Program-made: the position numbers and the translations under genes
Source of the DNA: an uncultured Gammaproteobacteria bacterium
Lineage (GTDB): Bacteria > Patescibacteriota > Microgenomatia > Levybacterales > UBA12049
DNA length: 55,611 nt
Assembly (NCBI GenBank): GCA_964515545.1
Contig: CAZERI010000002.1
Location: forward strand, 1 to 55,611
Reading direction: 5' to 3'
Shown: positions 1 through 55,611 of the stretch, one piece after another
Layout: every line of letters begins with the position of its first letter
Position numbering within the stretch: position 1 is the first letter of the stretch
Notes under the pieces: model-generated
The model's database searches: none
What the model was told of the DNA's origin: nothing
The model's input: only the letters and a program-made list of their open reading frames with translations

Positions 1-1
1 A

Positions 2-148
2 TGGGGTAATCAGATTCGTTCTTATGTACTTCATCCATATAAAATGGTGAAAGATCTTCGTACGGATGTTGAGACAGGAAATACTGAGGCTGTCCTCAAC
101 GGAGATTTAGATCAGTTTATAGAAGAAGAGCTGCGTCAGCTATCATAG
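2..148 (+). CDS. prfB: Peptide chain release factor 2, C-terminal fragment (5' end outside window)
   Basis: Frame 2 reads [21 protein letters not shown]...ELRQLS*, the characteristic RF2 C-terminal motif; not in ORF track. Confidence 0.93.
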
Positions 149-239
149 TTAGGAAGTAATTTTGTCCTGGTTGTCAAAGACACTAAAATATGGTTTACTA
201 GATGGTGGACTTGCGGATTTTCTGCAAGGAGAAATGGAT

Positions 240-719
240 ATGGAAGAGAAAAAAGAATCATCATCTTTAATGCATGATTTTAACGGAACAAAGGCTACAC
301 CTAGTGCAAAGTCTCAAAATAAGGAAAGTAATCCCATGAAATATATAAGTATTTTTGTCGTTGTAATCCTCCTCGGCGTAGCGACTGGGTATGCTGTAGC
401 GCATATGAATGGCGGTACTGCCTCAAAGAAAGCAGCGGGGGCACCAACCTACTCAGTAACAAGCGGTAAAACCTTCGGAGTAAGTGATACAACAGATTTT
501 CCTGATACTGCTGAGGGCTCTCTTAAAGAAGGCGGTATTGAGGGGGAGGGAGCTTTTCATCTAGTACGGCCTGGAGGCGATGATCAGAATGTCTACCTCA
601 CCTCAAGCGCTGTAGACCTATCTCAATTTGTAGGCAAAGACATTAAAGTATGGGGTAAAACGCAGGCTGCTCAATACGCTGGGTGGCTTATGGATGTTGG
701 GAAAGTCCAAGTCCAATAA
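240..719 (+). CDS. Hypothetical membrane-anchored protein (one TM helix, C-terminal beta-rich domain)
   Basis: ORF 162..719; start refined to ATG 240 from AAGGAG at 226-231; TM segment ISIFVVVILLGVATGYAVA. Confidence 0.7.
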   Translation: MEEKKESSSLMHDFNGTKATPSAKSQNKESNPMKYISIFVVVILLGVATGYAVAHMNGGTASKKAAGAPTYSVTSGKTFGVSDTTDFPDTAEGSLKEGGIEGEGAFHLVRPGGDDQNVYLTSSAVDLSQFVGKDIKVWGKTQAAQYAGWLMDVGKVQVQ

Positions 720-781
720 GACATTGTGTTTGGCCTCTAGCAGCTCAAAATTGCCTGCCTTATTTGTGAGCAAGTCGAATT

Positions 782-1561
782 ATGATCCGATTACTTGAGG
801 TTACCAAGACATATGGAACTGGAACATCTGCTTTATCAGATGTAAATTTGTCGATTGATAAAGGTGAATTTGTGTTCTTGGTGGGACCTTCAGGATCAGG
901 TAAAACGACACTCCTTAGACTTCTTATTAAAGATATGACTCCCACAAGAGGTACAATCGCTATGGGGAATGTGGATATTACTAATCTTCCTTCAAAAAAA
1001 GTCCCTGATTTAAGAAAGCACATTGGAGTTGTCTTTCAGGATTTAAAGATGCTGATGGACCGAACTATTTCAGAGAATATCCTGCTTCCTTTAGAGATGG
1101 CGGGAATGGATCATCAGGAGGCTGAACAAAAAGTGCAGCATATTCTTAAGCAAGTAGGTATTGAAGAGCACAAACATAAGTTCCCTATTCAGCTTTCAGG
1201 AGGAGAGCTGCAGAGAGCTGCTATTGCAAGAGCGCTTGTCTTTTCGCCAGAAGTCCTATTAGCAGATGAGCCTACCGGGAATTTAGACAGCACAACTTCT
1301 TGGGAGATAGTTAAGCTTCTTCAGGATATTAATAAGTTGGGGACAACAGTTATTATGGCTACTCACAATTTAGAGATAGTGAATAGTCTTAATAAACGTA
1401 TCGTCGAGCTTGAAAAAGGTAAAATAGTAAAGGATGATAAAAAGAAGGAAGAAGAGAAAGAAAAACACCACGAGAAAAAAACCTTATCCCACACAGAAGA
1501 GACAGCACATGATGATCAAAAAAAAGAAAAATCTGAAGATATAGAAGAGGAAACCAAATGA
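782..1561 (+). CDS. ftsE: Cell division ATP-binding protein FtsE
   Basis: Walker A GPSGSGKT, LSGGE signature, LLADEPTGNLD, IGVVFQD; directly upstream of ftsX. Confidence 0.92.
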   Translation: MIRLLEVTKTYGTGTSALSDVNLSIDKGEFVFLVGPSGSGKTTLLRLLIKDMTPTRGTIAMGNVDITNLPSKKVPDLRKHIGVVFQDLKMLMDRTISENILLPLEMAGMDHQEAEQKVQHILKQVGIEEHKHKFPIQLSGGELQRAAIARALVFSPEVLLADEPTGNLDSTTSWEIVKLLQDINKLGTTVIMATHNLEIVNSLNKRIVELEKGKIVKDDKKKEEEKEKHHEKKTLSHTEETAHDDQKKEKSEDIEEETK

Positions 1562-2424
1562 AAACTGCCCATACTGCCTGGAAACATATTCGAAGATCTC
1601 CCTATCAAGCATTAGCAGCAATTCTTATTATGATGCTGACTTTCTTGGTAGTCTCCCTCTTTACTATGATCGTGGTCAGCTCTTCACAGATAATTTCTTA
1701 TTTCGAATCTTCTCCTAAAGTAACAGCTTTTTTTAAGGATGATGCAAAACAACAGAATATCGATGCTGTTGCAGATTCTTTAAAGACTACAGGGAAAGTC
1801 TCTAGTATTAAATTTGTCTCAAAAGAAGAAGCGTTTAGAAGATATAGCTCCTGGAATAAAAATAATCCGGTGTTGTTAGATCTTGTTAATGCTGAGGTAC
1901 TTCCTCCCTCACTTGAAATCTCAACCTATAAAATTGAGGATCTGGATCCGGTAGCAAAAGTTTTGAAGGATTCCCCGTATGTTTCTGATGTAGTCTTTCT
2001 TAAAGACGTTGTCTCTACTCTTATTTCATGGACTGATGCAGTACGGAAAATTGGTCTTGCTCTTGTCGTAGTTTTGGCTGTGGTCTCAATTTTTATTATG
2101 ACGACAATTATCGGGTTTAAGATCTCTCAAAAGAAAGAAGAGATTGAGATTATGAGACTTTTGAGTGCGACAAATTGGTATATTAGGTGGCCTTTTCTCC
2201 TTGAAGGAATGTTTTATGGAGTTGTTGGGGCTTTATTGGGATGGATATTTACTTTCGGTTTGACGATTTATGCTCGGCCATACCTGACTTCCTTTATGCG
2301 TGAAATCCAGCTTGTAACTATATCACCTACTTTTCTTCTAGCACTCCTTGCTGTTGAGATAGGGCTAGCGATACTGCTGGGAGCTATTGCAAGCTTCATG
2401 GCTGTTTTAAGATATTTAAAGTAG
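1558..2424 (+). CDS. ftsX: Cell division permease FtsX
   Basis: 4-TM layout with extracellular loop; EIEIMRLLSATNWYIRWPFLLEG FtsX motif; ATGA overlap with ftsE. Confidence 0.92.
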   Translation: MKTAHTAWKHIRRSPYQALAAILIMMLTFLVVSLFTMIVVSSSQIISYFESSPKVTAFFKDDAKQQNIDAVADSLKTTGKVSSIKFVSKEEAFRRYSSWNKNNPVLLDLVNAEVLPPSLEISTYKIEDLDPVAKVLKDSPYVSDVVFLKDVVSTLISWTDAVRKIGLALVVVLAVVSIFIMTTIIGFKISQKKEEIEIMRLLSATNWYIRWPFLLEGMFYGVVGALLGWIFTFGLTIYARPYLTSFMREIQLVTISPTFLLALLAVEIGLAILLGAIASFMAVLRYLK

Positions 2425-2427
2425 TAT

Positions 2428-3687
2428 ATGAAAATTACAGTGAAATCGTTCAGTTTTTTTGTCGTCTTTTTTTTGAGTTTCCTTCTCGTTGTCTCACAGA
2501 GACATCTCTTTGCAGATAGCCCGACCCCAACTCCTACCGGTACTATTACTCCTACTCCTGATAATAGCGCTCAGGTAAATGATCTTAATAATAAAATCAA
2601 AGACCTTGAGGCAAAAGTCTCAGATCTCCAGTCTCAGGAGAAATCTTTATCTTCCCAAATTTCAGTTATGGATAACCAGATTACGCTTACTCAGTACAGA
2701 ATCGAATCTACTAAAGAACAAATTACCGAATTAACTCATGATATTGATAGTGCCTCAGAGCGTATTGCACACCTTGAGGGATCATTAACCAATATTACTA
2801 AGACGCTTCTCAATCGTATCTCTGCTACTTATCAGCTTGGCTCTATACAGCCTCTCCAGCTTCTCCTTTCATCACAGAACTTTACTGATTTCATTGCTAA
2901 GACTAACTATATCCGTATAGTTCAGGCTCATGATAAAGAAATGATGTATAACACAGTTCAGGCAAAGAATGACTATTCAAATCAAAAAAATATTTTTGAA
3001 GACAAGAAAAAAGAAGTATTATCACTTCAAACACAGCTTCAGGATTATACAACCCAGCTTGATGCCCAAAAATCTGATAAACAACGGCTTCTGAGAGATA
3101 CCCAGGGAAGTGAAGCCAACTATCAACGCTTATTAGCTCAAGCTCAAGCTCAGTTAGCCGGTTTTAGTCACTTCGTTGAGAGTCAAGGAGGAGCATCCCT
3201 TTTAGGAAATCAAACAGTCTGTGATGACTGGGGCTGCTACTATAATCAGCGTGATAGCCAATGGGGTAGTGTACCGCTTAATAATACACGCTACACAATC
3301 GCCAGTGATGGGTGTCTTATAACCTCTATGGCTATGGTTTATACGCATTATGGACATCGTTCAGTTACACCGCTTACTATTAATAGCAATCCTAGCAATT
3401 TTGCATCCTATGAACCTGCATGGTTACTCAAAACTATCGTTGCTGATGGGACAACTTCAAATCGTATTAGTTCGTCAATAGATAGTGAACTGAGTTCCGG
3501 TAGGCCGGTAATTGTAGGGATAAGTTATGATGGTGGACCTTTGCCTGATCATTTTGTAGTGTTGATTAGCGGATCAGGCGGAAATTATCAAATGAATGAT
3601 CCTTATACTCCCAATGGACATAATATCTCTTTTAGCTCCCGTTATTCAGTAGGAAGTATTCGTGAGATTGATAGAGTTAGTATGTAA
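2428..3687 (+). CDS. Secreted PcsB/CwlO-like coiled-coil protein with C-terminal C39-like cysteine peptidase domain
   Basis: Signal peptide, PT linker, long heptad coiled coil (LLLSSQNFTDFIAK), then YYNQRD..GCLITS..HFVV..NDP. Confidence 0.8.
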   Translation: MKITVKSFSFFVVFFLSFLLVVSQRHLFADSPTPTPTGTITPTPDNSAQVNDLNNKIKDLEAKVSDLQSQEKSLSSQISVMDNQITLTQYRIESTKEQITELTHDIDSASERIAHLEGSLTNITKTLLNRISATYQLGSIQPLQLLLSSQNFTDFIAKTNYIRIVQAHDKEMMYNTVQAKNDYSNQKNIFEDKKKEVLSLQTQLQDYTTQLDAQKSDKQRLLRDTQGSEANYQRLLAQAQAQLAGFSHFVESQGGASLLGNQTVCDDWGCYYNQRDSQWGSVPLNNTRYTIASDGCLITSMAMVYTHYGHRSVTPLTINSNPSNFASYEPAWLLKTIVADGTTSNRISSSIDSELSSGRPVIVGISYDGGPLPDHFVVLISGSGGNYQMNDPYTPNGHNISFSSRYSVGSIREIDRVSM

Positions 3688-3761
3688 CGTTACATTCCTC
3701 TGGTATTTCTCCTCTTGTTTTAATTAGGTATTAGGTACACAATAAGCTCAGCAATTAATTC

Positions 3762-4598
3762 ATGAAAATGAAATATTTGATTGCAATGATTTTTCTCTTG
3801 GGATTTTCTTTCTTTGTAAGACCTGCTTTTGCTGTCAGTATTCAAATTGATTCATCTCCCGATACTATTACTGATCAGCCATTCACACTGGATGTATCAT
3901 TAAGTGGGGCTCAGCCAGGCCAGAACTACCTTCGTGTGGATATATATAAAGACGGTACAAGTAATTATTTTGGTGAAACATCAGTTGGAGCGAATTGGTA
4001 TTCAGGATCGGATGGGGTTTCGTATGTACCTGTAACAATCCCTGATAGTACTACTGTTGTGACAGCTAGTCTCCAAGCACGAATTGGTACTCCCAGTCCG
4101 AATGACTTCCCCGGAACTGGCAGCTATAAAATTAAGATTAGAAGATATACAGCATCAGGTAGCCAAGGTGAAGTAACACAGACACCTGTTGATGTACAGA
4201 TAAATTATTCCCTCCCCACACCTACTCCACTGCCTACGTTCACTCCAACTCCAACTATTACTCCTCGTACTCCGACACCGACCAAAATGCCAACCCCCAC
4301 CAAATTACCGACATCATCTCCTACCCCAATTAACAAACCTCTAACCCCTACTAAATCTGCGGAATCTCTGGAAGGAAAAGAAGGTGAGATGCCACCCAGA
4401 TATCCGACTGCAATCCTTGGCGTCTCAGATAAAGTTTCACCTACCCCTGAAAAAAAGGAAGATATAATCATACAAGATTCCTCACACAAGCAGGGTAGGA
4501 GTACTATCTTGGCTGTTATTTTATGTGCTGGCGGAGGCTCTATGTTAGGTATTTGTGGTATACTCGTGTATCTTAAAAAAAGACGAGGAGAAATATGA
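3762..4598 (+). CDS. Surface protein: signal peptide, Ig-like beta domain, long P/T-rich linker, C-terminal TM anchor
   Basis: AFA signal-peptide end; PTPTPLPTFTPTPT...; TM helix followed by KKRR. Confidence 0.75.
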   Translation: MKMKYLIAMIFLLGFSFFVRPAFAVSIQIDSSPDTITDQPFTLDVSLSGAQPGQNYLRVDIYKDGTSNYFGETSVGANWYSGSDGVSYVPVTIPDSTTVVTASLQARIGTPSPNDFPGTGSYKIKIRRYTASGSQGEVTQTPVDVQINYSLPTPTPLPTFTPTPTITPRTPTPTKMPTPTKLPTSSPTPINKPLTPTKSAESLEGKEGEMPPRYPTAILGVSDKVSPTPEKKEDIIIQDSSHKQGRSTILAVILCAGGGSMLGICGILVYLKKRRGEI

Positions 4599-5023
4599 TA
4601 CAGGTTACCAATACCAGCGAAGAGACATATGCAATAGGTGAGCACATCGCAGCTGTCGTGAAGCCTGGGCAATTTATTAGCTTACAGGGAGATTTGGGAA
4701 GTGGCAAAACTACTTTTACTAAAGGATTTGCAAAAGGTCTTGGGATACAAAGACATATAACATCTCCTACTTTTTTAATCATTAAATCATATGATGTACC
4801 AAGAGAAGATATTACTAAGCTGTATCATCTTGATCTTTACCGTTTGAATTCAGAACAAGATATAGAAGGGATAGGGATTTCAGAGATACTGAAAGATTCC
4901 CATGCAGTTATAATTGTAGAGTGGGCAGATAGAATGGGAAGTCTTTTGCCTAAAGAGAGAATTGAGGTCGACTTTGAATATATAGATGATAATAGAAGGC
5001 AGATCACTATAGCAAATAATTAG
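4595..5023 (+). CDS. tsaE: tRNA t6A biosynthesis ATPase TsaE
   Basis: GDLGSGKTTF, ITSPTF, YHLDLYRL, IVEWAD motifs. Confidence 0.95.
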   Translation: MIQVTNTSEETYAIGEHIAAVVKPGQFISLQGDLGSGKTTFTKGFAKGLGIQRHITSPTFLIIKSYDVPREDITKLYHLDLYRLNSEQDIEGIGISEILKDSHAVIIVEWADRMGSLLPKERIEVDFEYIDDNRRQITIANN

Positions 5024-5028
5024 GTTAT

Positions 5029-5601
5029 ATGGTAACTGATATCCCACATGCAATAGAACTTATAAAGAAAGGCGGAATAATTATTTATCCGACAGATACA
5101 GCCTTTGGGATTGGCTGCCGGATTGATAATGAAGCTGCAGTCAGCAAGCTTTTTAGTATTAGAGAACGCCCAGTAAATAAAGCAACACCTGTCCTTTTTA
5201 GTTCCTTAGAAATGGCTGAAGAATTTGTGACAGATATTCCAGAAGATGTCAGACCTTTGCTTAAAAAATATTGGCCGGGAGCATTGACTGTAATTTTGCC
5301 TGCTGATCTTAAAAAAGTTCCTTCTCTAATACGAGGCGGTGGTCTAGGCATCGGGTGCCGTGTTCCCAACCATGAGGTACCGCTGGAGATTATTAGAAGA
5401 GCGGGAATACCAATTATTGGAACGTCGGCAAATTTTGCAGGTAATCCAACCCCCTACAAAATGGCGGATGTTGATCCTAGACTCATATCTCTCGTTGATG
5501 GAATAGTCCCTGGAGTAACTATTGTTCAAAAAGAATCTACAGTTATAGATTGTACCCAGAATCCTTGGAAAGTACTTAGACAAGGAGCAATTGAGATATA
5601 A
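5029..5601 (+). CDS. tsaC: L-threonylcarbamoyladenylate synthase (YrdC/TsaC, short form)
   Basis: YPTDTAFGIGC, WPGALT, GTSAN, STVID motifs. Confidence 0.93.
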   Translation: MVTDIPHAIELIKKGGIIIYPTDTAFGIGCRIDNEAAVSKLFSIRERPVNKATPVLFSSLEMAEEFVTDIPEDVRPLLKKYWPGALTVILPADLKKVPSLIRGGGLGIGCRVPNHEVPLEIIRRAGIPIIGTSANFAGNPTPYKMADVDPRLISLVDGIVPGVTIVQKESTVIDCTQNPWKVLRQGAIEI

Positions 5602-5623
5602 ACTTTATCATGAGGATGAGAGA

Positions 5624-5944
5624 ATGAATAAAACAATTTTATTTATCGATACGAGTAGATACAATAAGCTCGTAGTTGGGTTGGGAGTAGAAGATAAAGA
5701 GATTATGATAGAGGAAGACTTTGATTACCGTAAGTCGCAGGGAGTACTGCCTCTTATTGAGAGAGTCCTCAAAGAAAATGATGTAGATTTTTCAGAACTT
5801 ACTGCAATTAAAGTAAACGTAGGTCCAGGTTCTTTTACAGGACTTAGAGTAGGAGTAGGTATTGCTAATACTCTTGGTACGATACTTAATATTCCCATTA
5901 ATGATCAGGCGGTTGGCCTACTAATAGAGCCAATTTATAACTAA
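5624..5944 (+). CDS. tsaB: Short TsaB (N-terminal half only, 106 aa)
   Basis: LFIDTS and GPGSFTGLRVG motifs; start refined to ATG 5624 after GAGGA. Confidence 0.85.
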   Translation: MNKTILFIDTSRYNKLVVGLGVEDKEIMIEEDFDYRKSQGVLPLIERVLKENDVDFSELTAIKVNVGPGSFTGLRVGVGIANTLGTILNIPINDQAVGLLIEPIYN

Positions 5945-5994
5945 GTACTATTTGAATTTTGGCGCAAGAGATGTCATAGTAATTATATCTGTCT

Positions 5995-6945
5995 ATGAAG
6001 CATTTTTTGCGACATCTTTTTGTCCCCCACGAATCTAATAATCATAGGGCAAAAGTCCTCCACCATTCGAGCCTTTTTTTCATTGCCTTGGCAATGATAG
6101 GAGGAAGCTTCCTCTTCTCCTTTGTATATCAGCATGATAGAAGTGTCCTCGGTATAAGCTATTCTATTACGCCTGATGAGCTGTTGGTTATGACTAATCA
6201 GAAACGTCAAGAAAATGGCTTACCTCCTTTGAGTATGGATACTTCTTTAGCTCAAGCAGCCCAAAAAAAGGCAGATGATATGTTTGCTAAAAATTATTGG
6301 GCTCACATTGCCCCTGATGGTACGACTCCTTGGTATTTTATTAGAAGTTCTGGATATGAATATGTCTATGCAGGGGAGAATTTAGCACGAGGATATACTA
6401 CGAGTTCTGACGTGATTAGTGCCTGGATGGCAAGTCCAAGTCATAGAGAAAATATGCTTTCTCCTAATTATAAGGAGATTGGGTTTGCTATAAAAGATGG
6501 AACCTTAACGGGTGATGATACTGTTCTTGTCGTGGAAGAGTTTGGTAGTAGAACCTCTGAAAAAAAGCAGGCAGTTTCACAACCTAATACCCAGGCCGTG
6601 ACTCCGACTCCTGTATCTGCTGTACTACCGGTTTCAAACCCAATTACTCCTACCCCCACAGCAGCTATCATTCCTGCTACTCCGACTCCTGCAGTATCTG
6701 TAGCTCCTTTAAGATCAACTCAGGTGGAGGCATTTAGAAACGATCCTCTTATCAGTAAACCTGATGCTCAGAAAGATATTGCTTTGACAGTAGTGACACT
6801 AATTATCAGTCTCCTTGTTATAGATATTGTCGTTACTAAGCGGAAAAGAGTAGTCCGTATACTCTCCCATAACCTTGATCATATTATCTTCTTTGGTATG
6901 CTGTTATTAATTATTCTTCTATTAACAAGAGGAGGAATTCTTTAA
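5995..6945 (+). CDS. CAP (SCP-like) domain membrane protein with P/T linker
   Basis: NYWAH, AGENLA, WMASPSHRENML CAP motifs; N- and C-terminal TM helices. Confidence 0.88.
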   Translation: MKHFLRHLFVPHESNNHRAKVLHHSSLFFIALAMIGGSFLFSFVYQHDRSVLGISYSITPDELLVMTNQKRQENGLPPLSMDTSLAQAAQKKADDMFAKNYWAHIAPDGTTPWYFIRSSGYEYVYAGENLARGYTTSSDVISAWMASPSHRENMLSPNYKEIGFAIKDGTLTGDDTVLVVEEFGSRTSEKKQAVSQPNTQAVTPTPVSAVLPVSNPITPTPTAAIIPATPTPAVSVAPLRSTQVEAFRNDPLISKPDAQKDIALTVVTLIISLLVIDIVVTKRKRVVRILSHNLDHIIFFGMLLLIILLLTRGGIL

Positions 6946-7202
6946 TGATTACTAATTTAAAGTCACATAGAGCTTATTATCTATTATTGGCAGGTATGCA
7001 GGCAGCGGGCTTTATCCTCGTACTTTTTGCAAAGGGAGATAAACAGTTAGTCATGATGTATATTATTATGTCTACTATCTTTTATTTTGTATGGGCTTTA
7101 GTACATCACTATATAAATCATGATCTGCATGCTAAAGTAGTCTTGGAGTATCTCTTGATGAGTATTTTGGGTATTACAGTGATGTATTTCTTCTTGTGGT
7201 AA
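6945..7202 (+). CDS. Small 3-TM hypothetical membrane protein
   Basis: TAATG coupling to upstream gene; three hydrophobic segments. Confidence 0.7.
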   Translation: MITNLKSHRAYYLLLAGMQAAGFILVLFAKGDKQLVMMYIIMSTIFYFVWALVHHYINHDLHAKVVLEYLLMSILGITVMYFFLW

Positions 7203-7210
7203 ATTACTTT

Positions 7211-7843
7211 TTATTCCTGTAGCCAGGGAAATTGAGAGAAATCAACTTCATTAGCAAATTTTTCCTTCAGCGTAGGATAGCTTCTATCTTTATCACTAAC
7301 AATTGGATCGGTGATAGGCCATCCGCCAAATTGCCTGGTCAAGATAGGGTCATTATAATTAACAGCAGGAGTCGGCTTTCCCTCAAAATATCCGGTGATC
7401 ATATAGAGATATTCAACATCTGTAGTACCTATGTTACTAAATGAGTTGCCCATCCCCTGAGGAAGGTAAATAGCCTTTTTATCGGTTTCTCCAAGCTCTA
7501 TTTTAACTGCTTTACCAAAAGCTGGAGAATCTGTCCGTAAATCTACAATAACAGCTAAGACCTCGCCACGAGTCGCATAGACAATCTTTTCCCATGGTTC
7601 AGCGTGGAAGCCTCTAATAACTTTTGGTTTTGATCTCGAGTGATTCCATTGGGTAACATTGATCTTTTTTCCTAATACCTTTTCAAGATCACGTAGTTCT
7701 ACAATTTCTTTAAAAAATCCCCGATCATCCTCGAAAGTCTCCCGTTCATAAATAAGGAGCCCGGGGATATCTGTAGTCTGAATTATAGGCGGAAAGTCTG
7801 GATGGTCAGGAGAGACAGTCAGTTGGTAGGTGTTATCAGCCAT
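7211..7843 (-). CDS. rfbC: dTDP-4-dehydrorhamnose 3,5-epimerase
   Basis: DDRGFF, RGFH, VDLR, SDKD cupin motifs; start refined to ATG 7843 (extended -10 TGcTATAGT 7 nt upstream). Confidence 0.88.
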   Translation of the reverse strand: MADNTYQLTVSPDHPDFPPIIQTTDIPGLLIYERETFEDDRGFFKEIVELRDLEKVLGKKINVTQWNHSRSKPKVIRGFHAEPWEKIVYATRGEVLAVIVDLRTDSPAFGKAVKIELGETDKKAIYLPQGMGNSFSNIGTTDVEYLYMITGYFEGKPTPAVNYNDPILTRQFGGWPITDPIVSDKDRSYPTLKEKFANEVDFSQFPWLQE

Positions 7844-7872
7844 TTTTTTTACTATAGCAAAATATATTTGAG

Positions 7873-7902
7873 TTGACAAACATTTTATCCTACCTATAGA
7901 AT
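7873..7902 (+). promoter_or_regulatory. Sigma70-type promoter of rfbB operon
   Basis: TTGACA-18 nt-TAGAAT. Confidence 0.6.
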
Positions 7903-7914
7903 AAAAGCGTTCTT

Positions 7915-8937
7915 ATGAAATTACTTGTTACTGGTGGAGCGGGATTTATAGGCTCACATTTTATTAATTATTGGCTAGCAAATCACCCTACAGATAAAAT
8001 CACTAACCTTGATAAACTCACTTACGCTGGCAGTCAGGAAAACCTTAAATATGCTCAGGGAAATCCTAACTATATGTTTGTGCGTGGGGATATTTCCGAT
8101 ATGGGGCTGGTAGAAAAAGTTATGAAGGAAGTGGATATGGTCGTCCATTTTGCTGCCGAGACACATGTGGATCGTTCTATTATGGATCCATGGCCTTTTA
8201 TCCAATCTAATTTTGTCGGGACATATACTCTTTTGGAGGTAGCAAAGAAATATGGAATTCAGCGTTTCCATCATATCTCAACTGATGAGGTGTTTGGGAC
8301 GTTAGAGCTTGATAAAACAGCAAAATTTAATGAAGGTACCCGCTATGATCCACGTAGTCCTTATTCTGCTACAAAAGCTGGATCTGATCATCTAGTCAGG
8401 GCTTATTACCACACGTATGGACTACCTGTAACTATCAGCAATTGTTCAAATAATTTCGGTCCTGCAATGTATCCTGAGAAGCTTATCCCTCTAGCAATAA
8501 CTAATGCTATTGAACACAAAAAAATACCTGTCCATGGAGATGGATTAAATGTGAGAGATTGGTTATTTGTCGAAGATCATGTCCGGGCAATAGAATTGAT
8601 TTTAGAAAGAGGGAAAATCGGAGAAACTTATCTAGTGGGAGGGTTGGAGAAAGGTATGTCCAATATTGATACAGTAAAGCTTATTCTCCAGCTTATGGGG
8701 GAAGATGAAGGGCTAATTCAATTGGTAAAAGACCGGCCGGGTAATGACCGGAAATATGATATCGATTGGAGTAAAATTCATAAAGAGCTCGGCTGGAGTC
8801 CTAAGTATAGTATTGAAGAAGCATTGAGACTTTCCATTGATTGGTACAGAGAAAATCAAGATTGGTGGAGAAAAATTAAAGCGGGAGAATTTCAGGATTA
8901 TTATGAAAAACAATTCGGTGATCAGGTTGAAGAATGA
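7915..8937 (+). CDS. rfbB: dTDP-glucose 4,6-dehydratase
   Basis: GGAGFIG, HFAAETHVDRSI, STDEVFG, YSATK. Confidence 0.96.
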   Translation: MKLLVTGGAGFIGSHFINYWLANHPTDKITNLDKLTYAGSQENLKYAQGNPNYMFVRGDISDMGLVEKVMKEVDMVVHFAAETHVDRSIMDPWPFIQSNFVGTYTLLEVAKKYGIQRFHHISTDEVFGTLELDKTAKFNEGTRYDPRSPYSATKAGSDHLVRAYYHTYGLPVTISNCSNNFGPAMYPEKLIPLAITNAIEHKKIPVHGDGLNVRDWLFVEDHVRAIELILERGKIGETYLVGGLEKGMSNIDTVKLILQLMGEDEGLIQLVKDRPGNDRKYDIDWSKIHKELGWSPKYSIEEALRLSIDWYRENQDWWRKIKAGEFQDYYEKQFGDQVEE

Positions 8938-9815
8938 AAATACTTGGTACAGGACTTACTGGCTTGATGGGATCTCGCATTACGGAGCTTCTTTCGCCTC
9001 ACTACTCTTTTAAAAACATCAGTCGATCAGAGGGAATAGATATTACCAATAGCGACCAGGTTAAAAAAGTAATAATTAACTCTGATTGTGATACAGTCCT
9101 ACATTTAGCTGCTTTTACGAATGTTAAAGAAGCAGAATTTGAAAAAGAGCAGGGAGAAGCTAGTGAGTCTTGGAGAATAAACGTTATTGGTACAGAAAAT
9201 ATTATTAATGCATGTAATGAGACAGGTAAAAAACTGATTTATACTTCAACAGATTTGGTTTTTGATGGAGAAAATACTCCCGAAGGTGGCTACACGGAGG
9301 ATGATAAAGAAAATCCTCTCAATTGGTATGCAAAAACAAAATTTGAAGGTGAGCTACGAGTAAGAGAAGCCCGGTGTCCTTGGATTGTTATACGGCCTGC
9401 CTATCCCTATAGAGCGTCATATGAAAAAAATGATTTTGTCAGACTTTTTATCCAGAAATTAGAGAATAATGAACCACTCACTCTTTTGTCAGATAGAATT
9501 GTGACTCCAACCTTTATCGATGATATCGCGTATGCTCTCGACATTCTTCTCTCAAAAAAATGCTCAGGAATCTATCATACAGTAGGCAGTACTATGCTTA
9601 GCGTTTATGATGCTGCAGAAGTAATTTGCGATATTTTCAGCTTTGACAAAAGCCTCTTATCAAAGACCACTCGTAAAGAATTTTTAATTGATCGTCCGCC
9701 TGAACCCTTTAATTCGGCGTTGAATAATGCTAAAATACGGAGATTAGGTGCGAATATGCATACCTTCAAAGAGGGTGTAGAGGCAATTAAGCTGCAGCGC
9801 ATTGGTGGGGAATAA
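8934..9815 (+). CDS. rfbD: dTDP-4-dehydrorhamnose reductase
   Basis: HLAAFTNV, STDLVFDG, PLNWYAKTK, PTFIDD. Confidence 0.88.
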   Translation: MKILGTGLTGLMGSRITELLSPHYSFKNISRSEGIDITNSDQVKKVIINSDCDTVLHLAAFTNVKEAEFEKEQGEASESWRINVIGTENIINACNETGKKLIYTSTDLVFDGENTPEGGYTEDDKENPLNWYAKTKFEGELRVREARCPWIVIRPAYPYRASYEKNDFVRLFIQKLENNEPLTLLSDRIVTPTFIDDIAYALDILLSKKCSGIYHTVGSTMLSVYDAAEVICDIFSFDKSLLSKTTRKEFLIDRPPEPFNSALNNAKIRRLGANMHTFKEGVEAIKLQRIGGE

Positions 9816-9840
9816 TTACTCACAGAATTCTTCAAATTAT

Positions 9841-11139
9841 ATGAAAGTAACATTTATCGGACACGGATATGTAGGCCTTGTATCAGCAGCTGTCTTTGCT
9901 GATTTAGGCAATACTGTCTGGGTAATCGGACATACTCCAGAAAAAATTGAAAATTTAAAGAAGGGAATAATTCCTATTTATGAGCCAGGTCTTGAAGAAT
10001 TAGTAAAAAGGAACGTAGATGCTGGGCGTCTGCTTTTTACACTTGACTATGAACCAGGTATTGCTGAATCTGACGTTGTCTTTATTGCGGTAGGAACTCC
10101 TCCAAAGCCAACCGGTGAAGCAGATCTTTCTGTTGTGTATGATGTCGCACAGAAGATAGGGAAGCATTTAGATGGTTATACAGTCGTAATTACTAAAAGT
10201 ACTGTTCCAATCGGAACTAATCGAGAAGTCCAAAAGTTAATTAATGAGGTAAAATCAGATAAAGCAACATTTGATATAGCTTCTGTTCCAGAGTTCTTAC
10301 GTGAAGGGCAGGCTATTGGTGATACGCTTCACCCTGATCGTGTAGTAATCGGTACTGACAGTCAGGACGCCCAAGAGATCCTCCTCCGGCTGCATGAGCC
10401 ATTGGATGGAGCAAGGGTCTTAACTACCATCGAGACTGCAGAAATGCTTAAGTATGCAGCTAATGCTTTTTTGGCTACTAAGATTTCCTTCGCTAATGCA
10501 ATAGCTGAAATGTCTGAGAAACTAGGAGCTCAGGGCCCTCAAGTTCTGGAGGGAATTGGACTTGATAAGCGTATCGGGAAGGCCTTCCTTAGTGCAGGAG
10601 TCGGATACGGTGGAAGCTGTTTCCCTAAAGATGTTAAAGCATTAATTGCAATTGCTAATGACAATGACTATGATTTCACACTTTTGAAAGATGTAGAGGC
10701 GATTAATAAACACAGCATGCTCAGAACTGTTACTAAAGCAAATAAAATGCTTGGAGGGCTTAAAGGTAAAACAGTTGCTGTCTTGGGGCTTGCTTTCAAA
10801 CCAGATACTGATGATATGCGTGACGCACCATCTCTCACGATCATCCCTGAGCTTTTAAAAGAAGGAGCAAGTGTCAAAACATTTGATCCAATCGCAATGG
10901 TGAATGCAAAACGATTACTGAAAGATTATGACGGCATTACTTTCACTGATGATGTATATGATACTGTTAAAGATGCAGATTTATTACTGTTAGTAACAGA
11001 ATGGAATGAGTTTAAGGAGTTAGACATAGCTAAAGCAGGAGAGTTGATGAAGCAAAAAAATATTCTCGACGGACGGAATGTTTATGACCCAGAGGTCGTA
11101 CGAAGCCTCGGATTCACCTATCAAGGAATAGGGAGATGA
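9841..11139 (+). CDS. ugd: UDP-glucose 6-dehydrogenase
   Basis: GHGYVG, PEFLREG, GGSCFPKD catalytic Cys, AFKPDTDD; start refined to ATG 9841. Confidence 0.95.
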   Translation: MKVTFIGHGYVGLVSAAVFADLGNTVWVIGHTPEKIENLKKGIIPIYEPGLEELVKRNVDAGRLLFTLDYEPGIAESDVVFIAVGTPPKPTGEADLSVVYDVAQKIGKHLDGYTVVITKSTVPIGTNREVQKLINEVKSDKATFDIASVPEFLREGQAIGDTLHPDRVVIGTDSQDAQEILLRLHEPLDGARVLTTIETAEMLKYAANAFLATKISFANAIAEMSEKLGAQGPQVLEGIGLDKRIGKAFLSAGVGYGGSCFPKDVKALIAIANDNDYDFTLLKDVEAINKHSMLRTVTKANKMLGGLKGKTVAVLGLAFKPDTDDMRDAPSLTIIPELLKEGASVKTFDPIAMVNAKRLLKDYDGITFTDDVYDTVKDADLLLLVTEWNEFKELDIAKAGELMKQKNILDGRNVYDPEVVRSLGFTYQGIGR

Positions 11140-12095
11140 AGAAAGTATTAATAACCGGTATTACGGGATTTGCAGGACAGTATTTAGCAGAGACTCTTAT
11201 CGACTCTTCCTCAGCTGAGCTCCACGGAACATACCATTCAGAAGACAGCGTTAATCGGCTAGGAGAATTAAAAAATAAGATTAATTCTTACCAAGTTGAT
11301 TTAACAAATAAAGACCAAGTTGAGAACCTCATCAGCCAGGTTGAGCCTGATGAGATTTATAATTTGGCAGCGCAGACATCTCCTTCTCAAAGTATTAAAG
11401 ACCCGACTGGAACGTTGCTTACTAATACTCTTTCTGAGTTATATCTTTTTGATGCTATCAAGAATAGTGCTAATCCTCATATGAGAATTTTGGCTGTCTC
11501 GTCAGCTGAGATTTATGGAGCCATAGATCCATCAGATCTACCAGTCGATGAAGATACTCCTTTTCGTCCGATCACTCCGTATGCAGTTTCGAAGATTACT
11601 CAAGATTATTTAGCGTTACAGTATTTTCTGGCACATAAGCTGCAAATAATAAGGGTTAGACCATTTAACCATTTTGGACCACGCCAGCAGCCTAAATTTG
11701 TTGTACCTATGTTTGCTAAGCAGATTGCTGAGATTGAGAAAGGGAGACAAGAACCTCTGATGAAAGTTGGTAACTTGAGAGCTCGAAAGGACTTTACTGA
11801 TGTAAGAGATGTAGTTAAAGCATATAGTCTACTCATGGAGAAAGGTACTCCAGGAGAAGTCTACAACGTCGGATCAGGGAAATCGGTAGAGATTCAACAG
11901 ATATTGGATATCCTAATTGGCCTCTCAGATAAGAAAATCATAGCTGAGAGAGATGATGACCTCTATAGAGAGGCAGAGACTGCGGACAGTTACTGCAACT
12001 ATCAAAAACTTAAAGATTTGACTGGATGGGAGCCTCGAATTCCTCTTGAGACAACGCTAAAAGATACTCTAGACTATTTCAGAGAACTTGTATAA
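11136..12095 (+). CDS. rmd: GDP-4-dehydro-6-deoxy-D-mannose reductase-like SDR (Rmd)
   Basis: GITGFAG, SSAEIYG, YAVSK, RPFNHFGPRQ, RDFTDVRD; adjacent to gmd. Confidence 0.72.
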   Translation: MKKVLITGITGFAGQYLAETLIDSSSAELHGTYHSEDSVNRLGELKNKINSYQVDLTNKDQVENLISQVEPDEIYNLAAQTSPSQSIKDPTGTLLTNTLSELYLFDAIKNSANPHMRILAVSSAEIYGAIDPSDLPVDEDTPFRPITPYAVSKITQDYLALQYFLAHKLQIIRVRPFNHFGPRQQPKFVVPMFAKQIAEIEKGRQEPLMKVGNLRARKDFTDVRDVVKAYSLLMEKGTPGEVYNVGSGKSVEIQQILDILIGLSDKKIIAERDDDLYREAETADSYCNYQKLKDLTGWEPRIPLETTLKDTLDYFRELV

Positions 12096-12110
12096 AATAG
12101 TTTGAGACCA

Positions 12111-13091
12111 ATGGCAAAACGAGCACTCATTACAGGAATTACAGGGCAAGACGGTTCTTACCTCGCTGAGCTTCTTCTCGATAAAGGTTATGAGGTGTAT
12201 GGTTTTGTTCGTCGCCTTAGTACCCCTAATATCGGTAATATTCAGCATATTCAGGATAAAATCCACTTAGTTTCAGGTGATCTTCTAGATCAGGGATCAC
12301 TTCAGGATGCATTAAAAGAAGCCCGTCCGGATGAGGTTTATAATTTGGCAGCGCAGTCATTCGTGAAAGCTTCATGGGAGCAGCCTGTCCTCACTGGAGA
12401 GTTTACAGGTATTTCAGTGACACGAGTTCTGGAAGCGATCAGGCATACTGATAAAAATATCCGTTTTTATCAAGCATCAAGCTCAGAGATGTTTGGAAAA
12501 GTTACAGAAACTCCGCAGAAAGAAACAACGCGTTTCTATCCGCGGTCTCCTTATGGGGTAGCAAAAGTTTATGGACACTATATAACTGTCAATTATCGGG
12601 AGAGTTATGATATATTTGCTTGTTCTGGAATTCTTTTTAATCATGAGTCACCTCGTCGTGGTATAGAATTTGTTACCCGTAAAATCAGTAACTCTGTAGC
12701 TCGCATTAAGTTAGGACTTCAGGATAAAATTGAGTTAGGTAATCTTGAAGCAAAACGGGATTGGGGTTTTTCAAAAGATTATGTTGAAGCAATGTGGTTG
12801 ATGCTCCAACAGGATAAACCTGATGATTTTGTCATCGCAACAGGTGAGACACATAGCGTGAGAGAGTTCGTGGAGCTGGCCTTCCAGGCAGCGGGTATTT
12901 CTGATTGGGAGAAGTATGTCGAGGCGAATAATCCTAAGTTCAATCGTCCAGCAGAAGTAGATTACCTTATAGGTGATTATAGTAAGGCCAAAAGTGTATT
13001 AGGCTGGACACCTAAGACTTCTTTTAAAGAATTAGTTGATATGATGGTTAAATCAGATATTGAGCTTGAGAAAGATATCCATCGCCTCTAA
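12111..13091 (+). CDS. gmd: GDP-mannose 4,6-dehydratase
   Basis: [36 protein letters not shown]. Confidence 0.96.
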
Positions 13092-13139
13092 TTCATCTAT
13101 CTTCTGGTTAGCGGAGCTATTTCTTGATACAATAATTAT

Positions 13140-14090
13140 ATGCAGACTGTTCTTATCGCCGGGGGTGCAGGTTTTATTGGGTCTCATCTATGTGAACGTC
13201 TCTTAGCAGAGAAGTATAAGGTAATTTGTGTTGATAATTTACTCACAGGATCACGCTCAAATATCGACCATTTACAAGGAAAAGAGAACTTCGTTTTTTT
13301 GAATCATAACGTAATTGAACCACTTCCTGAAATGGAGCATGTTGATGCTGTTTTTCATCTAGCTTCCCCAGCTTCTCCAAATCATCATAGTAAGCTTAGT
13401 TATCATGCTCTCCCTATGGAGACTATGTTAGTTAACACTCGGGGCACTATGGAGCTTTTAAAGTTTACTGAAAGGAATAAAGCTAAATTTCTCTTTGCTT
13501 CGACATCTGAGACTTATGGAGATCCTGAAATCCATCCTCAGCCTGAGGAGTATAGAGGGAATGTCTCAACGACCGGACCTCGTGCTGTGTATGATGAGGC
13601 AAAGCGTTTCGGGGAAACAATTACAAGTTATTTTTGGCGAGAGAAAGATGTTGATGCAAGAATTGTGCGTATTTTTAATACCTATGGTCCACGGCTTTCA
13701 AAAGAGGATATGCGAATGATTAGTATCTTTATTCAGCAAGCCTTAAAGGGAGAAAAAATTACTATCTTTGGTGATGGACAGCAAACCCGTTCACTCTGTT
13801 ATATCGATGATTTAATTGAAGGATTGGTACGGCTTATGTTCTATCCTGACACTAAGGGACAGATTGTTAATTTAGGGTCTACCGATGAACATACAATACA
13901 AGAGTATGCTACCATAGTAAAAGAACTGACTCATTCTCAAAGTGAAATCATCCATAGTGAGGATTTACCTGAAGATGATCCAGTTAAGAGACGGCCTGAT
14001 ATATCAAAAGCCAAAAGACTACTTGATTGGGAACCAAGAGTTCCTTTAAAGGATGGGTTACAAAAATTAATAGAGTCTTATAAAGAATAG
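13140..14090 (+). CDS. uxs: UDP-glucuronate decarboxylase (UDP-xylose synthase)
   Basis: HLASPASP, STSETYGDP, YDEAKR, RIFNTYGPR, DDPVKRRPDI. Confidence 0.88.
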   Translation: MQTVLIAGGAGFIGSHLCERLLAEKYKVICVDNLLTGSRSNIDHLQGKENFVFLNHNVIEPLPEMEHVDAVFHLASPASPNHHSKLSYHALPMETMLVNTRGTMELLKFTERNKAKFLFASTSETYGDPEIHPQPEEYRGNVSTTGPRAVYDEAKRFGETITSYFWREKDVDARIVRIFNTYGPRLSKEDMRMISIFIQQALKGEKITIFGDGQQTRSLCYIDDLIEGLVRLMFYPDTKGQIVNLGSTDEHTIQEYATIVKELTHSQSEIIHSEDLPEDDPVKRRPDISKAKRLLDWEPRVPLKDGLQKLIESYKE

Positions 14091-14091
14091 T

Positions 14092-15207
14092 ATGAAGATT
14101 GTAGTAATGATCCCAACATATAATGAGAAAACTAACATAGAGAAGATGATTCCTGTTCTTGAGAAGGAAGTCTTTCCTAAAATTAAAGATCATACGATGC
14201 ATATATTAGTAGCAGATGATGGTTCTCCTGATGGAACAAAAGAGGTAGTGGAAGAATACATGAAAAAATATAAAAATCTTCATCTCTTAGAGGGGGAGAA
14301 GAATGGACTCGGGGCTGCCTATGTGAGAGCTATGAAGTATGCAATGGACGAAATGAACGCTGAAGCTGTTATTGAATTTGATTCAGATTTTCAGCATGAT
14401 CCTCATGATATTCCAAGACTTGTTTCTGCTATGGATGAAGGATATGACTATGTTATAGGAAGTAGATATATTCCTGGTGGGCAGATTCCTAAAGAGTGGG
14501 GTATTGATAGAAAAATTTTAAGTAGATTTGGAAGTCTCTTTACTCGTATCGTCTGGCTCAAACCCTCGATCCATGATATGACTTCGGGTTTTAAATTAAC
14601 CAAGACATCTTTCCTTAAAAAAGTTGATTTAGACCATCTTCTCTCAAAAGATTTTGCTTATAAAATGCATATTCTTCACGACTTAATAAAGCTTGGTGCA
14701 AAAGTGAAAGAAGTTCCAATTATATTTTATGAAAGAGAAGCAGGGGCAAGCAAAATTAATCAAAAAGATCAAATAGATTCTCTGTATGTTGTTTTAATGC
14801 TTCGTCTTCGTGATTCAGAAAAATTTATTAAATTTTTAGTCGTTGGAGGGACAGGATTTATTCTTAATTTAGTAGTTTATAATAGTCTTGCTACCCAGAC
14901 TTCCTTACCTTTATGGATTGCTAATACCGCTGGAGCCGAGCTGGCAATATTTTCAAATTATAATTTTAATAATTTTTGGACCTTTAAAGAACATCAAGCA
15001 AAAAGTGTTGGACAGTATTTTACAAAAATGATTTCATTTTTCCTTACTTCAAATATCGGTGTTTTTATATTTCAGAATGGACTTATTCAGTTAGGAGAGA
15101 CTTTTTATGGCCGACAGTATCATCTGATTTATTTTCTTATAGGAACAGCAATGCTCTTGGTATGGAATTTCACTATTTATAATAGGTTTATCTGGAAGAA
15201 AAAATAA
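14092..15207 (+). CDS. Polyprenol-phosphate glycosyltransferase (GT2, Dpm1-like) fused to GtrA-like flippase domain
   Basis: IPTYNE, DDGSPDGT, DSDFQH, GSRY; C-terminal 4-TM KFLVVG..N..NF..N..WTF..WNF pattern. Confidence 0.88.
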   Translation: MKIVVMIPTYNEKTNIEKMIPVLEKEVFPKIKDHTMHILVADDGSPDGTKEVVEEYMKKYKNLHLLEGEKNGLGAAYVRAMKYAMDEMNAEAVIEFDSDFQHDPHDIPRLVSAMDEGYDYVIGSRYIPGGQIPKEWGIDRKILSRFGSLFTRIVWLKPSIHDMTSGFKLTKTSFLKKVDLDHLLSKDFAYKMHILHDLIKLGAKVKEVPIIFYEREAGASKINQKDQIDSLYVVLMLRLRDSEKFIKFLVVGGTGFILNLVVYNSLATQTSLPLWIANTAGAELAIFSNYNFNNFWTFKEHQAKSVGQYFTKMISFFLTSNIGVFIFQNGLIQLGETFYGRQYHLIYFLIGTAMLLVWNFTIYNRFIWKKK

Positions 15208-15217
15208 TCCCCTTTTT

Positions 15218-16771
15218 ATGCTACTTCGAATACAAGCTTTTTTTAATAAGCATACTACGAGTATTATCCTGGCAATTGTTGTGCTGGCGTCATTTTTAAG
15301 ACTTTATAGAATTTCAGATTATATGAACTTCCTTGGAGATGAGGGAAGAGATGTCCTTACCGTAAAACATATTCTTGAAGGACAATTAACATTTCTTGGA
15401 CCGAGGTCGAGTGCTGCCGATTTTTATTATGGACCTATTTATTATTATTTGATTACACCTTTTCTGTGGCTTTTCCATTATGATCCCGTGGGACCTGCAG
15501 TTTTTATCGCTCTTTTAGGAATTGTAACAGTCTATGGAGTTTATAAAGTTGGTAAAAAGTTTTTTGGGACTTCAGCTGGTATTATAGCATCGGCTCTTTA
15601 TGCTGTTTCCCCTGTTGTTATTACTTATTCACACTCGTCATGGAATCCAAATCCACTTCCCCTTGTCTCTCTTATAACCTTATTCTTGGCATATAACGGA
15701 TTAAAAAATCCCAAACTATGGAAATTTTTAGTAATTGGAATTTTACTTGGTATTGCTATTCAGCTGCAGTATTTAGCTCTCTTTTTAGGAGCGATTGTCT
15801 TTATCTATGTTCTACTTGGAACAATTATTACTGAAAAGAAATTAGCCCTTTTTGCCTTAATTAAGAGGGTTACACTAATAGTGGGAGGGTTTGTAATAGG
15901 ATGGTCGCCCTTCCTTGTTTTTGAAATACATCATGGCTTTCCAAACCTCAAAACAATTATCCTTTTTTTGTCGGGGAAAATACCTTCTTCAGCTCTTACT
16001 TACTCAACTCCTTTAGGACAAGTCTATGAGGTATTTTTTAAATTATTTGCAAGATTAGTAACAGTCTTTCCCTTAACTGATTTATCACGTATCCATGATA
16101 CAAATCAATTGTATATATGGTATCTCTTATCTCTTCTTTTGGGAATAGTTGCAGTACTTGGGGTTAGTAAGATAAAAGATAGGCTAGTTCAACTTCTTAT
16201 TATCCTTTGGCTAGTAATCGGTATTGGGATGTTTGCGTTTTATAAGAAAAGTATTTATGACTATTACTTGGGATTTATGTTCCCTTTACCATTCCTCCTT
16301 ATTGGCAATACTGCAGTAGAATTATTTAATTTGACTAGAAAAAAGGCTATTAGATTTGGTGTTATTGCAATTGTACTTTTCTTGTTTATCTTTAACCTTA
16401 TCTATATGCCATTTAGGTATGAGCCGAACAAAATTAAAAATCAGGTTAAGACAATTGCTGAGATTGTCATCTCACATACAGATAACAAGCCCTTTAATTT
16501 TGCGCTCATAACGGCCGGTAATTCTGATCATGCATACAGATATTATTTAGAAGTATTAGGATATAAGCCGGTTGAAATGCAAAATACTGTTTTAGATCCT
16601 AAACGCCAAACTGTTACTGATCAGCTTATGGTGGTCTGTGAGGACTTGTCCTGCGGGCCATTAGGTTATCCGCTTTTTGAAGTCGCTGGCTTTGGTAGAG
16701 CAGAAATTGCAGGTGAATGGGATGGTCCTCATGTCAAAGTATTTAGACTTGTTCACTATATGGGTAAGTAG
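15218..16771 (+). CDS. GT-C fold integral membrane glycosyltransferase (PMT_2/ArnT-like)
   Basis: About 11-12 TM helices; first loop FLGDEGRD acidic motif; GPIYYYL; follows GT2-GtrA. Confidence 0.8.
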   Translation: MLLRIQAFFNKHTTSIILAIVVLASFLRLYRISDYMNFLGDEGRDVLTVKHILEGQLTFLGPRSSAADFYYGPIYYYLITPFLWLFHYDPVGPAVFIALLGIVTVYGVYKVGKKFFGTSAGIIASALYAVSPVVITYSHSSWNPNPLPLVSLITLFLAYNGLKNPKLWKFLVIGILLGIAIQLQYLALFLGAIVFIYVLLGTIITEKKLALFALIKRVTLIVGGFVIGWSPFLVFEIHHGFPNLKTIILFLSGKIPSSALTYSTPLGQVYEVFFKLFARLVTVFPLTDLSRIHDTNQLYIWYLLSLLLGIVAVLGVSKIKDRLVQLLIILWLVIGIGMFAFYKKSIYDYYLGFMFPLPFLLIGNTAVELFNLTRKKAIRFGVIAIVLFLFIFNLIYMPFRYEPNKIKNQVKTIAEIVISHTDNKPFNFALITAGNSDHAYRYYLEVLGYKPVEMQNTVLDPKRQTVTDQLMVVCEDLSCGPLGYPLFEVAGFGRAEIAGEWDGPHVKVFRLVHYMGK

Positions 16772-16783
16772 ATCATAGAATTC

Positions 16784-16812
16784 TTGACACCTATTCTATA
16801 AGCCGGTACACT
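16784..16812 (+). promoter_or_regulatory. Sigma70-type promoter of suf operon
   Basis: TTGACA-17 nt-TACACT, ending 9 nt before ATG 16822. Confidence 0.7.
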
Positions 16813-16821
16813 TGTAGCTTG

Positions 16822-17556
16822 ATGCTTCAATTACGTAATTTCCACGCAGGTATTCCTCACAAAGAAATTATCCATGGTATAGACCTCACCATAAAACCAG
16901 GACAGGTGCATGCTGTTATGGGTCCTAACGGTGCTGGGAAAACAACACTTGCCATGAGTCTCATGGGACATCCGCATTATGAGTTAAAAATAGAAGATGC
17001 AGAATTCAGTATTAACGATACAGATATGAAAACATTACTCCCAGAGGAGAGGGCAAGGGCGGGGTTATTCATATCTTTTCAAAGCCCAGTAGAAATAACT
17101 GGCGTTTCATTTTTAGCCTTTTTAAGGACCGCTCATAAAGCACTCTATCCTGAGCAGAAAATACCACTTAGTGAGTTTAAAAAGAGAGTTAGAGAAGCCC
17201 TGGCTTCAGTTTCACTGAGCGAAGAATTTATGCAGCGTTCTGTTAATGAAGGGTTTTCGGGCGGAGAAAGGAAGAGAGCAGAGATTGCTCAACTTTTAGT
17301 TCTTCGGCCCCAATTTGTAATTTTAGATGAAATTGATTCAGGATTGGATATCGATAGTCTTAAAATTGTCGCCGAAGTTGTAAACAAAGCAGTAAAAGAA
17401 TATAACATGGGAGTCCTTATTATTACGCATTATCAACGTATCCTCCATTTTCTTAAGCCCAACTTCGTACATGTCTTAGTAGATGGAAAAATTAAAAGGA
17501 CCGGCAAAATGAGTCTTGTTAAGCTAATCGAGAAAGAAGGATATGCAGCAATTTGA
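16822..17556 (+). CDS. sufC: Fe-S assembly ATPase SufC
   Basis: [40 protein letters not shown]. Confidence 0.96.
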
Positions 17557-18934
17557 TTTATCGGGATATCAATTTGGATTCCATGACAATATTAAACCCG
17601 TCTATACAACGCCTAAAGGATTATCTGAAAAAATTGTTCGTGAGATTTCCTACCAAAAAAAAGAACCAGAGTGGATGCTTAATAGGAGACTTGGAGCCTT
17701 AAGAATTTTCTATGAAAAACCTCTTCCAATGTGGGGAGGAGATCTTACAAAAATTAATTTTGATGATATTTATTACTATGTTAAACCGACTGAAAAACAA
17801 GTAACTTCTTGGGATGATCTACCACCAGAAATAAAAAATACCTACGATAAAATAGGCATCCCAGAAGCAGAAAAAAAATTCCTGGCAGGAGTTGGTGCGC
17901 AATATGATTCGGAAGTTGTCTATCATAATCTGTCTAAAATGCTTGAGGATCAGGGAGTAATTTTTTGTGATACAGATACTGCCCTAAAGAAGTATCCTGA
18001 ACTTTTTAAAGAATATTTTGGGAAAATAATCCCTGCCGGAGATAATAAATTGGCTGCCTTAAATACGGCGGTTTGGTCAGGTGGATCATTCATCTATGTC
18101 CCTAAAGGAGTGCATGTAAAATTACCTCTTCAGGCTTACTTTAGGATAAACGCTAAAAATATGGGACAGTTTGAGAGAACGCTTATCATTGCGGATGAGG
18201 GATCTTATGTCCATTATGTTGAGGGATGTACTGCCCCCATTTTTACGACTGACTCGCTTCATGCAGCAGTAGTCGAGATCCTCGTTAAAAAAGGAGCCCG
18301 CGTACGATATACCACCATCCAAAACTGGAGCAAAAACGTCTATAACCTTGTTACAAAGAGAATGTTTGTCGAAGAGGAAGGGTTTGGTGAATGGATTGAT
18401 GGGAATTTGGGAAGCCAATTGACCATGAAATACCCATCAGTATTTCTTAAAGGGCGTAAGGCTAGAGGAGAAGTTTTATCGTTAGCATTTGCCGGTAAGG
18501 ACCAGCATCAGGATGCAGGTGGTAAAGCCTTCCATCTAGCTCCTGAGACAACATCTGTTATTACCTCAAAATCAGTAAGTAAAGATGGAGGAAGGACTTC
18601 CTACAGAGGGTTATTACATGTAGCAAAAGGTGCTGTCGATAGCAGATCTACAGTGAGGTGTGATGCATTGCTGCTTGATGAACTGAGTAGATCAGATACA
18701 TATCCTACTATGCGGGTGAATGAGGAGAGAGTGACTATCGGTCATGAGGCTTCAGTATCCCGAATTGGTGAAGAACAGTTATTTTATTTTCAATCCCGAG
18801 GGATACCGCAGCAGCAAGCAGAAGTTATGATAGTTAATGGTTTTATTGAGCCCATCGTTAAGGAATTACCTATGGAATACGCGGTTGAATTAAATAGATT
18901 AATCCAGTTGGAGATGATAGGATCCGTAGGGTGA
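17543..18934 (+). CDS. sufB: Fe-S assembly scaffold SufB
   Basis: [27 protein letters not shown]. Confidence 0.97.
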
Positions 18935-19512
18935 TGAAAAATAAGGTTATATCAATAAAAGTTAAAAAAAATGAAGAGATGGTCTATCCATTTATCTGGA
19001 TTAATGGAAAGGAAGAAGAAGTTACTCTAAAGGTAGAACTGGTCGGCGATAATTCCTCCTTTCTGTTATGTGGTATTTTCCTAGGGAGTAAAGATAACCA
19101 AATTACTTTTAATACGGATGTGACTCATCGAGGTAAGAATACAAAAAGTCTAACAACAATGCGTGCAGTTTTTTTTGATAATTCTTCATTTAATAACGAC
19201 GGGATGGTAAGGATTAACAAAGGAGCAAAAAATACAGACGGGTATTTTCAATCAAAAGTATTATTATTTGATAATGCGAAAGGTCGCAGTGTTCCTTCGT
19301 TGGAAATTGATGAAAACGAAGTAAAAGCGGGGCATGGATCAACGATTGGCAGGCCTGATCAAAATCAATTATCTTATTTACGAAGTAGAGGCCTTTCAGA
19401 GAAGGATGCAGAAGCACTTATTGTCAGTGGATTTTTTGAACCACTAATTGCATTACTTCCGCTTAATAGACAAAAACGATCGAGGAAAGATATTCAGCAT
19501 TTCCTTGGCTAG
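18931..19512 (+). CDS. sufD: SufD-like protein (short, C-terminal beta-helix only)
   Basis: [26 protein letters not shown]; position between sufB and sufS. Confidence 0.88.
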
Positions 19513-19514
19513 TT

Positions 19515-20723
19515 ATGAACTATAAAAAAGATTTCCCAATTTTTAAAAATAATCCAAAGCTTGTTTATCTTGACTCAGCAGCAACTTCGCAAAAACCTCA
19601 GATAGTTCTTGACACTATTAATGACTATTATCTTTTTTATAATGCGAATATTCATAGAGGGTTGTATTCTCTCTCTGAAAAATCATCAACAAAAGTAGAA
19701 GAGGTAAGGAAGAAGGTTCAAGAATTTATCAAAGCAAAGGAAAGTAGTGAAATCATTTTTACAAAAGGAGCAACAGAAGGAATTAATCTCCTCATGTATA
19801 GCTTAGGACAAAAAAATATTAAAAAAGGAGATACTGTTGTTACAACAATAATGGACCACCATGCAAATTTTGTTCCCTGGCAGCAATTAGCATCCCAAAA
19901 AAAAACAAAGTTTGAGGTAGTAGGGATTACGGATGAAGGGACCCTTGATGAAGAAGATCTAATGCTAAAAACAACAAATGCTAGGATATTAGCACTTCCA
20001 TATGTCTCAAATGTTTTAGGATCAATAAATAATGTTGAAAATATAATTAAAAGAGTCCGAGGACAAAATTCAGAAATTATTATTATCTTAGACGCTGCTC
20101 AGTCAATGACTTTTTTAGATGTAGATGTTCGAAAAATAGATTGTGATTTTTTGGTTTTTTCAGGTCATAAAATATTTGCTGAAACAGGTATAGGGATCCT
20201 TTATGGTAGGAAGGAGCTGCTCGATGAGATTCCGCCATTTCTATTTGGCGGAGATATGATAAGAGAGGTAAATCTTAATAAAACAACATTTGCATCGTTA
20301 CCAAATAAATTTGAAGCTGGGACTAGTAATATCTCAGGCATTATCAGTCTTGGATCTGCAATCGACTATATTAAGTCTATCGGTATTGAAAGGATTAAAG
20401 TCCATGAGAAGAAATTGGTCAATGATCTTATTGATATGTTCCAAACAATTGGAGGTATAGAGATTATTGGGCCTAGGGATAGAGATGATCGGAGTAATAT
20501 TATTTCATTCGTAATACAAGGAGTCCATCCTCATGATATAGCCCAAGTACTAGCAGATGAGGATATTTGTATTAGGTCAGGGCATCATTGTACTATGCCT
20601 CTCCATGCATTTCTAAATATTCCTGCCTCAAGCAGGATAAGCCTTTCGATTTATAATACCGGAGATGATATAGAAAAAGTTGGTGCAGGAATAAAAAAAG
20701 TTAAAAAAATTTTTAAGAAATAA
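19515..20723 (+). CDS. sufS: Cysteine desulfurase SufS
   Basis: YLDSAATSQKP, FSGHK (PLP Lys), RSGHHC (catalytic Cys). Confidence 0.95.
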   Translation: MNYKKDFPIFKNNPKLVYLDSAATSQKPQIVLDTINDYYLFYNANIHRGLYSLSEKSSTKVEEVRKKVQEFIKAKESSEIIFTKGATEGINLLMYSLGQKNIKKGDTVVTTIMDHHANFVPWQQLASQKKTKFEVVGITDEGTLDEEDLMLKTTNARILALPYVSNVLGSINNVENIIKRVRGQNSEIIIILDAAQSMTFLDVDVRKIDCDFLVFSGHKIFAETGIGILYGRKELLDEIPPFLFGGDMIREVNLNKTTFASLPNKFEAGTSNISGIISLGSAIDYIKSIGIERIKVHEKKLVNDLIDMFQTIGGIEIIGPRDRDDRSNIISFVIQGVHPHDIAQVLADEDICIRSGHHCTMPLHAFLNIPASSRISLSIYNTGDDIEKVGAGIKKVKKIFKK

Positions 20724-20724
20724 T

Positions 20725-21093
20725 ATGAATATTTATAGAGACGAAATAATTGAGCATTATAACAATCCCCAGAACTTTGGGAGACTAAAGCACTTTAGTA
20801 ATTCTTCTCGACAAACTAACCCTTTTTGTGGTGATGATATAGAATTATTTATAGAGGTTAATAAAGATAAAAAAATCAAAAATATCGGATTTATCGGTAC
20901 GGGATGTGCGATTAGTGTAGCGTCAGCTTCAATACTTACTGAGTTCGTTCGAAATAAATCAATAATAGAATTGTCTTCATTTCAGGAAAGCGATATGATG
21001 CATTTATTAGAGATTGAAGTGAGTGAGACTCGTAAAAAATGTGCTCTTCTGGCATGGGCGACATTGCAGAATGTAATCAAAAAATATGAATAA
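20725..21093 (+). CDS. sufU: SufU/IscU-family sulfur-transfer protein
   Basis: NPFCGD, GCAIS, RKKCALL. Confidence 0.92.
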   Translation: MNIYRDEIIEHYNNPQNFGRLKHFSNSSRQTNPFCGDDIELFIEVNKDKKIKNIGFIGTGCAISVASASILTEFVRNKSIIELSSFQESDMMHLLEIEVSETRKKCALLAWATLQNVIKKYE

Positions 21094-21247
21094 TATTTCT
21101 GAAGAAGGAATATACGAATATATAGTATCCGAGCACTCTATAACTGGACAACTTTGTCCTGTATGTAAAGGAGAAATTGGTGTTATGCCGGGCAGTAGAG
21201 ACGCAGTATGTCACAACTGCGGATACAAAGATCCATGCTGTGAGTAG
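21086..21247 (+). CDS. 53-aa Cys-rich (zinc-ribbon-like) microprotein, not in ORF track
   Basis: MNNISEEGIYEYIVSEHSITGQLCPVCKGEIGVMPGSRDAVCHNCGYKDPCCE*; overlaps sufU stop by 8 nt and ends 2 nt before next ATG. Confidence 0.8.
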   Translation: MNNISEEGIYEYIVSEHSITGQLCPVCKGEIGVMPGSRDAVCHNCGYKDPCCE

Positions 21248-21249
21248 TT

Positions 21250-21780
21250 ATGAAAGTTGCAATTGGAACCAAAAATCCTGCCAAAATATCTGCTGTAGAG
21301 CAGGCATTTACAAAGGTTTGGCCAGACAGACAATGTGAATTCATTGGAGTTGAGGTTGTATCGAGCGTTTCGGATCAGCCAATGACAGATGAAGAGAGTA
21401 TTATAGGTGCCACTAATCGAGCCAAATCTGCCATGGAAAAAGTACAAGCGGATTTTGGTGTAGGTCTTGAGGGAGGATTACAAAAAATAGGTAATCAATG
21501 GTTTGATTGTGGTTGGATAGTAATCTTAGATAAAAAAGAACATAGAGGTATTGGCTCGTCGATAAAAATGGAAGTTCCACCTAAGATGATGAGATATATT
21601 CACGAAGGAATAGAGTTAGGTAAGGTAGTTGATATAGTTTTTCACGTTGAGAATGCTAAACATAGTAACGGACATTTTGGACTGATGACAGCTAATGCGA
21701 TTACCAGAGTTGAGGGGTATCGGGATGGAGTGATTGCAGCGTTGGCTGCATTTATTAACCCAGAGGTCTTTAAGGATTAG
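21250..21780 (+). CDS. yjjX: Inosine/xanthosine triphosphatase (YjjX/DUF84 family)
   Basis: GTKNPAK, VSDQPM, GATNRA, GVGLEGG. Confidence 0.9.
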   Translation: MKVAIGTKNPAKISAVEQAFTKVWPDRQCEFIGVEVVSSVSDQPMTDEESIIGATNRAKSAMEKVQADFGVGLEGGLQKIGNQWFDCGWIVILDKKEHRGIGSSIKMEVPPKMMRYIHEGIELGKVVDIVFHVENAKHSNGHFGLMTANAITRVEGYRDGVIAALAAFINPEVFKD

Positions 21781-22397
21781 ACATAGAGATCTTCAAGAAT
21801 ATCGGTAACACCTGGTTTTGGTCTGGCTGGTGCGTACTCTCTACCATAAAGGATAAGTAGATGAGGGAACTCTATCCACATGTCTTTAGGAACTATTTTC
21901 ATGAGGTCTTCTTCAATTTTTTCTGGCTTATCTGAATTGCTTAATCCCAATCTTCCTACAGCTCTGATGACATGAGTATCAACAACAATTCCTTCTGACT
22001 TATGAAATGCATCTCCCAAGACAACATTGGCTGTTTTTCTGGCAACTCCCGGGAGTGCATCTAGATCCTCCATAGTGTCTGGTATCTTTCCGCCATGTTT
22101 TTCTACAATTTGTTCTGAAGCAGCTTTGATATTCTTCGCTTTATTTCCATGGAAGGTAACTTTCTTAATGAGAGAATCGATATCTTCAACAGTTGCTTTT
22201 GCCATAGATTGCGGATCCGGATATTTTTTAAATAATTCAGGAGTTACTGTGTTAACTAACTTATCCGTACATTGTGCAGAAAGGATTGTAGCTATGAGCA
22301 ATTCGAAGGCGTTAGTAAATTCTAGTGCAGTTTTTGGATGGGGATAAATCTTCTTGAGTCTTGTATAAACTTCCTTGACTTTATCTTCTTTTGTCAT
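21777..22397 (-). CDS. nth: Endonuclease III lacking the [4Fe-4S] cysteine motif
   Basis: LSAQCTD, HhH LPGVARKTANVV (catalytic Lys), VDTHV (catalytic Asp). Confidence 0.92.
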   Translation of the reverse strand: MTKEDKVKEVYTRLKKIYPHPKTALEFTNAFELLIATILSAQCTDKLVNTVTPELFKKYPDPQSMAKATVEDIDSLIKKVTFHGNKAKNIKAASEQIVEKHGGKIPDTMEDLDALPGVARKTANVVLGDAFHKSEGIVVDTHVIRAVGRLGLSNSDKPEKIEEDLMKIVPKDMWIEFPHLLILYGREYAPARPKPGVTDILEDLYV

Positions 22398-22435
22398 GCT
22401 TCATTTCTACACCACTAAGCTTTATAATGCAAGAG

Positions 22436-22990
22436 ATGGAATTGTATTTTGTAACAGGCAATAAGGGAAAGGTTTTGGAAGTAGAAGAGATTTTAGGTTT
22501 TCCTATACGAATTGCAGACATAGACTTACCTGAGATTCAGTCTTTAGACCTCTCAGAGATAGTTACGGCAAAAGTGAAGTCAGCATATGAAAAAATTCAT
22601 AAACCTGTTTTTGTAGATGATGTAGGTTTTTTTGTCGAGGCATGGAATGGTTTTCCTGGACCCTTTATCAAATTTCTTCATAAAGCTGGGGGTAATTCTT
22701 TGCTTCTTCAGATGATGAGACACGAAAAAAATCGTTCAGTAATAGCAAAAGGAGTGGTAGCTTATTTTGATGGGAGCGTATGCAGACTATTTGAAGGAGA
22801 AGTGAGAGGACAGCTTACATTTGAGGAAAAAGGGACAGATGGGTGGGGATTTGATTTCGTTTTCCAGCCTGATGGGTCACCTTTAACATATGCAGAAATG
22901 GGGACGCCCAGAAAAAATATGATATCTCATAGATCTATTGCTATGAACAAATTGAAAAATTATTTTATAAATCTTCAGGTAGAAAGTTAG
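22436..22990 (+). CDS. rdgB: Non-canonical purine NTP pyrophosphatase (RdgB/HAM1)
   Basis: TGNKGK, GFPGP, GFDFVF, SHR; start refined to ATG 22436 (TATAAT 7 nt upstream). Confidence 0.92.
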   Translation: MELYFVTGNKGKVLEVEEILGFPIRIADIDLPEIQSLDLSEIVTAKVKSAYEKIHKPVFVDDVGFFVEAWNGFPGPFIKFLHKAGGNSLLLQMMRHEKNRSVIAKGVVAYFDGSVCRLFEGEVRGQLTFEEKGTDGWGFDFVFQPDGSPLTYAEMGTPRKNMISHRSIAMNKLKNYFINLQVES

Positions 22991-23015
22991 TTCGATACTT
23001 GCTAGTATAAAGTTA

Positions 23016-24752
23016 ATGATTGATATTCAGTGGCTTATCGGTGGAGAAGCGGGATACGGCATCATGACAACTGGAGTCACGATGGCAAAGATCTTTACTC
23101 GCCATGGGCTTTCTGTATTTGATTATGTAGAATATCCCTCTCTCATACGCGGTGGTCATAATGCGTACTACGTGAGAGCTTCAAATGAGATAATCCATTC
23201 TCAAAAAAAAACTGTAGATATTCTGATAGCTCTTAACCGTGAGACAATTGATAAGCATAAAGATGAATTAGCAGAGAATGCAGCAATACTATATGATTCT
23301 AATGAAGTCAAGGTAGATCCGAAAGAATTTAGCGACGATAAGATCCTTATTCCCCTTCCTCTTATCGACATGATTGAGGAACTCAAGGTCGATAGGCTAA
23401 TGACAAATACAATAACAATAGGAGCATCTCTGGCTCTTTTCTCTGACCATTATGAGATCCTTCAGAATATGATGGAAGAGATGTTTGAGAAAAAAGGTGA
23501 TGAGGTAACAGAGATTAATCTAAAAACATCAAAAGCAGGCTATGAATTTATCAAGAATCATCCAAAAAAATTTCATATCCAAATTAAAAAAACTGAACAG
23601 GATTCGTTACTAATATCCGGTGCTGAGTCAGTTGCTTTAGGTGCTATTAAAGCGGGTCTTAAATTTGCTGCTATTTATCCAATGACTCCAATAAATGTCG
23701 TGACGACGACTCTTACCACGCATGCTCTTGAATATAACATCATTGTTAAGGAGCCTGAAGATGAAATATCTGGAATCAATATGGCCATTGGTGCAGCATA
23801 TGCAGGAGTGAGAAGTATGGTTGCTACTTCTGGCGGAGGTTTTGCCCTAATGGCTGAAGGAATGGGTCTGGCTGCACAGTCTGAAGTACCATTAGTCATG
23901 GTGATGGGAATGCGCCCAGGTCCTGCAACAGGCATGCCAACCTGGACTGATCAAGGAGATCTACGATTTGTACTTCATGCAGCTCAGGGAGATTTTCCAC
24001 GTATTGTCTTAGCTCCAGGAGACTTGCGTGAGGCTTTTTCTTATACTATGCGGGCATTTAACTTGGCTGAGAAATATCAACTACCCGTTATTATTCTTGT
24101 TGATAAATATTTAATGGAAGGACATGGGACAGTTCTTCTTTCTGAAATGAAGGCTGATGCCTCATGGTTCCGATTGGATCGTGGAAAATTCCTAGCTGAT
24201 AAAGATATAGAGCATGAAACAGATTATAGGCGATACCTTCTAACAGATGATGGAATTTCTCCTCGTTCTATTCCTGGACAGAAAGGGGGCATTGGACTAA
24301 CTGGCTCTGATGAACATGATGAAAGAGGACTCTACAATGAAGAGTCACAAGTGAGAACTGCAATGATGGAAAAACGTTTTAAGAAATTAAAAGAAGCGGA
24401 GAAAGATATTTTTTTACCAGAGCTGCTCGGTGATAAGAGTGCTTCTATAACACTTGTCTCATTCGGCTCTACTAAGCTGCCTGCTTTGGATGCTATCCAT
24501 GTTTTGCATAAGCAAAATATCTCAGCTAATCTTCTAAATATTCCTTTCCTTAGTCCTTTTCCTAGCGAAAAAGTAATATCTCTTTTAAAAACAGCGAAAG
24601 AAAAAATAATAATTGAGGGGAATTATAGTGGCCAATTAGAGGGGTTAATCCGTGAGAAAACAGGTATAGAATTTAAGAATAGATTCCGTAAATATGATGG
24701 AAGACCATTTTATTTTGAAGAGATTGTTGAAAAGGTAAAGGAGGTTTTGTAA
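23016..24752 (+). CDS. korA: 2-oxoacid:ferredoxin oxidoreductase, alpha subunit (gamma-alpha fusion)
   Basis: GGEAGYG, IRGGH, YPMTP, EDEISG, TSGGG, RPGPATG; substrate specificity not determinable. Confidence 0.92.
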   Translation: MIDIQWLIGGEAGYGIMTTGVTMAKIFTRHGLSVFDYVEYPSLIRGGHNAYYVRASNEIIHSQKKTVDILIALNRETIDKHKDELAENAAILYDSNEVKVDPKEFSDDKILIPLPLIDMIEELKVDRLMTNTITIGASLALFSDHYEILQNMMEEMFEKKGDEVTEINLKTSKAGYEFIKNHPKKFHIQIKKTEQDSLLISGAESVALGAIKAGLKFAAIYPMTPINVVTTTLTTHALEYNIIVKEPEDEISGINMAIGAAYAGVRSMVATSGGGFALMAEGMGLAAQSEVPLVMVMGMRPGPATGMPTWTDQGDLRFVLHAAQGDFPRIVLAPGDLREAFSYTMRAFNLAEKYQLPVIILVDKYLMEGHGTVLLSEMKADASWFRLDRGKFLADKDIEHETDYRRYLLTDDGISPRSIPGQKGGIGLTGSDEHDERGLYNEESQVRTAMMEKRFKKLKEAEKDIFLPELLGDKSASITLVSFGSTKLPALDAIHVLHKQNISANLLNIPFLSPFPSEKVISLLKTAKEKIIIEGNYSGQLEGLIREKTGIEFKNRFRKYDGRPFYFEEIVEKVKEVL

Positions 24753-24753
24753 G

Positions 24754-25644
24754 ATGGCGACATTTAAAGAACTAGAGGTTGCCCATGATCATCCTAATTG
24801 GTGTCCTGGATGTGGAGATTTTGGCATCTGGGTATCTTTAAAGAATGCTATTGTTGAGTTAGGATTAAATCCTTGGGAGGTAGTCCTTATCTCAGGAATT
24901 GGCTGTTCTGGGAAACTTCCTTATTGGGTAAAAACGTATGGATTTAATGGTCTTCATGGTAGGCCTATGCCTGTTGCAGAAGGGATAAAGCTAGCAAATG
25001 CTGGTTTGACTGTTATTGTTATCGGTGGAGATGGCGATCAATATGCGGAAGGCTTCAATCATCTCGTCCATGCAGCAAGACGAAATATTAATCTAACGCT
25101 TCTTGTTCATAATAATCAGATATATGGTTTGACGACGGGACAGTATTCAGCAGAGACAGACATTGGAACCAAAAATAAAGTAACTCCCGTACCTACAGTG
25201 GAAGCGCCTCTTAATTCACTAAGTTCAGCCCTAGCTGCGGGTGCGACCTTTGTAGCGAGAGGATATGCAGGAGATAATAAATTAGAGACGAGACTTATGA
25301 TTGAGGCTATCCGTCATAAAGGTTTTTCAATTATTGATTCTATGCAACCATGCGTTACATTTAACCTCAAAAATACCTATACATGGTTTAATGAACATAT
25401 TTATCATGTCCAAGATACAGAGCATGATGTTACTAATAAATTAAAAGCTTTTGAAATTGCTGAGCAATGGCCGTTAAAACATGCCTTGAAAGAGGGGGAG
25501 GAAGAGAGAGTTGCTATAGGCCTTATTTATCAAGAGGAAAGACCGACCTGGGATGAGCAGATACCCCAAATTGCGCAAAAGCCATTGGTTGATCAATCTA
25601 TCGATTCTATCGATATTACCCACCTTCTGGAGAACCTTATGTAA
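24754..25644 (+). CDS. korB: 2-oxoacid:ferredoxin oxidoreductase, beta subunit
   Basis: WCPGCG, SGIGCS, GGDGD TPP motif, QPCVTF. Confidence 0.93.
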   Translation: MATFKELEVAHDHPNWCPGCGDFGIWVSLKNAIVELGLNPWEVVLISGIGCSGKLPYWVKTYGFNGLHGRPMPVAEGIKLANAGLTVIVIGGDGDQYAEGFNHLVHAARRNINLTLLVHNNQIYGLTTGQYSAETDIGTKNKVTPVPTVEAPLNSLSSALAAGATFVARGYAGDNKLETRLMIEAIRHKGFSIIDSMQPCVTFNLKNTYTWFNEHIYHVQDTEHDVTNKLKAFEIAEQWPLKHALKEGEEERVAIGLIYQEERPTWDEQIPQIAQKPLVDQSIDSIDITHLLENLM

Positions 25645-25650
25645 CTATGA

Positions 25651-25677
25651 AAAACCCCCAGCATTGCTAGGGGTTTT
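25651..25677. terminator. Bidirectional intrinsic terminator between convergent korB and DUF5679 gene
   Basis: AAAACCCC-c-AGC-att-GCT-a-GGGGTTTT inverted repeat. Confidence 0.75.
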
Positions 25678-25685
25678 ACGTATGT

Positions 25686-25716
25686 TTCTTGAAGGTTCTA
25701 CGTGAATCTTCAAGAA
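25686..25716. repeat. Second hairpin downstream of DUF5679 gene
   Basis: TTCTTGAAG-g-TTC-tacgt-GAA-t-CTTCAAGAA inverted repeat. Confidence 0.65.
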
Positions 25717-25734
25717 GAAATAGTCAGCAAAAGG

Positions 25735-25881
25735 TTACTTAGCTGCACCAATCTTGTACATTCCTGTACCACAAACTGGGCATTTACCTTTCATAGCTGG
25801 TTTACCATTTTTCATAGTAACAGCTTGAGCATTTGGATCATCGCGCTTTGCACGACATTTAACACAATACATTTCTGCCAT
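25735..25881 (-). CDS. 48-aa DUF5679-like zinc-ribbon protein, not in ORF track
   Basis: MAEMYCVKCRAKRDDPNAQAVTMKNGKPAMKGKCPVCGTGMYKIGAAK*; strong SD GGAGGTG at 25897-25891. Confidence 0.88.
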   Translation of the reverse strand: MAEMYCVKCRAKRDDPNAQAVTMKNGKPAMKGKCPVCGTGMYKIGAAK

Positions 25882-25995
25882 GGATAAAGTCACCTCCCCT
25901 CTTTATGCCAATCCTGATAGAGGAAATTCCTCTAGAGCAGGTCTTGGTATGCAAGTGGGTTGAAGAAAGATAGGTCATAATATTGTGAAGCTATA

Positions 25996-26268
25996 TTACA
26001 GCTTCACCACAAAGAATAACACAAGCTCAACAAGAATAATAGCGCTAGTGATTAAAGAGGTTTTTTTTAAATCATGGCGGACATAGCTATATTCTTTATC
26101 TAGAGAATGAATGATAGGCTGGCGGGTGGAATATGGAGAGCCCACTTCTGTTAGAACTCCAATATCCTTCAAGGAGATTCCCTGAGCAGAGGGACGAGAC
26201 TGAGAGAGATTCTGATGACGATTATCAGATGCAAGCTTTTGTAATCTTGTTTTTCTCTTCTTTGCCAT
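25996..26268 (-). CDS. Hypothetical protein, basic N-terminus and C-terminal TM
   Basis: ORF track; MAKKRKTR...; hydrophobic C-terminus. Confidence 0.7.
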   Translation of the reverse strand: MAKKRKTRLQKLASDNRHQNLSQSRPSAQGISLKDIGVLTEVGSPYSTRQPIIHSLDKEYSYVRHDLKKTSLITSAIILVELVLFFVVKL

Positions 26269-26290
26269 TATAGTAGGAAAGGTTACACTA

Positions 26291-26320
26291 TTGACACTGA
26301 GGCTGTCAAGAGGCTAAGAT
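26291..26320 (+). promoter_or_regulatory. Promoter whose -35 is half of a TTGACA-N7-TGTCAA inverted repeat
   Basis: TTGACA-18 nt-TAAGAT, 8 nt before ATG 26329. Confidence 0.6.
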
Positions 26321-26328
26321 GTTTCAAT

Positions 26329-26808
26329 ATGCAAGGGGTTATAGAGCTTCTGATACTTGGTATTTTTTTCCTCTGGCTTATAGGCCTAACATTGCTTCTC
26401 ATGCTTTATAAAAGACACTATGATAAATTGATTAGTGGCGTTACTACAGAGACATTGACTACAGTACTTGATAAGATACTAGGCGATCTTAATCTCGCAA
26501 AAAAAGATATTGCAAATCTCTCTACTCAGTATGATAGAATTGAAAAAGATGGCTCTTTGCACATCCAGAAGATAGGTCTTGTGAGGTTTAATCCATTTAA
26601 GGATACGGGCGGGGACCAGAGTTTTATTCTCTCACTTCTCGATGCACATGATACTGGTGTTGTCATCTCAGGACTATACTCCCGAACAGGTACGAGGTGG
26701 TATGCTAAAAAAGTGAAAGAAGGGTTAGGTATGGATCACGAACTATCTGAAGAGGAGATAAAAGCTGTACATCAAGCCAGAACAATTGGAAAAGAACATG
26801 GGAAATAA
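26329..26808 (+). CDS. DUF4446-like membrane-anchored protein
   Basis: N-terminal TM; QKIGLVRFNPFKDTGGDQSF..LLD..G..ISGLYSR..R.YAK pattern. Confidence 0.8.
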   Translation: MQGVIELLILGIFFLWLIGLTLLLMLYKRHYDKLISGVTTETLTTVLDKILGDLNLAKKDIANLSTQYDRIEKDGSLHIQKIGLVRFNPFKDTGGDQSFILSLLDAHDTGVVISGLYSRTGTRWYAKKVKEGLGMDHELSEEEIKAVHQARTIGKEHGK

Positions 26809-27970
26809 CAAACTGCTCATTATTATTGCTTGCATTGGAGTCTATCTTCTTTCGACGGGTATCTCCTACTCACTTTTTTCGAAATCATCTGATTCACTTA
26901 CTAACATTTCACCTGTCGATACAAAAAAGACAAATGCATATGGTGCATTAGAATTTGATGATTCAGGACCTAAGACAGAAGCCTGTCCTCTTAATGGTGC
27001 TATGTATACTAAGCAGCAGAGAAAGTGGTGGGAAGGGCATAGGCCTCTTGGAGTAATGATCGAGAATTCTTTGGATGCCCGTCCTCAGTCAGGTACTACT
27101 TTTGCGGATGTAGTTTATGAAGCCATTGCTGAGGGAGGTATCACCCGTTTCTTAGCGGTGTACTACTGTCAGGATGCAGGTATAGTAGGTCCTGTTCGAT
27201 CAGCTCGTACTTATTTCCTTGATGAAATCTCTGAATATGGTTCATATCCTCTTTACGCACATGTCGGAGGAGCAAATACTCCCGGTCCGGCTGATGCTTT
27301 AGGTCAGATAGTCGATTATGGATGGAATACCTATAACGACCTCAACCAGTTTTCAATCGGATTTCCTACCTTTAAACGCGATGAAGGACGCCTAGGCCAT
27401 CCTGTTGCTACGGAGCATACTATGTATTCGACCACTACGGGGTTGTGGGCAGTAGGTGCAAAGCGGGGTTTAACTGATAAAGATAAGGACGGAGAGTCAT
27501 GGGATACGAACTTTGTGCCTTGGTCATTTAAGTCTGACGCACCTGCAGATGCTAGACCAGCTAGTCAGAAAATATCCATGAATTTCTGGGAAGGCCAACC
27601 TGCTTATACTGTGGATTGGACGTATGATAAAGCAAGCAACTCTTATCTCCGTACTAATGGCGGTAAGGCTCATCTAGATAACAATACTAAAAAGCAAATT
27701 CAGCCTAAAAATGTAGTAATTCTTTATATGAGAGAGAGTAGAGCAAATGATGGTTATGAAGGTAACCTTCATGAGTTATTTGGAACTAAAGGAACAGGAA
27801 AGGCACTTGTTTTTCAAGATGGGAAAGAAATAGAGGCAACCTGGCATAAAGGCAGTCGCGAGGGGAGAACTGAATTAACAGTTATTTCGACTGGTAAAGA
27901 TGTACAGTTTAATCCAGGTCAAATATGGGTACAGATAGTCCCCACGTATAGTGATGTCACTGTAGATTAA
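26798..27970 (+). CDS. DUF3048 (YerB-like) membrane-anchored protein
   Basis: RPLGVMIEN, ARPQSG, AEGGITRF, GPVRSAR motifs. Confidence 0.85.
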   Translation: MGNNKLLIIIACIGVYLLSTGISYSLFSKSSDSLTNISPVDTKKTNAYGALEFDDSGPKTEACPLNGAMYTKQQRKWWEGHRPLGVMIENSLDARPQSGTTFADVVYEAIAEGGITRFLAVYYCQDAGIVGPVRSARTYFLDEISEYGSYPLYAHVGGANTPGPADALGQIVDYGWNTYNDLNQFSIGFPTFKRDEGRLGHPVATEHTMYSTTTGLWAVGAKRGLTDKDKDGESWDTNFVPWSFKSDAPADARPASQKISMNFWEGQPAYTVDWTYDKASNSYLRTNGGKAHLDNNTKKQIQPKNVVILYMRESRANDGYEGNLHELFGTKGTGKALVFQDGKEIEATWHKGSREGRTELTVISTGKDVQFNPGQIWVQIVPTYSDVTVD

Positions 27971-28062
27971 GAGTAGGTATTGTATTCATAAATAACTTTA
28001 CTCATTGCGCCTCAGGCATATTTGATATATAGTATAGTTACTGCCTCAATACTCACAGATTC

Positions 28063-28638
28063 ATGTTCGCAGATCTTATTACATCAAAATCCCGCGTCAC
28101 CCTTCTGAATGTTTTTCTTAGTACTCCATACGAAATGTATCATGTGAGGGAATGTGTGAGAAGGACAGGAGATGAGATAAATGCAGTTCGTCGAGAACTT
28201 CAATTTTTAGAAAAACACGGTATCCTCCAGAAAGAGCAGCGGGCAAACAGAATTTATTACTCGCTTGATAAAAACTATCCTTTTTATTTTGATCTCCTAA
28301 ATATTGGTGTTAAGACCATTGGGCTAGGAGATGAGGTCTTGAAAAATCGAGCAAAACTAGGCAAGATTAAATATGCTATGTTTTCTTCAAAATTTGTAAG
28401 GAGAATAAAGAAAAATCCAGATGATGTTGATTTTATGGTAATCGGAACCATTGTCTTACCTGAGCTGGCTGCACTTGTTAGAGTTGAAGAGCAGAGGCTC
28501 GGTGTGGAAATCAATTATACTGCTATGACAGAAGAAGAATTTAAATTCCGAAAGACTCGTAATGATCCTTTCATTGCAGGAATTATGGCTGGAGGGAGAG
28601 TTATGCTCGTGGGTGATGAGGAGACAATGCTTGCATGA
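28063..28638 (+). CDS. Winged-HTH protein fused to degenerate minimal nucleotidyltransferase-like domain
   Basis: N-terminal wHTH (RELQFLEKHGIL); C-terminal FSS..DDVDFMVIG resembling GS..DxD motif. Confidence 0.7.
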   Translation: MFADLITSKSRVTLLNVFLSTPYEMYHVRECVRRTGDEINAVRRELQFLEKHGILQKEQRANRIYYSLDKNYPFYFDLLNIGVKTIGLGDEVLKNRAKLGKIKYAMFSSKFVRRIKKNPDDVDFMVIGTIVLPELAALVRVEEQRLGVEINYTAMTEEEFKFRKTRNDPFIAGIMAGGRVMLVGDEETMLA

Positions 28639-29975
28639 AAAGATCATCAAATTTTCTAACAGTCCTCATCATTTTGGTTGCAGCACTTGCTCTTCTTATT
28701 AATATACCTGAGAGTGTTAAGCTTCCTTATGCCAAAGCTCCTATTAAGTTAATAAATATTAATACAGTTCTTAAACCCCTCAATCTCTCTCAAGATGTTA
28801 CATTCAAGAAAGGGTTAGATCTCCAGGGCGGAACAAGTATTACATTAAGGGCAAATATGAAAGATATCCCTGAGGATCAACGTAAAAATGCCCTAGATTC
28901 AGCTAAAGAAGTAATTGAAAGACGTATTAATTTTTTTGGAGTATCTGAGCCCCTCGTACAGACATCTCAGGTAAATAATGATTATCGTATCATTGTTGAA
29001 ATTCCAGGAGTAACTGATGTTAATCAGGCTGTAAGCCTCATCGGCCAAACTGCTCAGCTCTCATTCTGGGAGGAGGGAGCCAGTCCTTCAGCTCAAGAAG
29101 TGCAGCCAGTATCACAGCTTCCTTTAGGTGTTGCACAGATACTTGGTCCTAATGCGCGGAATACTGGATTAACAGGAAAGGATCTTAAAAAAGCAGCAGT
29201 TACCTTTAATCAGAATACAGGAGAGCCTCAGGTAGAGTTATCATTTACTTCAACTGGTACTCAAAAGTTTGCTGACATTACTAAAAGAAATGTTGGAAAA
29301 ATAGTTGGTATCGTCTTAGATAATCAGCTTATTCAGGCCCCTCGAGTTAATCAGCCTATTCTCACCGGTCAAGCAGAAATTACTGGTCAATTTACTATCC
29401 CTCAAGCAAAAGCATTACAGATTCAGCTTAATGCTGGAGCATTGCCTATCTCGCTTAGTGTCCTTCAGCAGCAGGCTATTGGTGCGACTCTTGGAGATCA
29501 AACTGTGAAGAAGAGTCTGATTGCTGGCGGAATCGGATTCCTGATTATTGTTATTTTTATGATCAGTCTTTATGGAAAGTTAGGAATAGTAGCAAGCATT
29601 GCATTAAGTATCTATACATTAATAACATTAGCTGTTTTTAGGTTAGTTCCCGTGACAATGACTCTTGCCGGGATTGCAGGGTTTATTTTATCGATAGGTA
29701 TTGCAGTTGATGCCAATATTCTTATCTTTGAGAGAATGAGAGAAGAGATGAGAAAGGGAAGGTCAGAATTTGCATCTTTAGATTTGGGATTCTCACATGC
29801 ATGGGCGTCTATCCGTGACTCCAACATTGCCAGTCTTATTACAAGTAGTATCTTAATGATTTTCGGAACAGGAATTGTAAGAGGCTTTGCCTTAACATTG
29901 GCAATTGGAGTTCTGGTATCATTATTCTCTGCAATTACAGTAACACGAACATTGTTAAAAATTGTTTATAGATAA
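28635..29975 (+). CDS. secD: Protein translocase subunit SecD
   Basis: GLDLQGG, ERRIN.FGVSEP, AVDANILIFER. Confidence 0.96.
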   Translation: MKRSSNFLTVLIILVAALALLINIPESVKLPYAKAPIKLININTVLKPLNLSQDVTFKKGLDLQGGTSITLRANMKDIPEDQRKNALDSAKEVIERRINFFGVSEPLVQTSQVNNDYRIIVEIPGVTDVNQAVSLIGQTAQLSFWEEGASPSAQEVQPVSQLPLGVAQILGPNARNTGLTGKDLKKAAVTFNQNTGEPQVELSFTSTGTQKFADITKRNVGKIVGIVLDNQLIQAPRVNQPILTGQAEITGQFTIPQAKALQIQLNAGALPISLSVLQQQAIGATLGDQTVKKSLIAGGIGFLIIVIFMISLYGKLGIVASIALSIYTLITLAVFRLVPVTMTLAGIAGFILSIGIAVDANILIFERMREEMRKGRSEFASLDLGFSHAWASIRDSNIASLITSSILMIFGTGIVRGFALTLAIGVLVSLFSAITVTRTLLKIVYR

Positions 29976-29977
29976 AT

Positions 29978-30889
29978 ATGCTAGATATAATCAAAAGAAA
30001 AAATTTATATTTTATTATTTCTCTCCTCATCATCATACCGGGGATAATTTCCCTTTTTATGTTTGGGCTTAAGCTCTCGATAGAATTTACCGGCGGATCA
30101 AGAACAACTCTTACTTTTTCAAAAAATGTTACATCAGAGACCACTAATAAAGTCCGTCAGGTATTTGCAGATAAAAAGGTAGAAGTTGCCTCTCTTCAGC
30201 CGTCAGGAAAAGATCTTATTGTGAGAGCTGCACCAATGACTGAAAAACAGGATGCAGAGATTATTAGTGATGTGAGCAAATTTGATAAAGGCGTAAAACA
30301 GGAATCATTTGAGAGTATTGGCCCCACAATTGGTGCTGAAACGACAACTAAAGCATTTTACTCAGTGCTATTGGCTTCATTCTTAATCGTTCTTTATATT
30401 GCTATTTCTTTTAGGAAAGTACCTAAGCCAGCAAGCAGTCTTCGATTTGGGATTTGTGCAATACTTGCTGTACTCCATGATGTATTAGTTGTTATTGGGA
30501 TTTTCTCAATCCTTGGACACTTCTTGCATGTTGAAATTGACAGTCTTTTTATCACTGCAATATTAACGGTAATCGGGTTCTCAGTCCATGACACAATTGT
30601 AGTCTTTGATCGGATCAGAGAAAACTTGCTACGAGTTAATGGAGTTCCATTTGGGACTATTGTTAATAACTCAATTCTTCAAACTATTGTTCGATCACTT
30701 AATACATCCCTTACTGCAATGCTGGTATTGTTCACACTCCTTATATTTGGAGGAGAAAGTGTACGGTGGTTTGTGGTGGCGTTGTTACTTGGTATAGCAA
30801 GCGGAACGTATTCATCTATTTTTAATGCTGCGCCACTCTTAGTTACCTGGCATGAATGGGATCAGAAGAGAAGGAAGAAAAAGATCTAA
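29978..30889 (+). CDS. secF: Protein translocase subunit SecF
   Basis: IEFTGG, HDVL, GFSVHDTIVVFDRIREN, RSLNTS. Confidence 0.96.
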   Translation: MLDIIKRKNLYFIISLLIIIPGIISLFMFGLKLSIEFTGGSRTTLTFSKNVTSETTNKVRQVFADKKVEVASLQPSGKDLIVRAAPMTEKQDAEIISDVSKFDKGVKQESFESIGPTIGAETTTKAFYSVLLASFLIVLYIAISFRKVPKPASSLRFGICAILAVLHDVLVVIGIFSILGHFLHVEIDSLFITAILTVIGFSVHDTIVVFDRIRENLLRVNGVPFGTIVNNSILQTIVRSLNTSLTAMLVLFTLLIFGGESVRWFVVALLLGIASGTYSSIFNAAPLLVTWHEWDQKRRKKKI

Positions 30890-30894
30890 TCTGT

Positions 30895-31344
30895 TTAAGA
30901 AAGTTCTTCGCGGACGATCTTACTGACAAGTCCACCATCTGCTTTACCTTTTGTTTTAGGCATTAAGGCTCCCATAACTTTTCCCATATCTTGTGGAGTT
31001 GAGGCACCTGTCTGAGTAATTGCTTCTTTAACAAGCGTCCTGATGTCATCTTCCCTCATCTGTTCAGGGAGATATGAAGATATCATATTCAATTCTTTTT
31101 GTTCTTTTTCTGCCAATTCAGGTCTATTCCCAGCAGTGTATTGTTCAATAGAATCCCTGCGCTGTTTGGCTTGGGTTTGGATGACATTCATCACGTCTTC
31201 TTCTGTCGCTTCGTATCCCGCACCGCCTTTATTAATTTCGTAATAATTAACAGCAGATATTATCATGCGTAAGACAGAAGTTTTCTCAGTATCCCGCGAA
31301 AGCATGGATTGCTTTAGTTCTTCTTGTAATTGCTGTTTGGTCAT
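30895..31344 (-). CDS. GatB/YqeY domain protein
   Basis: KQRRDSIEQY, YLPEQM, DMGKVMG motifs. Confidence 0.9.
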   Translation of the reverse strand: MTKQQLQEELKQSMLSRDTEKTSVLRMIISAVNYYEINKGGAGYEATEEDVMNVIQTQAKQRRDSIEQYTAGNRPELAEKEQKELNMISSYLPEQMREDDIRTLVKEAITQTGASTPQDMGKVMGALMPKTKGKADGGLVSKIVREELS

Positions 31345-31361
31345 AAGAGTATTATAGCAGG

Positions 31362-32150
31362 TTAGCCTTCATTACGAGCGAATTGGCCAGTCTCTTTTGA
31401 TTTAGAGAATAATTTTTGAAATATCCAGGTACAAATTATTATATAAATAATATTCTCTATAAGTGCAATTCCCATAAGGTGCCAGTTGATTGATGGATTA
31501 TGAATAGCTGCTCTAGCTGCTTCAAAGACATAAGTTGCTGGGAAAAGATACGCCATTTCTCGTAATGGGAATGGTAGAATACTAACAGGGAAAAAGGCTG
31601 CAGTTAATGGTTGGAATAAAAATGTTACTCCCCAGGCAAGTGCTTGGATTCTCGTACCATATCTGAATATAAGTCCGATGATAATAAGTCCAGTTGAGAT
31701 ACCAAAAAGTATCATATTAATAAAGAAAAGCAGTAAGTTACTAATGCCTAACTGAAAGATATTAAAGTGGAAAATATAGAGAGATAGGAGAGTACTTGTC
31801 AAAAAAACGATAAAGGCTTTTATCGATCCTGAAATGACAAAAGCAGCATTATACTCAACAATTGAGATTGGGCTAATAAAAAGATTACTCAGGTTACGTG
31901 CCCAAATACTCCATAAACTTCCAACAGAAATTGAGTACTGTGTGATATAAAGAAGTTGCCAGAGGATCATTCCCAAAAGTAAAGGATAAGCATTTGCAGG
32001 ATTACCCTTCCCTGACAAGTAAAGTGAAAGAAATCCAAATACTGTTATATTAATTAATGGAAAGAAGACTACGTCTACCATCACTTCAAGTGACCGTTTG
32101 GTAATGTAATATTCTTGTATAAGGATTCCTGAGATACGTCTAATTGACAT
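31362..32150 (-). CDS. ABC-2 type exporter permease
   Basis: 6-TM layout, FFPVSILP; start refined to ATG 32150 overlapping ATPase stop. Confidence 0.85.
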   Translation of the reverse strand: MSIRRISGILIQEYYITKRSLEVMVDVVFFPLINITVFGFLSLYLSGKGNPANAYPLLLGMILWQLLYITQYSISVGSLWSIWARNLSNLFISPISIVEYNAAFVISGSIKAFIVFLTSTLLSLYIFHFNIFQLGISNLLLFFINMILFGISTGLIIIGLIFRYGTRIQALAWGVTFLFQPLTAAFFPVSILPFPLREMAYLFPATYVFEAARAAIHNPSINWHLMGIALIENIIYIIICTWIFQKLFSKSKETGQFARNEG

Positions 32151-33096
32151 TTTTTCCCCTTTCTTCAAATTTACCGCGAGCAATATGCAGGAAAAAATCT
32201 TCGAGTGTAGGTTTTTTAATTTCGATATCTGTTATCCAGATATCATTTTTACTTAATCCAAAGATTAGTCCTGGTATTAATTTTTCTTGGGTTTCAATAA
32301 CAACGGTAAATTTATTTGAGAATGAATACTCTTGCTTCTCTGCAGTTAAGTATTGCTCAATTGTTTTTGTCTTGCCGTCAAAGGAAACGATAAGCTTAGC
32401 ATTTGTGATCTTCTTTGTTAAATTTAGAGGGCTATCTTCAGCAACAATATTTCCTCTATCAAGAAAAATAACTCTATCACATATTCTCGTAATTTCATCC
32501 ATATTATGACTGGTGAAAAGTAATGAGATATTTCTGGATTTCTTTAAGTCTTGGATAAGAGAAAGTGTAGTATCCGCAACATCCGGATCAAGGGAAGCAG
32601 TCGGTTCATCAAGAAGTAAGATGTCAGGATCATTTAATAAAGACTTAATAATATTTATCCTTGTTTTTTGTCCTGCAGACATATGATAGTAGATCTTATT
32701 AAGTAGATCTTCACTTTTAAAATACTCAATTAACTCCATAATTTTTTTCTTAGGGTTTTTAACAGAATATAGCCGAGCGAATACAAGGAGATTTTCCATT
32801 ACAGACATTCTCCCTTGAAGAGTATTAAAAGCAGAAGCAAAATTTATCCGCTGCAGGGATTCTTCACGATGCTTTTGGAAATCTTTACCAAAGTAGTTAA
32901 TTGTTCCTGATGTAAGACTCGTTATGCCAAGAAGCATTTGAATGGTAGTGGTCTTTCCTGCTCCATTTGGACCTAAAAATCCCACGACCTCACCTTCCTT
33001 AACTGAAAAGGATATATTATTAACAGCTGTAAAACCACTTCCAGCAGGACCATAATGTTTAACGAGATTTTTCACCTCAATAACTGATTTTGCCAT
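32140..33096 (-). CDS. ABC exporter ATP-binding protein
   Basis: [25 protein letters not shown]-terminal PTLED. Confidence 0.92.
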   Translation of the reverse strand: MAKSVIEVKNLVKHYGPAGSGFTAVNNISFSVKEGEVVGFLGPNGAGKTTTIQMLLGITSLTSGTINYFGKDFQKHREESLQRINFASAFNTLQGRMSVMENLLVFARLYSVKNPKKKIMELIEYFKSEDLLNKIYYHMSAGQKTRINIIKSLLNDPDILLLDEPTASLDPDVADTTLSLIQDLKKSRNISLLFTSHNMDEITRICDRVIFLDRGNIVAEDSPLNLTKKITNAKLIVSFDGKTKTIEQYLTAEKQEYSFSNKFTVVIETQEKLIPGLIFGLSKNDIWITDIEIKKPTLEDFFLHIARGKFEERGKNVN

Positions 33097-33103
33097 AGTA
33101 ATA

Positions 33104-33226
33104 ACTGCGGAGTATCTTTCCGTTCAGAGGAATCTAGAAGGTAGTACTGGATCTCGAATAGTTTTGCTTACAATTCATGATGTTGATCTACCCCTTCTCC
33201 TCAGAAAGGGTATGTAGCTCGGCAGT
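33104..33226 (-). ncRNA. Candidate structured 5' leader RNA (no known family recognised)
   Basis: Terminal helix ACUGC/GCAGU begins at predicted +1; two mutually exclusive pairings of AGAAGGGGUAG; see findings. Confidence 0.4.
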
Positions 33227-33232
33227 AAAATT

Positions 33233-33261
33233 ATTATACGGATTGTAAGAAGAGAATGCAA
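33233..33261 (-). promoter_or_regulatory. Sigma70-type promoter of ABC exporter
   Basis: TTGCAT-17 nt-TATAAT on minus strand. Confidence 0.7.
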
Positions 33262-33262
33262 G

Positions 33263-33703
33263 CTATACGGAGGGAGTGTTGCTTGTGTAATCAATATATT
33301 TTCTGATAGTTGCTTCAACTGTCTCGGCAAGCGGCAGCTTTAATGCTTCATCAGGGGTTAACCAATGATACTCTGATAACTCATCGTTATCGAGCTTTGG
33401 CTCATGTTGATCTGTAGTTAGCAGGTTAGCAAAATGGATGAGATGAGCTGGGCGATAAAAATCCTTGGAGTGTATCAATTCGCCTGAGAGAAGTTGAATA
33501 ATATATTTTGTATCTAAATTAGTCTCTTCTTTCATTTCTCGGATCGTAGCATCTTTTATACTCTCTCCGAGTTCGATATGTCCTCCAGGAAGGCACCACT
33601 TATTAGACCACTTGTATGATTTAACTAGCAACAATTTACCATCAGGTCTTTTAATAAGCCCGGCTGTACCTACTTCAATACCTTTTGGAAATACATCATT
33701 CAT
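33263..33703 (-). CDS. Nudix hydrolase
   Basis: Nudix box GGHIELGESIKDATIREMKEETNL; start ATG 33703 or 33715. Confidence 0.9.
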   Translation of the reverse strand: MNDVFPKGIEVGTAGLIKRPDGKLLLVKSYKWSNKWCLPGGHIELGESIKDATIREMKEETNLDTKYIIQLLSGELIHSKDFYRPAHLIHFANLLTTDQHEPKLDNDELSEYHWLTPDEALKLPLAETVEATIRKYIDYTSNTPSV

Positions 33704-35096
33704 GGGCAATCTCATGCAGTCTTTTTAGTAAATATTCTTTGGTATTTTTAGATAGATCTTCATCAACCTCCTCAAAGAGTTTTTGTAAAATTTCTCCAAT
33801 TTTTTTTCCAGGCTTCATCTGCAGCTCTTCCATAATATCGTTACCATCTATTGCCAAATCATTGATTGAGAAAGGAGCTGGAGCGAGCTGTTCCTCAACG
33901 CGCTTCTTAAAAAGTTTTAATCTCCAGCTTTCCGCAGTCTGTGTGCCACCACCAAGTCGGTCGCCGATACGCAGATCCATCATGTCTTTCACGTTTTCCA
34001 CTCCAATTCTTCTAATAAATCTTCTCACTGCACTATCAGTAATATGCTCATCAACAGTAAACATATGCCATCTAATAAGCTTAGTAACTTTTTCTCGATC
34101 TTTTCTTGAGAATCGCAGACGAGCGCAGATAGTACTTGCCATCTTACTTCCAACAATTTCATGGTTATGGAAAATCACATAGCCATCTTTGTCCTTATCT
34201 GCAACTCGGGGTTTGGCTATATCATGAATTAGTGTTGCAAATCGTACAATTGGATCTTGAGAAGGGCAAAATTTTAAGGAAAAAACATTATGTTCAAAGA
34301 CATCTGTTGTGTGATGACGGCCAGGTCTTTTCTGAGAGATATTTATTCCTTCCAGGAGTTCTGGAAGAATATATTTAAGAAGACCCGTATTTTTCAAAAG
34401 CATGATTCCATCATAGGGGTGATCACTAGTAAGAATTTTTATTAGTTCGTCACGTATTCTTTCCTGAGCTATTTTTTTGAGTAAAGGTGCATCTTCAATT
34501 ATCGCCTCAAGAGTTACTTTTTCAATAGAAAACCCAAGCTGAGTGGCGAAACGAATTGCTCGTATCAGTCGGAGAGCGTCTTCCTTAAAACGCTCGTTAG
34601 GATTTCCGACTGCTCTAATGATATTTTTTTTCAGATCTCCATGTCCTTTAAAAGGATCGATAAGCAGTGATGGAAGATCCTGTAGAGTATCAATGCTATC
34701 TTTATGAAGATTTGCCATATCGATAGCCATTGCATTGACGGTAAAATCGCGCCGAGACAGATCTTCATCTATCGTCTGCCCCCAGCTAACTTTATCTGGA
34801 TGACGGCTATCAGAGTAGCCGTGCTCTGTCCTGAAGGTAGTTACCTCAACAACTATTTGCTCAGGGGTATCCTTGTTAAGAACTATTCCTACGGTACCAA
34901 AGGTATTGTCATAAAAACTGTCAGGGAAGATTGATTGTATCTCCTCAGGAGTTGCATTGGTGGTGAGATCCCAATCTTTCACTTCTTTTTTTAGAAGCAT
35001 GTTACGGACAGATCCGCCAACAAGATAGATAGAGTAACCGCTTTTTTGAAACTGTTTGGTTATATCAATAACTGAGGCTGGAATATGTTCAATCAT
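33696..35096 (-). CDS. cca: tRNA nucleotidyltransferase (CCA-adding class II) with HD domain
   Basis: GGSVRN, DWD, RRDFTVNAMA, EDALRLIRA, ERIRDEL, HDIAK. Confidence 0.9.
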   Translation of the reverse strand: MIEHIPASVIDITKQFQKSGYSIYLVGGSVRNMLLKKEVKDWDLTTNATPEEIQSIFPDSFYDNTFGTVGIVLNKDTPEQIVVEVTTFRTEHGYSDSRHPDKVSWGQTIDEDLSRRDFTVNAMAIDMANLHKDSIDTLQDLPSLLIDPFKGHGDLKKNIIRAVGNPNERFKEDALRLIRAIRFATQLGFSIEKVTLEAIIEDAPLLKKIAQERIRDELIKILTSDHPYDGIMLLKNTGLLKYILPELLEGINISQKRPGRHHTTDVFEHNVFSLKFCPSQDPIVRFATLIHDIAKPRVADKDKDGYVIFHNHEIVGSKMASTICARLRFSRKDREKVTKLIRWHMFTVDEHITDSAVRRFIRRIGVENVKDMMDLRIGDRLGGGTQTAESWRLKLFKKRVEEQLAPAPFSINDLAIDGNDIMEELQMKPGKKIGEILQKLFEEVDEDLSKNTKEYLLKRLHEIAHE

Positions 35097-35164
35097 GAGC
35101 TTGTTTGAGATATTTGCGGTCTGGTATAGTATAGCAGATAAAAGGTGACAGATTATAAAAAATA

Positions 35165-36853
35165 ATGAAAAAGAAGTGGGATATTTTGATTCCCTCTCAT
35201 CATGCTCAGACTCCTGAGGAGATAATAGATCTTCTTCTTAAGGAGCGCAACATAACTGATAAGAAAGCAAAAGAAGAGTTCTTCACGCCTGATTTATCAA
35301 AGGTATCTATCCAAAGCGTAGGTATTGATAAGAAGCAAGTAGAGTCCACATTACTCAGATTACAGGAAGCGCTAAAGAATGAAGAGCTTATCATAGTATA
35401 CGGAGATTATGATGTCGATGGAATTACCGGAACAGCAATTTTATGGGAGACTTTAATCGCTTTGGGTTTTAAAGCCATGCCATATATCCCTCACCGGATT
35501 GACGAAGGATATGGACTATCACAGAAAGGAATAGACAATGTTCTTATTCATTATAAAGATGTAAGACTCATCATTACTGTTGATAACGGGATAGTAGCGC
35601 ATACAGCGGTCGATTATGCAAAGGGAAAAAATTTGGATGTTATTATTACAGATCATCATTTACTTGACGATTCTGAAAATCCGCCATTGGCACATTCGGT
35701 AGTCCATACAACAAAACTTTGTGGTGCAGGGATAGCTTGGCTTTTAACAAAAGAGATTGAAAAAGAATTTTCTCGATCAGATGAGACAGTAGGTAAAGAG
35801 GATGAAGATGTACATTTAGAATTAGCTGCACTTGCTACTGTTGCTGATCTTGTTCCCCTTACTCATGCTAATAGGGCAATTGTATATCACGGGGTAAAAA
35901 AACTGACTCAGACAAAGCGGTTTGGACTGGTGGAGCTTTATATGAGGGCTGCTATTGATGCAAGCCGTATCGGAACCTATGAAATCGGTCATGTGATCGG
36001 TCCTCGCCTCAATGCAGCAGGAAGACTCGAGAGTGCTATGGATAGTTTGAGACTTCTTTGTACCCGTGATAGGAAAAGAGCCAGAGTACTTGCCGAACAG
36101 CTTGATATAACTAACCAGGATCGACAGCGTATCACCCGAAGTAGTGTCGAGCATGCAATTAAGCAAATAAATCTGAGGGAGGATAATAAAAAAATTATTA
36201 TTATTTCGGATGAGTCTTATGAAGAAGGAGTTGTCGGATTAATTGCCAGTAAGCTGGTGGAGGAGTTCTATAAACCTGCAATTGTTATTGCAAAAGGGGA
36301 AAAAGTGAGTAAAGGGTCGGTTAGATCTATTAGTGGGTTTAATATCATAGATTTTCTCAGATCTAAATCTGATCTTTTTATCAATGTTGGTGGTCATCCT
36401 ATGGCAGCGGGTTTTAGTCTGGAGACTTCATCATTGGATGCTTTTAAAAAAACGTTAGAAGATTATGCTGAAGAACAAATCAGGGAAGAGCTACTCCAAA
36501 GAAAAATTAAAGTAGATATGGAGGTCTCATTTAATACTATCTCTCCTGAGTTATTCGGTATGGTTGAGAAATTTGCACCTTTTGGTATCGGGAATCCTCA
36601 GCCAGTTTTCCTTTCTCATCATGTCCTAGTGCGAGAGAAGAGAGTTATGGGAAAGGAGAATCAGCATCTGAGATTTATTTTACAGGGAGGAGAACTAGGA
36701 AAAGTACTTGAGGCTGTAGCATTTGGTATGGGAGACAGATCTCAGGAAATTAGTGAAGAAGATTATATAGATATTGTGTATACAGTAGATCAAAATGAAT
36801 GGAAAGGGACCACCCGACTTCAGTTAAAAATTAAAGATTTTGATAAAAGTTAA
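35165..36853 (+). CDS. recJ: Single-stranded DNA exonuclease RecJ
   Basis: YGDYDVDG, TVDNG, TDHH, GPRLNAAGR, GGHPMAAG. Confidence 0.96.
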   Translation: MKKKWDILIPSHHAQTPEEIIDLLLKERNITDKKAKEEFFTPDLSKVSIQSVGIDKKQVESTLLRLQEALKNEELIIVYGDYDVDGITGTAILWETLIALGFKAMPYIPHRIDEGYGLSQKGIDNVLIHYKDVRLIITVDNGIVAHTAVDYAKGKNLDVIITDHHLLDDSENPPLAHSVVHTTKLCGAGIAWLLTKEIEKEFSRSDETVGKEDEDVHLELAALATVADLVPLTHANRAIVYHGVKKLTQTKRFGLVELYMRAAIDASRIGTYEIGHVIGPRLNAAGRLESAMDSLRLLCTRDRKRARVLAEQLDITNQDRQRITRSSVEHAIKQINLREDNKKIIIISDESYEEGVVGLIASKLVEEFYKPAIVIAKGEKVSKGSVRSISGFNIIDFLRSKSDLFINVGGHPMAAGFSLETSSLDAFKKTLEDYAEEQIREELLQRKIKVDMEVSFNTISPELFGMVEKFAPFGIGNPQPVFLSHHVLVREKRVMGKENQHLRFILQGGELGKVLEAVAFGMGDRSQEISEEDYIDIVYTVDQNEWKGTTRLQLKIKDFDKS

Positions 36854-36864
36854 GGCTTTTATGC

Positions 36865-36893
36865 TTGTCATCCCGGCTATTTCCATGTATCAT
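36865..36893 (+). promoter_or_regulatory. Promoter of aspS
   Basis: TTGTCA-17 nt-TATCAT with TG extension. Confidence 0.55.
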
Positions 36894-36919
36894 ATGCACC
36901 AGTTGGGTAGTTTTGTAAT

Positions 36920-38320
36920 ATGCAGCGAACATTAGTCAATCAAACAACAGAGAAAATAGATCAGAAGATAGAGCTTCTTGGGTGGGTAGATACGAAAAGA
37001 GATCATGGTAAATTAACCTTTATTGATTTGCGTGATAGAACAGGAAAAGTCCAATGCGTTGGTTTTCAAAAAATGGGAGAACTGAGTGTGGAGTCTGTCG
37101 TGAGGATCGTAGGAACTGTTAAAAAGAGACCAGAGCGGATGGTAAATCCAGACCTGGCCACAGGGACAGTAGAAGTTGATGTAGAAGAATATGAAGTACT
37201 CAATAAAGCAAAAGAGCTGCCAATCCCAGTTGATACTGATGGAAGAGATATCAGCGAAGAAGTACGATTAAAGTATCGTTATTTAGATCTCCGTCGTGAG
37301 CGCATGAATCGTAATATCAGATTACGCAGCGATTTTACGCAGGGATTGAGGCAGGCACTTCTTAAAAGAGAGTTCGTTGAAATTGAGACGCCACTTTTAT
37401 CAAAAGCAACGATGGAAGGTGCGAGAGATTTTGTAGTTCCTTCACGTTTTCAGCCAGGGAAATTCTATGCTCTTCCCCAGAGCCCTCAGCAGTACAAGCA
37501 GCTCCTTATGACGGCAGGATTTGAGAGATATTTCCAATTTCCTCATTGTCTTCGTGATGAGGATTTACGAGCGGATCGAGGATTCGAATTCACTCAGCTG
37601 GATTTAGAGATGAGCTTCGTTAGTAGAGAAGATGTCATGGAGACTGTTGAGTCAGTAGTCAAAGAAGCAGTAGGAGGAGTTGGTGGTAAATTGAAAGATC
37701 AGACTTTTCCGGTCTTTACTTATCAGGAAGCGATGGAGAAATTCGGTGCCGATAAGTTCGATTTAAGATCAGAAGAAGATAAGAAAAATGGCGTTTTGGC
37801 GTTCGCCTGGGTAATTAATTTCCCTTTCTTCAAAAAAGTTGATAAAAAAGATGCAGCAGAGGTAAGAGATGGTAAAAGCGGATGGACATTTACCCATAAT
37901 CCTTTTAGTGCTCCGATTCCTGAACATGAAGAATGGCTCTTAAAAGGAGAGAATATTGACCAAATCCTAACATCTCAATATGATCTTGTCTGTAATGGGC
38001 TTGAGGCAGGAGGGGGAAGTATTAGAGCATTTAGATCAGATTTATTAAAAGCTACTTACAAAATCATGGGTTATTCTGATGAGCAGATTGAGAGAAGTGT
38101 AGGACATATGCTTGAGGCTTTTGAGTATGGTACTCCACCTCATGGTGGTATCGCATTAGGGCTAGACCGATATATAGCACTTCTCACTCAGGAGGATTCT
38201 ATTAAGGAAAGCATGGCTTTTCCAATGTCTTCAACAGGAAGAACTGCGATTATGGATGCTCCAGCTCCTGTCAGTGAAGAACAGCTCAAGGAATTGCACC
38301 TCAAAGTCATAGAAGAGTAA
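36920..38320 (+). CDS. aspS: Aspartate--tRNA ligase, bacterial type without GAD insertion
   Basis: RDHGKLTFIDLRD, GARDF, LPQSPQQYKQ, PPHGGIALGLDR. Confidence 0.95.
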   Translation: MQRTLVNQTTEKIDQKIELLGWVDTKRDHGKLTFIDLRDRTGKVQCVGFQKMGELSVESVVRIVGTVKKRPERMVNPDLATGTVEVDVEEYEVLNKAKELPIPVDTDGRDISEEVRLKYRYLDLRRERMNRNIRLRSDFTQGLRQALLKREFVEIETPLLSKATMEGARDFVVPSRFQPGKFYALPQSPQQYKQLLMTAGFERYFQFPHCLRDEDLRADRGFEFTQLDLEMSFVSREDVMETVESVVKEAVGGVGGKLKDQTFPVFTYQEAMEKFGADKFDLRSEEDKKNGVLAFAWVINFPFFKKVDKKDAAEVRDGKSGWTFTHNPFSAPIPEHEEWLLKGENIDQILTSQYDLVCNGLEAGGGSIRAFRSDLLKATYKIMGYSDEQIERSVGHMLEAFEYGTPPHGGIALGLDRYIALLTQEDSIKESMAFPMSSTGRTAIMDAPAPVSEEQLKELHLKVIEE

Positions 38321-38361
38321 TATTTATAGTCATTTCTTCACATCTCCTTTATAATAAATCA

Positions 38362-39345
38362 ATGGCTGGAAAAAAGAAAAAAATATCCAAGCAAAAAAAA
38401 AGCTCGAAAAAGGTACTATTTAATAATATCGAAAGAGATTTACGGCTTCTTCTTATCCCTGTTATTCTCTTAGTTGTAGTCCAGATACTTGGATTCTATC
38501 TTAAGTCAATTAACGTCAAAACATCAGCTCTTTCCTCCTCATCAGCGTCTTTTGGAGCTCCGGTAACTGACTATACGTTCTTTAGTCATCCCATTTCTCC
38601 TCCAATCACAGCAGAAGCAGCCATTATTATTGATCGGGATTCAAAGACTGTCCTTTATGAAAAAAATGCTCATTTACGCTTTTCAATGGCATCGACAACA
38701 AAAATTATGACTGCCTTAGTCGCACTGGAACACTTCAAGCCAGACGATATTCTGACTGCAGTTAGTAGTCATGTTGAAGGAGTAAATGTGGGAGTAGAAG
38801 TTGGTGATCGTCTCTACTTTAAAGATGCTCTCTATGCTATGCTGTTGCCGTCAGGCAATGATATTGCTTATCTTATAGCACAAAATTTTCCGGGAGGGGA
38901 GGATGCTTTTATATTAGCGATGAATAAAAAAGCAGAGTCTCTCCATTTTAAAAATACTCACTATGCTGATCCAGCTGGTCTTAATGATGATGGCAACTAC
39001 ACTACAGCTAGCGAGTTAGCCCAATTAGCAGCTATTGTGAGTGAAAATGCTACTCTCGCTGATGTCATGGCAACTAAAAGTAAGATTATCCAGACAGTAG
39101 ATGGTACAAAGATTTTTACCCTTACTAATCTTAATCAGCTTTTAGGTCAGTATGGAGTAATCGGTATGAAAACAGGACATACTGAAGGTGCAGGGGATGT
39201 TCTCATAACATCTGCAATAGATAGCGGACATACCTATATTATCGTGGTTATGAGAAGTCAGAATAGATTTGCAGATACAGAAATACTTCTTTCCTCACTA
39301 ATCTCAAGTGTGACGTCATTTTCTCCCCGCAGCTTCTCACGTTAG
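38362..39345 (+). CDS. dacA: D-alanyl-D-alanine carboxypeptidase (peptidase S11)
   Basis: ASTTK (SxxK), SGN (SxN), KTG. Confidence 0.9.
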   Translation: MAGKKKKISKQKKSSKKVLFNNIERDLRLLLIPVILLVVVQILGFYLKSINVKTSALSSSSASFGAPVTDYTFFSHPISPPITAEAAIIIDRDSKTVLYEKNAHLRFSMASTTKIMTALVALEHFKPDDILTAVSSHVEGVNVGVEVGDRLYFKDALYAMLLPSGNDIAYLIAQNFPGGEDAFILAMNKKAESLHFKNTHYADPAGLNDDGNYTTASELAQLAAIVSENATLADVMATKSKIIQTVDGTKIFTLTNLNQLLGQYGVIGMKTGHTEGAGDVLITSAIDSGHTYIIVVMRSQNRFADTEILLSSLISSVTSFSPRSFSR

Positions 39346-40379
39346 AGGATCCAGTCATCTGTTACTGCGGAAACGTACGCAAAGAACCCATCCTTTCCTT
39401 CGAATACATAAATAGGCATGAGATAATCCTGTTTTTTATCACTCATGAAGTAAGCAAGATAGACATCTTTGATAGTTATATCAGAACTATCTCCGTAATA
39501 ACTTGCAATATATGCCTTTCCTTGCTTGAGGAGAGAGTATGCAGCGTCACGAGATATTATTGGGTAAGAAGTCGAGTCTTTGCCTACTAGCTGGTGAGAA
39601 AAACTGGCATCAAGTATCTGTCCAGAACGATGACCGCCTACAAGAAAGTGCATAGATGAGTAAGGAGGATGTGAGTACATGATAGGCAATTTATTTATAT
39701 CACTTTGGAATAGATCAACTCGTACCATTTGAGCTGTCGAGAGACTACTTGAGGCAAAGAGAGTATTACCTTGAAGGGTAAGAAGTTGGGTGGCGGTTTT
39801 TGTAGGATCAAAGTCACTAGGATAGAGCTCCAGCTTTTGGAGGAAGTCAGTAGCAACTTTGGCAGCACTGATGGGATCAACACCGCCAATTGGTGAAAGA
39901 TCAGGATAAGTAAGATAATTCGAAGAGATAGTAAAATCTTTAGAGACAGTATTAATTGTTAGGAGTCTATCTATCTGCTGGGCATCTCTCCAGGAATATT
40001 GAGTATCGGTAATAAGTGTTTCACTACTATTAAATCCTGCTTGATACACGTGATTTCGTGTTGATTGTAAATCAAGTAGAGAAGGAACAGGCGGTATCGT
40101 TTTATAAACATTTGCTCTATCAGGTGACGTCCCCAGATGTCCAGTTACTGTATCAAGTGAGTAGGTAAATGATTTATTGCTAGCATTTTCTGGGAAAATA
40201 ATGGCTGGTAATTTCCCAAAAGCTGCTTTTGGAGGGAGGGGTTTTTTAGGAAAGAGCGTATTAGCAATTAATTTGCCTCCTCGAAAGAGAAGGATAAGAA
40301 TCATAATAACGCCTAAACCAATTCCTCCCCATTTCAAAATATTTTTAGTAAGCGACGTAGCTTGATAAAGACTGGGCAT
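39342..40379 (-). CDS. Hypothetical membrane-anchored extracellular protein
   Basis: N-terminal TM; C-terminal YLMPIYVF; start refined to ATG 40379 (TATACT 6 nt upstream). Confidence 0.75.
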   Translation of the reverse strand: MPSLYQATSLTKNILKWGGIGLGVIMILILLFRGGKLIANTLFPKKPLPPKAAFGKLPAIIFPENASNKSFTYSLDTVTGHLGTSPDRANVYKTIPPVPSLLDLQSTRNHVYQAGFNSSETLITDTQYSWRDAQQIDRLLTINTVSKDFTISSNYLTYPDLSPIGGVDPISAAKVATDFLQKLELYPSDFDPTKTATQLLTLQGNTLFASSSLSTAQMVRVDLFQSDINKLPIMYSHPPYSSMHFLVGGHRSGQILDASFSHQLVGKDSTSYPIISRDAAYSLLKQGKAYIASYYGDSSDITIKDVYLAYFMSDKKQDYLMPIYVFEGKDGFFAYVSAVTDDWIL

Positions 40380-40436
40380 ATCTTGAGTATAAGTAATAGC
40401 AGATGTATAATGCAACAAGGCTAGAAAGAAATAAAT

Positions 40437-41822
40437 ATGAGTTCAGTACGTACCCGCATCGCACCATCTCCTACAGGTGATGATATCCATATAGGCAATC
40501 TCTATACAGCGCTTATCAATTACGCTGTAGCAAAAAAAAATAATGGTAAATTTATCATTCGTATCGAAGACACTGACAGGACAAGATATCGGGAAGGTGC
40601 AGAAAGTAGAATTTTGGCATCGATTAAAGCATATAATCTACAGTACGATGAAGGCCCTGATATCGGTGGTCCCTATGCACCCTACCGTCAGTCGGAGAGA
40701 CTACCTGAATATAAGAAATTTGCTTTGGAGTTAGTTCAGAACGGAACCGCTTATTATTGTGTATGTACCAAAGAACGCTTAGAGAAATTAAAAGAAGAAC
40801 AGATAAAGAATAATGAGCGTACTAAATATGATAAGCATTGTTTGAGAACTCAGGAGGAAGCAAAAAGATTAATTGATCTAGGGACTCCATATGTTATTCG
40901 CCTTAATGTAGCAACAGATAAAGAGATACTATTTAATGATCTTATTAGAGGGGAGATTCGTATTAATTCAAATGAGATCGACGATCAAGTTCTCTTAAAA
41001 TCTGATGGATTTCCTACCTATCATCTAGGTGTGGTGGTGGATGATCATTTAATGAATATTACTCATATCATCCGAGCTGAGGAATGGATATCCTCAACTC
41101 CAAAGCATGTTCTATTGTACGAAGCGTTTGGGTGGGAACAGCCTATCTTTGCTCATCTTCCTATCTTAAGAAATCCTGATAGATCAAAGCTATCAAAACG
41201 AAAAAATCCTGTATGGGCTTCATGGTATCTGGATGAGGGATATCTCCCTGAGGCGGTGTTGAATTATCTCGCATTAATGGGATGGAGTCATCCTGAGGGA
41301 AAAGAATTTTTTAGCCTTGACGAATTCGTCGATGCATTTGATTTGAAGAGAGTAAATGTTGTGGGACCTGTCTTTGATATTAAAAAACTTTCCTGGATGA
41401 ATCAGCAATATATCCAAAATATGGATGATGATAGCCTTATAGAGAGAATTAATTCTTTCTACAAAGATTCTCCTAAAGATAAGGAGATAATAAGAAAGTT
41501 ACTTCCTCTTCTTAAGACACGGATGGAGACTCTCAAGGACTTTGAGAGTCTTACCGCATTCTTTTTCGAAATTCCTGCTATCACACTTCGAAATGATAAA
41601 GAGCGGGAGGTTGTGATTGATTTGATCCAGGTCTTAGAGACAGTTCCAACATGGAGTGAACAGGATATTTTTCTCGCTTTTAAATCAGTGCTTGAAAAGC
41701 ACTCACTTCGGATGCCTGTACTATATTATCTCTTAACTGGAAAAGAGAAAGGCTTGCCTCTCCCTCAGGTAATTGAGATACTAGGAAAAGAAGAGACATT
41801 AAAAAGACTTAAGACTCTTTGA
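40437..41822 (+). CDS. gltX: Glutamate--tRNA ligase
   Basis: RIAPSPTG, HIGN, IRIEDTD, KLSKR. Confidence 0.97.
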   Translation: MSSVRTRIAPSPTGDDIHIGNLYTALINYAVAKKNNGKFIIRIEDTDRTRYREGAESRILASIKAYNLQYDEGPDIGGPYAPYRQSERLPEYKKFALELVQNGTAYYCVCTKERLEKLKEEQIKNNERTKYDKHCLRTQEEAKRLIDLGTPYVIRLNVATDKEILFNDLIRGEIRINSNEIDDQVLLKSDGFPTYHLGVVVDDHLMNITHIIRAEEWISSTPKHVLLYEAFGWEQPIFAHLPILRNPDRSKLSKRKNPVWASWYLDEGYLPEAVLNYLALMGWSHPEGKEFFSLDEFVDAFDLKRVNVVGPVFDIKKLSWMNQQYIQNMDDDSLIERINSFYKDSPKDKEIIRKLLPLLKTRMETLKDFESLTAFFFEIPAITLRNDKEREVVIDLIQVLETVPTWSEQDIFLAFKSVLEKHSLRMPVLYYLLTGKEKGLPLPQVIEILGKEETLKRLKTL

Positions 41823-42430
41823 AAAGTATGCTTGTTCTGCTCGCAAGATTTATTTCATTTATTTTTAATCCCTATATCCTGATGCTTCCAGTTCCTTATC
41901 TTCTGGTAGTTCGTCAAACAGGGGATTATATCTATGCCGGGAAATGGGCGCTTTTCACCCTATGTTTTTTAGTCGCAGTGGGATTTTCTGTTTTTATATT
42001 AGTAAAAAAAGGATATTTCTCTGATCTTGATATATCGAAAAGAGAGCAGCGGCCTCTCTTTTTCTTTCTTCTTATTTTTTTTGCCATACTTTATTTTTTA
42101 AGCCTCTTTTACTTTCAAGGGCCGATTGTACTCTTTACTGCTCTGAGCGGAATTTTCTTAAGTATTGTTGTTTTTAGTTTTATTAATACCCGTATTAAAG
42201 CAAGTATCCATGTAGCAAGTATTACAGGACTGATATTCTCATTTAGTGTGTTGTACAATGGAGTATTTTTTCTCCTGCTTTTCCTCATCCCTCTTATCGG
42301 CTGGTCAAGGATTAAAATTCATAGACACACAAAAAGCGAAGTCTTTACAGGGGCAGCCATGGGAATTCTTCTCCCCCTTGTGATGGTAATTATTTTTAAA
42401 GTATTATTACATATGTCCTTTAAGCCATGA
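41819..42430 (+). CDS. PAP2-like integral membrane phosphatase
   Basis: K..RP, SIH, SR.....H...E pattern in 6-TM protein. Confidence 0.6.
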   Translation: MKSMLVLLARFISFIFNPYILMLPVPYLLVVRQTGDYIYAGKWALFTLCFLVAVGFSVFILVKKGYFSDLDISKREQRPLFFFLLIFFAILYFLSLFYFQGPIVLFTALSGIFLSIVVFSFINTRIKASIHVASITGLIFSFSVLYNGVFFLLLFLIPLIGWSRIKIHRHTKSEVFTGAAMGILLPLVMVIIFKVLLHMSFKP

Positions 42431-42804
42431 TCAAACACGTCACATTAGCTAAATCTTTTTATTATGCATTTAACGGTATAGTGTATGCAGTAAAAAGAGA
42501 CCAAAATTTCAGGATTCATATCGCGACCTCTTTACTTGTTATTGCTGCAAGTATTTTTTTTGATGTTAATCCTTTTGAAATGGGGATCTTAGGAGTAATG
42601 ATTGTCTTAGTTATGGTAACTGAGATGATTAACACTGCAATTGAGAATATGGTTGACTTAATCTCTAAAGAATACAGTGAGAATGCAAAAATAGCTAAAG
42701 ATATCTCAGCGGGGATGGTACTTCTTTCATCTATGGGGGCAATAATCGTAGGATTTCTTATTTTTACCCCTCATCTTCTTACGTTATTTGGTGTCAGACA
42801 TTAA
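42427..42804 (+). CDS. dgkA: Diacylglycerol/undecaprenol kinase
   Basis: SFYYAFNG, NFRIH, EMINTAIENMVD, AKDISAG. Confidence 0.92.
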   Translation: MIKHVTLAKSFYYAFNGIVYAVKRDQNFRIHIATSLLVIAASIFFDVNPFEMGILGVMIVLVMVTEMINTAIENMVDLISKEYSENAKIAKDISAGMVLLSSMGAIIVGFLIFTPHLLTLFGVRH

Positions 42805-43510
42805 CTCCAAATAATTTACCGATAAAGTACGTAATCGCCATTGCAAAAACACCCCCTAGAACTACCCTTACAACAGCTTTTTTAATGCTTGCATTCCCTA
42901 CGATAGCACTGAGAGTTCCAGTAATGGCTAGAGCCACTATTACCGATATGATTTCTATGTAGATTTTAATAGATGGGGGGGGAAGCAGAATCGCCAAAAG
43001 CGGAATACATGCTCCGATAACAAAAGATACAGCAGATGCAAGAGCAGCGTGAGATGGATTGGTCAGATTAGTTGGATCAATACCGAGTTCGATATCTACA
43101 TGAGCAGCAAATGCATCATGCTCAGTTAGTTCTTTTGCGACTGTTAAGGCAGTCTTTGGAGAAAGTCCTTTTTTCTCGTATAAGCTTGCTAACTCATGTA
43201 ATTCCTCTGCAGGGAAATGAGCCAATTCATAGCGTTCTTTATCGAGCAAACTTTTTTCGGTATCGCGTGAGCTGCTTACAGATACATATTCGCCTGCAGC
43301 CATTGATATCGCTCCTGCTAGAACTCCAGCAATTCCTGCAGTAAGAATAATAGCATTATCACTTGTTGCTCCAGCAATCCCCATAACAAGTCCAGCGATT
43401 GAGACGATGCCATCATTAGCTCCTAAGACCGATGCACGCAGCCAATTAATCTTGGCTAAATGATTCTCAAGATGTGGTTCTTTGTGATCAAACCTGTCAA
43501 TTTTGTCCAT
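42794..43510 (-). CDS. VIT1/CCC1 family Fe/Mn transporter
   Basis: LRASVLGANDGIVS, SMAAGEYVSV, HVDIELG. Confidence 0.93.
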   Translation of the reverse strand: MDKIDRFDHKEPHLENHLAKINWLRASVLGANDGIVSIAGLVMGIAGATSDNAIILTAGIAGVLAGAISMAAGEYVSVSSSRDTEKSLLDKERYELAHFPAEELHELASLYEKKGLSPKTALTVAKELTEHDAFAAHVDIELGIDPTNLTNPSHAALASAVSFVIGACIPLLAILLPPPSIKIYIEIISVIVALAITGTLSAIVGNASIKKAVVRVVLGGVFAMAITYFIGKLFGVNV

Positions 43511-43558
43511 ATGTGTCCTTATCTTAACAAATAAATAGCTATCATATATAGTGGAATT

Positions 43559-44539
43559 ATGGATAAAATTATTAAAGGAAGTGCCAGTATCTATGTACTG
43601 CTGATCCTTACGGGGATAATAGGTATTAGTTACCTTATAAATAATGGTGTTATTCCTATGTTTACAGCAGATAATAAAGTCAGAAAAGTTGTCTCAAAAG
43701 TATCCCAGCCTACCTCAAAGGATGAAAGCGGAATTCAGCTCAAGTCTATTGGATATGATCCTGCATCCGTCACTGTTATGCCGACTGCCTCATATTTAGC
43801 TAGGCTTCCTGCAACCTCTCCCACTCAACAGCCAAATGCATCAGGAGTTCCCTCTCCAACTCCAGCAACAGGGCAGACTATTCCTACTCAGAGTTCCACT
43901 CCTATACCGACTAGGAGCCAAGTCTCACCCACTCCTGGAGCCAGTGTAACACCTGTGCGTATTCCAACAATTACTCCTACACCGATTCCTACTCCTTCTG
44001 AGGTAACTGCTCTTACCAGTATGCAGACCAGACTATTAGCTATTGCAAGATCTCAGAAAGGAGACAAATATGGTTGGGGGGATTGCCATGACTGGAGTTG
44101 GTCGGGATATAAGCCTAGCAGTATCCCAAAAAAATCTGATGGTTGTAATACGTATGACTGTTCAGGGTTTACAGGGTGGGTCTATTATTGGGCAACAAAT
44201 GGAAGATTTAATATGAGAGGGCAGACGTGTAGGGACTATGGTAATTGCTATACTATAGATGGAGGCTTCAGGACTGAAAATCCAGGACTTTATACAAAGT
44301 ATTCCTATAAAGAGTTAGACAAAATAAAATTTGGAGATTTAGTGTACTTTGGGACGAATAGAGATAAAAAATATCCGACTACCTCACACGTTGCTTTATA
44401 TGTTGGAGCGTACGGTAGCTGTGGTGGAAAAAAAGACTGCATTATTGATGCGTCAGGGAGTGGAGGATGGCAGGTAAGTGAGCGTAGTCTCTCATCTGTC
44501 CCAAAATCTATCATTGGCTTTTTGAGACCTAAAATATGA
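43559..44539 (+). CDS. Membrane-anchored NlpC/P60 cysteine hydrolase with long P/T/S linker
   Basis: YGWG..DCSGF, GDLVYF, SHVALYVG, IDAS. Confidence 0.85.
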   Translation: MDKIIKGSASIYVLLILTGIIGISYLINNGVIPMFTADNKVRKVVSKVSQPTSKDESGIQLKSIGYDPASVTVMPTASYLARLPATSPTQQPNASGVPSPTPATGQTIPTQSSTPIPTRSQVSPTPGASVTPVRIPTITPTPIPTPSEVTALTSMQTRLLAIARSQKGDKYGWGDCHDWSWSGYKPSSIPKKSDGCNTYDCSGFTGWVYYWATNGRFNMRGQTCRDYGNCYTIDGGFRTENPGLYTKYSYKELDKIKFGDLVYFGTNRDKKYPTTSHVALYVGAYGSCGGKKDCIIDASGSGGWQVSERSLSSVPKSIIGFLRPKI

Positions 44540-44973
44540 ATATAGCAAATATATATAGATCTAGAGGATTTTTGATATTTCTTGTAGCTGTTCTCATCGT
44601 TGTCTTTGCTATTTTCATGACGTTGTTATTCCAGCAAGGATTTTTAGGAGGGAGATCTCAAGTGCTCTCCAGTGATGACAAAGAACAAATAAGTTCTGTA
44701 GTTAAGAAAAGTCTTTCTGACAATTTTACAGGAGATGAATTAAAGTTTACTAACTTTAAAGGAGACCACAATTGGGCAATTGTCCTAGTATATAGTACAA
44801 CTAAAGAGGTTGATCCAGCTTTTGTTTTTATGAAAAATAATAAAGGCAGCTGGGAAATAGTCTATGGACCTGCTACAGATGCTGATCCCAGCGATCTCAA
44901 AAAATTAGGAGTACCACAGGAACTTATCGACCAGAGAGACGACGTCTTTGTCCCGCCTGGTACACCTCAGTAA
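44536..44973 (+). CDS. Hypothetical membrane-anchored small extracellular protein
   Basis: ATGA overlap with NlpC/P60 gene; N-terminal TM. Confidence 0.72.
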   Translation: MNIANIYRSRGFLIFLVAVLIVVFAIFMTLLFQQGFLGGRSQVLSSDDKEQISSVVKKSLSDNFTGDELKFTNFKGDHNWAIVLVYSTTKEVDPAFVFMKNNKGSWEIVYGPATDADPSDLKKLGVPQELIDQRDDVFVPPGTPQ

Positions 44974-45437
44974 ATAAAAGGGTATGTCAGGATCTTTGAG
45001 TCAGGTTTACCGCTAGGATTTTCCTCATGAATTTGGAGTTCGAGCTTTTTTCCCATAGGCGTTTTGGTAAAGGTAATGGTCCCTTTATATTGCACCGGCT
45101 GATCAGTCATCCAATCTTCTTCAGTTGTTAGTACTCCTTCTCCAATGACTGTCCCCTCTTCATCAAGCAGCTTCATACTTCCCGCCTGAGCTTCAAATAC
45201 GGTCCAATGACAGTCAGTATTAGTATTATCAACAGTAACAGTGACAGAAAGTGGAGAAGAAATTTTCTGATTAGATGAGGGTGAATTGAGAGTAAGGGCA
45301 GTACAGGAAGCTGGTGAAGGTGAAGGAGTAGAGGAAATGGGGACGGGTGCTTTCTCGACATTTCCTCTTTTAGTTAAATATAATCCGCTAATAACGACAA
45401 AGAAAATAATCCCAATGAGGAGAAATATTTTATTCAT
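44967..45437 (-). CDS. Gmad2-like Ig-domain membrane-anchored protein
   Basis: TM + SP-rich linker + P..NQKISSPL..W..FEA..DWMT..NPSG pattern; start refined to ATG 45437. Confidence 0.7.
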   Translation of the reverse strand: MNKIFLLIGIIFFVVISGLYLTKRGNVEKAPVPISSTPSPSPASCTALTLNSPSSNQKISSPLSVTVTVDNTNTDCHWTVFEAQAGSMKLLDEEGTVIGEGVLTTEEDWMTDQPVQYKGTITFTKTPMGKKLELQIHEENPSGKPDSKILTYPFIY

Positions 45438-45487
45438 ATAAGAGTTTTCGTCAAAATTGATTATAGCATGTGTTTTATAGCTAAGAC

Positions 45488-46174
45488 TTACTCTACGGGA
45501 TAGCCAGGGAACCAATCACCTTTAATGTTATTTTCCGCTACTCCCATTTTTTTCAAAGTTTCAATTAAAGTATCTACCATAGGTTCTGGGCCTGATACAT
45601 AAAATAGAGGTTTCTTCATATCTGGAATGTACTCTCTAATTTTTTCCTCATCAATATGTTCAGGAGACAAGACATATTGAATTTTGAAATTTGGATTATG
45701 AGATGCTATCGTCTCTAATTCATTTTTAAAGGTTATATTCTCATCGTGGTTGGCATAGAGAAGTGTAACGTTTATAGGTTTTTTGTCATGGTCAAGCTGC
45801 TTGAGGATTGATCTGAATGGTGTTACTCCAATACCACCTGCTATGAAAACATAGCTTTTATCAGGATCATCTAGAATAAAATCTCCCATCACTCCAGATA
45901 TCTCTATATTTTTTCCTTCTTTTAATGCAAAAAGCTTCTGCTTAAAAGTACTTGATCTATTGGTAGCATGACGAGTGGTGAGTCTTACCTGATTTTCAAA
46001 AGGAGCAGCTGAATTTGTAAACCATCGGTCTGATCCACGATCGTCGGTAGGACGATGATGGAGGACATAGTGAAGATATTGTCCTGGTTTCCAGGTAAGC
46101 TGTTCTTGGGGATCAAAGATAAATGTTGTTACATCAGAAGTCTCTTGCCTTCTCTTAACGAGCTTTAATTTCAT
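45488..46174 (-). CDS. FAD/NAD(P)-binding ferredoxin-NADP reductase-like oxidoreductase (no Fe-S domain)
   Basis: PGQY, RWFT, IAGGIGVTPF, SGPEPM; start refined to ATG 46174. Confidence 0.85.
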   Translation of the reverse strand: MKLKLVKRRQETSDVTTFIFDPQEQLTWKPGQYLHYVLHHRPTDDRGSDRWFTNSAAPFENQVRLTTRHATNRSSTFKQKLFALKEGKNIEISGVMGDFILDDPDKSYVFIAGGIGVTPFRSILKQLDHDKKPINVTLLYANHDENITFKNELETIASHNPNFKIQYVLSPEHIDEEKIREYIPDMKKPLFYVSGPEPMVDTLIETLKKMGVAENNIKGDWFPGYPVE

Positions 46175-46200
46175 AGACAAAGTATATCACAGGAGTCAAA

Positions 46201-46845
46201 TTACTCTCTCCTCAGGCGAAATGTAAGATGCGTTACTAAAGGAGAATCTATAATTCTTATTTTTTCTAGTTTTGCGTCACCTAAATTTTCTAGCAAGCGA
46301 GTGCCACCTTTAAGAAGTATTGGTACCATATGAATTCGTAATTCATCCAGGAGTCTCTTCTGGATAAACTGCTGAATAGTATTAGCTCCGCCTGCTACTG
46401 AGATATTTTTATCACCAGCTACTTTTTGGGCTTGTGAGAGTGCATTTTCAACTCCCTCAGTGACGAAGTTAAATGAGGTACCGCCATTTTTATCTACCTT
46501 ATCTCTTTTATGCTTTGTGAGGATAAATACTGGTACATGAAAGGGAGGAGTATCACCCCACCAGCCATCTGGGTTGGGATCTTTTTCCCATGGCCCATTT
46601 CCCCCGCTATACATTTTTCTTCCCATTATCACCGCTCCAACGTTAGCTGTTGATTCTGCCATAATGTCGTTATCTGGACCTGTCTCGCCACCTGTCATTC
46701 CGTGAGGCTCACGCCATGCCTTCAAGTTATAAACCCACTCATGAAGCTCCTCTCCTCTTTTACCTAATGGTTCTTTAAGAGTAGGGTTTGGTCCGGCCAC
46801 AAAGCCGTCAAGAGACATTGAAATTTCTGCAAATACTTTTCCCAT
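46201..46845 (-). CDS. DHFR/RibD C-terminal-like reductase
   Basis: SMSLDGFVAG, MGRKMY, GGANTI, DELRI. Confidence 0.88.
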   Translation of the reverse strand: MGKVFAEISMSLDGFVAGPNPTLKEPLGKRGEELHEWVYNLKAWREPHGMTGGETGPDNDIMAESTANVGAVIMGRKMYSGGNGPWEKDPNPDGWWGDTPPFHVPVFILTKHKRDKVDKNGGTSFNFVTEGVENALSQAQKVAGDKNISVAGGANTIQQFIQKRLLDELRIHMVPILLKGGTRLLENLGDAKLEKIRIIDSPLVTHLTFRLRRE

Positions 46846-46872
46846 CTCGAGATATTTTTATTAGACTTTCAT

Positions 46873-47463
46873 TTAGAAGGAGCCTGTTTTGACTTCGCCT
46901 GAGCGTTTGTATGAAGCAAAGCTTACACCGCTTGGTGAAGTTTTAGACTCGATGAGAGTGAATGAAGCAGGGATAGTACCCTTATCAAATAAGCGTTTGC
47001 CAGTTCCGAGTGTTACAGGAAATATTTTAAGCCATAGTTCATCGACCATATCATTTTTAAGTAGAGATTGAACGAGGTTGCCACTACCATAGACTTGCAA
47101 AGGAGGACCGTCTTTTTCTTTGAGTTTTTTTAATTCGTCAATATCTTTGAGAATGATAGTATTCTCCCATGATGTCTTTGTTAAATTTTTTGAGACAACA
47201 TATTTGGTGATTTTATTTACTTGGGGCCATCCTTCTGTGTGATTTGGCCAATATCCTGCAAAGATGTTATAGGTGTTGTGTCCGAGGAGTAGATCATATT
47301 CACCTTTCATCTGTTTGTCCATTTCTTTTCCTGATTCTTCATCAAAGTAGGGAAATGTCCATCCGCCGAATTTGAAGTTCCCTGATCTATCTTCGTCAGG
47401 TCCGCCTGGTGCCTGCATAACACCATCAAGAGTAATGAATTCAAGGACAATAATCTTACGCAT
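46873..47463 (-). CDS. DHFR/RibD C-terminal-like reductase
   Basis: TLDGVMQAPGGPDED, GSGNLV, DELWL, LGTGKRLF. Confidence 0.88.
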   Translation of the reverse strand: MRKIIVLEFITLDGVMQAPGGPDEDRSGNFKFGGWTFPYFDEESGKEMDKQMKGEYDLLLGHNTYNIFAGYWPNHTEGWPQVNKITKYVVSKNLTKTSWENTIILKDIDELKKLKEKDGPPLQVYGSGNLVQSLLKNDMVDELWLKIFPVTLGTGKRLFDKGTIPASFTLIESKTSPSGVSFASYKRSGEVKTGSF

Positions 47464-47506
47464 CGAGATTATTGTAACAAAAGCGGAAGATTATTCAATA
47501 GTAGCC

Positions 47507-47977
47507 TTATGAAGCCATTTTTATCAGGATACGATGAACGGTCTTCCATGTCCGAGTAGTAATTGCTTTACCGTACTCTTTCTCTAACATTCGCATCATC
47601 GTAGATCCGTCGCTTTTAGTTAAGTCGATGACTGTACTTACTTCCTTTCGCGGCTCTTTAAAAAACGTGACCACCAGATAGTTTGGTTTTTCATCTTTTA
47701 CATTTTTGAATGGGTTCTTATCTATTAACGCTTTAATTTCGTCTTGGCTTCTTATGATAGTGGAACTGGTAAAACCTAGTCTTCTTGGTAACTCTTTTTC
47801 AATTTTTTCTTCAAGAGAAGTAATGTCAGCAGAAGGAGAATCAAATAAGACATTGCCACTTGCAATTACTGTCTGTACATTTTCAAATCCTAAGCTCTCA
47901 AAGAACTCTTTAAGCTTTGTGCTTTTCATGTTGGGATTCATGGGCATAATACCACGAAGAAGTGCTACGTATTTCAT
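47507..47977 (-). CDS. DUF1697 family protein
   Basis: YVALLRGI, VQTVIASGNVLF, TTRTWKTV. Confidence 0.88.
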   Translation of the reverse strand: MKYVALLRGIMPMNPNMKSTKLKEFFESLGFENVQTVIASGNVLFDSPSADITSLEEKIEKELPRRLGFTSSTIIRSQDEIKALIDKNPFKNVKDEKPNYLVVTFFKEPRKEVSTVIDLTKSDGSTMMRMLEKEYGKAITTRTWKTVHRILIKMAS

Positions 47978-48016
47978 ATACGCTATTTTAGCAGAGAAGC
48001 TATTCAGGAATAAACG

Positions 48017-48934
48017 TTACTCTTTACTTAGTATTTTAATAAAGTCATTTTTGAATTCCTCTTCACTTATATATTCCACAACTGTGGTGTTGGGTCTACT
48101 TTGTGGTTTGGTACGTAAGTCAGCGACTGTCATTCCTCTTGTAAGTCTACCTTTAGTTTCTATCGCAATATTACAGTTATACACATTCGCAATTTTTGGG
48201 TTAATTAAGTAATACACAGTTAAAGGATCATACATCATAGCAGCTTTTACACCTTCATCCTTAGCAATATTATTGATATAGGGCTTAATCATTTTTAGTA
48301 ATACCGCTCGAAGCGACGAGTTTTTAATCGCCTTAAAGTCGTTAAGTGACAATCTAACATGGTTACAAGCATCTAGTGGTACAAGAATTTTATTGATGGG
48401 AAAGGAAAATACAACATCTGCTGCCTCTGGATCAACAAAGATGTTAAATTCTGCAACACGATTTTTATTACCAGGCACTTTTACTGCTCCTCCCATAATG
48501 ATTATTTTCTTCACTTTCATCATCGTTGCGGGTTCTTTAAGGATTGCCTGTGCAATATTGGTTAATGGGCCAAGAGCAACAATAGTCACTTTATTGGGGT
48601 TCATTTTTACAATTTCTAATATTCGTTCTACTGCATTATCTGTAAGCATTGGTTTATTGGCAGGGTCAATACCATCAAGTCCGCTTTTTCCGTGGACGAC
48701 AGCTTGTATTAATGGTCTCTTTAAAGGTTTTCGAGCTCCTGAAAAAACGGGTATATCACTTCTGTTGAGTACATTAAGCACGAAACGAGCATTTCTCGTT
48801 GTATTAGCGATAGTAGAGTTACCACTGACGGTAGTTAGGGCTTGAATATCAAACAGATTACTTTTTACAGCCAGCATTATAGCCATGACATCATCGTGTC
48901 CCGGATCCGTATCAATTATTATTTTTTGCTTCAT
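48017..48934 (-). CDS. Nucleoside hydrolase (IU-NH family)
   Basis: DTDPGHDD Ca-binding motif, VHG.SG, GPLTN, AEFN..DPEAA, PLD. Confidence 0.93.
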   Translation of the reverse strand: MKQKIIIDTDPGHDDVMAIMLAVKSNLFDIQALTTVSGNSTIANTTRNARFVLNVLNRSDIPVFSGARKPLKRPLIQAVVHGKSGLDGIDPANKPMLTDNAVERILEIVKMNPNKVTIVALGPLTNIAQAILKEPATMMKVKKIIIMGGAVKVPGNKNRVAEFNIFVDPEAADVVFSFPINKILVPLDACNHVRLSLNDFKAIKNSSLRAVLLKMIKPYINNIAKDEGVKAAMMYDPLTVYYLINPKIANVYNCNIAIETKGRLTRGMTVADLRTKPQSRPNTTVVEYISEEEFKNDFIKILSKE

Positions 48935-49602
48935 ATAAATCCCTCCTTTTTCAATATGTTAATTGCTGATTTTACATTTTTCGTTTTATAGTCAGCGGTT
49001 GTGTTTTCGTTAGATCCAACTAATATAGTTTTCATACCAATGCTTTTTGCAGGAAGAATATCTGAGTATTCCTGGTCACCAATCGAAAATACATTTCCTG
49101 GAGGAACACGTAAATCATTCGCAATCTTTCGAAATACGACAGGGTTTGGTTTCCTTTCATCTGGTTCACCTGTATACAGCTTTCCTTCAAACATCCTATC
49201 AATATCCAGATATGCCAAAACATTTATAGCCCACACTCTTGGTGCTGCTGTTAAGAGTGCAATGCGTCCCTTTAACTGTTCAAGCATTTCTGGTAAGTCT
49301 GGATCCTTCTCAATATAGTCATTTGGATTGAGATTCCATGTGCTATCAAAATAATCATACCTATCTATTCCGTATTCCTTCTCTACTCCTAGACTTACCT
49401 CTCCATCATATTTGTCTTTTATCCTTTCATATTCAGACAAGGCTTCATCTCTTGATAACCCACGTCTCTCCATGAAAAAGCCATAGACATTGCTTCTCAG
49501 GTCAGTATAGAAACGTGACGCTGTAAAGGTTTGTCCTTGCCCTTTGTCAAAGTGATAGAGAGTACCATCCATATCAAAAATAAATCTATATTGTTCTTTC
49601 AT
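48931..49602 (-). CDS. HAD-superfamily hydrolase, probable nucleotidase
   Basis: FDMDGT, LTAA, KP, IGD...DI; start ATG 49602 (ORF-track ATG 49629 lies in terminator loop). Confidence 0.88.
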   Translation of the reverse strand: MKEQYRFIFDMDGTLYHFDKGQGQTFTASRFYTDLRSNVYGFFMERRGLSRDEALSEYERIKDKYDGEVSLGVEKEYGIDRYDYFDSTWNLNPNDYIEKDPDLPEMLEQLKGRIALLTAAPRVWAINVLAYLDIDRMFEGKLYTGEPDERKPNPVVFRKIANDLRVPPGNVFSIGDQEYSDILPAKSIGMKTILVGSNENTTADYKTKNVKSAINILKKEGFI

Positions 49603-49614
49603 AGTTTTTACCAC

Positions 49615-49639
49615 AAAAAAACCTCCCATGTGGGAGGCC
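49615..49639 (-). terminator. Intrinsic terminator inside the leader of the HAD/nucleoside hydrolase operon
   Basis: GGCCUCCC-ACAU-GGGAGG followed by U7, ending 12 nt upstream of ATG 49602. Confidence 0.85.
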
Positions 49640-49665
49640 TATTTCTGTCGAATATGTTACCAACA

Positions 49666-49731
49666 TCACGACAAAAGATCCTCCCGAAGAGGTTCTGTAT
49701 GATGCCAATTAAACAAATTTGCGTAGTTCAT
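49666..49731 (-). CDS. Putative 21-aa leaderless leader peptide MNYANLFNWHHTEPLREDLLS
   Basis: ATG exactly 7 nt after extended -10; ORF spans attenuator segments 1 and 2. Confidence 0.55.
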   Translation of the reverse strand: MNYANLFNWHHTEPLREDLLS

Positions 49732-49738
49732 AAAATTT

Positions 49739-49747
49739 ATTATAGCA
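49739..49747 (-). promoter_or_regulatory. Extended -10 promoter (TGcTATAAT) within a TATAGCA-N6-TGCTATA inverted repeat (49741-49760)
   Basis: Direct reading of sequence. Confidence 0.7.
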
Positions 49748-49823
49748 TATTTCTGCTATACAGAAAAAATGGCTGAGAGGTTCGGTCAAGAACCTTCTTA
49801 TCGTTATAGCTCTTTATCAGACA

Positions 49824-50027
49824 TCATGAATCTTTTTCATAGTCTTCTAAAAATTTGATTGCTTCATCAAGAGTATTACATTCAGATTCAGGAACTATAT
49901 ATCCAACTCCATCTCGATTAGAAAGCTTTCTTTCTCTTTGAGTATTAAAGACATAAAAGCCTTGCTCCGTTTGAATAATATCGAACCAATATTTCTTAAT
50001 AAACTTAGTTTTAACAATTGTATGCAT
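49824..50027 (-). CDS. Hypothetical 67-aa protein
   Basis: ORF track; starts 2 nt after upstream gene stop. Confidence 0.6.
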   Translation of the reverse strand: MHTIVKTKFIKKYWFDIIQTEQGFYVFNTQRERKLSNRDGVGYIVPESECNTLDEAIKFLEDYEKDS

Positions 50028-50029
50028 AA

Positions 50030-50740
50030 TTATTTTTTCTCACCTTCAAATTTTAGATATTCAACAAACTTATCAACCACTTTCCATGTCTTCATCATAA
50101 TATCAACACGCTTTTCTCCCAAAACAGATTTATATTCACCGTGACGCTGACCTCCTCCAGAATTTTTAATTTCATTTACATCGGCTTCATTTAATCCCAA
50201 AATTCTTATAGTATCCTTCCATCCTTTAGCCTTATTACCAGACGTCATGAAATGTTGCATTATAGTTTCAGTTGCCCTCCTACAATGAAAAAACGTATCA
50301 AAGGGACGTTTAATAGCGTCTCTTAAATCCTTCAATACCATATAAAGCTTAGGGTGCTTTAGAGCAAGTAACAGTGTGTCGTGGTAATTTAAAGGTCTAT
50401 TCTTTTCATCTTCTGTTATTTTGATCACATCAATCCCGAAAACTTCATTTTCTTGCGTTTCTGGTATATAAACAGAGTGCAATTCTACAGAATAGGCATA
50501 GCCCTTTAGATAACCGTAAACGTCAACCATAGTATAAACAAAATTTTCTACCGTATTTCTAAGGTCAACTGTGGATAATTTCATATCTGTATCAAGTTCA
50601 ACTACTACTTGAGACAGTTTGATAGAAACTTTTACCGTTCCTTTAAAAGGAGAATCATCTGCTCCAACTTCTGCAGAAATATCAGAAATTGTTAGAGTTG
50701 CTCTTTCGGGTTGTACCTTACCAAAAAAAATATATTTCAT
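50030..50740 (-). CDS. Hypothetical 236-aa protein, beta-rich N-terminus and helical C-terminus (possibly HEPN-like)
   Basis: ORF track; AT-rich; C-terminal QRHG; immediately 3' of tRNA-Gln. Confidence 0.7.
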   Translation of the reverse strand: MKYIFFGKVQPERATLTISDISAEVGADDSPFKGTVKVSIKLSQVVVELDTDMKLSTVDLRNTVENFVYTMVDVYGYLKGYAYSVELHSVYIPETQENEVFGIDVIKITEDEKNRPLNYHDTLLLALKHPKLYMVLKDLRDAIKRPFDTFFHCRRATETIMQHFMTSGNKAKGWKDTIRILGLNEADVNEIKNSGGGQRHGEYKSVLGEKRVDIMMKTWKVVDKFVEYLKFEGEKK

Positions 50741-50780
50741 ATTGTTATCTCGAGGATACGATCACCTAGGGTGCCCGTCT

Positions 50781-50854
50781 TGGCTGCCAGGCTTGGATTC
50801 GAACCAAAATAAACGGATTCAGAGTCCGTTGTCCTACCATTAGACGACCTGGCA
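50781..50854 (-). tRNA. tRNA-Gln(CUG), 74 nt, CCA encoded
   Basis: Acceptor TGCCAGG/CCTGGCA, D-arm GTC/GAC, anticodon arm ACGGA-CTCTGAA-TCCGT, T-loop TTCGAAT, G73 and U1-A72. Confidence 0.97.
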
Positions 50855-50923
50855 ATGAATACTGCAATTTTAGCGAAAATAGAGCTCAATTACTAGTTCT
50901 AGCTATTTTGTTATAATTCCACC

Positions 50924-51469
50924 ATGACAAACACGACTTTAGAAAATATTTTCGAACAATCCCTGAGTCATAGAAAAGAGCATGAATGCGGGGGATATCC
51001 CTACGAGCATGCGGATATGCTCTCTCTTCTCATCAAGCTGACTAACTCAAGATCTATTTTGGAATTTGGGACTGCGCTTGGCTATACATCTGCAGTTATG
51101 GCAAGTACACAGAAAGATGTACATATTGATACCCTTGATCAGGATGAAGATCATTTGAAAATAGCTAAAAAAAATTGGGAAGAATTAGGTCTATCATCCC
51201 AAATAACCTCTTATCTAGGGAAAGCGGAAGCTAGCCTGCCTGGACTATCTGGTCCTTATGATCTCATCTTTTTTGATGGGCATACTCCCTCTATGAAATT
51301 TCTTATACAGTTTGAGAGATTACTTAAAAAGGGTGGAATATTAGTTACGGCTAATATGTTTTTGAGGGATGTAACAGGAGGGAAATATATGCGAGCGCTA
51401 CAGAGACACAAAAAATGGCAAGTCGGAGTTTTTGCTGATACCGCCATAGCCTTAAAACTATTCGGATAA
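50924..51469 (+). CDS. Class I SAM-dependent (O-)methyltransferase
   Basis: ILEFGTALGYT, GKAE, DLIFFDG, LKKGGILVTAN. Confidence 0.87.
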   Translation: MTNTTLENIFEQSLSHRKEHECGGYPYEHADMLSLLIKLTNSRSILEFGTALGYTSAVMASTQKDVHIDTLDQDEDHLKIAKKNWEELGLSSQITSYLGKAEASLPGLSGPYDLIFFDGHTPSMKFLIQFERLLKKGGILVTANMFLRDVTGGKYMRALQRHKKWQVGVFADTAIALKLFG

Positions 51470-51476
51470 TATCGCG

Positions 51477-52673
51477 ATGCTACAATATGGTATGGGAAAG
51501 AAGATACTTATCAGCTTCCTTGGTCTCGTTGTAGGTACCCTTATCGCTTATCTTGTGGTTATTCATCCTTCCTTATTCTCTCTCTCACCAAGTAAAACCA
51601 CGCTATTTAATACATCTCAAGAAAAAACTAAAGAAGTCATAGGCTTTCTTCCTTATTGGCTTATGGGGAAGGCAAAGGATGATTATTCCGCCTATATCAC
51701 TAACCTTTCGTATTTTGCTTTAACTGTCGATACAGATGGGAGAATTCTCAAGCTCAATTCTCCTATTGAGGCAGAGCCAGGATGGTATGCACTCAACTCT
51801 GGTAAAGCAACTAGCTTTTTAGAAATGGCTAAGAAAAAAAATCTCAATTTATCTCTTACTGTCTTCAATGGAGATCGTGACATGATTGATGAGCTTATTT
51901 CAGATCCTATACCTCACGCACAGAATCTAGCAGATGATGTCATCCCTGTCATGAGAGAACATGGGTTTAAAGAACTAAATTTGGATATCGAGAGTACGAA
52001 GGATGCCTCAACTGAGGCTCGAGAGAACTTTACGGCTTTTATGAGAGAGCTTAAAAGTAAGCTTACTGATGAGGATATAACGATGACAGTTGATATTACT
52101 GGTATGGACCTTATCAAAAAGACCCTCATTGATCCCAAAGACGCAGGGAGTATCGCTGACCATGTATTAGTAATGACATATGACTTCCATTATCCCGGTT
52201 CTTTCGTGACTGGAGCAGTTGCCCCTTTGGGTGGTGCAGGAGTAACTGCTGAATATGATGTGGATTCAGCAATCGAAAAATCTAAAGCAGTTATGCCATC
52301 AGAAAAAATCCTGCTTGGTGTACCTCTCTATGGATATGAATGGGAGACTATAAGTGATACAGTCCATGCAGGTATCATTCCTGGTACAGGCATTACTGCT
52401 AGTAACAGAAGGATAGAAGATCTGATCACATCATGTTCTAGCTGTAGCGCTTCTTTTGATACTACCTCTATGGAGTCATATCTTATGTATAAAGATACAG
52501 AGACAGATACATATCATCAGCTGTTTTATCCTACCAGTGATTCAACATTTGCAAAAATAGAATTTGTGACAAAAGAAAAGTTGGGGGGGATAGGTCTATG
52601 GGCATTAGGGTATGAGGGAAAGGACATCCTCAATCCGCTGGAAAATTATAAAAGTAGTTTATTTAATAATTGA
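51477..52673 (+). CDS. Membrane-anchored glycoside hydrolase family 18
   Basis: GFLPYW, LNLDIE, VMTYDF, LGVPLYG, GIGLWALG. Confidence 0.87.
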   Translation: MLQYGMGKKILISFLGLVVGTLIAYLVVIHPSLFSLSPSKTTLFNTSQEKTKEVIGFLPYWLMGKAKDDYSAYITNLSYFALTVDTDGRILKLNSPIEAEPGWYALNSGKATSFLEMAKKKNLNLSLTVFNGDRDMIDELISDPIPHAQNLADDVIPVMREHGFKELNLDIESTKDASTEARENFTAFMRELKSKLTDEDITMTVDITGMDLIKKTLIDPKDAGSIADHVLVMTYDFHYPGSFVTGAVAPLGGAGVTAEYDVDSAIEKSKAVMPSEKILLGVPLYGYEWETISDTVHAGIIPGTGITASNRRIEDLITSCSSCSASFDTTSMESYLMYKDTETDTYHQLFYPTSDSTFAKIEFVTKEKLGGIGLWALGYEGKDILNPLENYKSSLFNN

Positions 52674-53303
52674 TGTTCGGGTGGAGGGATCAAAAGTGAG
52701 GACTTCATCTTTTCCTATTTTTTGGACAGTACTTACATTATCACTGTCATTATAGGCAGCTGTAACTCCTCCGCTAGTGACAGAAATCGTAACAGTTCCA
52801 TCTCCATCATCAATTGCGACTGAGAAATTTCCTCCATGCGATTCAAGGAGAATTGGAGATGTACGTATTCCAAGTACGGCGCTGCTAGAAGCCTGGTATT
52901 CGATTTCTCCAGAAGGTTGCTCAACTACCATGCTCGTTGGAAGTGCCTGGATGATAGTAAGTTTAGTAGTGGGAGAAAGCTGGAAAAGCATACCAGGAAA
53001 AGCAACAGATACTTTTCCTGTCTTACCAGTCTCCAAAGATTCTCCTTGTTGGACTTTCTGTTTAAGGGTAATGATGGATGACTCTGTTGCTGTCCTTGAC
53101 TGCCATTTTACCTCTCCTGAGAGTAAGGTAATATCTCCATGCAGAGAGGTCGAGGGAGCATCTTCAAGAGAAAATTTTGAAGGCTCTTGAGAAATTTTTA
53201 CTTGCGGAGTGATTACTTTCTGAGAGGTATTTTTATAAATGAGAAAGAAAGTAAGAACAAATCCTACTAGGAGAAAGGTAATAAATAATACTACATTTTT
53301 CAT
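52659..53303 (-). CDS. Membrane-anchored FecR-like beta-domain protein
   Basis: N-terminal TM; G.V..GESLETGKTGKV..LSPTTKL FecR-like pattern. Confidence 0.55.
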   Translation of the reverse strand: MKNVVLFITFLLVGFVLTFFLIYKNTSQKVITPQVKISQEPSKFSLEDAPSTSLHGDITLLSGEVKWQSRTATESSIITLKQKVQQGESLETGKTGKVSVAFPGMLFQLSPTTKLTIIQALPTSMVVEQPSGEIEYQASSSAVLGIRTSPILLESHGGNFSVAIDDGDGTVTISVTSGGVTAAYNDSDNVSTVQKIGKDEVLTFDPSTRTSIIK

Positions 53304-53310
53304 AGAGATA

Positions 53311-53574
53311 TTATACCCGCGACATATTACTAATAAGTAACAATTTTTTAGTTCTATCTAGTTTTTTAAGTTCTATCTCTCGTTTAAGAGCAGCTGAGAG
53401 TGAAGAGTGTTCTTCTGTCAATATCATTTTCACTGGCCTTCTGCTTCTTGTATATTTGGCCCCTCCTTTTATTTCTCCATTGTGCTGGCGAAGTCTTTTT
53501 TCGATATTAGTCGTTTTGCCGATATAGAGCGTTTTGTCACTGCATTCAATGATATAGGTATAGTAGATAGGCAT
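53311..53574 (-). CDS. GIY-YIG nuclease (UPF0213/YhbQ-like)
   Basis: YTYIIEC..LYIGKTTN..RLRQHN..GAKYTR..A.KRE. Confidence 0.92.
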   Translation of the reverse strand: MPIYYTYIIECSDKTLYIGKTTNIEKRLRQHNGEIKGGAKYTRSRRPVKMILTEEHSSLSAALKREIELKKLDRTKKLLLISNMSRV

Positions 53575-53604
53575 ACATATAGTATATACCTATCATAAAG
53601 CTTC

Positions 53605-53633
53605 TTGACAATAAATACCTTATGTCATAAGAT
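53605..53633 (+). promoter_or_regulatory. marR-MFS promoter with overlapping palindrome CTTATG-T-CATAAG (53619-53631), probable MarR operator
   Basis: TTGACA-17 nt-TAAGAT; palindrome overlaps spacer and -10. Confidence 0.7.
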
Positions 53634-53649
53634 ATTAATAACATTAACT

Positions 53650-54105
53650 ATGACTAAGACTCAGCTTCTAGAAGTTTTTTTTGATACCAGTGCTAAGATC
53701 AAACGACTTATGTCCCAAGGTATCCAGGATCAGGATCGTCTGGCAACTTTTTTTCAGCTTCAAGTTCTCTCCTACTTATCAAATCATACCGATAGTACAC
53801 CAGGTCAGCTGGCTGAAGCTTTTTGTATGTCCAGCTCAGCAGTTGCTCAGCTTATCGATCGGTTGTTAACATCTCAGTTGGTAGCAAGAGAGCATGATGA
53901 AAAAGATCGTCGTGTCGTTCACTTGAGGCTAACTTCAGAAGGAGTAGAAGAGCTTAATCGGTTAAAAGAAATTCGGCGTAAGCGTTTGGGTCCGTTAGTC
54001 AAGCATCTTGATGAGAAAGATCTTCAGGAGTTAATACGAATTCTCCAAAAAGTTTACGTCTCAATGGATAAAGAAATGAGAGGAAAATTACATGGAAAAT
54101 ATTAA
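53650..54105 (+). CDS. MarR family transcriptional regulator
   Basis: LAEAFCMSSSAVAQLIDRL, R..DEKDRR...L.LT.EG; start refined to ATG 53650. Confidence 0.92.
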   Translation: MTKTQLLEVFFDTSAKIKRLMSQGIQDQDRLATFFQLQVLSYLSNHTDSTPGQLAEAFCMSSSAVAQLIDRLLTSQLVAREHDEKDRRVVHLRLTSEGVEELNRLKEIRRKRLGPLVKHLDEKDLQELIRILQKVYVSMDKEMRGKLHGKY

Positions 54106-55611
54106 AAAATGGGGAAGCTTAGTGGTACTTGGCCTCGCATTAGCAATTATTATTATTGATACAACTCTTCTTAATGTTTCGTTATCAACAATCATCCGGG
54201 AATTCAATATCAATATTCAAAGTATTCAATGGGTAATTACGGCCTACTCTTTAGTACTCGCTGCATTTACTATAACAGGGGGACGTATCGGAGATCTATT
54301 CGGACGGAAGAGAATGTTCATGCTGGGAGCAGTTATTTTTGCTGTTGGTTCTTTTGTCGCATCTATTAGTAATTCAGTGGGTATGCTTCTTATTGGTGAG
54401 TCAATAATAGAAGGAATTGGTGCTGCTCTTATGATGCCAGCTACTGCCTCACTTCTTGTGGCAAACTTTTCAGGGAGGGAGCGGGGAATTGCTTTCGGTG
54501 TATGGGGAGGTATCGCTGGTGCGTCAAGTGCCATTGGTCCTATCTTAGGTGGCTATTTAACAAACAACTTTAGTTGGAGATGGGGGTTTCGTATCAATGT
54601 CGTGGTAGCAGCTGTTCTTCTTATTGGCTCGTTAATTGTGAAAGAATCACATGATACCAAAGAAAAGCCAAAGCTTGATGTTCTTGGTGTCTTTTTATCT
54701 GCAATAGGTCTGTTAGGAATAGTTTTTGGTGTCATCGAATCTTCAACATATGGATGGCTGCATGCATCGAAAGCTTTTACAGTTTTAGATCATACCTTTG
54801 GGAAAGGCGGTATTTCGTTCGTGCCGTTTAGTATTGGTATCGGACTTATCTTCTTAGCATTATTTTTTTTATGGGAGGAAAAAGTAGAGAAAAGAGGAGA
54901 CACTCCACTTGTTTCGCTAGGGCTTTTTAAGAATAGAGTATTTAGTGCAGGTGTTCTGACGACTGCTATTGTTTCGTTGGGTCAAGTAGGATTAATCTTT
55001 GCACTTCCAGTCTTTCTCCAATCTGTCCTTAAGTTTGATGCTTTCCAGACAGGTATGGCTCTTCTTCCTCTCTCAATTGCGTTGCTAATCATGGCTCCTG
55101 TTTCAGGCTTTTTAAGCCATAGAGTGTCTCCCAAATATTTGGTTATCGGCGGGCTGTTACTCGATATCATTGCTATGTTTGTTATTAGAAATAGTCTATC
55201 TGTATGGGCCACTAAATCTGATTTAATACTCGGTCTTGGTCTGTATGGAGCAGGAATGGGACTTGTCATGGCTCAGGTTAGTAACTTAACCCTCTCGTCA
55301 GTACCTGTTCATCAGGCTGGAGAAGCATCGGGTGTAAATAATACTCTTCGTCAGGTAGGATCTACCTTAGGGTCAGCTATTGTAGGATCAATTCTTATTG
55401 CGAGTCTTTCAGCCAACATAGTAAAAGGCATCAATGATGATTTATTTATTCCTGCATCAGCTAAGCCTCAGATTATCAAAGCAGTCAGCAGTCAGACATC
55501 AAATGTAGAATTCGGTGGAGGAGCAAAAGTAAGTAGCGATGTTCCTCAGGTTATTACCGATCAGATAACAGCAATTGGTAAGAAAGCCACTGTTGAATCA
55601 GCTCGTGAATC
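54092..55611 (+). CDS. DHA2 (EmrB/QacA-like) MFS efflux transporter, 3' end outside window; not in ORF track
   Basis: MENIKKWGSLVVLG..DTTLLNV..QWVITAYSL..GGRIGDLFGRKR (MFS motif A)..WRWGF.IN. Confidence 0.93.
   Translation, partial: MENIKKWGSLVVLGLALAIIIIDTTLLNVSLSTIIREFNINIQSIQWVITAYSLVLAAFTITGGRIGDLFGRKRMFMLGAVIFAVGSFVASISNSVGMLLIGESIIEGIGAALMMPATASLLVANFSGRERGIAFGVWGGIAGASSAIGPILGGYLTNNFSWRWGFRINVVVAAVLLIGSLIVKESHDTKEKPKLDVLGVFLSAIGLLGIVFGVIESSTYGWLHASKAFTVLDHTFGKGGISFVPFSIGIGLIFLALFFLWEEKVEKRGDTPLVSLGLFKNRVFSAGVLTTAIVSLGQVGLIFALPVFLQSVLKFDAFQTGMALLPLSIALLIMAPVSGFLSHRVSPKYLVIGGLLLDIIAMFVIRNSLSVWATKSDLILGLGLYGAGMGLVMAQVSNLTLSSVPVHQAGEASGVNNTLRQVGSTLGSAIVGSILIASLSANIVKGINDDLFIPASAKPQIIKAVSSQTSNVEFGGGAKVSSDVPQVITDQITAIGKKATVESARE

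Follow-up and report, generated by a model that had tools for sequence, protein, structure and literature searches.

A structured 5' leader with two competing pairings and an upstream ORF precedes an ABC-2 exporter operon in a member of Candidatus Levyibacteriota

The window analyzed here is a stretch of 55,611 nucleotides from a 1.04-Mb genome of Candidatus Levyibacteriota (CPR), with occurrence in activated sludge and wastewater. The source genome (G000) is 98.9% complete. The minus strand carries, in this order, a NUDIX gene that ends at 33263, a promoter, a 130-nt leader, an ABC ATPase gene, an ABC-2 permease gene and a YqeY-like gene. The ATPase gene (32140..33096, minus strand) encodes 318 aa, matches PF00005 at 1.7e-31 and has no SD before its ATG. 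Its best NCBIfam match is the drrA subfamily, below the cut-off of that model, and the PDB comparison returns an ABCA-like NBD. The permease gene (31362..32183, minus strand) matches PF01061 at 1.4e-7, and its start codon is uncertain. The first-pass annotation had named an ABC-2 exporter, and judged by these domains the operon downstream of the leader is indeed an ABC-2 (DrrA/ABCA-like) exporter. The NUDIX hydrolase gene (33263-33715, minus strand) lies between the gene for the CCA-adding enzyme and the leader in the source genome and in its congener G008. The cca gene itself is directly upstream of the leader or of the ATPase in G002, G005 and most of the family.

The exporter promoter has a -35 box TTGCAT (33256..33261, minus strand) and a -10 box TATAAT (33233..33238, minus strand), with a spacer of 17 nt. 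These are the boxes from which a transcription start near 33226 had been proposed, and they are found where the first reading had put them. The -10 box is invariant in four homologs. The -35 box has the form cTTGCa/TTGTAT with 17-18 nt spacing in G008, G002 and G005, and the same form is present at most long-leader loci of the family. The promoter is absent from the list of a generic sigma-70 scan, and TTGCAT matches TTGACA in 3 of 6 positions. Since the generic scan misses the promoter, the analysis relied on the conserved cTTGCa-17-TATAAT and on the promoter profile of the genome itself.

Genome-wide, TATAAT-like hexamers form a sharp peak at -12 from the ATG (74 of 807 long ORFs, against a background of 2-6). 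SD-like words at -15..-11 are just about two-fold enriched in the same 807 long ORFs, and the 16S tail is the canonical CACCUCCUUUCU. A hexamer peak 12 nt before the ATG implies that transcription begins 7 nt past the hexamer and that leaderless mRNAs are the norm. The latter had been claimed for most operon-first genes of the window, and the count given here extends it to the genome. Applied to the exporter promoter, the geometry of the leaderless genes' promoters would place +1 at about A33226, the first base of the closing stem, and this putative start is used below. The RNA-labelled runs consist of sparse contigs; one 167-nt piece covers 33068-33234 and another crosses the promoter, and start, end and strand are not readable from contigs. 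The promoters of leaderless genes in the source genome are mostly of the extended -10 type, with T at -15 in 69%, G at -14 in 62% and a weak TTG at -35. The promoter of the exporter leader is unlike these, being without the TGn and keeping a good cTTGCa -35 box across genera.

The full 5' UTR (33097..33226, minus strand) is 130 nt long; the 123 nt of the first-pass annotation are the part enclosed by the closing stem. Folding energy against shuffled sequence had been set beforehand as a refuting test, and the leader folds better than its dinucleotide shuffles (MFE of -33.7 vs -24.4 +/- 3.4 kcal/mol; z of -2.7; 0 of 200 shuffles equal). The MFE fold is an unbranched rod in four parts. Its closing stem pairs the strand ACUGC.GAG (ACUGCCGAG, nt 1-9; 33218..33226, minus strand), which begins with the +1 base and is invariant in four homologs, with CUC.GCAGU (CUCCGCAGU, nt 115-123; 33104..33112, minus strand), which ends 7 nt before the ATG at 33096. 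Both strands had been predicted at these positions. Further in, CCC.UUC (nt 17-23) pairs with GAACGG (nt 102-107; 33120..33125, minus strand), of which CGG is invariant in the four homologs. GAGGAG pairs with UUCCUC, and AGGGGUAG pairs with CUACC.UUC. The latter helix is topped by a predicted apical hairpin (nt 46-76; 33151..33181, minus strand) that holds the AUG of an upstream ORF (uORF) in its stem and contains the block CAUGAAUUGUA.GCAAAACUAUUC, invariant in G000, G008 and G002. The small stems GAAU/AUUC and UUCC/GGAA listed in the first reading are present as well.

The alternative fold concerns a purine-rich, SD-like strand (GAGGAGAAGGGGUAG, nt 25-39; 33188..33202, minus strand). Its stretch +29..+39 can pair either upstream with +15..+24, across a GAGG loop, or downstream with +83..+91. 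The predicted 3' partners are CUACCUUCU (nt 83-91), which overlaps the end of the uORF, and the anti-SD-like pyrimidine box UUCCUC (nt 95-100), and both lie within 33127..33144 (minus strand). Upstream pairing gives the 5' hairpin H1 (UACCCUUUCU, GAGG loop, AGAAGGGGUA; nt 15-38; 33189..33212, minus strand). H1 has 10 bp and is formed by the first 46 nt alone at -14.4 kcal/mol. Mutually exclusive pairings of this strand had been proposed, and both are found: with H1 enforced, the leader folds at -31.0 kcal/mol, which is 2.7 kcal/mol above the rod at -33.7. Enforced H1 excludes both middle rod helices, and the closing stem stays.

BLAST and covariance model R1, applied to 40 and 150 relatives, find the leader in three congeners only (G008, G002 and G005). 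In each of these it directly precedes the orthologous ATPase and follows the same promoter, so that the conservation upstream of orthologous exporters, for which a homolog search had been suggested, is present. The leader of G008 is 93.1% identical to that of the source genome, that of G002 73% and that of G005 66% (40.5 bits and an E-value of 4.7e-7 with the covariance model). Between the source genome and G008, the ATPase CDS has a nucleotide identity of 78.6%, well below that of the leader, and all nine leader differences (9/9) fall outside the rod helices and outside H1. In the four homologs, the rod has 86.5% of its cells paired (slid controls 31-49%) and H1 has 92.5% (slid controls for rod and H1, 31-63%). 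Covariation in the four homologs amounts to one compensatory pair per structure, which shuffles match, and four sequences are too few for statistics. A pattern scan of genome_contigs returns the same three genomes and no further ones. Three stretches matched in metagenome_contigs are not recognized by the covariance model and were discarded as chance matches.

The syntenic ATPase is of two classes within this one genus. The ATPase of G000 and G008 shares 56-70% identity with the class carried by 19 genomes outside the genus but within the family, and only 48-49% with that of the congeners G001, G002, G005 and G006 (loci L030, L032, L031 and L029). The leader of G002 keeps its 73% identity though its ATPase is only 47-48% identical in protein. 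Since the ATPase classes differ and yet the leader is common to G000, G002 and G005, the comparison suggests that the transporter genes were replaced in situ downstream of a retained leader.

The family was represented by 194 genomes, 86 of which have the ATPase ortholog, and the upstream regions of these were compared. The locus takes three forms. About 22 of the 86 loci have a predicted promoter 105-154 nt upstream in the promoter scan and therefore a long leader, about 15 are leaderless (TATAAT-N6-ATG), and the remaining loci abut the upstream cca gene. The sequences of the long leaders are very different, and what they have in common is their architecture. A covariance model of the four homologs (R2) gives no significant match to leaders of other genera; the leader of G108 is matched end to end at an E-value of 0.72. 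Because the model fails beyond the genus, family-wide homology is not proven and the likeness is one of architecture. A MAFFT alignment of 11 leaders drawn from several genera is structurally inconsistent, and RNAalifold finds no consensus in it.

The architecture can be described by pairing and by position. In 18 leaders, the first 40 nt and the last 50 nt form a cognate duplex averaging -20.7 kcal/mol, against -15.3 kcal/mol for non-cognate combinations (0/20000 permutations). The sequence comparison indicates that this 5'/3' closure co-varies between lineages, and it is the best-supported feature of the leader. The 5'-proximal hairpin is stabler than its shuffles (Stouffer z of -3.8; P<0.05 in 8 of 17 groups). 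In leader groups that are mutually related, defined by predicted promoters and scored with thresholds and windows set after inspection of the data, an SD-like 4-mer (the GGAG box) is found at +23..+31 in 11 of 16 groups (0.87 expected), and a pyrimidine, anti-SD-like Y-box at -42..-31 from the main ATG in 10 of 16 groups (0.4 expected). G104 is left out of the later statistics because its main start codon is not fixable. Almost none of the family's leaders has an SD before the main ATG.

The uORF of the source genome (33134..33178, minus strand) has 14 codons and a TAG stop and reads MNCKQNYSRSSTTF*. It had been noted at these coordinates as a 14-aa ORF and is kept in the three congeners. G008 and G002 also have 14 codons; the ORF of G005 has 12 codons in another frame, with the same stop position. 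Across the family, and subject to the same limits of related groups, predicted promoters and thresholds set after inspection, a uORF of at least 9 codons with an AUG start is present in 14 of 17 leader groups (6.0 expected, P of 6e-5; antisense control 6/17). When relatives are collapsed, the enrichment is 9 of 12 against 4.3 expected (P of 0.006). The AUG lies at +37..+59 across leaders, and the stop is within -8..+14 nt of the Y-box in 12 of 14 cases. The distance from the stop to the main ATG is 27-51 nt (37 in the source genome), and that from the SD-like strand to the uORF AUG is 12-18 nt in the source genome and 5-26 nt in other genera. No conserved uORF peptide or arrest motif is found among genera or within the genus (MNCKQNYS.., MIVYQASKDLIS, MIRTTQKITSNL, MTYC..). 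Since the peptide is not conserved and its frame shifts within the genus, drug-specific nascent-peptide stalling is unlikely, and so is the peptide-specific form of the ribosome-stalling control considered in the first reading. The leader of G013 (L035:1370-1500) starts with AAUG, and its 20-codon uORF could be translated leaderless from the 5' end. The leader of G115 (L093:322-459) starts with ACUGCCGAA, without a 5' AUG, and keeps the inner uORF MQR.YLVLTNTQ... Taken together, the leader is a genuine, selected, structured cis-element with two competing pairings and a uORF.

The preferred reading, with a probability of roughly 40%, is that the leader is a peptide-independent, uORF-gated switch between rod and hairpin that tunes translation of the SD-less exporter gene. 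In the rod state, the 5' end would pair with the segment next to the start codon, and the purine strand GAGGAGAAGGGG with UUCCUC about 37 nt before the ATG. In the hairpin state, the upstream pyrimidine strand would capture the purine strand in the 10-bp H1 and the pyrimidine-rich 3' third would be largely single-stranded. The short uORF lies between both partners and ends at the pyrimidine box, so that a ribosome reading to the stop would have to unzip the rod. The purine strand would then be free to drop into the 5' hairpin. The opened pyrimidine-rich 3' third could act as a standby platform for SD-independent initiation or for re-initiation at the exporter ATG. The output of the exporter gene would then follow how much the uORF is translated, and through it ribosome activity or a condition altering it, whatever the peptide sequence. 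Promoter geometry, conservation, both pairings, uORF enrichment and positional coupling are shown by the sequence analysis and back this switch. Translation of the uORF, the direction of control and the signal are the parts that we infer.

Several findings count against such a switch. The SD-like strand is badly spaced for the uORF in the source genome, at the 12-18 nt given above, and is not well spaced everywhere. The closing stem survives in both folds, and the purine strand is base-paired in the rod and H1 states alike. The energy gap between rod and hairpin ranges from 0 to 10.8 kcal/mol among leaders, and a uORF is missing from three leader groups. Opening the main initiation region is computed to cost about 10.0 kcal/mol, and a ribosome placed on the uORF stop lowers this only to 8.6 kcal/mol, so simple thermodynamic unmasking is not predicted. 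That simpler model was set aside as unsupported, with most of the opening cost still to be paid and the closing stem in both states.

The rival that survives best treats the leader as structure only. It would be a 5' stabilizer against 5'-end-dependent RNases, or an RNase III site, that sets mRNA half-life, and the uORF and H1 would be incidental. The 5' UTR of ompA is a 5' stabilizer stem-loop of this kind. As in ompA-type stabilizers, the 5' terminus here is base-paired with few or no unpaired nucleotides (0 in the source genome and 0-4 nt in most leaders, for a criterion of about 4 or fewer), and an effect on half-life is a prediction only. Unlike in ompA, the partner of the 5' end lies more than 100 nt downstream beside the start codon, and the helix encloses a uORF. 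The persistence of the closing stem in both states and the co-varying long-range closure, the feature with the best support, also fit a stabilizer, as do the last 7-12 nt before the ATG, which are unpaired in every fold of the family leaders. However, structure alone leaves unexplained the uORF enrichment, the stop codon abutting the pyrimidine box, the position-fixed SD-like and anti-SD-like boxes and the over-stable competing 5' hairpin. This explanation is considered rather unlikely.

A ligand, an ion or an RNA-binding protein could also select between the rod and a two-hairpin fold, as in the riboswitch-like control that had first been suggested. Two conserved competing folds upstream of an exporter, and several blocks invariant in the four homologs, are what such an element would show. 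The Rfam 15 E-value scans proposed for this purpose, run with the leader of the source genome and 10 leaders from other genera, give no relevant match to a known family; the element could hence be new. The conserved bases are in helix strands and in the SD-like and anti-SD-like boxes, outside any junction, and this speaks against a ligand pocket. No conserved junction, multi-helix or otherwise, and no conserved loop core is found in the unbranched rod. The apical third differs in sequence and length among genera, and the covariance model does not reach other genera, unlike models of typical riboswitch aptamers. CsrA, the obvious GGA-binding candidate, was considered for the GGA in the H1 loop and rejected, since the 98.9%-complete genome yields no CsrA. 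A ligand or protein switch is therefore regarded as unlikely.

Another possibility is Rho-dependent attenuation of the tnaC type. A ribosome paused at the uORF stop would cover a C-rich segment and block Rho loading, and transcription would otherwise terminate before or inside the ATPase gene. The genome has rho (547 bits, above the cut-off), the uORF stop abuts the pyrimidine-rich box, and the 3' half of the leader is rich in C and poor in G. No intrinsic terminator is found within 32900-33500 and no U tract follows any leader helix; attenuation by an intrinsic terminator was dropped for this reason, and the lack of such a terminator is in keeping with Rho. The C-rich tract near the uORF stop (-8..+14 nt) is, however, short and base-paired in the rod, and the lack of conservation in the uORF peptide does not fit sensing of the TnaC type, which depends on particular residues. 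This mechanism is quite improbable. An independent 123-nt small RNA, which had been offered as an option and which a closed rod does resemble, or a chance fold in a spacer with no function, is very improbable. The stretch down to the ATG holds no terminator, and only 7 nt separate the closing stem from the start codon. In about 22 loci the leader keeps a length of 105-154 nt relative to the ORF start, between G000 and G008 it has diverged less than the CDS, and the element is single-copy in the genome.

Known leaders provide partial parallels to the uORF-gated switch. Translational attenuation leaders of the ermC, cat and cmlA type precede genes for resistance or export and contain a short uORF with pairings that exclude one another. 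The leader described here resembles them in its length (about 130-140 nt), its short uORF and the exclusive pairings around it, and the position of the ribosome would be expected to choose the fold. It differs in that the main gene has no SD to sequester, the closing stem survives both folds, the uORF peptide is not conserved and shifts frame, and the host, a CPR bacterium, has leaderless mRNAs for the most part. ErmCL is the example from the ermC leader (PMC5499644). The BmrB leader peptide controls the bmrCD operon of Bacillus subtilis, which encodes an ABC exporter, by ribosome-mediated transcription attenuation (PMC4191407). In both cases an ABC exporter operon follows a leader with a short ORF, and expression of bmrCD is set by the translation state of that ORF. 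The BmrB system has an intrinsic terminator/antiterminator pair, whereas nothing like a terminator hairpin with its U tract is seen here, and the exporter class here is ABC-2/DrrA-like.

Bacterial leaders with uORF/uRBS-mediated translational coupling and RBS occlusion are treated in PMC13285730, and termination-reinitiation and 70S scanning in the review PMC9031893. The likeness to these is a peptide-independent uORF that would deliver or admit ribosomes downstream, and the leader's single SD-like element stands before the uORF and not before the main gene. The distance from stop to ATG (27-51 nt, 37 in the source genome) is long for direct coupling, and the pair of SD-like and anti-SD-like boxes is here embedded in a rod that closes the leader. 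The leader is functionally most like the erm/cat attenuators and the uORF-coupling leaders, yet it is without the sequestered SD, the arrest peptide and the terminator that define the comparators. It is most likely an undescribed uORF-containing structured leader, so far restricted to one Levyibacteriota family. A bolder reading, which is rather doubtful, makes it a CPR-specific class of regulatory leader, a bistable gate for loading ribosomes onto an SD-less internal start, which would be built from an SD-like box and two boxes mimicking the anti-SD, placed around a peptide-independent uORF; a variant of the same speculation would see in the rod/hairpin pair the expression platform of a ligand sensor, so far undescribed, for the exporter substrate.

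Almost nothing is known of post-transcriptional control in CPR/Patescibacteria, which are not culturable alone and have few recognizable regulators. The leader is one of few candidate cis-regulators in the CPR and is well supported as a selected element. Its comparative signatures are the co-varying closure, the position-fixed complementary boxes and a uORF that is kept whatever its peptide. The exporter operon is widely conserved, in a lineage whose mRNAs are normally leaderless, and the leader offers a compact, testable model for the use and control of an SD-less internal start codon, transplantable to cell-free or heterologous reporters. The three regulatory forms of the one locus in the family (long leader, leaderless and co-transcribed with cca) amount to a natural experiment on how regulation is gained and lost.

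Two further arrangements were seen among the leaders. Over the first ~95 nt, a stretch that includes the uORF MIRTTQKITSNL*, the leaders of G006 (L029) and G001 (L030) hardly differ, but their last ~35 nt are unrelated. Each 3' end is able to pair, in its own way, with the common 5' end, and a recombination breakpoint may lie inside this leader. In genus g90, the leaders of G105 and G165 (L076 and L073) have a mini-ORF, AUG-AAU-UUA-UGA, that overlaps a second uORF, MT(Y/H)C..., by AUGA, giving a start-stop overlap inside the leader. The mini-ORF of G105 lies five nt after AGGAG. G144 (L084), of the same genus, has the second uORF only.

Follow-up and report, generated by a model that had tools for sequence, protein, structure and literature searches.

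A leader in front of a nucleotidase and nucleoside-hydrolase operon of Patescibacteria (Microgenomates-like) probably controls this operon by ribosome-mediated attenuation of transcription of the trp/his type, with a leaderless peptide as its basis. It lies on the minus strand of the window, that is, the whole 55,611-nt stretch of DNA analysed here, and the reading is carried by its sequence anatomy, by the conservation of that anatomy and by the alternative pairings formed by its RNA in silico. All elements listed in the first-pass annotation (extended −10, ATG, uORF, segments 1 to 4 and U7) are present on that strand where it had placed them. Along with the RNA structures and the two downstream genes, they are as follows.

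49739–49747, minus strand: extended −10 promoter element TGcTATAAT, read from the sequence, with 7 nt between it and ATG 49731
49666–49731, minus strand: predicted leaderless uORF of 21 codons, MNYANLFNWHHTEPLREDLLS + UGA (stop 49668-49666), from the sequence and the ORF list (21 aa)
49659–49709, minus strand: hairpin P1 (anti-antiterminator), from the MFE fold, its tip being segment 1 paired with segment 2
49699–49707, minus strand: regulatory codons UGG CAU CAU (W9 H10 H11), the proposed stall site, from sequence and conservation
49692-49689, minus strand: segment 1, CCUC, from the sequence
49685-49680, minus strand: segment 2, GGGAGG, from the sequence
49632–49685, minus strand: antiterminator 2:3, segment 2 with segment 3, from constrained folds
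49637-49632, minus strand: segment 3, CCUCCC, from the sequence
49627-49622, minus strand: segment 4, GGGAGG, from the sequence
49615–49640, minus strand: intrinsic terminator 3:4, AGGCCUCCC-ACAU-GGGAGGUUU + U7 (49621-49615), from a terminator scan
49612–49627, minus strand: segment 4 GGGAGG as a putative Shine-Dalgarno sequence, with an in-frame GUG (49614-49612) at 7 nt spacing
48931–49602, minus strand: HAD-IA phosphatase, the first regulated gene (Pfam HAD_2/Hydrolase; nearest to pyrimidine 5′-nucleotidase, SDT1/PHM8 type)
48017–48934, minus strand: nucleoside hydrolase, inosine-uridine type, RihA/RihC-like (Pfam IU_nuc_hydro, 291 bits)

Judging from the position of the promoter element, transcription would begin with the A of the uORF AUG (49731) or a nucleotide adjacent to it; across the window, 0.9% of ATGs have a −10 of like quality 5–9 nt on their 5′ side. 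The first-pass annotation had reported the 1:2 pairing and had missed P1, a hairpin of ~22 bp (49709-49659 in the MFE fold) of which 1:2 is a mere tip. The lower stem of P1 is formed by UUGGCAUCAUACAGAA with UUUUGU.CGUGAUGUUGG; the W-H-H codons make up its 5′ arm, and the stop codon of the uORF falls in its 3′ arm. The bridging complementarity previously proposed between segments 2 and 3 is real: UUUUGUCG (49676-49669) pairs with CGACAGAA (49650-49643) and extends 2:3, and the resulting antiterminator can coexist with neither P1 nor the terminator. The terminator hairpin (49640-49619) has nine pairs plus the T-run in the terminator scan and an energy of −14.1 kcal mol−1, and U7 is separated from the HAD ATG (49602) by a gap of 12 nt. 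The leader as a whole folds at −40 kcal mol−1 (z = −3.4 versus shuffles), a perfect upstream complement of segment 3 arises in ~1% of shuffles, and no second copy of the leader was found within the window.

The two genes behind the leader overlap, the HAD stop and the hydrolase start sharing ATGA, and the pair was kept in all loci examined. For the HAD protein, the best NCBIfam match was TIGR01993, with a score under the cut-off of that family; 159 homologues were found, and the named ones are from Patescibacteria MAGs. The best NCBIfam and PDB matches of the hydrolase were RihC/RihA. A match between the operon and the His/Trp codons, in the sense of genes that make or handle these amino acids, was found only in locus L086, where trpS also belongs to the leader-controlled operon.

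At least 19 distinct loci from metagenomes have the same leader in front of orthologous HAD plus nucleoside-hydrolase operons, with HAD identities from 81 to 46%, and a covariance model recovered members beyond its seed (L024 and L013/L018). The organism of the window is itself found in many sludge metagenomes. The TGn −10 is kept in 15 of 19 related leaders, and the gap between −10 and ATG is 6–9 nt in 16 of 19, with no Shine-Dalgarno sequence 5′ of the ATG; this conserved spacing backs the leaderless start that had been predicted for the window. The uORF, whose conservation had been put forward as a check, is open in every related leader (26 distinct peptides). Within the stretch from ATG to Trp codon, its indels are multiples of three, and in L004 a +1/−1 pair restores both frame and stop position and leaves the hairpin intact. 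The distance from the uORF stop to the U-run is 43–48 nt in the core group. Three of the four findings that the first-pass annotation had named as able to overturn its reading could be looked for computationally, and none of the three was seen.

At the peptide level, what is conserved is the codon cluster. His is enriched 7.3-fold and present in all 26 leader peptides; Trp is enriched 6.5-fold and present in 24, with Leu or Met in its place in three loci. The motif occurs in 39 of 4,028 sORFs from the fetched loci, and ~30 of these 39 are the uORF at the leader position. As the earlier reading would predict, W-H-H-type codons are retained even where the stems have other sequences (L009, L013-L018, L012 and the L027 group), and the W/H/Y cluster lies 12–19 nt 5′ of segment 2. 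The distance from motif to stop ranges from 0 to 14 residues, and no peptide-level conservation was found outside the motif of 2–4 residues. The PLREA stretch can be put down to the RNA hairpin, as L004 keeps the hairpin and shifts the frame. P1 shows high nucleotide conservation, and no part of the leader is better conserved than the strand CUUUUGUCGUGAU. The L027 group represents a second leader type, which lacks a U-tract and has a hairpin located at the start codon.

Covariation of the segments, also named as a check in the first-pass annotation, was borne out for whole words and not for single columns. Segments 2, 3 and 4 swap jointly in three lineages (for 2:3, L009, L018 and L088). In L009, GGCGG/CCGCC/GGCGG stand in place of GGGAGG/CCUCCC/GGGAGG, with a perfect segment 3 complement at index 48 (shuffle P value ~0.011); in L013-L018 the three words are GGCUGGUU/AACCAGCC/GCUGGUU, with the complement in L018 at index 49 (shuffle P value ~0.00025). 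A–U compensation is seen in L088, and single-base compensation in L088/L029. Column-wise 2:3 covariation within the GGGAGG group (MAFFT alignment) was no better than in shuffles, because the words are near-invariant and divergent members are misregistered; word-swap and flank-shuffle tests were used in its place. With the core fixed, the flank-shuffle z of P1 averaged −2.1 and was negative in 15 of 18 loci, and that of the antiterminator averaged −1.8 and was negative in 17 of 18. RNAalifold retains the P1 tip helix, and the terminator is kept with compensatory changes in all relatives.

Footprint-constrained folds agree with the proposal that a ribosome stalled at W-H-H frees segment 2, whereas one at the stop masks it. 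With transcripts cut before segment 4, a footprint on the motif codons gave the 2:3 antiterminator in all 18 loci. A ribosome at the stop prevented 2:3 in 14 of 18; the remaining four have longer uORFs, whose stop lies so far downstream that a ribosome there would leave segment 2 unmasked. The ribosome-free transcript kept the terminator in all 18. At equilibrium, folding of the full leader under the stall mask replaced the terminator in only 9 of 18 loci, the window not among them, and folds of cut transcripts were adopted after this result. As the window terminator persists at equilibrium, the model has to invoke the usual kinetics, with 2:3 pairing already in place by the time segment 4 is transcribed.

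A further observation, missed in the first-pass annotation, concerns segment 4, which is at once a putative Shine-Dalgarno sequence. Translation from GUG 49614 would give the HAD protein a four-codon extension. An A/GUG stands right after the U-tract in 16 of 18 leaders; it is in frame in nine, in three of which it is the first start of the long ORF, and in five leaders it opens a four-codon mini-ORF that ends on the main start with AUGA. A uniform N-terminal extension from this start was rejected, as its frame varies among loci. Judged by sequence, segment 4 may serve as a ribosome-binding site and thereby add a translational layer to the control.

From these data a course of events can be proposed, in which the start of transcription, uORF translation, ribosome stalling and the physiological signal are all inferred. 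Transcription would be started by the TGn-extended −10 at or next to AUG 49731, and a ribosome loaded on the 5′ AUG would translate the 21 codons. If W9-H10-H11 were passed without delay, the ribosome would reach UGA 49668 and cover segment 2 plus the shared strand UUUUGUCG; 3:4 would then pair and polymerase would terminate at U7, 12 nt before HAD. Were no ribosome loaded, P1 would sequester segment 2 and termination would also result. A ribosome held at the Trp/His codons would melt the 5′ arm of P1 and leave segment 2 free to pair, with its flank, with segment 3, so that no terminator would form and polymerase would read through into HAD and the nucleoside hydrolase; the GGGAGG of segment 4 would thereby be left single-stranded as a possible ribosome-binding site. 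The stall signal is most likely slow His/Trp decoding, that is, scarcity of charged tRNA-His and tRNA-Trp, which would signal starvation and thereby turn on the breakdown of nucleotides and the salvage of ribose and bases.

Several points weigh against this decoding-based attenuator. The regulated genes are not for amino-acid biosynthesis, so the link between His/Trp codons and operon is an argument and not an observation, and the regulatory codons number only two to three. Patescibacteria are generally held to be without amino-acid biosynthesis, and we know of no demonstration of leaderless translation in this phylum. In the one RNA-labelled run available, from wastewater, a low-depth contig (49716-49866) spans the predicted start, and could represent DNA or upstream read-through; a search for RNA runs covering relative L003 found none.

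One of the closest known designs is the E. coli trp attenuator (trpL), with which the leader shares a short ORF carrying regulatory codons near segment 1, the choice between 1:2 plus 3:4 and 2:3, and a GC-rich hairpin with U-tract immediately ahead of the operon's first gene; the L013-L018 variant resembles trpL even in having its stop between segments 1 and 2. Unlike trpL, the present mRNA would be leaderless, without a Shine-Dalgarno sequence before the uORF, and a single Trp codon is joined by His (or Tyr) codons; the genes downstream encode a nucleotidase and a nucleoside hydrolase instead of trp biosynthesis enzymes, segment 4 doubles as a putative ribosome-binding site, and there is neither sequence similarity nor a match to the Rfam Trp_leader. 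The hisL leader and other Rfam amino-acid leaders (Phe, Leu, Thr) belong to the same attenuator class, with His codons as stall sites in hisL, although one to three His codons are found here versus seven consecutive ones there, and the operon functions are unrelated. At gathering thresholds, Rfam found only tRNA in the window. The best sub-threshold match was Phe_leader (25.8 bits, E = 0.054; gathering threshold 55); this and a weak match to RNAI were set aside as terminator-driven.

Leaderless sORF attenuators have been described in mycobacteria, where the sORFs are polycysteine (Canestrari et al., bioRxiv 10.1101/834739). As proposed for the present leader, a leaderless sORF is the first cistron and a stall at a codon cluster remodels the downstream RNA; those attenuators, however, are translational (a ribosome-binding site is unmasked) and concern cysteine metabolism, whereas here an intrinsic terminator is combined with His/Trp codons. 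The L027-type leaders may be closer to the mycobacterial design. For the output logic only, a parallel exists in yeast, where starvation induces the homologous pair of Phm8 (HAD nucleotidase) and Urh1 (nucleoside hydrolase) for ribose salvage (PMC4039369): the same enzyme pair is starvation-switched, yet in a eukaryote, by kinase signalling and with no attenuator.

An attenuator of the same architecture might sense not decoding speed but the nascent W-H-H / H-W-H peptide itself, with arrest only when a small molecule (nucleobase, nucleoside or metal ion) is bound, as TnaC does with tryptophan or SpeFL with ornithine; we regard this as unlikely. Such a sensor would account for the retention of an aromatic plus imidazole residue motif across differing RNA contexts and for the interchange of His and Tyr, and a nucleotide-derived ligand would suit the operon better than an amino-acid signal. 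Like TnaC, the leader peptide is short and has its conserved Trp 12 residues from the end (W9 to the last residue; in TnaC, W12 to P24). TnaC, however, is arrested at the stop codon, where it blocks Rho, whereas the present leaders have an intrinsic terminator and a motif-to-stop distance that varies from 0 to 14 residues; Asp16 and Pro24 of TnaC have no counterpart here. Known arrest peptides need longer conserved stretches than the motif of 2–4 residues to which conservation is limited, PLREA is explained by the RNA hairpin, and the His-to-Tyr exchange is one C-to-U change that retains pairing with G. In a milder variant, the His plus Trp pair would report PRPP or ribose status, because the synthesis of these two amino acids consumes PRPP. 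If the peptide were indeed the sensor, it would constitute a protein-free and riboswitch-free sensor of nucleotide catabolism in Patescibacteria.

It is quite improbable, in our judgement, that the ORF is incidental and that P1 is bound by a ligand or an RNA-binding protein that stabilises the anti-antiterminator, a candidate binder being a PyrR-like phosphoribosyltransferase-fold protein encoded beside HAD-NH in some loci. The three-hairpin layout is that of the Bacillus pyr attenuators, and the conservation of P1 would also fit. In L029/L024 the leader is followed by the gene of an uncharacterised protein whose motif DDTSFSGST resembles a PRPP loop, and a distant relative is encoded after the hydrolase in L087/L088/L090; this gene, however, is absent from the window operon. 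Against control without a ribosome stand the fixed distance of the AUG from a conserved promoter, an ORF that is always open with its 3n indels and compensated frameshift, and the persistence of His/Trp codons where stems differ. Neither a riboswitch nor a PyrR element was matched in Rfam, even at E up to 10. The PyrR attenuators and the present leader both lie before nucleotide-metabolism genes and follow a three-hairpin logic; the present leader has no match to the PyrR binding loop.

The pyrBI/pyrE attenuators of E. coli, which share that gene context and three-hairpin logic, suggest a third alternative, in which the relative speeds of polymerase (set by NTP pools) and ribosome determine the position of the ribosome at the moment segment 3 appears; polymerase would pause at the conserved CUUUUGU that follows the P1 tip, and W-H-H would do no more than calibrate the timing. 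An NTP signal would be logical for an operon that degrades nucleotides, the P1 tip and the U-rich stretch were flagged as terminator- or pause-like (terminator scan, 49692-49680), and CUUUUGUCGUGAU is the best conserved strand of the leader. That conservation, however, is already explained by pairing with two partners, and the enrichment of His and Trp would not be needed. In pyrBI the uORF runs into the terminator and the genes are biosynthetic, whereas the uORF here does not and the genes are catabolic; as it ends 28 nt before the stem, the ribosome cannot directly block the terminator as in pyrBI. We therefore hold coupling speed to be a very unlikely signal, and comparison among the related leaders favours His/Trp decoding over either a nascent-peptide or an NTP-speed sensor.

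Sensing of queuosine, suggested by the decoding of His, Tyr, Asn and Asp codons by Q-tRNAs and by the possible salvage of queuosine by a nucleoside hydrolase, was rejected: Asp is depleted (0.07-fold), Tyr and Asn are enriched only 1.4- to 1.5-fold, the strong enrichment is of His and Trp, and the hydrolase is RihA/RihC-like, without a specific link to queuosine. Finally, that the structure is a constitutive terminator or mRNA-stabilising element of the upstream gene, with ORF and repeats arising by chance, is barely credible: the RNA-labelled contig across the predicted promoter and the equilibrium fold of the window would fit it, but the leader accompanies HAD-NH behind unrelated and often divergent upstream genes, the promoter, uORF, motif and three matching words are all conserved, and a constitutive terminator 12 nt before a promoterless operon would silence that operon.

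Given its conservation in many uncultured relatives, the element looks like a real and undescribed trp/his-style attenuator; it is absent from Rfam 15, and a literature search yielded no paper that connects leader peptides with Patescibacteria. At 117 nt it is compact and self-contained, and thus testable with a reporter in a foreign host or with a coupled system of purified components, with no need to culture the host. It would extend classical attenuation in three respects, namely a leaderless peptide, mixed His/Trp codons and a catabolic target consisting of a nucleotidase and a nucleoside hydrolase. Bacteria of the candidate phyla radiation are uncultured and have tiny genomes with few recognisable regulators; to our knowledge, almost nothing is known about their gene regulation, and for this group the element would provide a clear and conserved example of cis-regulation. 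If the starvation reading is true, translation speed would directly gate the salvage of ribose and bases in these nucleotide scavengers.

The leader lies on the minus strand, and the first-pass annotation, which had described it as a complete leader-peptide attenuator, placed its −10 element, its short leader ORF (uORF), its segments 1–4, its U-tract and the start of the HAD-IA phosphatase gene (HAD) correctly, as reading of the sequence confirmed.

Leader features in the window
49747-49739, minus strand: extended −10, TGCTATAAT, followed by AAATTTT and then by ATG 49731
49731 to UGA 49668-49666, minus strand: uORF of 21 codons, MNYANLFNWHHTEPLREDLLS
49692-49689, minus strand: segment 1, CCUC
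49685-49680, minus strand: segment 2, GGGAGG
49637-49632, minus strand: segment 3, CCUCCC
49627-49622, minus strand: segment 4, GGGAGG
49621-49615, minus strand: terminator U-tract, seven U, with the HAD ATG (49602) 12 nt further on

The promoter fits a transcript predicted to start at the uORF start codon: the −10 is TGn-extended in 15 of 19 leaders and ends 6–9 nt from the uORF ATG in 16 of 19 (control: a comparable −10 at that spacing precedes 0.9% of the window's ATGs), and no Shine-Dalgarno (SD) sequence precedes this ATG in the leaders compared. The RNA-labelled data consist solely of low-depth assembled contigs, one of which (49716-49866) spans the predicted transcription start. Folding of the 132-nt leader gives −40 kcal mol−1 (z=−3.4 versus dinucleotide shuffles), and a pattern scan of the window found a 9-pair hairpin plus T-run at 49640-49619. 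Segments 1 and 2 do pair, as had been proposed, but merely as the tip of a larger hairpin of ~22 bp (P1; 49709-49659), whose 5′ arm consists of the UGG CAU CAU codons (W-H-H, the proposed stall site) and ACAGAA, and whose 3′ arm, UUUUGU.CGUGAUGUUGG, includes the uORF stop. The P1 tip CCUCUUCGGGAGG (49680-49692), followed by AUCUUUUGUC, itself scored as terminator-like in the pattern scan; together they could make the polymerase pause until the ribosome has caught up, as the 1:2 hairpin of trpL does.

Genes around the leader
start 49602, minus strand: HAD, Pfam HAD_2; nearest NCBIfam model pyrimidine 5′-nucleotidase TIGR01993, under its cut-off
overlapping HAD, minus strand: inosine-uridine-type nucleoside hydrolase, 291 bits, nearest RihC/RihA
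downstream, minus strand like HAD: DUF1697, two RibD_C proteins and an FNR-like reductase
49824-50740, minus strand: two ORFs (236 aa and 67 aa) between tRNA-Gln(CTG) and the leader
50781-50854, upstream of the leader: tRNA-Gln(CTG)

The two upstream ORFs had no match in the Pfam scan, and the 236-aa one is DUF8168 in precomputed Pfam annotation. As nothing but ~130 nt separates the leader from the same upstream tRNA-Gln in the close relative L083, the pair looks like an insertion beside the tRNA gene. The remainder of the window carries housekeeping genes (FtsEX, TsaE, Sua5, sugar-nucleotide enzymes, SUF, PFOR and SecD, as well as CCA-adding enzyme, RecJ and two tRNA ligases). The ‘CPR-like' label holds, since the GluRS shares ~65% identity with proteins named from Levybacteria and Roizmanbacteria MAGs and the named HAD homologues come from Patescibacteria MAGs. 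Activated-sludge and wastewater metagenomes commonly contain the host organism.

Related loci were gathered from GTDB genomes, JGI metagenomes and Logan/ENA contigs (159 HAD homologues by protein search) and searched for the leader by BLASTN and nhmmer, and later with a covariance model, which recovered non-seed members (L024, 48 bits; L013/L018, 27.5 bits, E=0.007). The leader is directly upstream of HAD plus hydrolase in the window and in loci L084, L083, L001, L003, L085, L090, L087, L089, L004, L010, L005/L006, L008, L088 and L009; an AstE/AspA-like gene (L086) or an uncharacterised gene (L029 and L024) comes first in three others, followed by HAD and hydrolase. HAD identity to the window protein ranges from 81% to 46% across loci. 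The genes 5′ of the leader vary between loci and are often divergent; thus the leader travels with the operon.

Several neighbourhoods hold further genes. At L086:1130-4579 four same-strand genes follow the leader, encoding an AstE/AspA-like deacylase, HAD, the hydrolase and TrpS (tryptophan-tRNA ligase; TIGR00233, 305 bits), and a family-3 glycosyltransferase (TrpD/AMP-phosphorylase-like) is encoded just upstream. L003:88-1741, which ends 630 nt before the leader, holds nine tRNA genes (Arg, His, Arg, Lys, Leu, Val, Phe, Gly, Gln). A motif resembling a PRPP-binding loop (for example, ILVIDDTSFSGST) occurs in uncharacterised proteins accompanying the operon in several loci:

L029:940-1653 and L024:720-1466: PRPP-loop-like protein, between leader and HAD
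L087:3768-4670 and L090:2216-3133, also L088: its distant relative of ~300 aa, after the hydrolase

The two types are only weakly similar to each other (E=0.002), with no significant Pfam/NCBIfam match (a sub-threshold Pribosyltran hit, E=0.11, for L090). In one assembly of the same organism as the window (L093:1696-2620), the hydrolase gene is in pieces of 183 and 91 aa, reflecting either a frameshift or an assembly error.

Conservation of the uORF and of its W-H-H-type codons among relatives, both at issue since the first reading, was found. An ORF of 14–25 codons runs from the ATG in every leader, and the ATG-to-Trp codon length changes in threes (differences of 0, ±3, +6 or +9 nt). In locus L004, a one-base insertion ahead of CCUC is offset by a one-base deletion past GGGAGG, restoring frame and stop, and the mid-peptide reads TNTSTGGI versus TEPLREDL; as the changes unbalance the helix, they are hard to explain at the RNA level, yet would be easily explained if the reading frame matters. 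Control by RNA or protein binding leaves this frame conservation unexplained. L010 has UAA as its stop in the same position, L090 has UAG one codon earlier, and the N-terminal codons lack amino-acid conservation, as expected of a leader peptide.

Among 26 distinct leader peptides, His (7.3-fold enriched versus the local proteome) is present in 26 and Trp (6.5-fold) in 24, whereas Tyr and Asn are merely 1.4–1.5-fold enriched and Asp is nearly absent, a depletion on which a queuosine-based idea fails. A pyrBI-like sensor of polymerase speed leaves the His/Trp codon enrichment unexplained. The motif takes the forms WHH, WYH, WHY, WYYHH, HYHLWYY, NHWYH, LHH and MHH; W[HY][HYC] or [HY]W[HY] occurs in 39 of the 4028 small ORFs of all fetched loci, ~30 of which are the uORF before the operon. 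It also persists where the stems differ in sequence, namely in L013–L018 (uORF MTKFSNQVWHHQLN, stems from GCUGGUU), L009 (stems from GGCGG) and L012. The L018 leader (L018:2344-2475) reads MTKFSNQVWHHQLN*, with stems GCUGGUU/AACCAGC and, like Escherichia coli trpL, a stop that falls between segments 1 and 2; at L012:2406-2500, MNYILSLFSYHWHY* is followed by AU-rich sequence without a clear terminator.

More distant HAD genes (46–48% identity) follow a second leader type:

L027:159-225, L034:162-240, L035:2419-2503, L032:494-590, L042:118-209 and L043:1155-1238: second leader type

Its uORF ends ...LMHWH(Y/L)(N)*, encoded by the palindromic AUGCAUUGGCAU, and a 9-bp hairpin, UAGUGGAAA/UUUCUACUA, includes the uORF stop and ends 2–4 nt before the HAD AUG; no U-tract follows the hairpin in these six loci. 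In this type the same His/Trp sensor probably controls translation. As the motif survives across different stems, the sensor appears to be the translated His/Trp cluster, with a variable output platform.

Among the helices, the terminator is kept in all loci with compensatory changes, and segments 2, 3 and 4 co-vary as words.

Pairing words of segments 2, 3 and 4 across loci
Most loci: GGGAGG, CCUCCC, GGGAGG
L088: AGGAGG, CCUCCU, GGGAGG
L029: GGGAGG, CCUCCU, AGGAGG
L009: GGCGG, CCGCC, GGCGG
L013–L018: GGCUGGUU, AACCAGCC, GCUGGUU

Each word variant has a perfect segment-3 complement at leader index 46–49, for which the chance in shuffles is ~1% for 5–6-mers and 0.025% for the L018 8-mer. With core words fixed and flanks shuffled, the flanks contribute base pairs to P1 (mean z −2.1; 15 of 18 negative) as well as to the 2:3 antiterminator (mean z −1.8; 17 of 18 negative). 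The best conserved leader part is the strand CUUUUGUCGUGAU, and with it the last uORF codons, because this strand must pair with two partners. Thus the anticipated covariation was found as word swaps, but not column by column: in a MAFFT alignment of GGGAGG-type leaders, 2:3 covariation was not above shuffles (91% paired, one compensatory pair), and it is the word swaps and flanks that argue for 2:3.

For ribosome positioning, the transcript was cut just before segment 4 and a 31-nt footprint was forced single-stranded. When the A site is occupied by the Trp codon or either of the next motif codons, a 2:3 helix forms in 18/18 loci, although, the loci being related, such counts are not independent trials; what counts as independent is the set of about five word variants plus the distinct leader types. 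Once the stop codon occupies the A site, 2:3 pairing is prevented in 14/18 loci including the window, in line with the role first suggested for that position; in the four exceptions (L005, L008, L088 and L029) the stop is 16–20 nt beyond segment 2, and there the 1:2 tip would have to form again in the wake of the ribosome. Unmasked and at full length, the leader retains the terminator in 18/18 loci. The predicted freeing of segment 2 by a stall was reproduced in the cut transcripts; at equilibrium, with the stall mask on the whole leader, the terminator gives way in just half of the loci, the window not among them, so the model depends on the order of synthesis, as in classical attenuators.

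Segment 4 is also a strong SD sequence. In 16 of 18 leaders the U-tract runs directly into an AUG/GUG, 7–8 nt from segment 4. Nine loci have this codon in frame with the main start: it adds 3–4 codons to HAD in six (including the window, GUG 49614) and is the first long-ORF start in three (L089, L010 and L008). In five others it begins a mini-ORF of four codons that ends in a UGA overlapping the main AUG, and in two it has neither role. In L009, whose segment 4 does not resemble an SD, and in L088, where an SD follows the U-tract, a separate GGAG/GGAGG lies between U-tract and AUG. We infer that the terminator hairpin may also hide the ribosome-binding site, which the antiterminator would expose. 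Gene callers have started HAD inside the terminator (protein P0001, 232 aa, at ATG 49629; P0002 at the equivalent ATG) or at a GUG after the U-tract (P0003 and P0017), most orthologues being called from the MKEQ... ATG (223 aa).

By its sequence, the element has the structural hallmarks of trp/his attenuators and is predicted to work like them; however, their codons match the operon pathway, whereas here the operon encodes a nucleotidase and a nucleoside hydrolase. Rfam 15 at gathering thresholds returned nothing in the window except tRNA. With permissive filters no riboswitch, T-box or PyrR element was found on the leader, and the best hit, Phe_leader (25.8 bits, gathering 55; E=0.054), was largely carried by the terminator; the leader thus belongs to no Rfam leader family. 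Leaderless sORF attenuators are known in mycobacteria, but those respond to cysteine at the level of translation (bioRxiv 10.1101/834739), unlike the intrinsic terminator and His/Trp codons here. Literature searches found nothing linking Patescibacteria with leader peptides or attenuators.

Conservation is confined to the His and Trp codons, which stand at no fixed distance from the stop; decoding of these codons is therefore favoured as the sensed signal. A nascent peptide acting as sensor has little support, having the motif itself in its favour and little else. Other links between these codons and the operon may run through trpS in the L086 operon or through the PRPP-loop-like proteins, PRPP being consumed in the synthesis of two amino acids, His and Trp. 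The best parallel for the operon logic is in yeast, where starvation induces Phm8 and Urh1, homologous to the operon's nucleotidase and nucleoside hydrolase, which break down nucleotides and salvage ribose (PMC4039369). His (1.6%) and Trp (0.8%) are the two rarest residues of the proteome, and stalling at them could serve as a general starvation signal.
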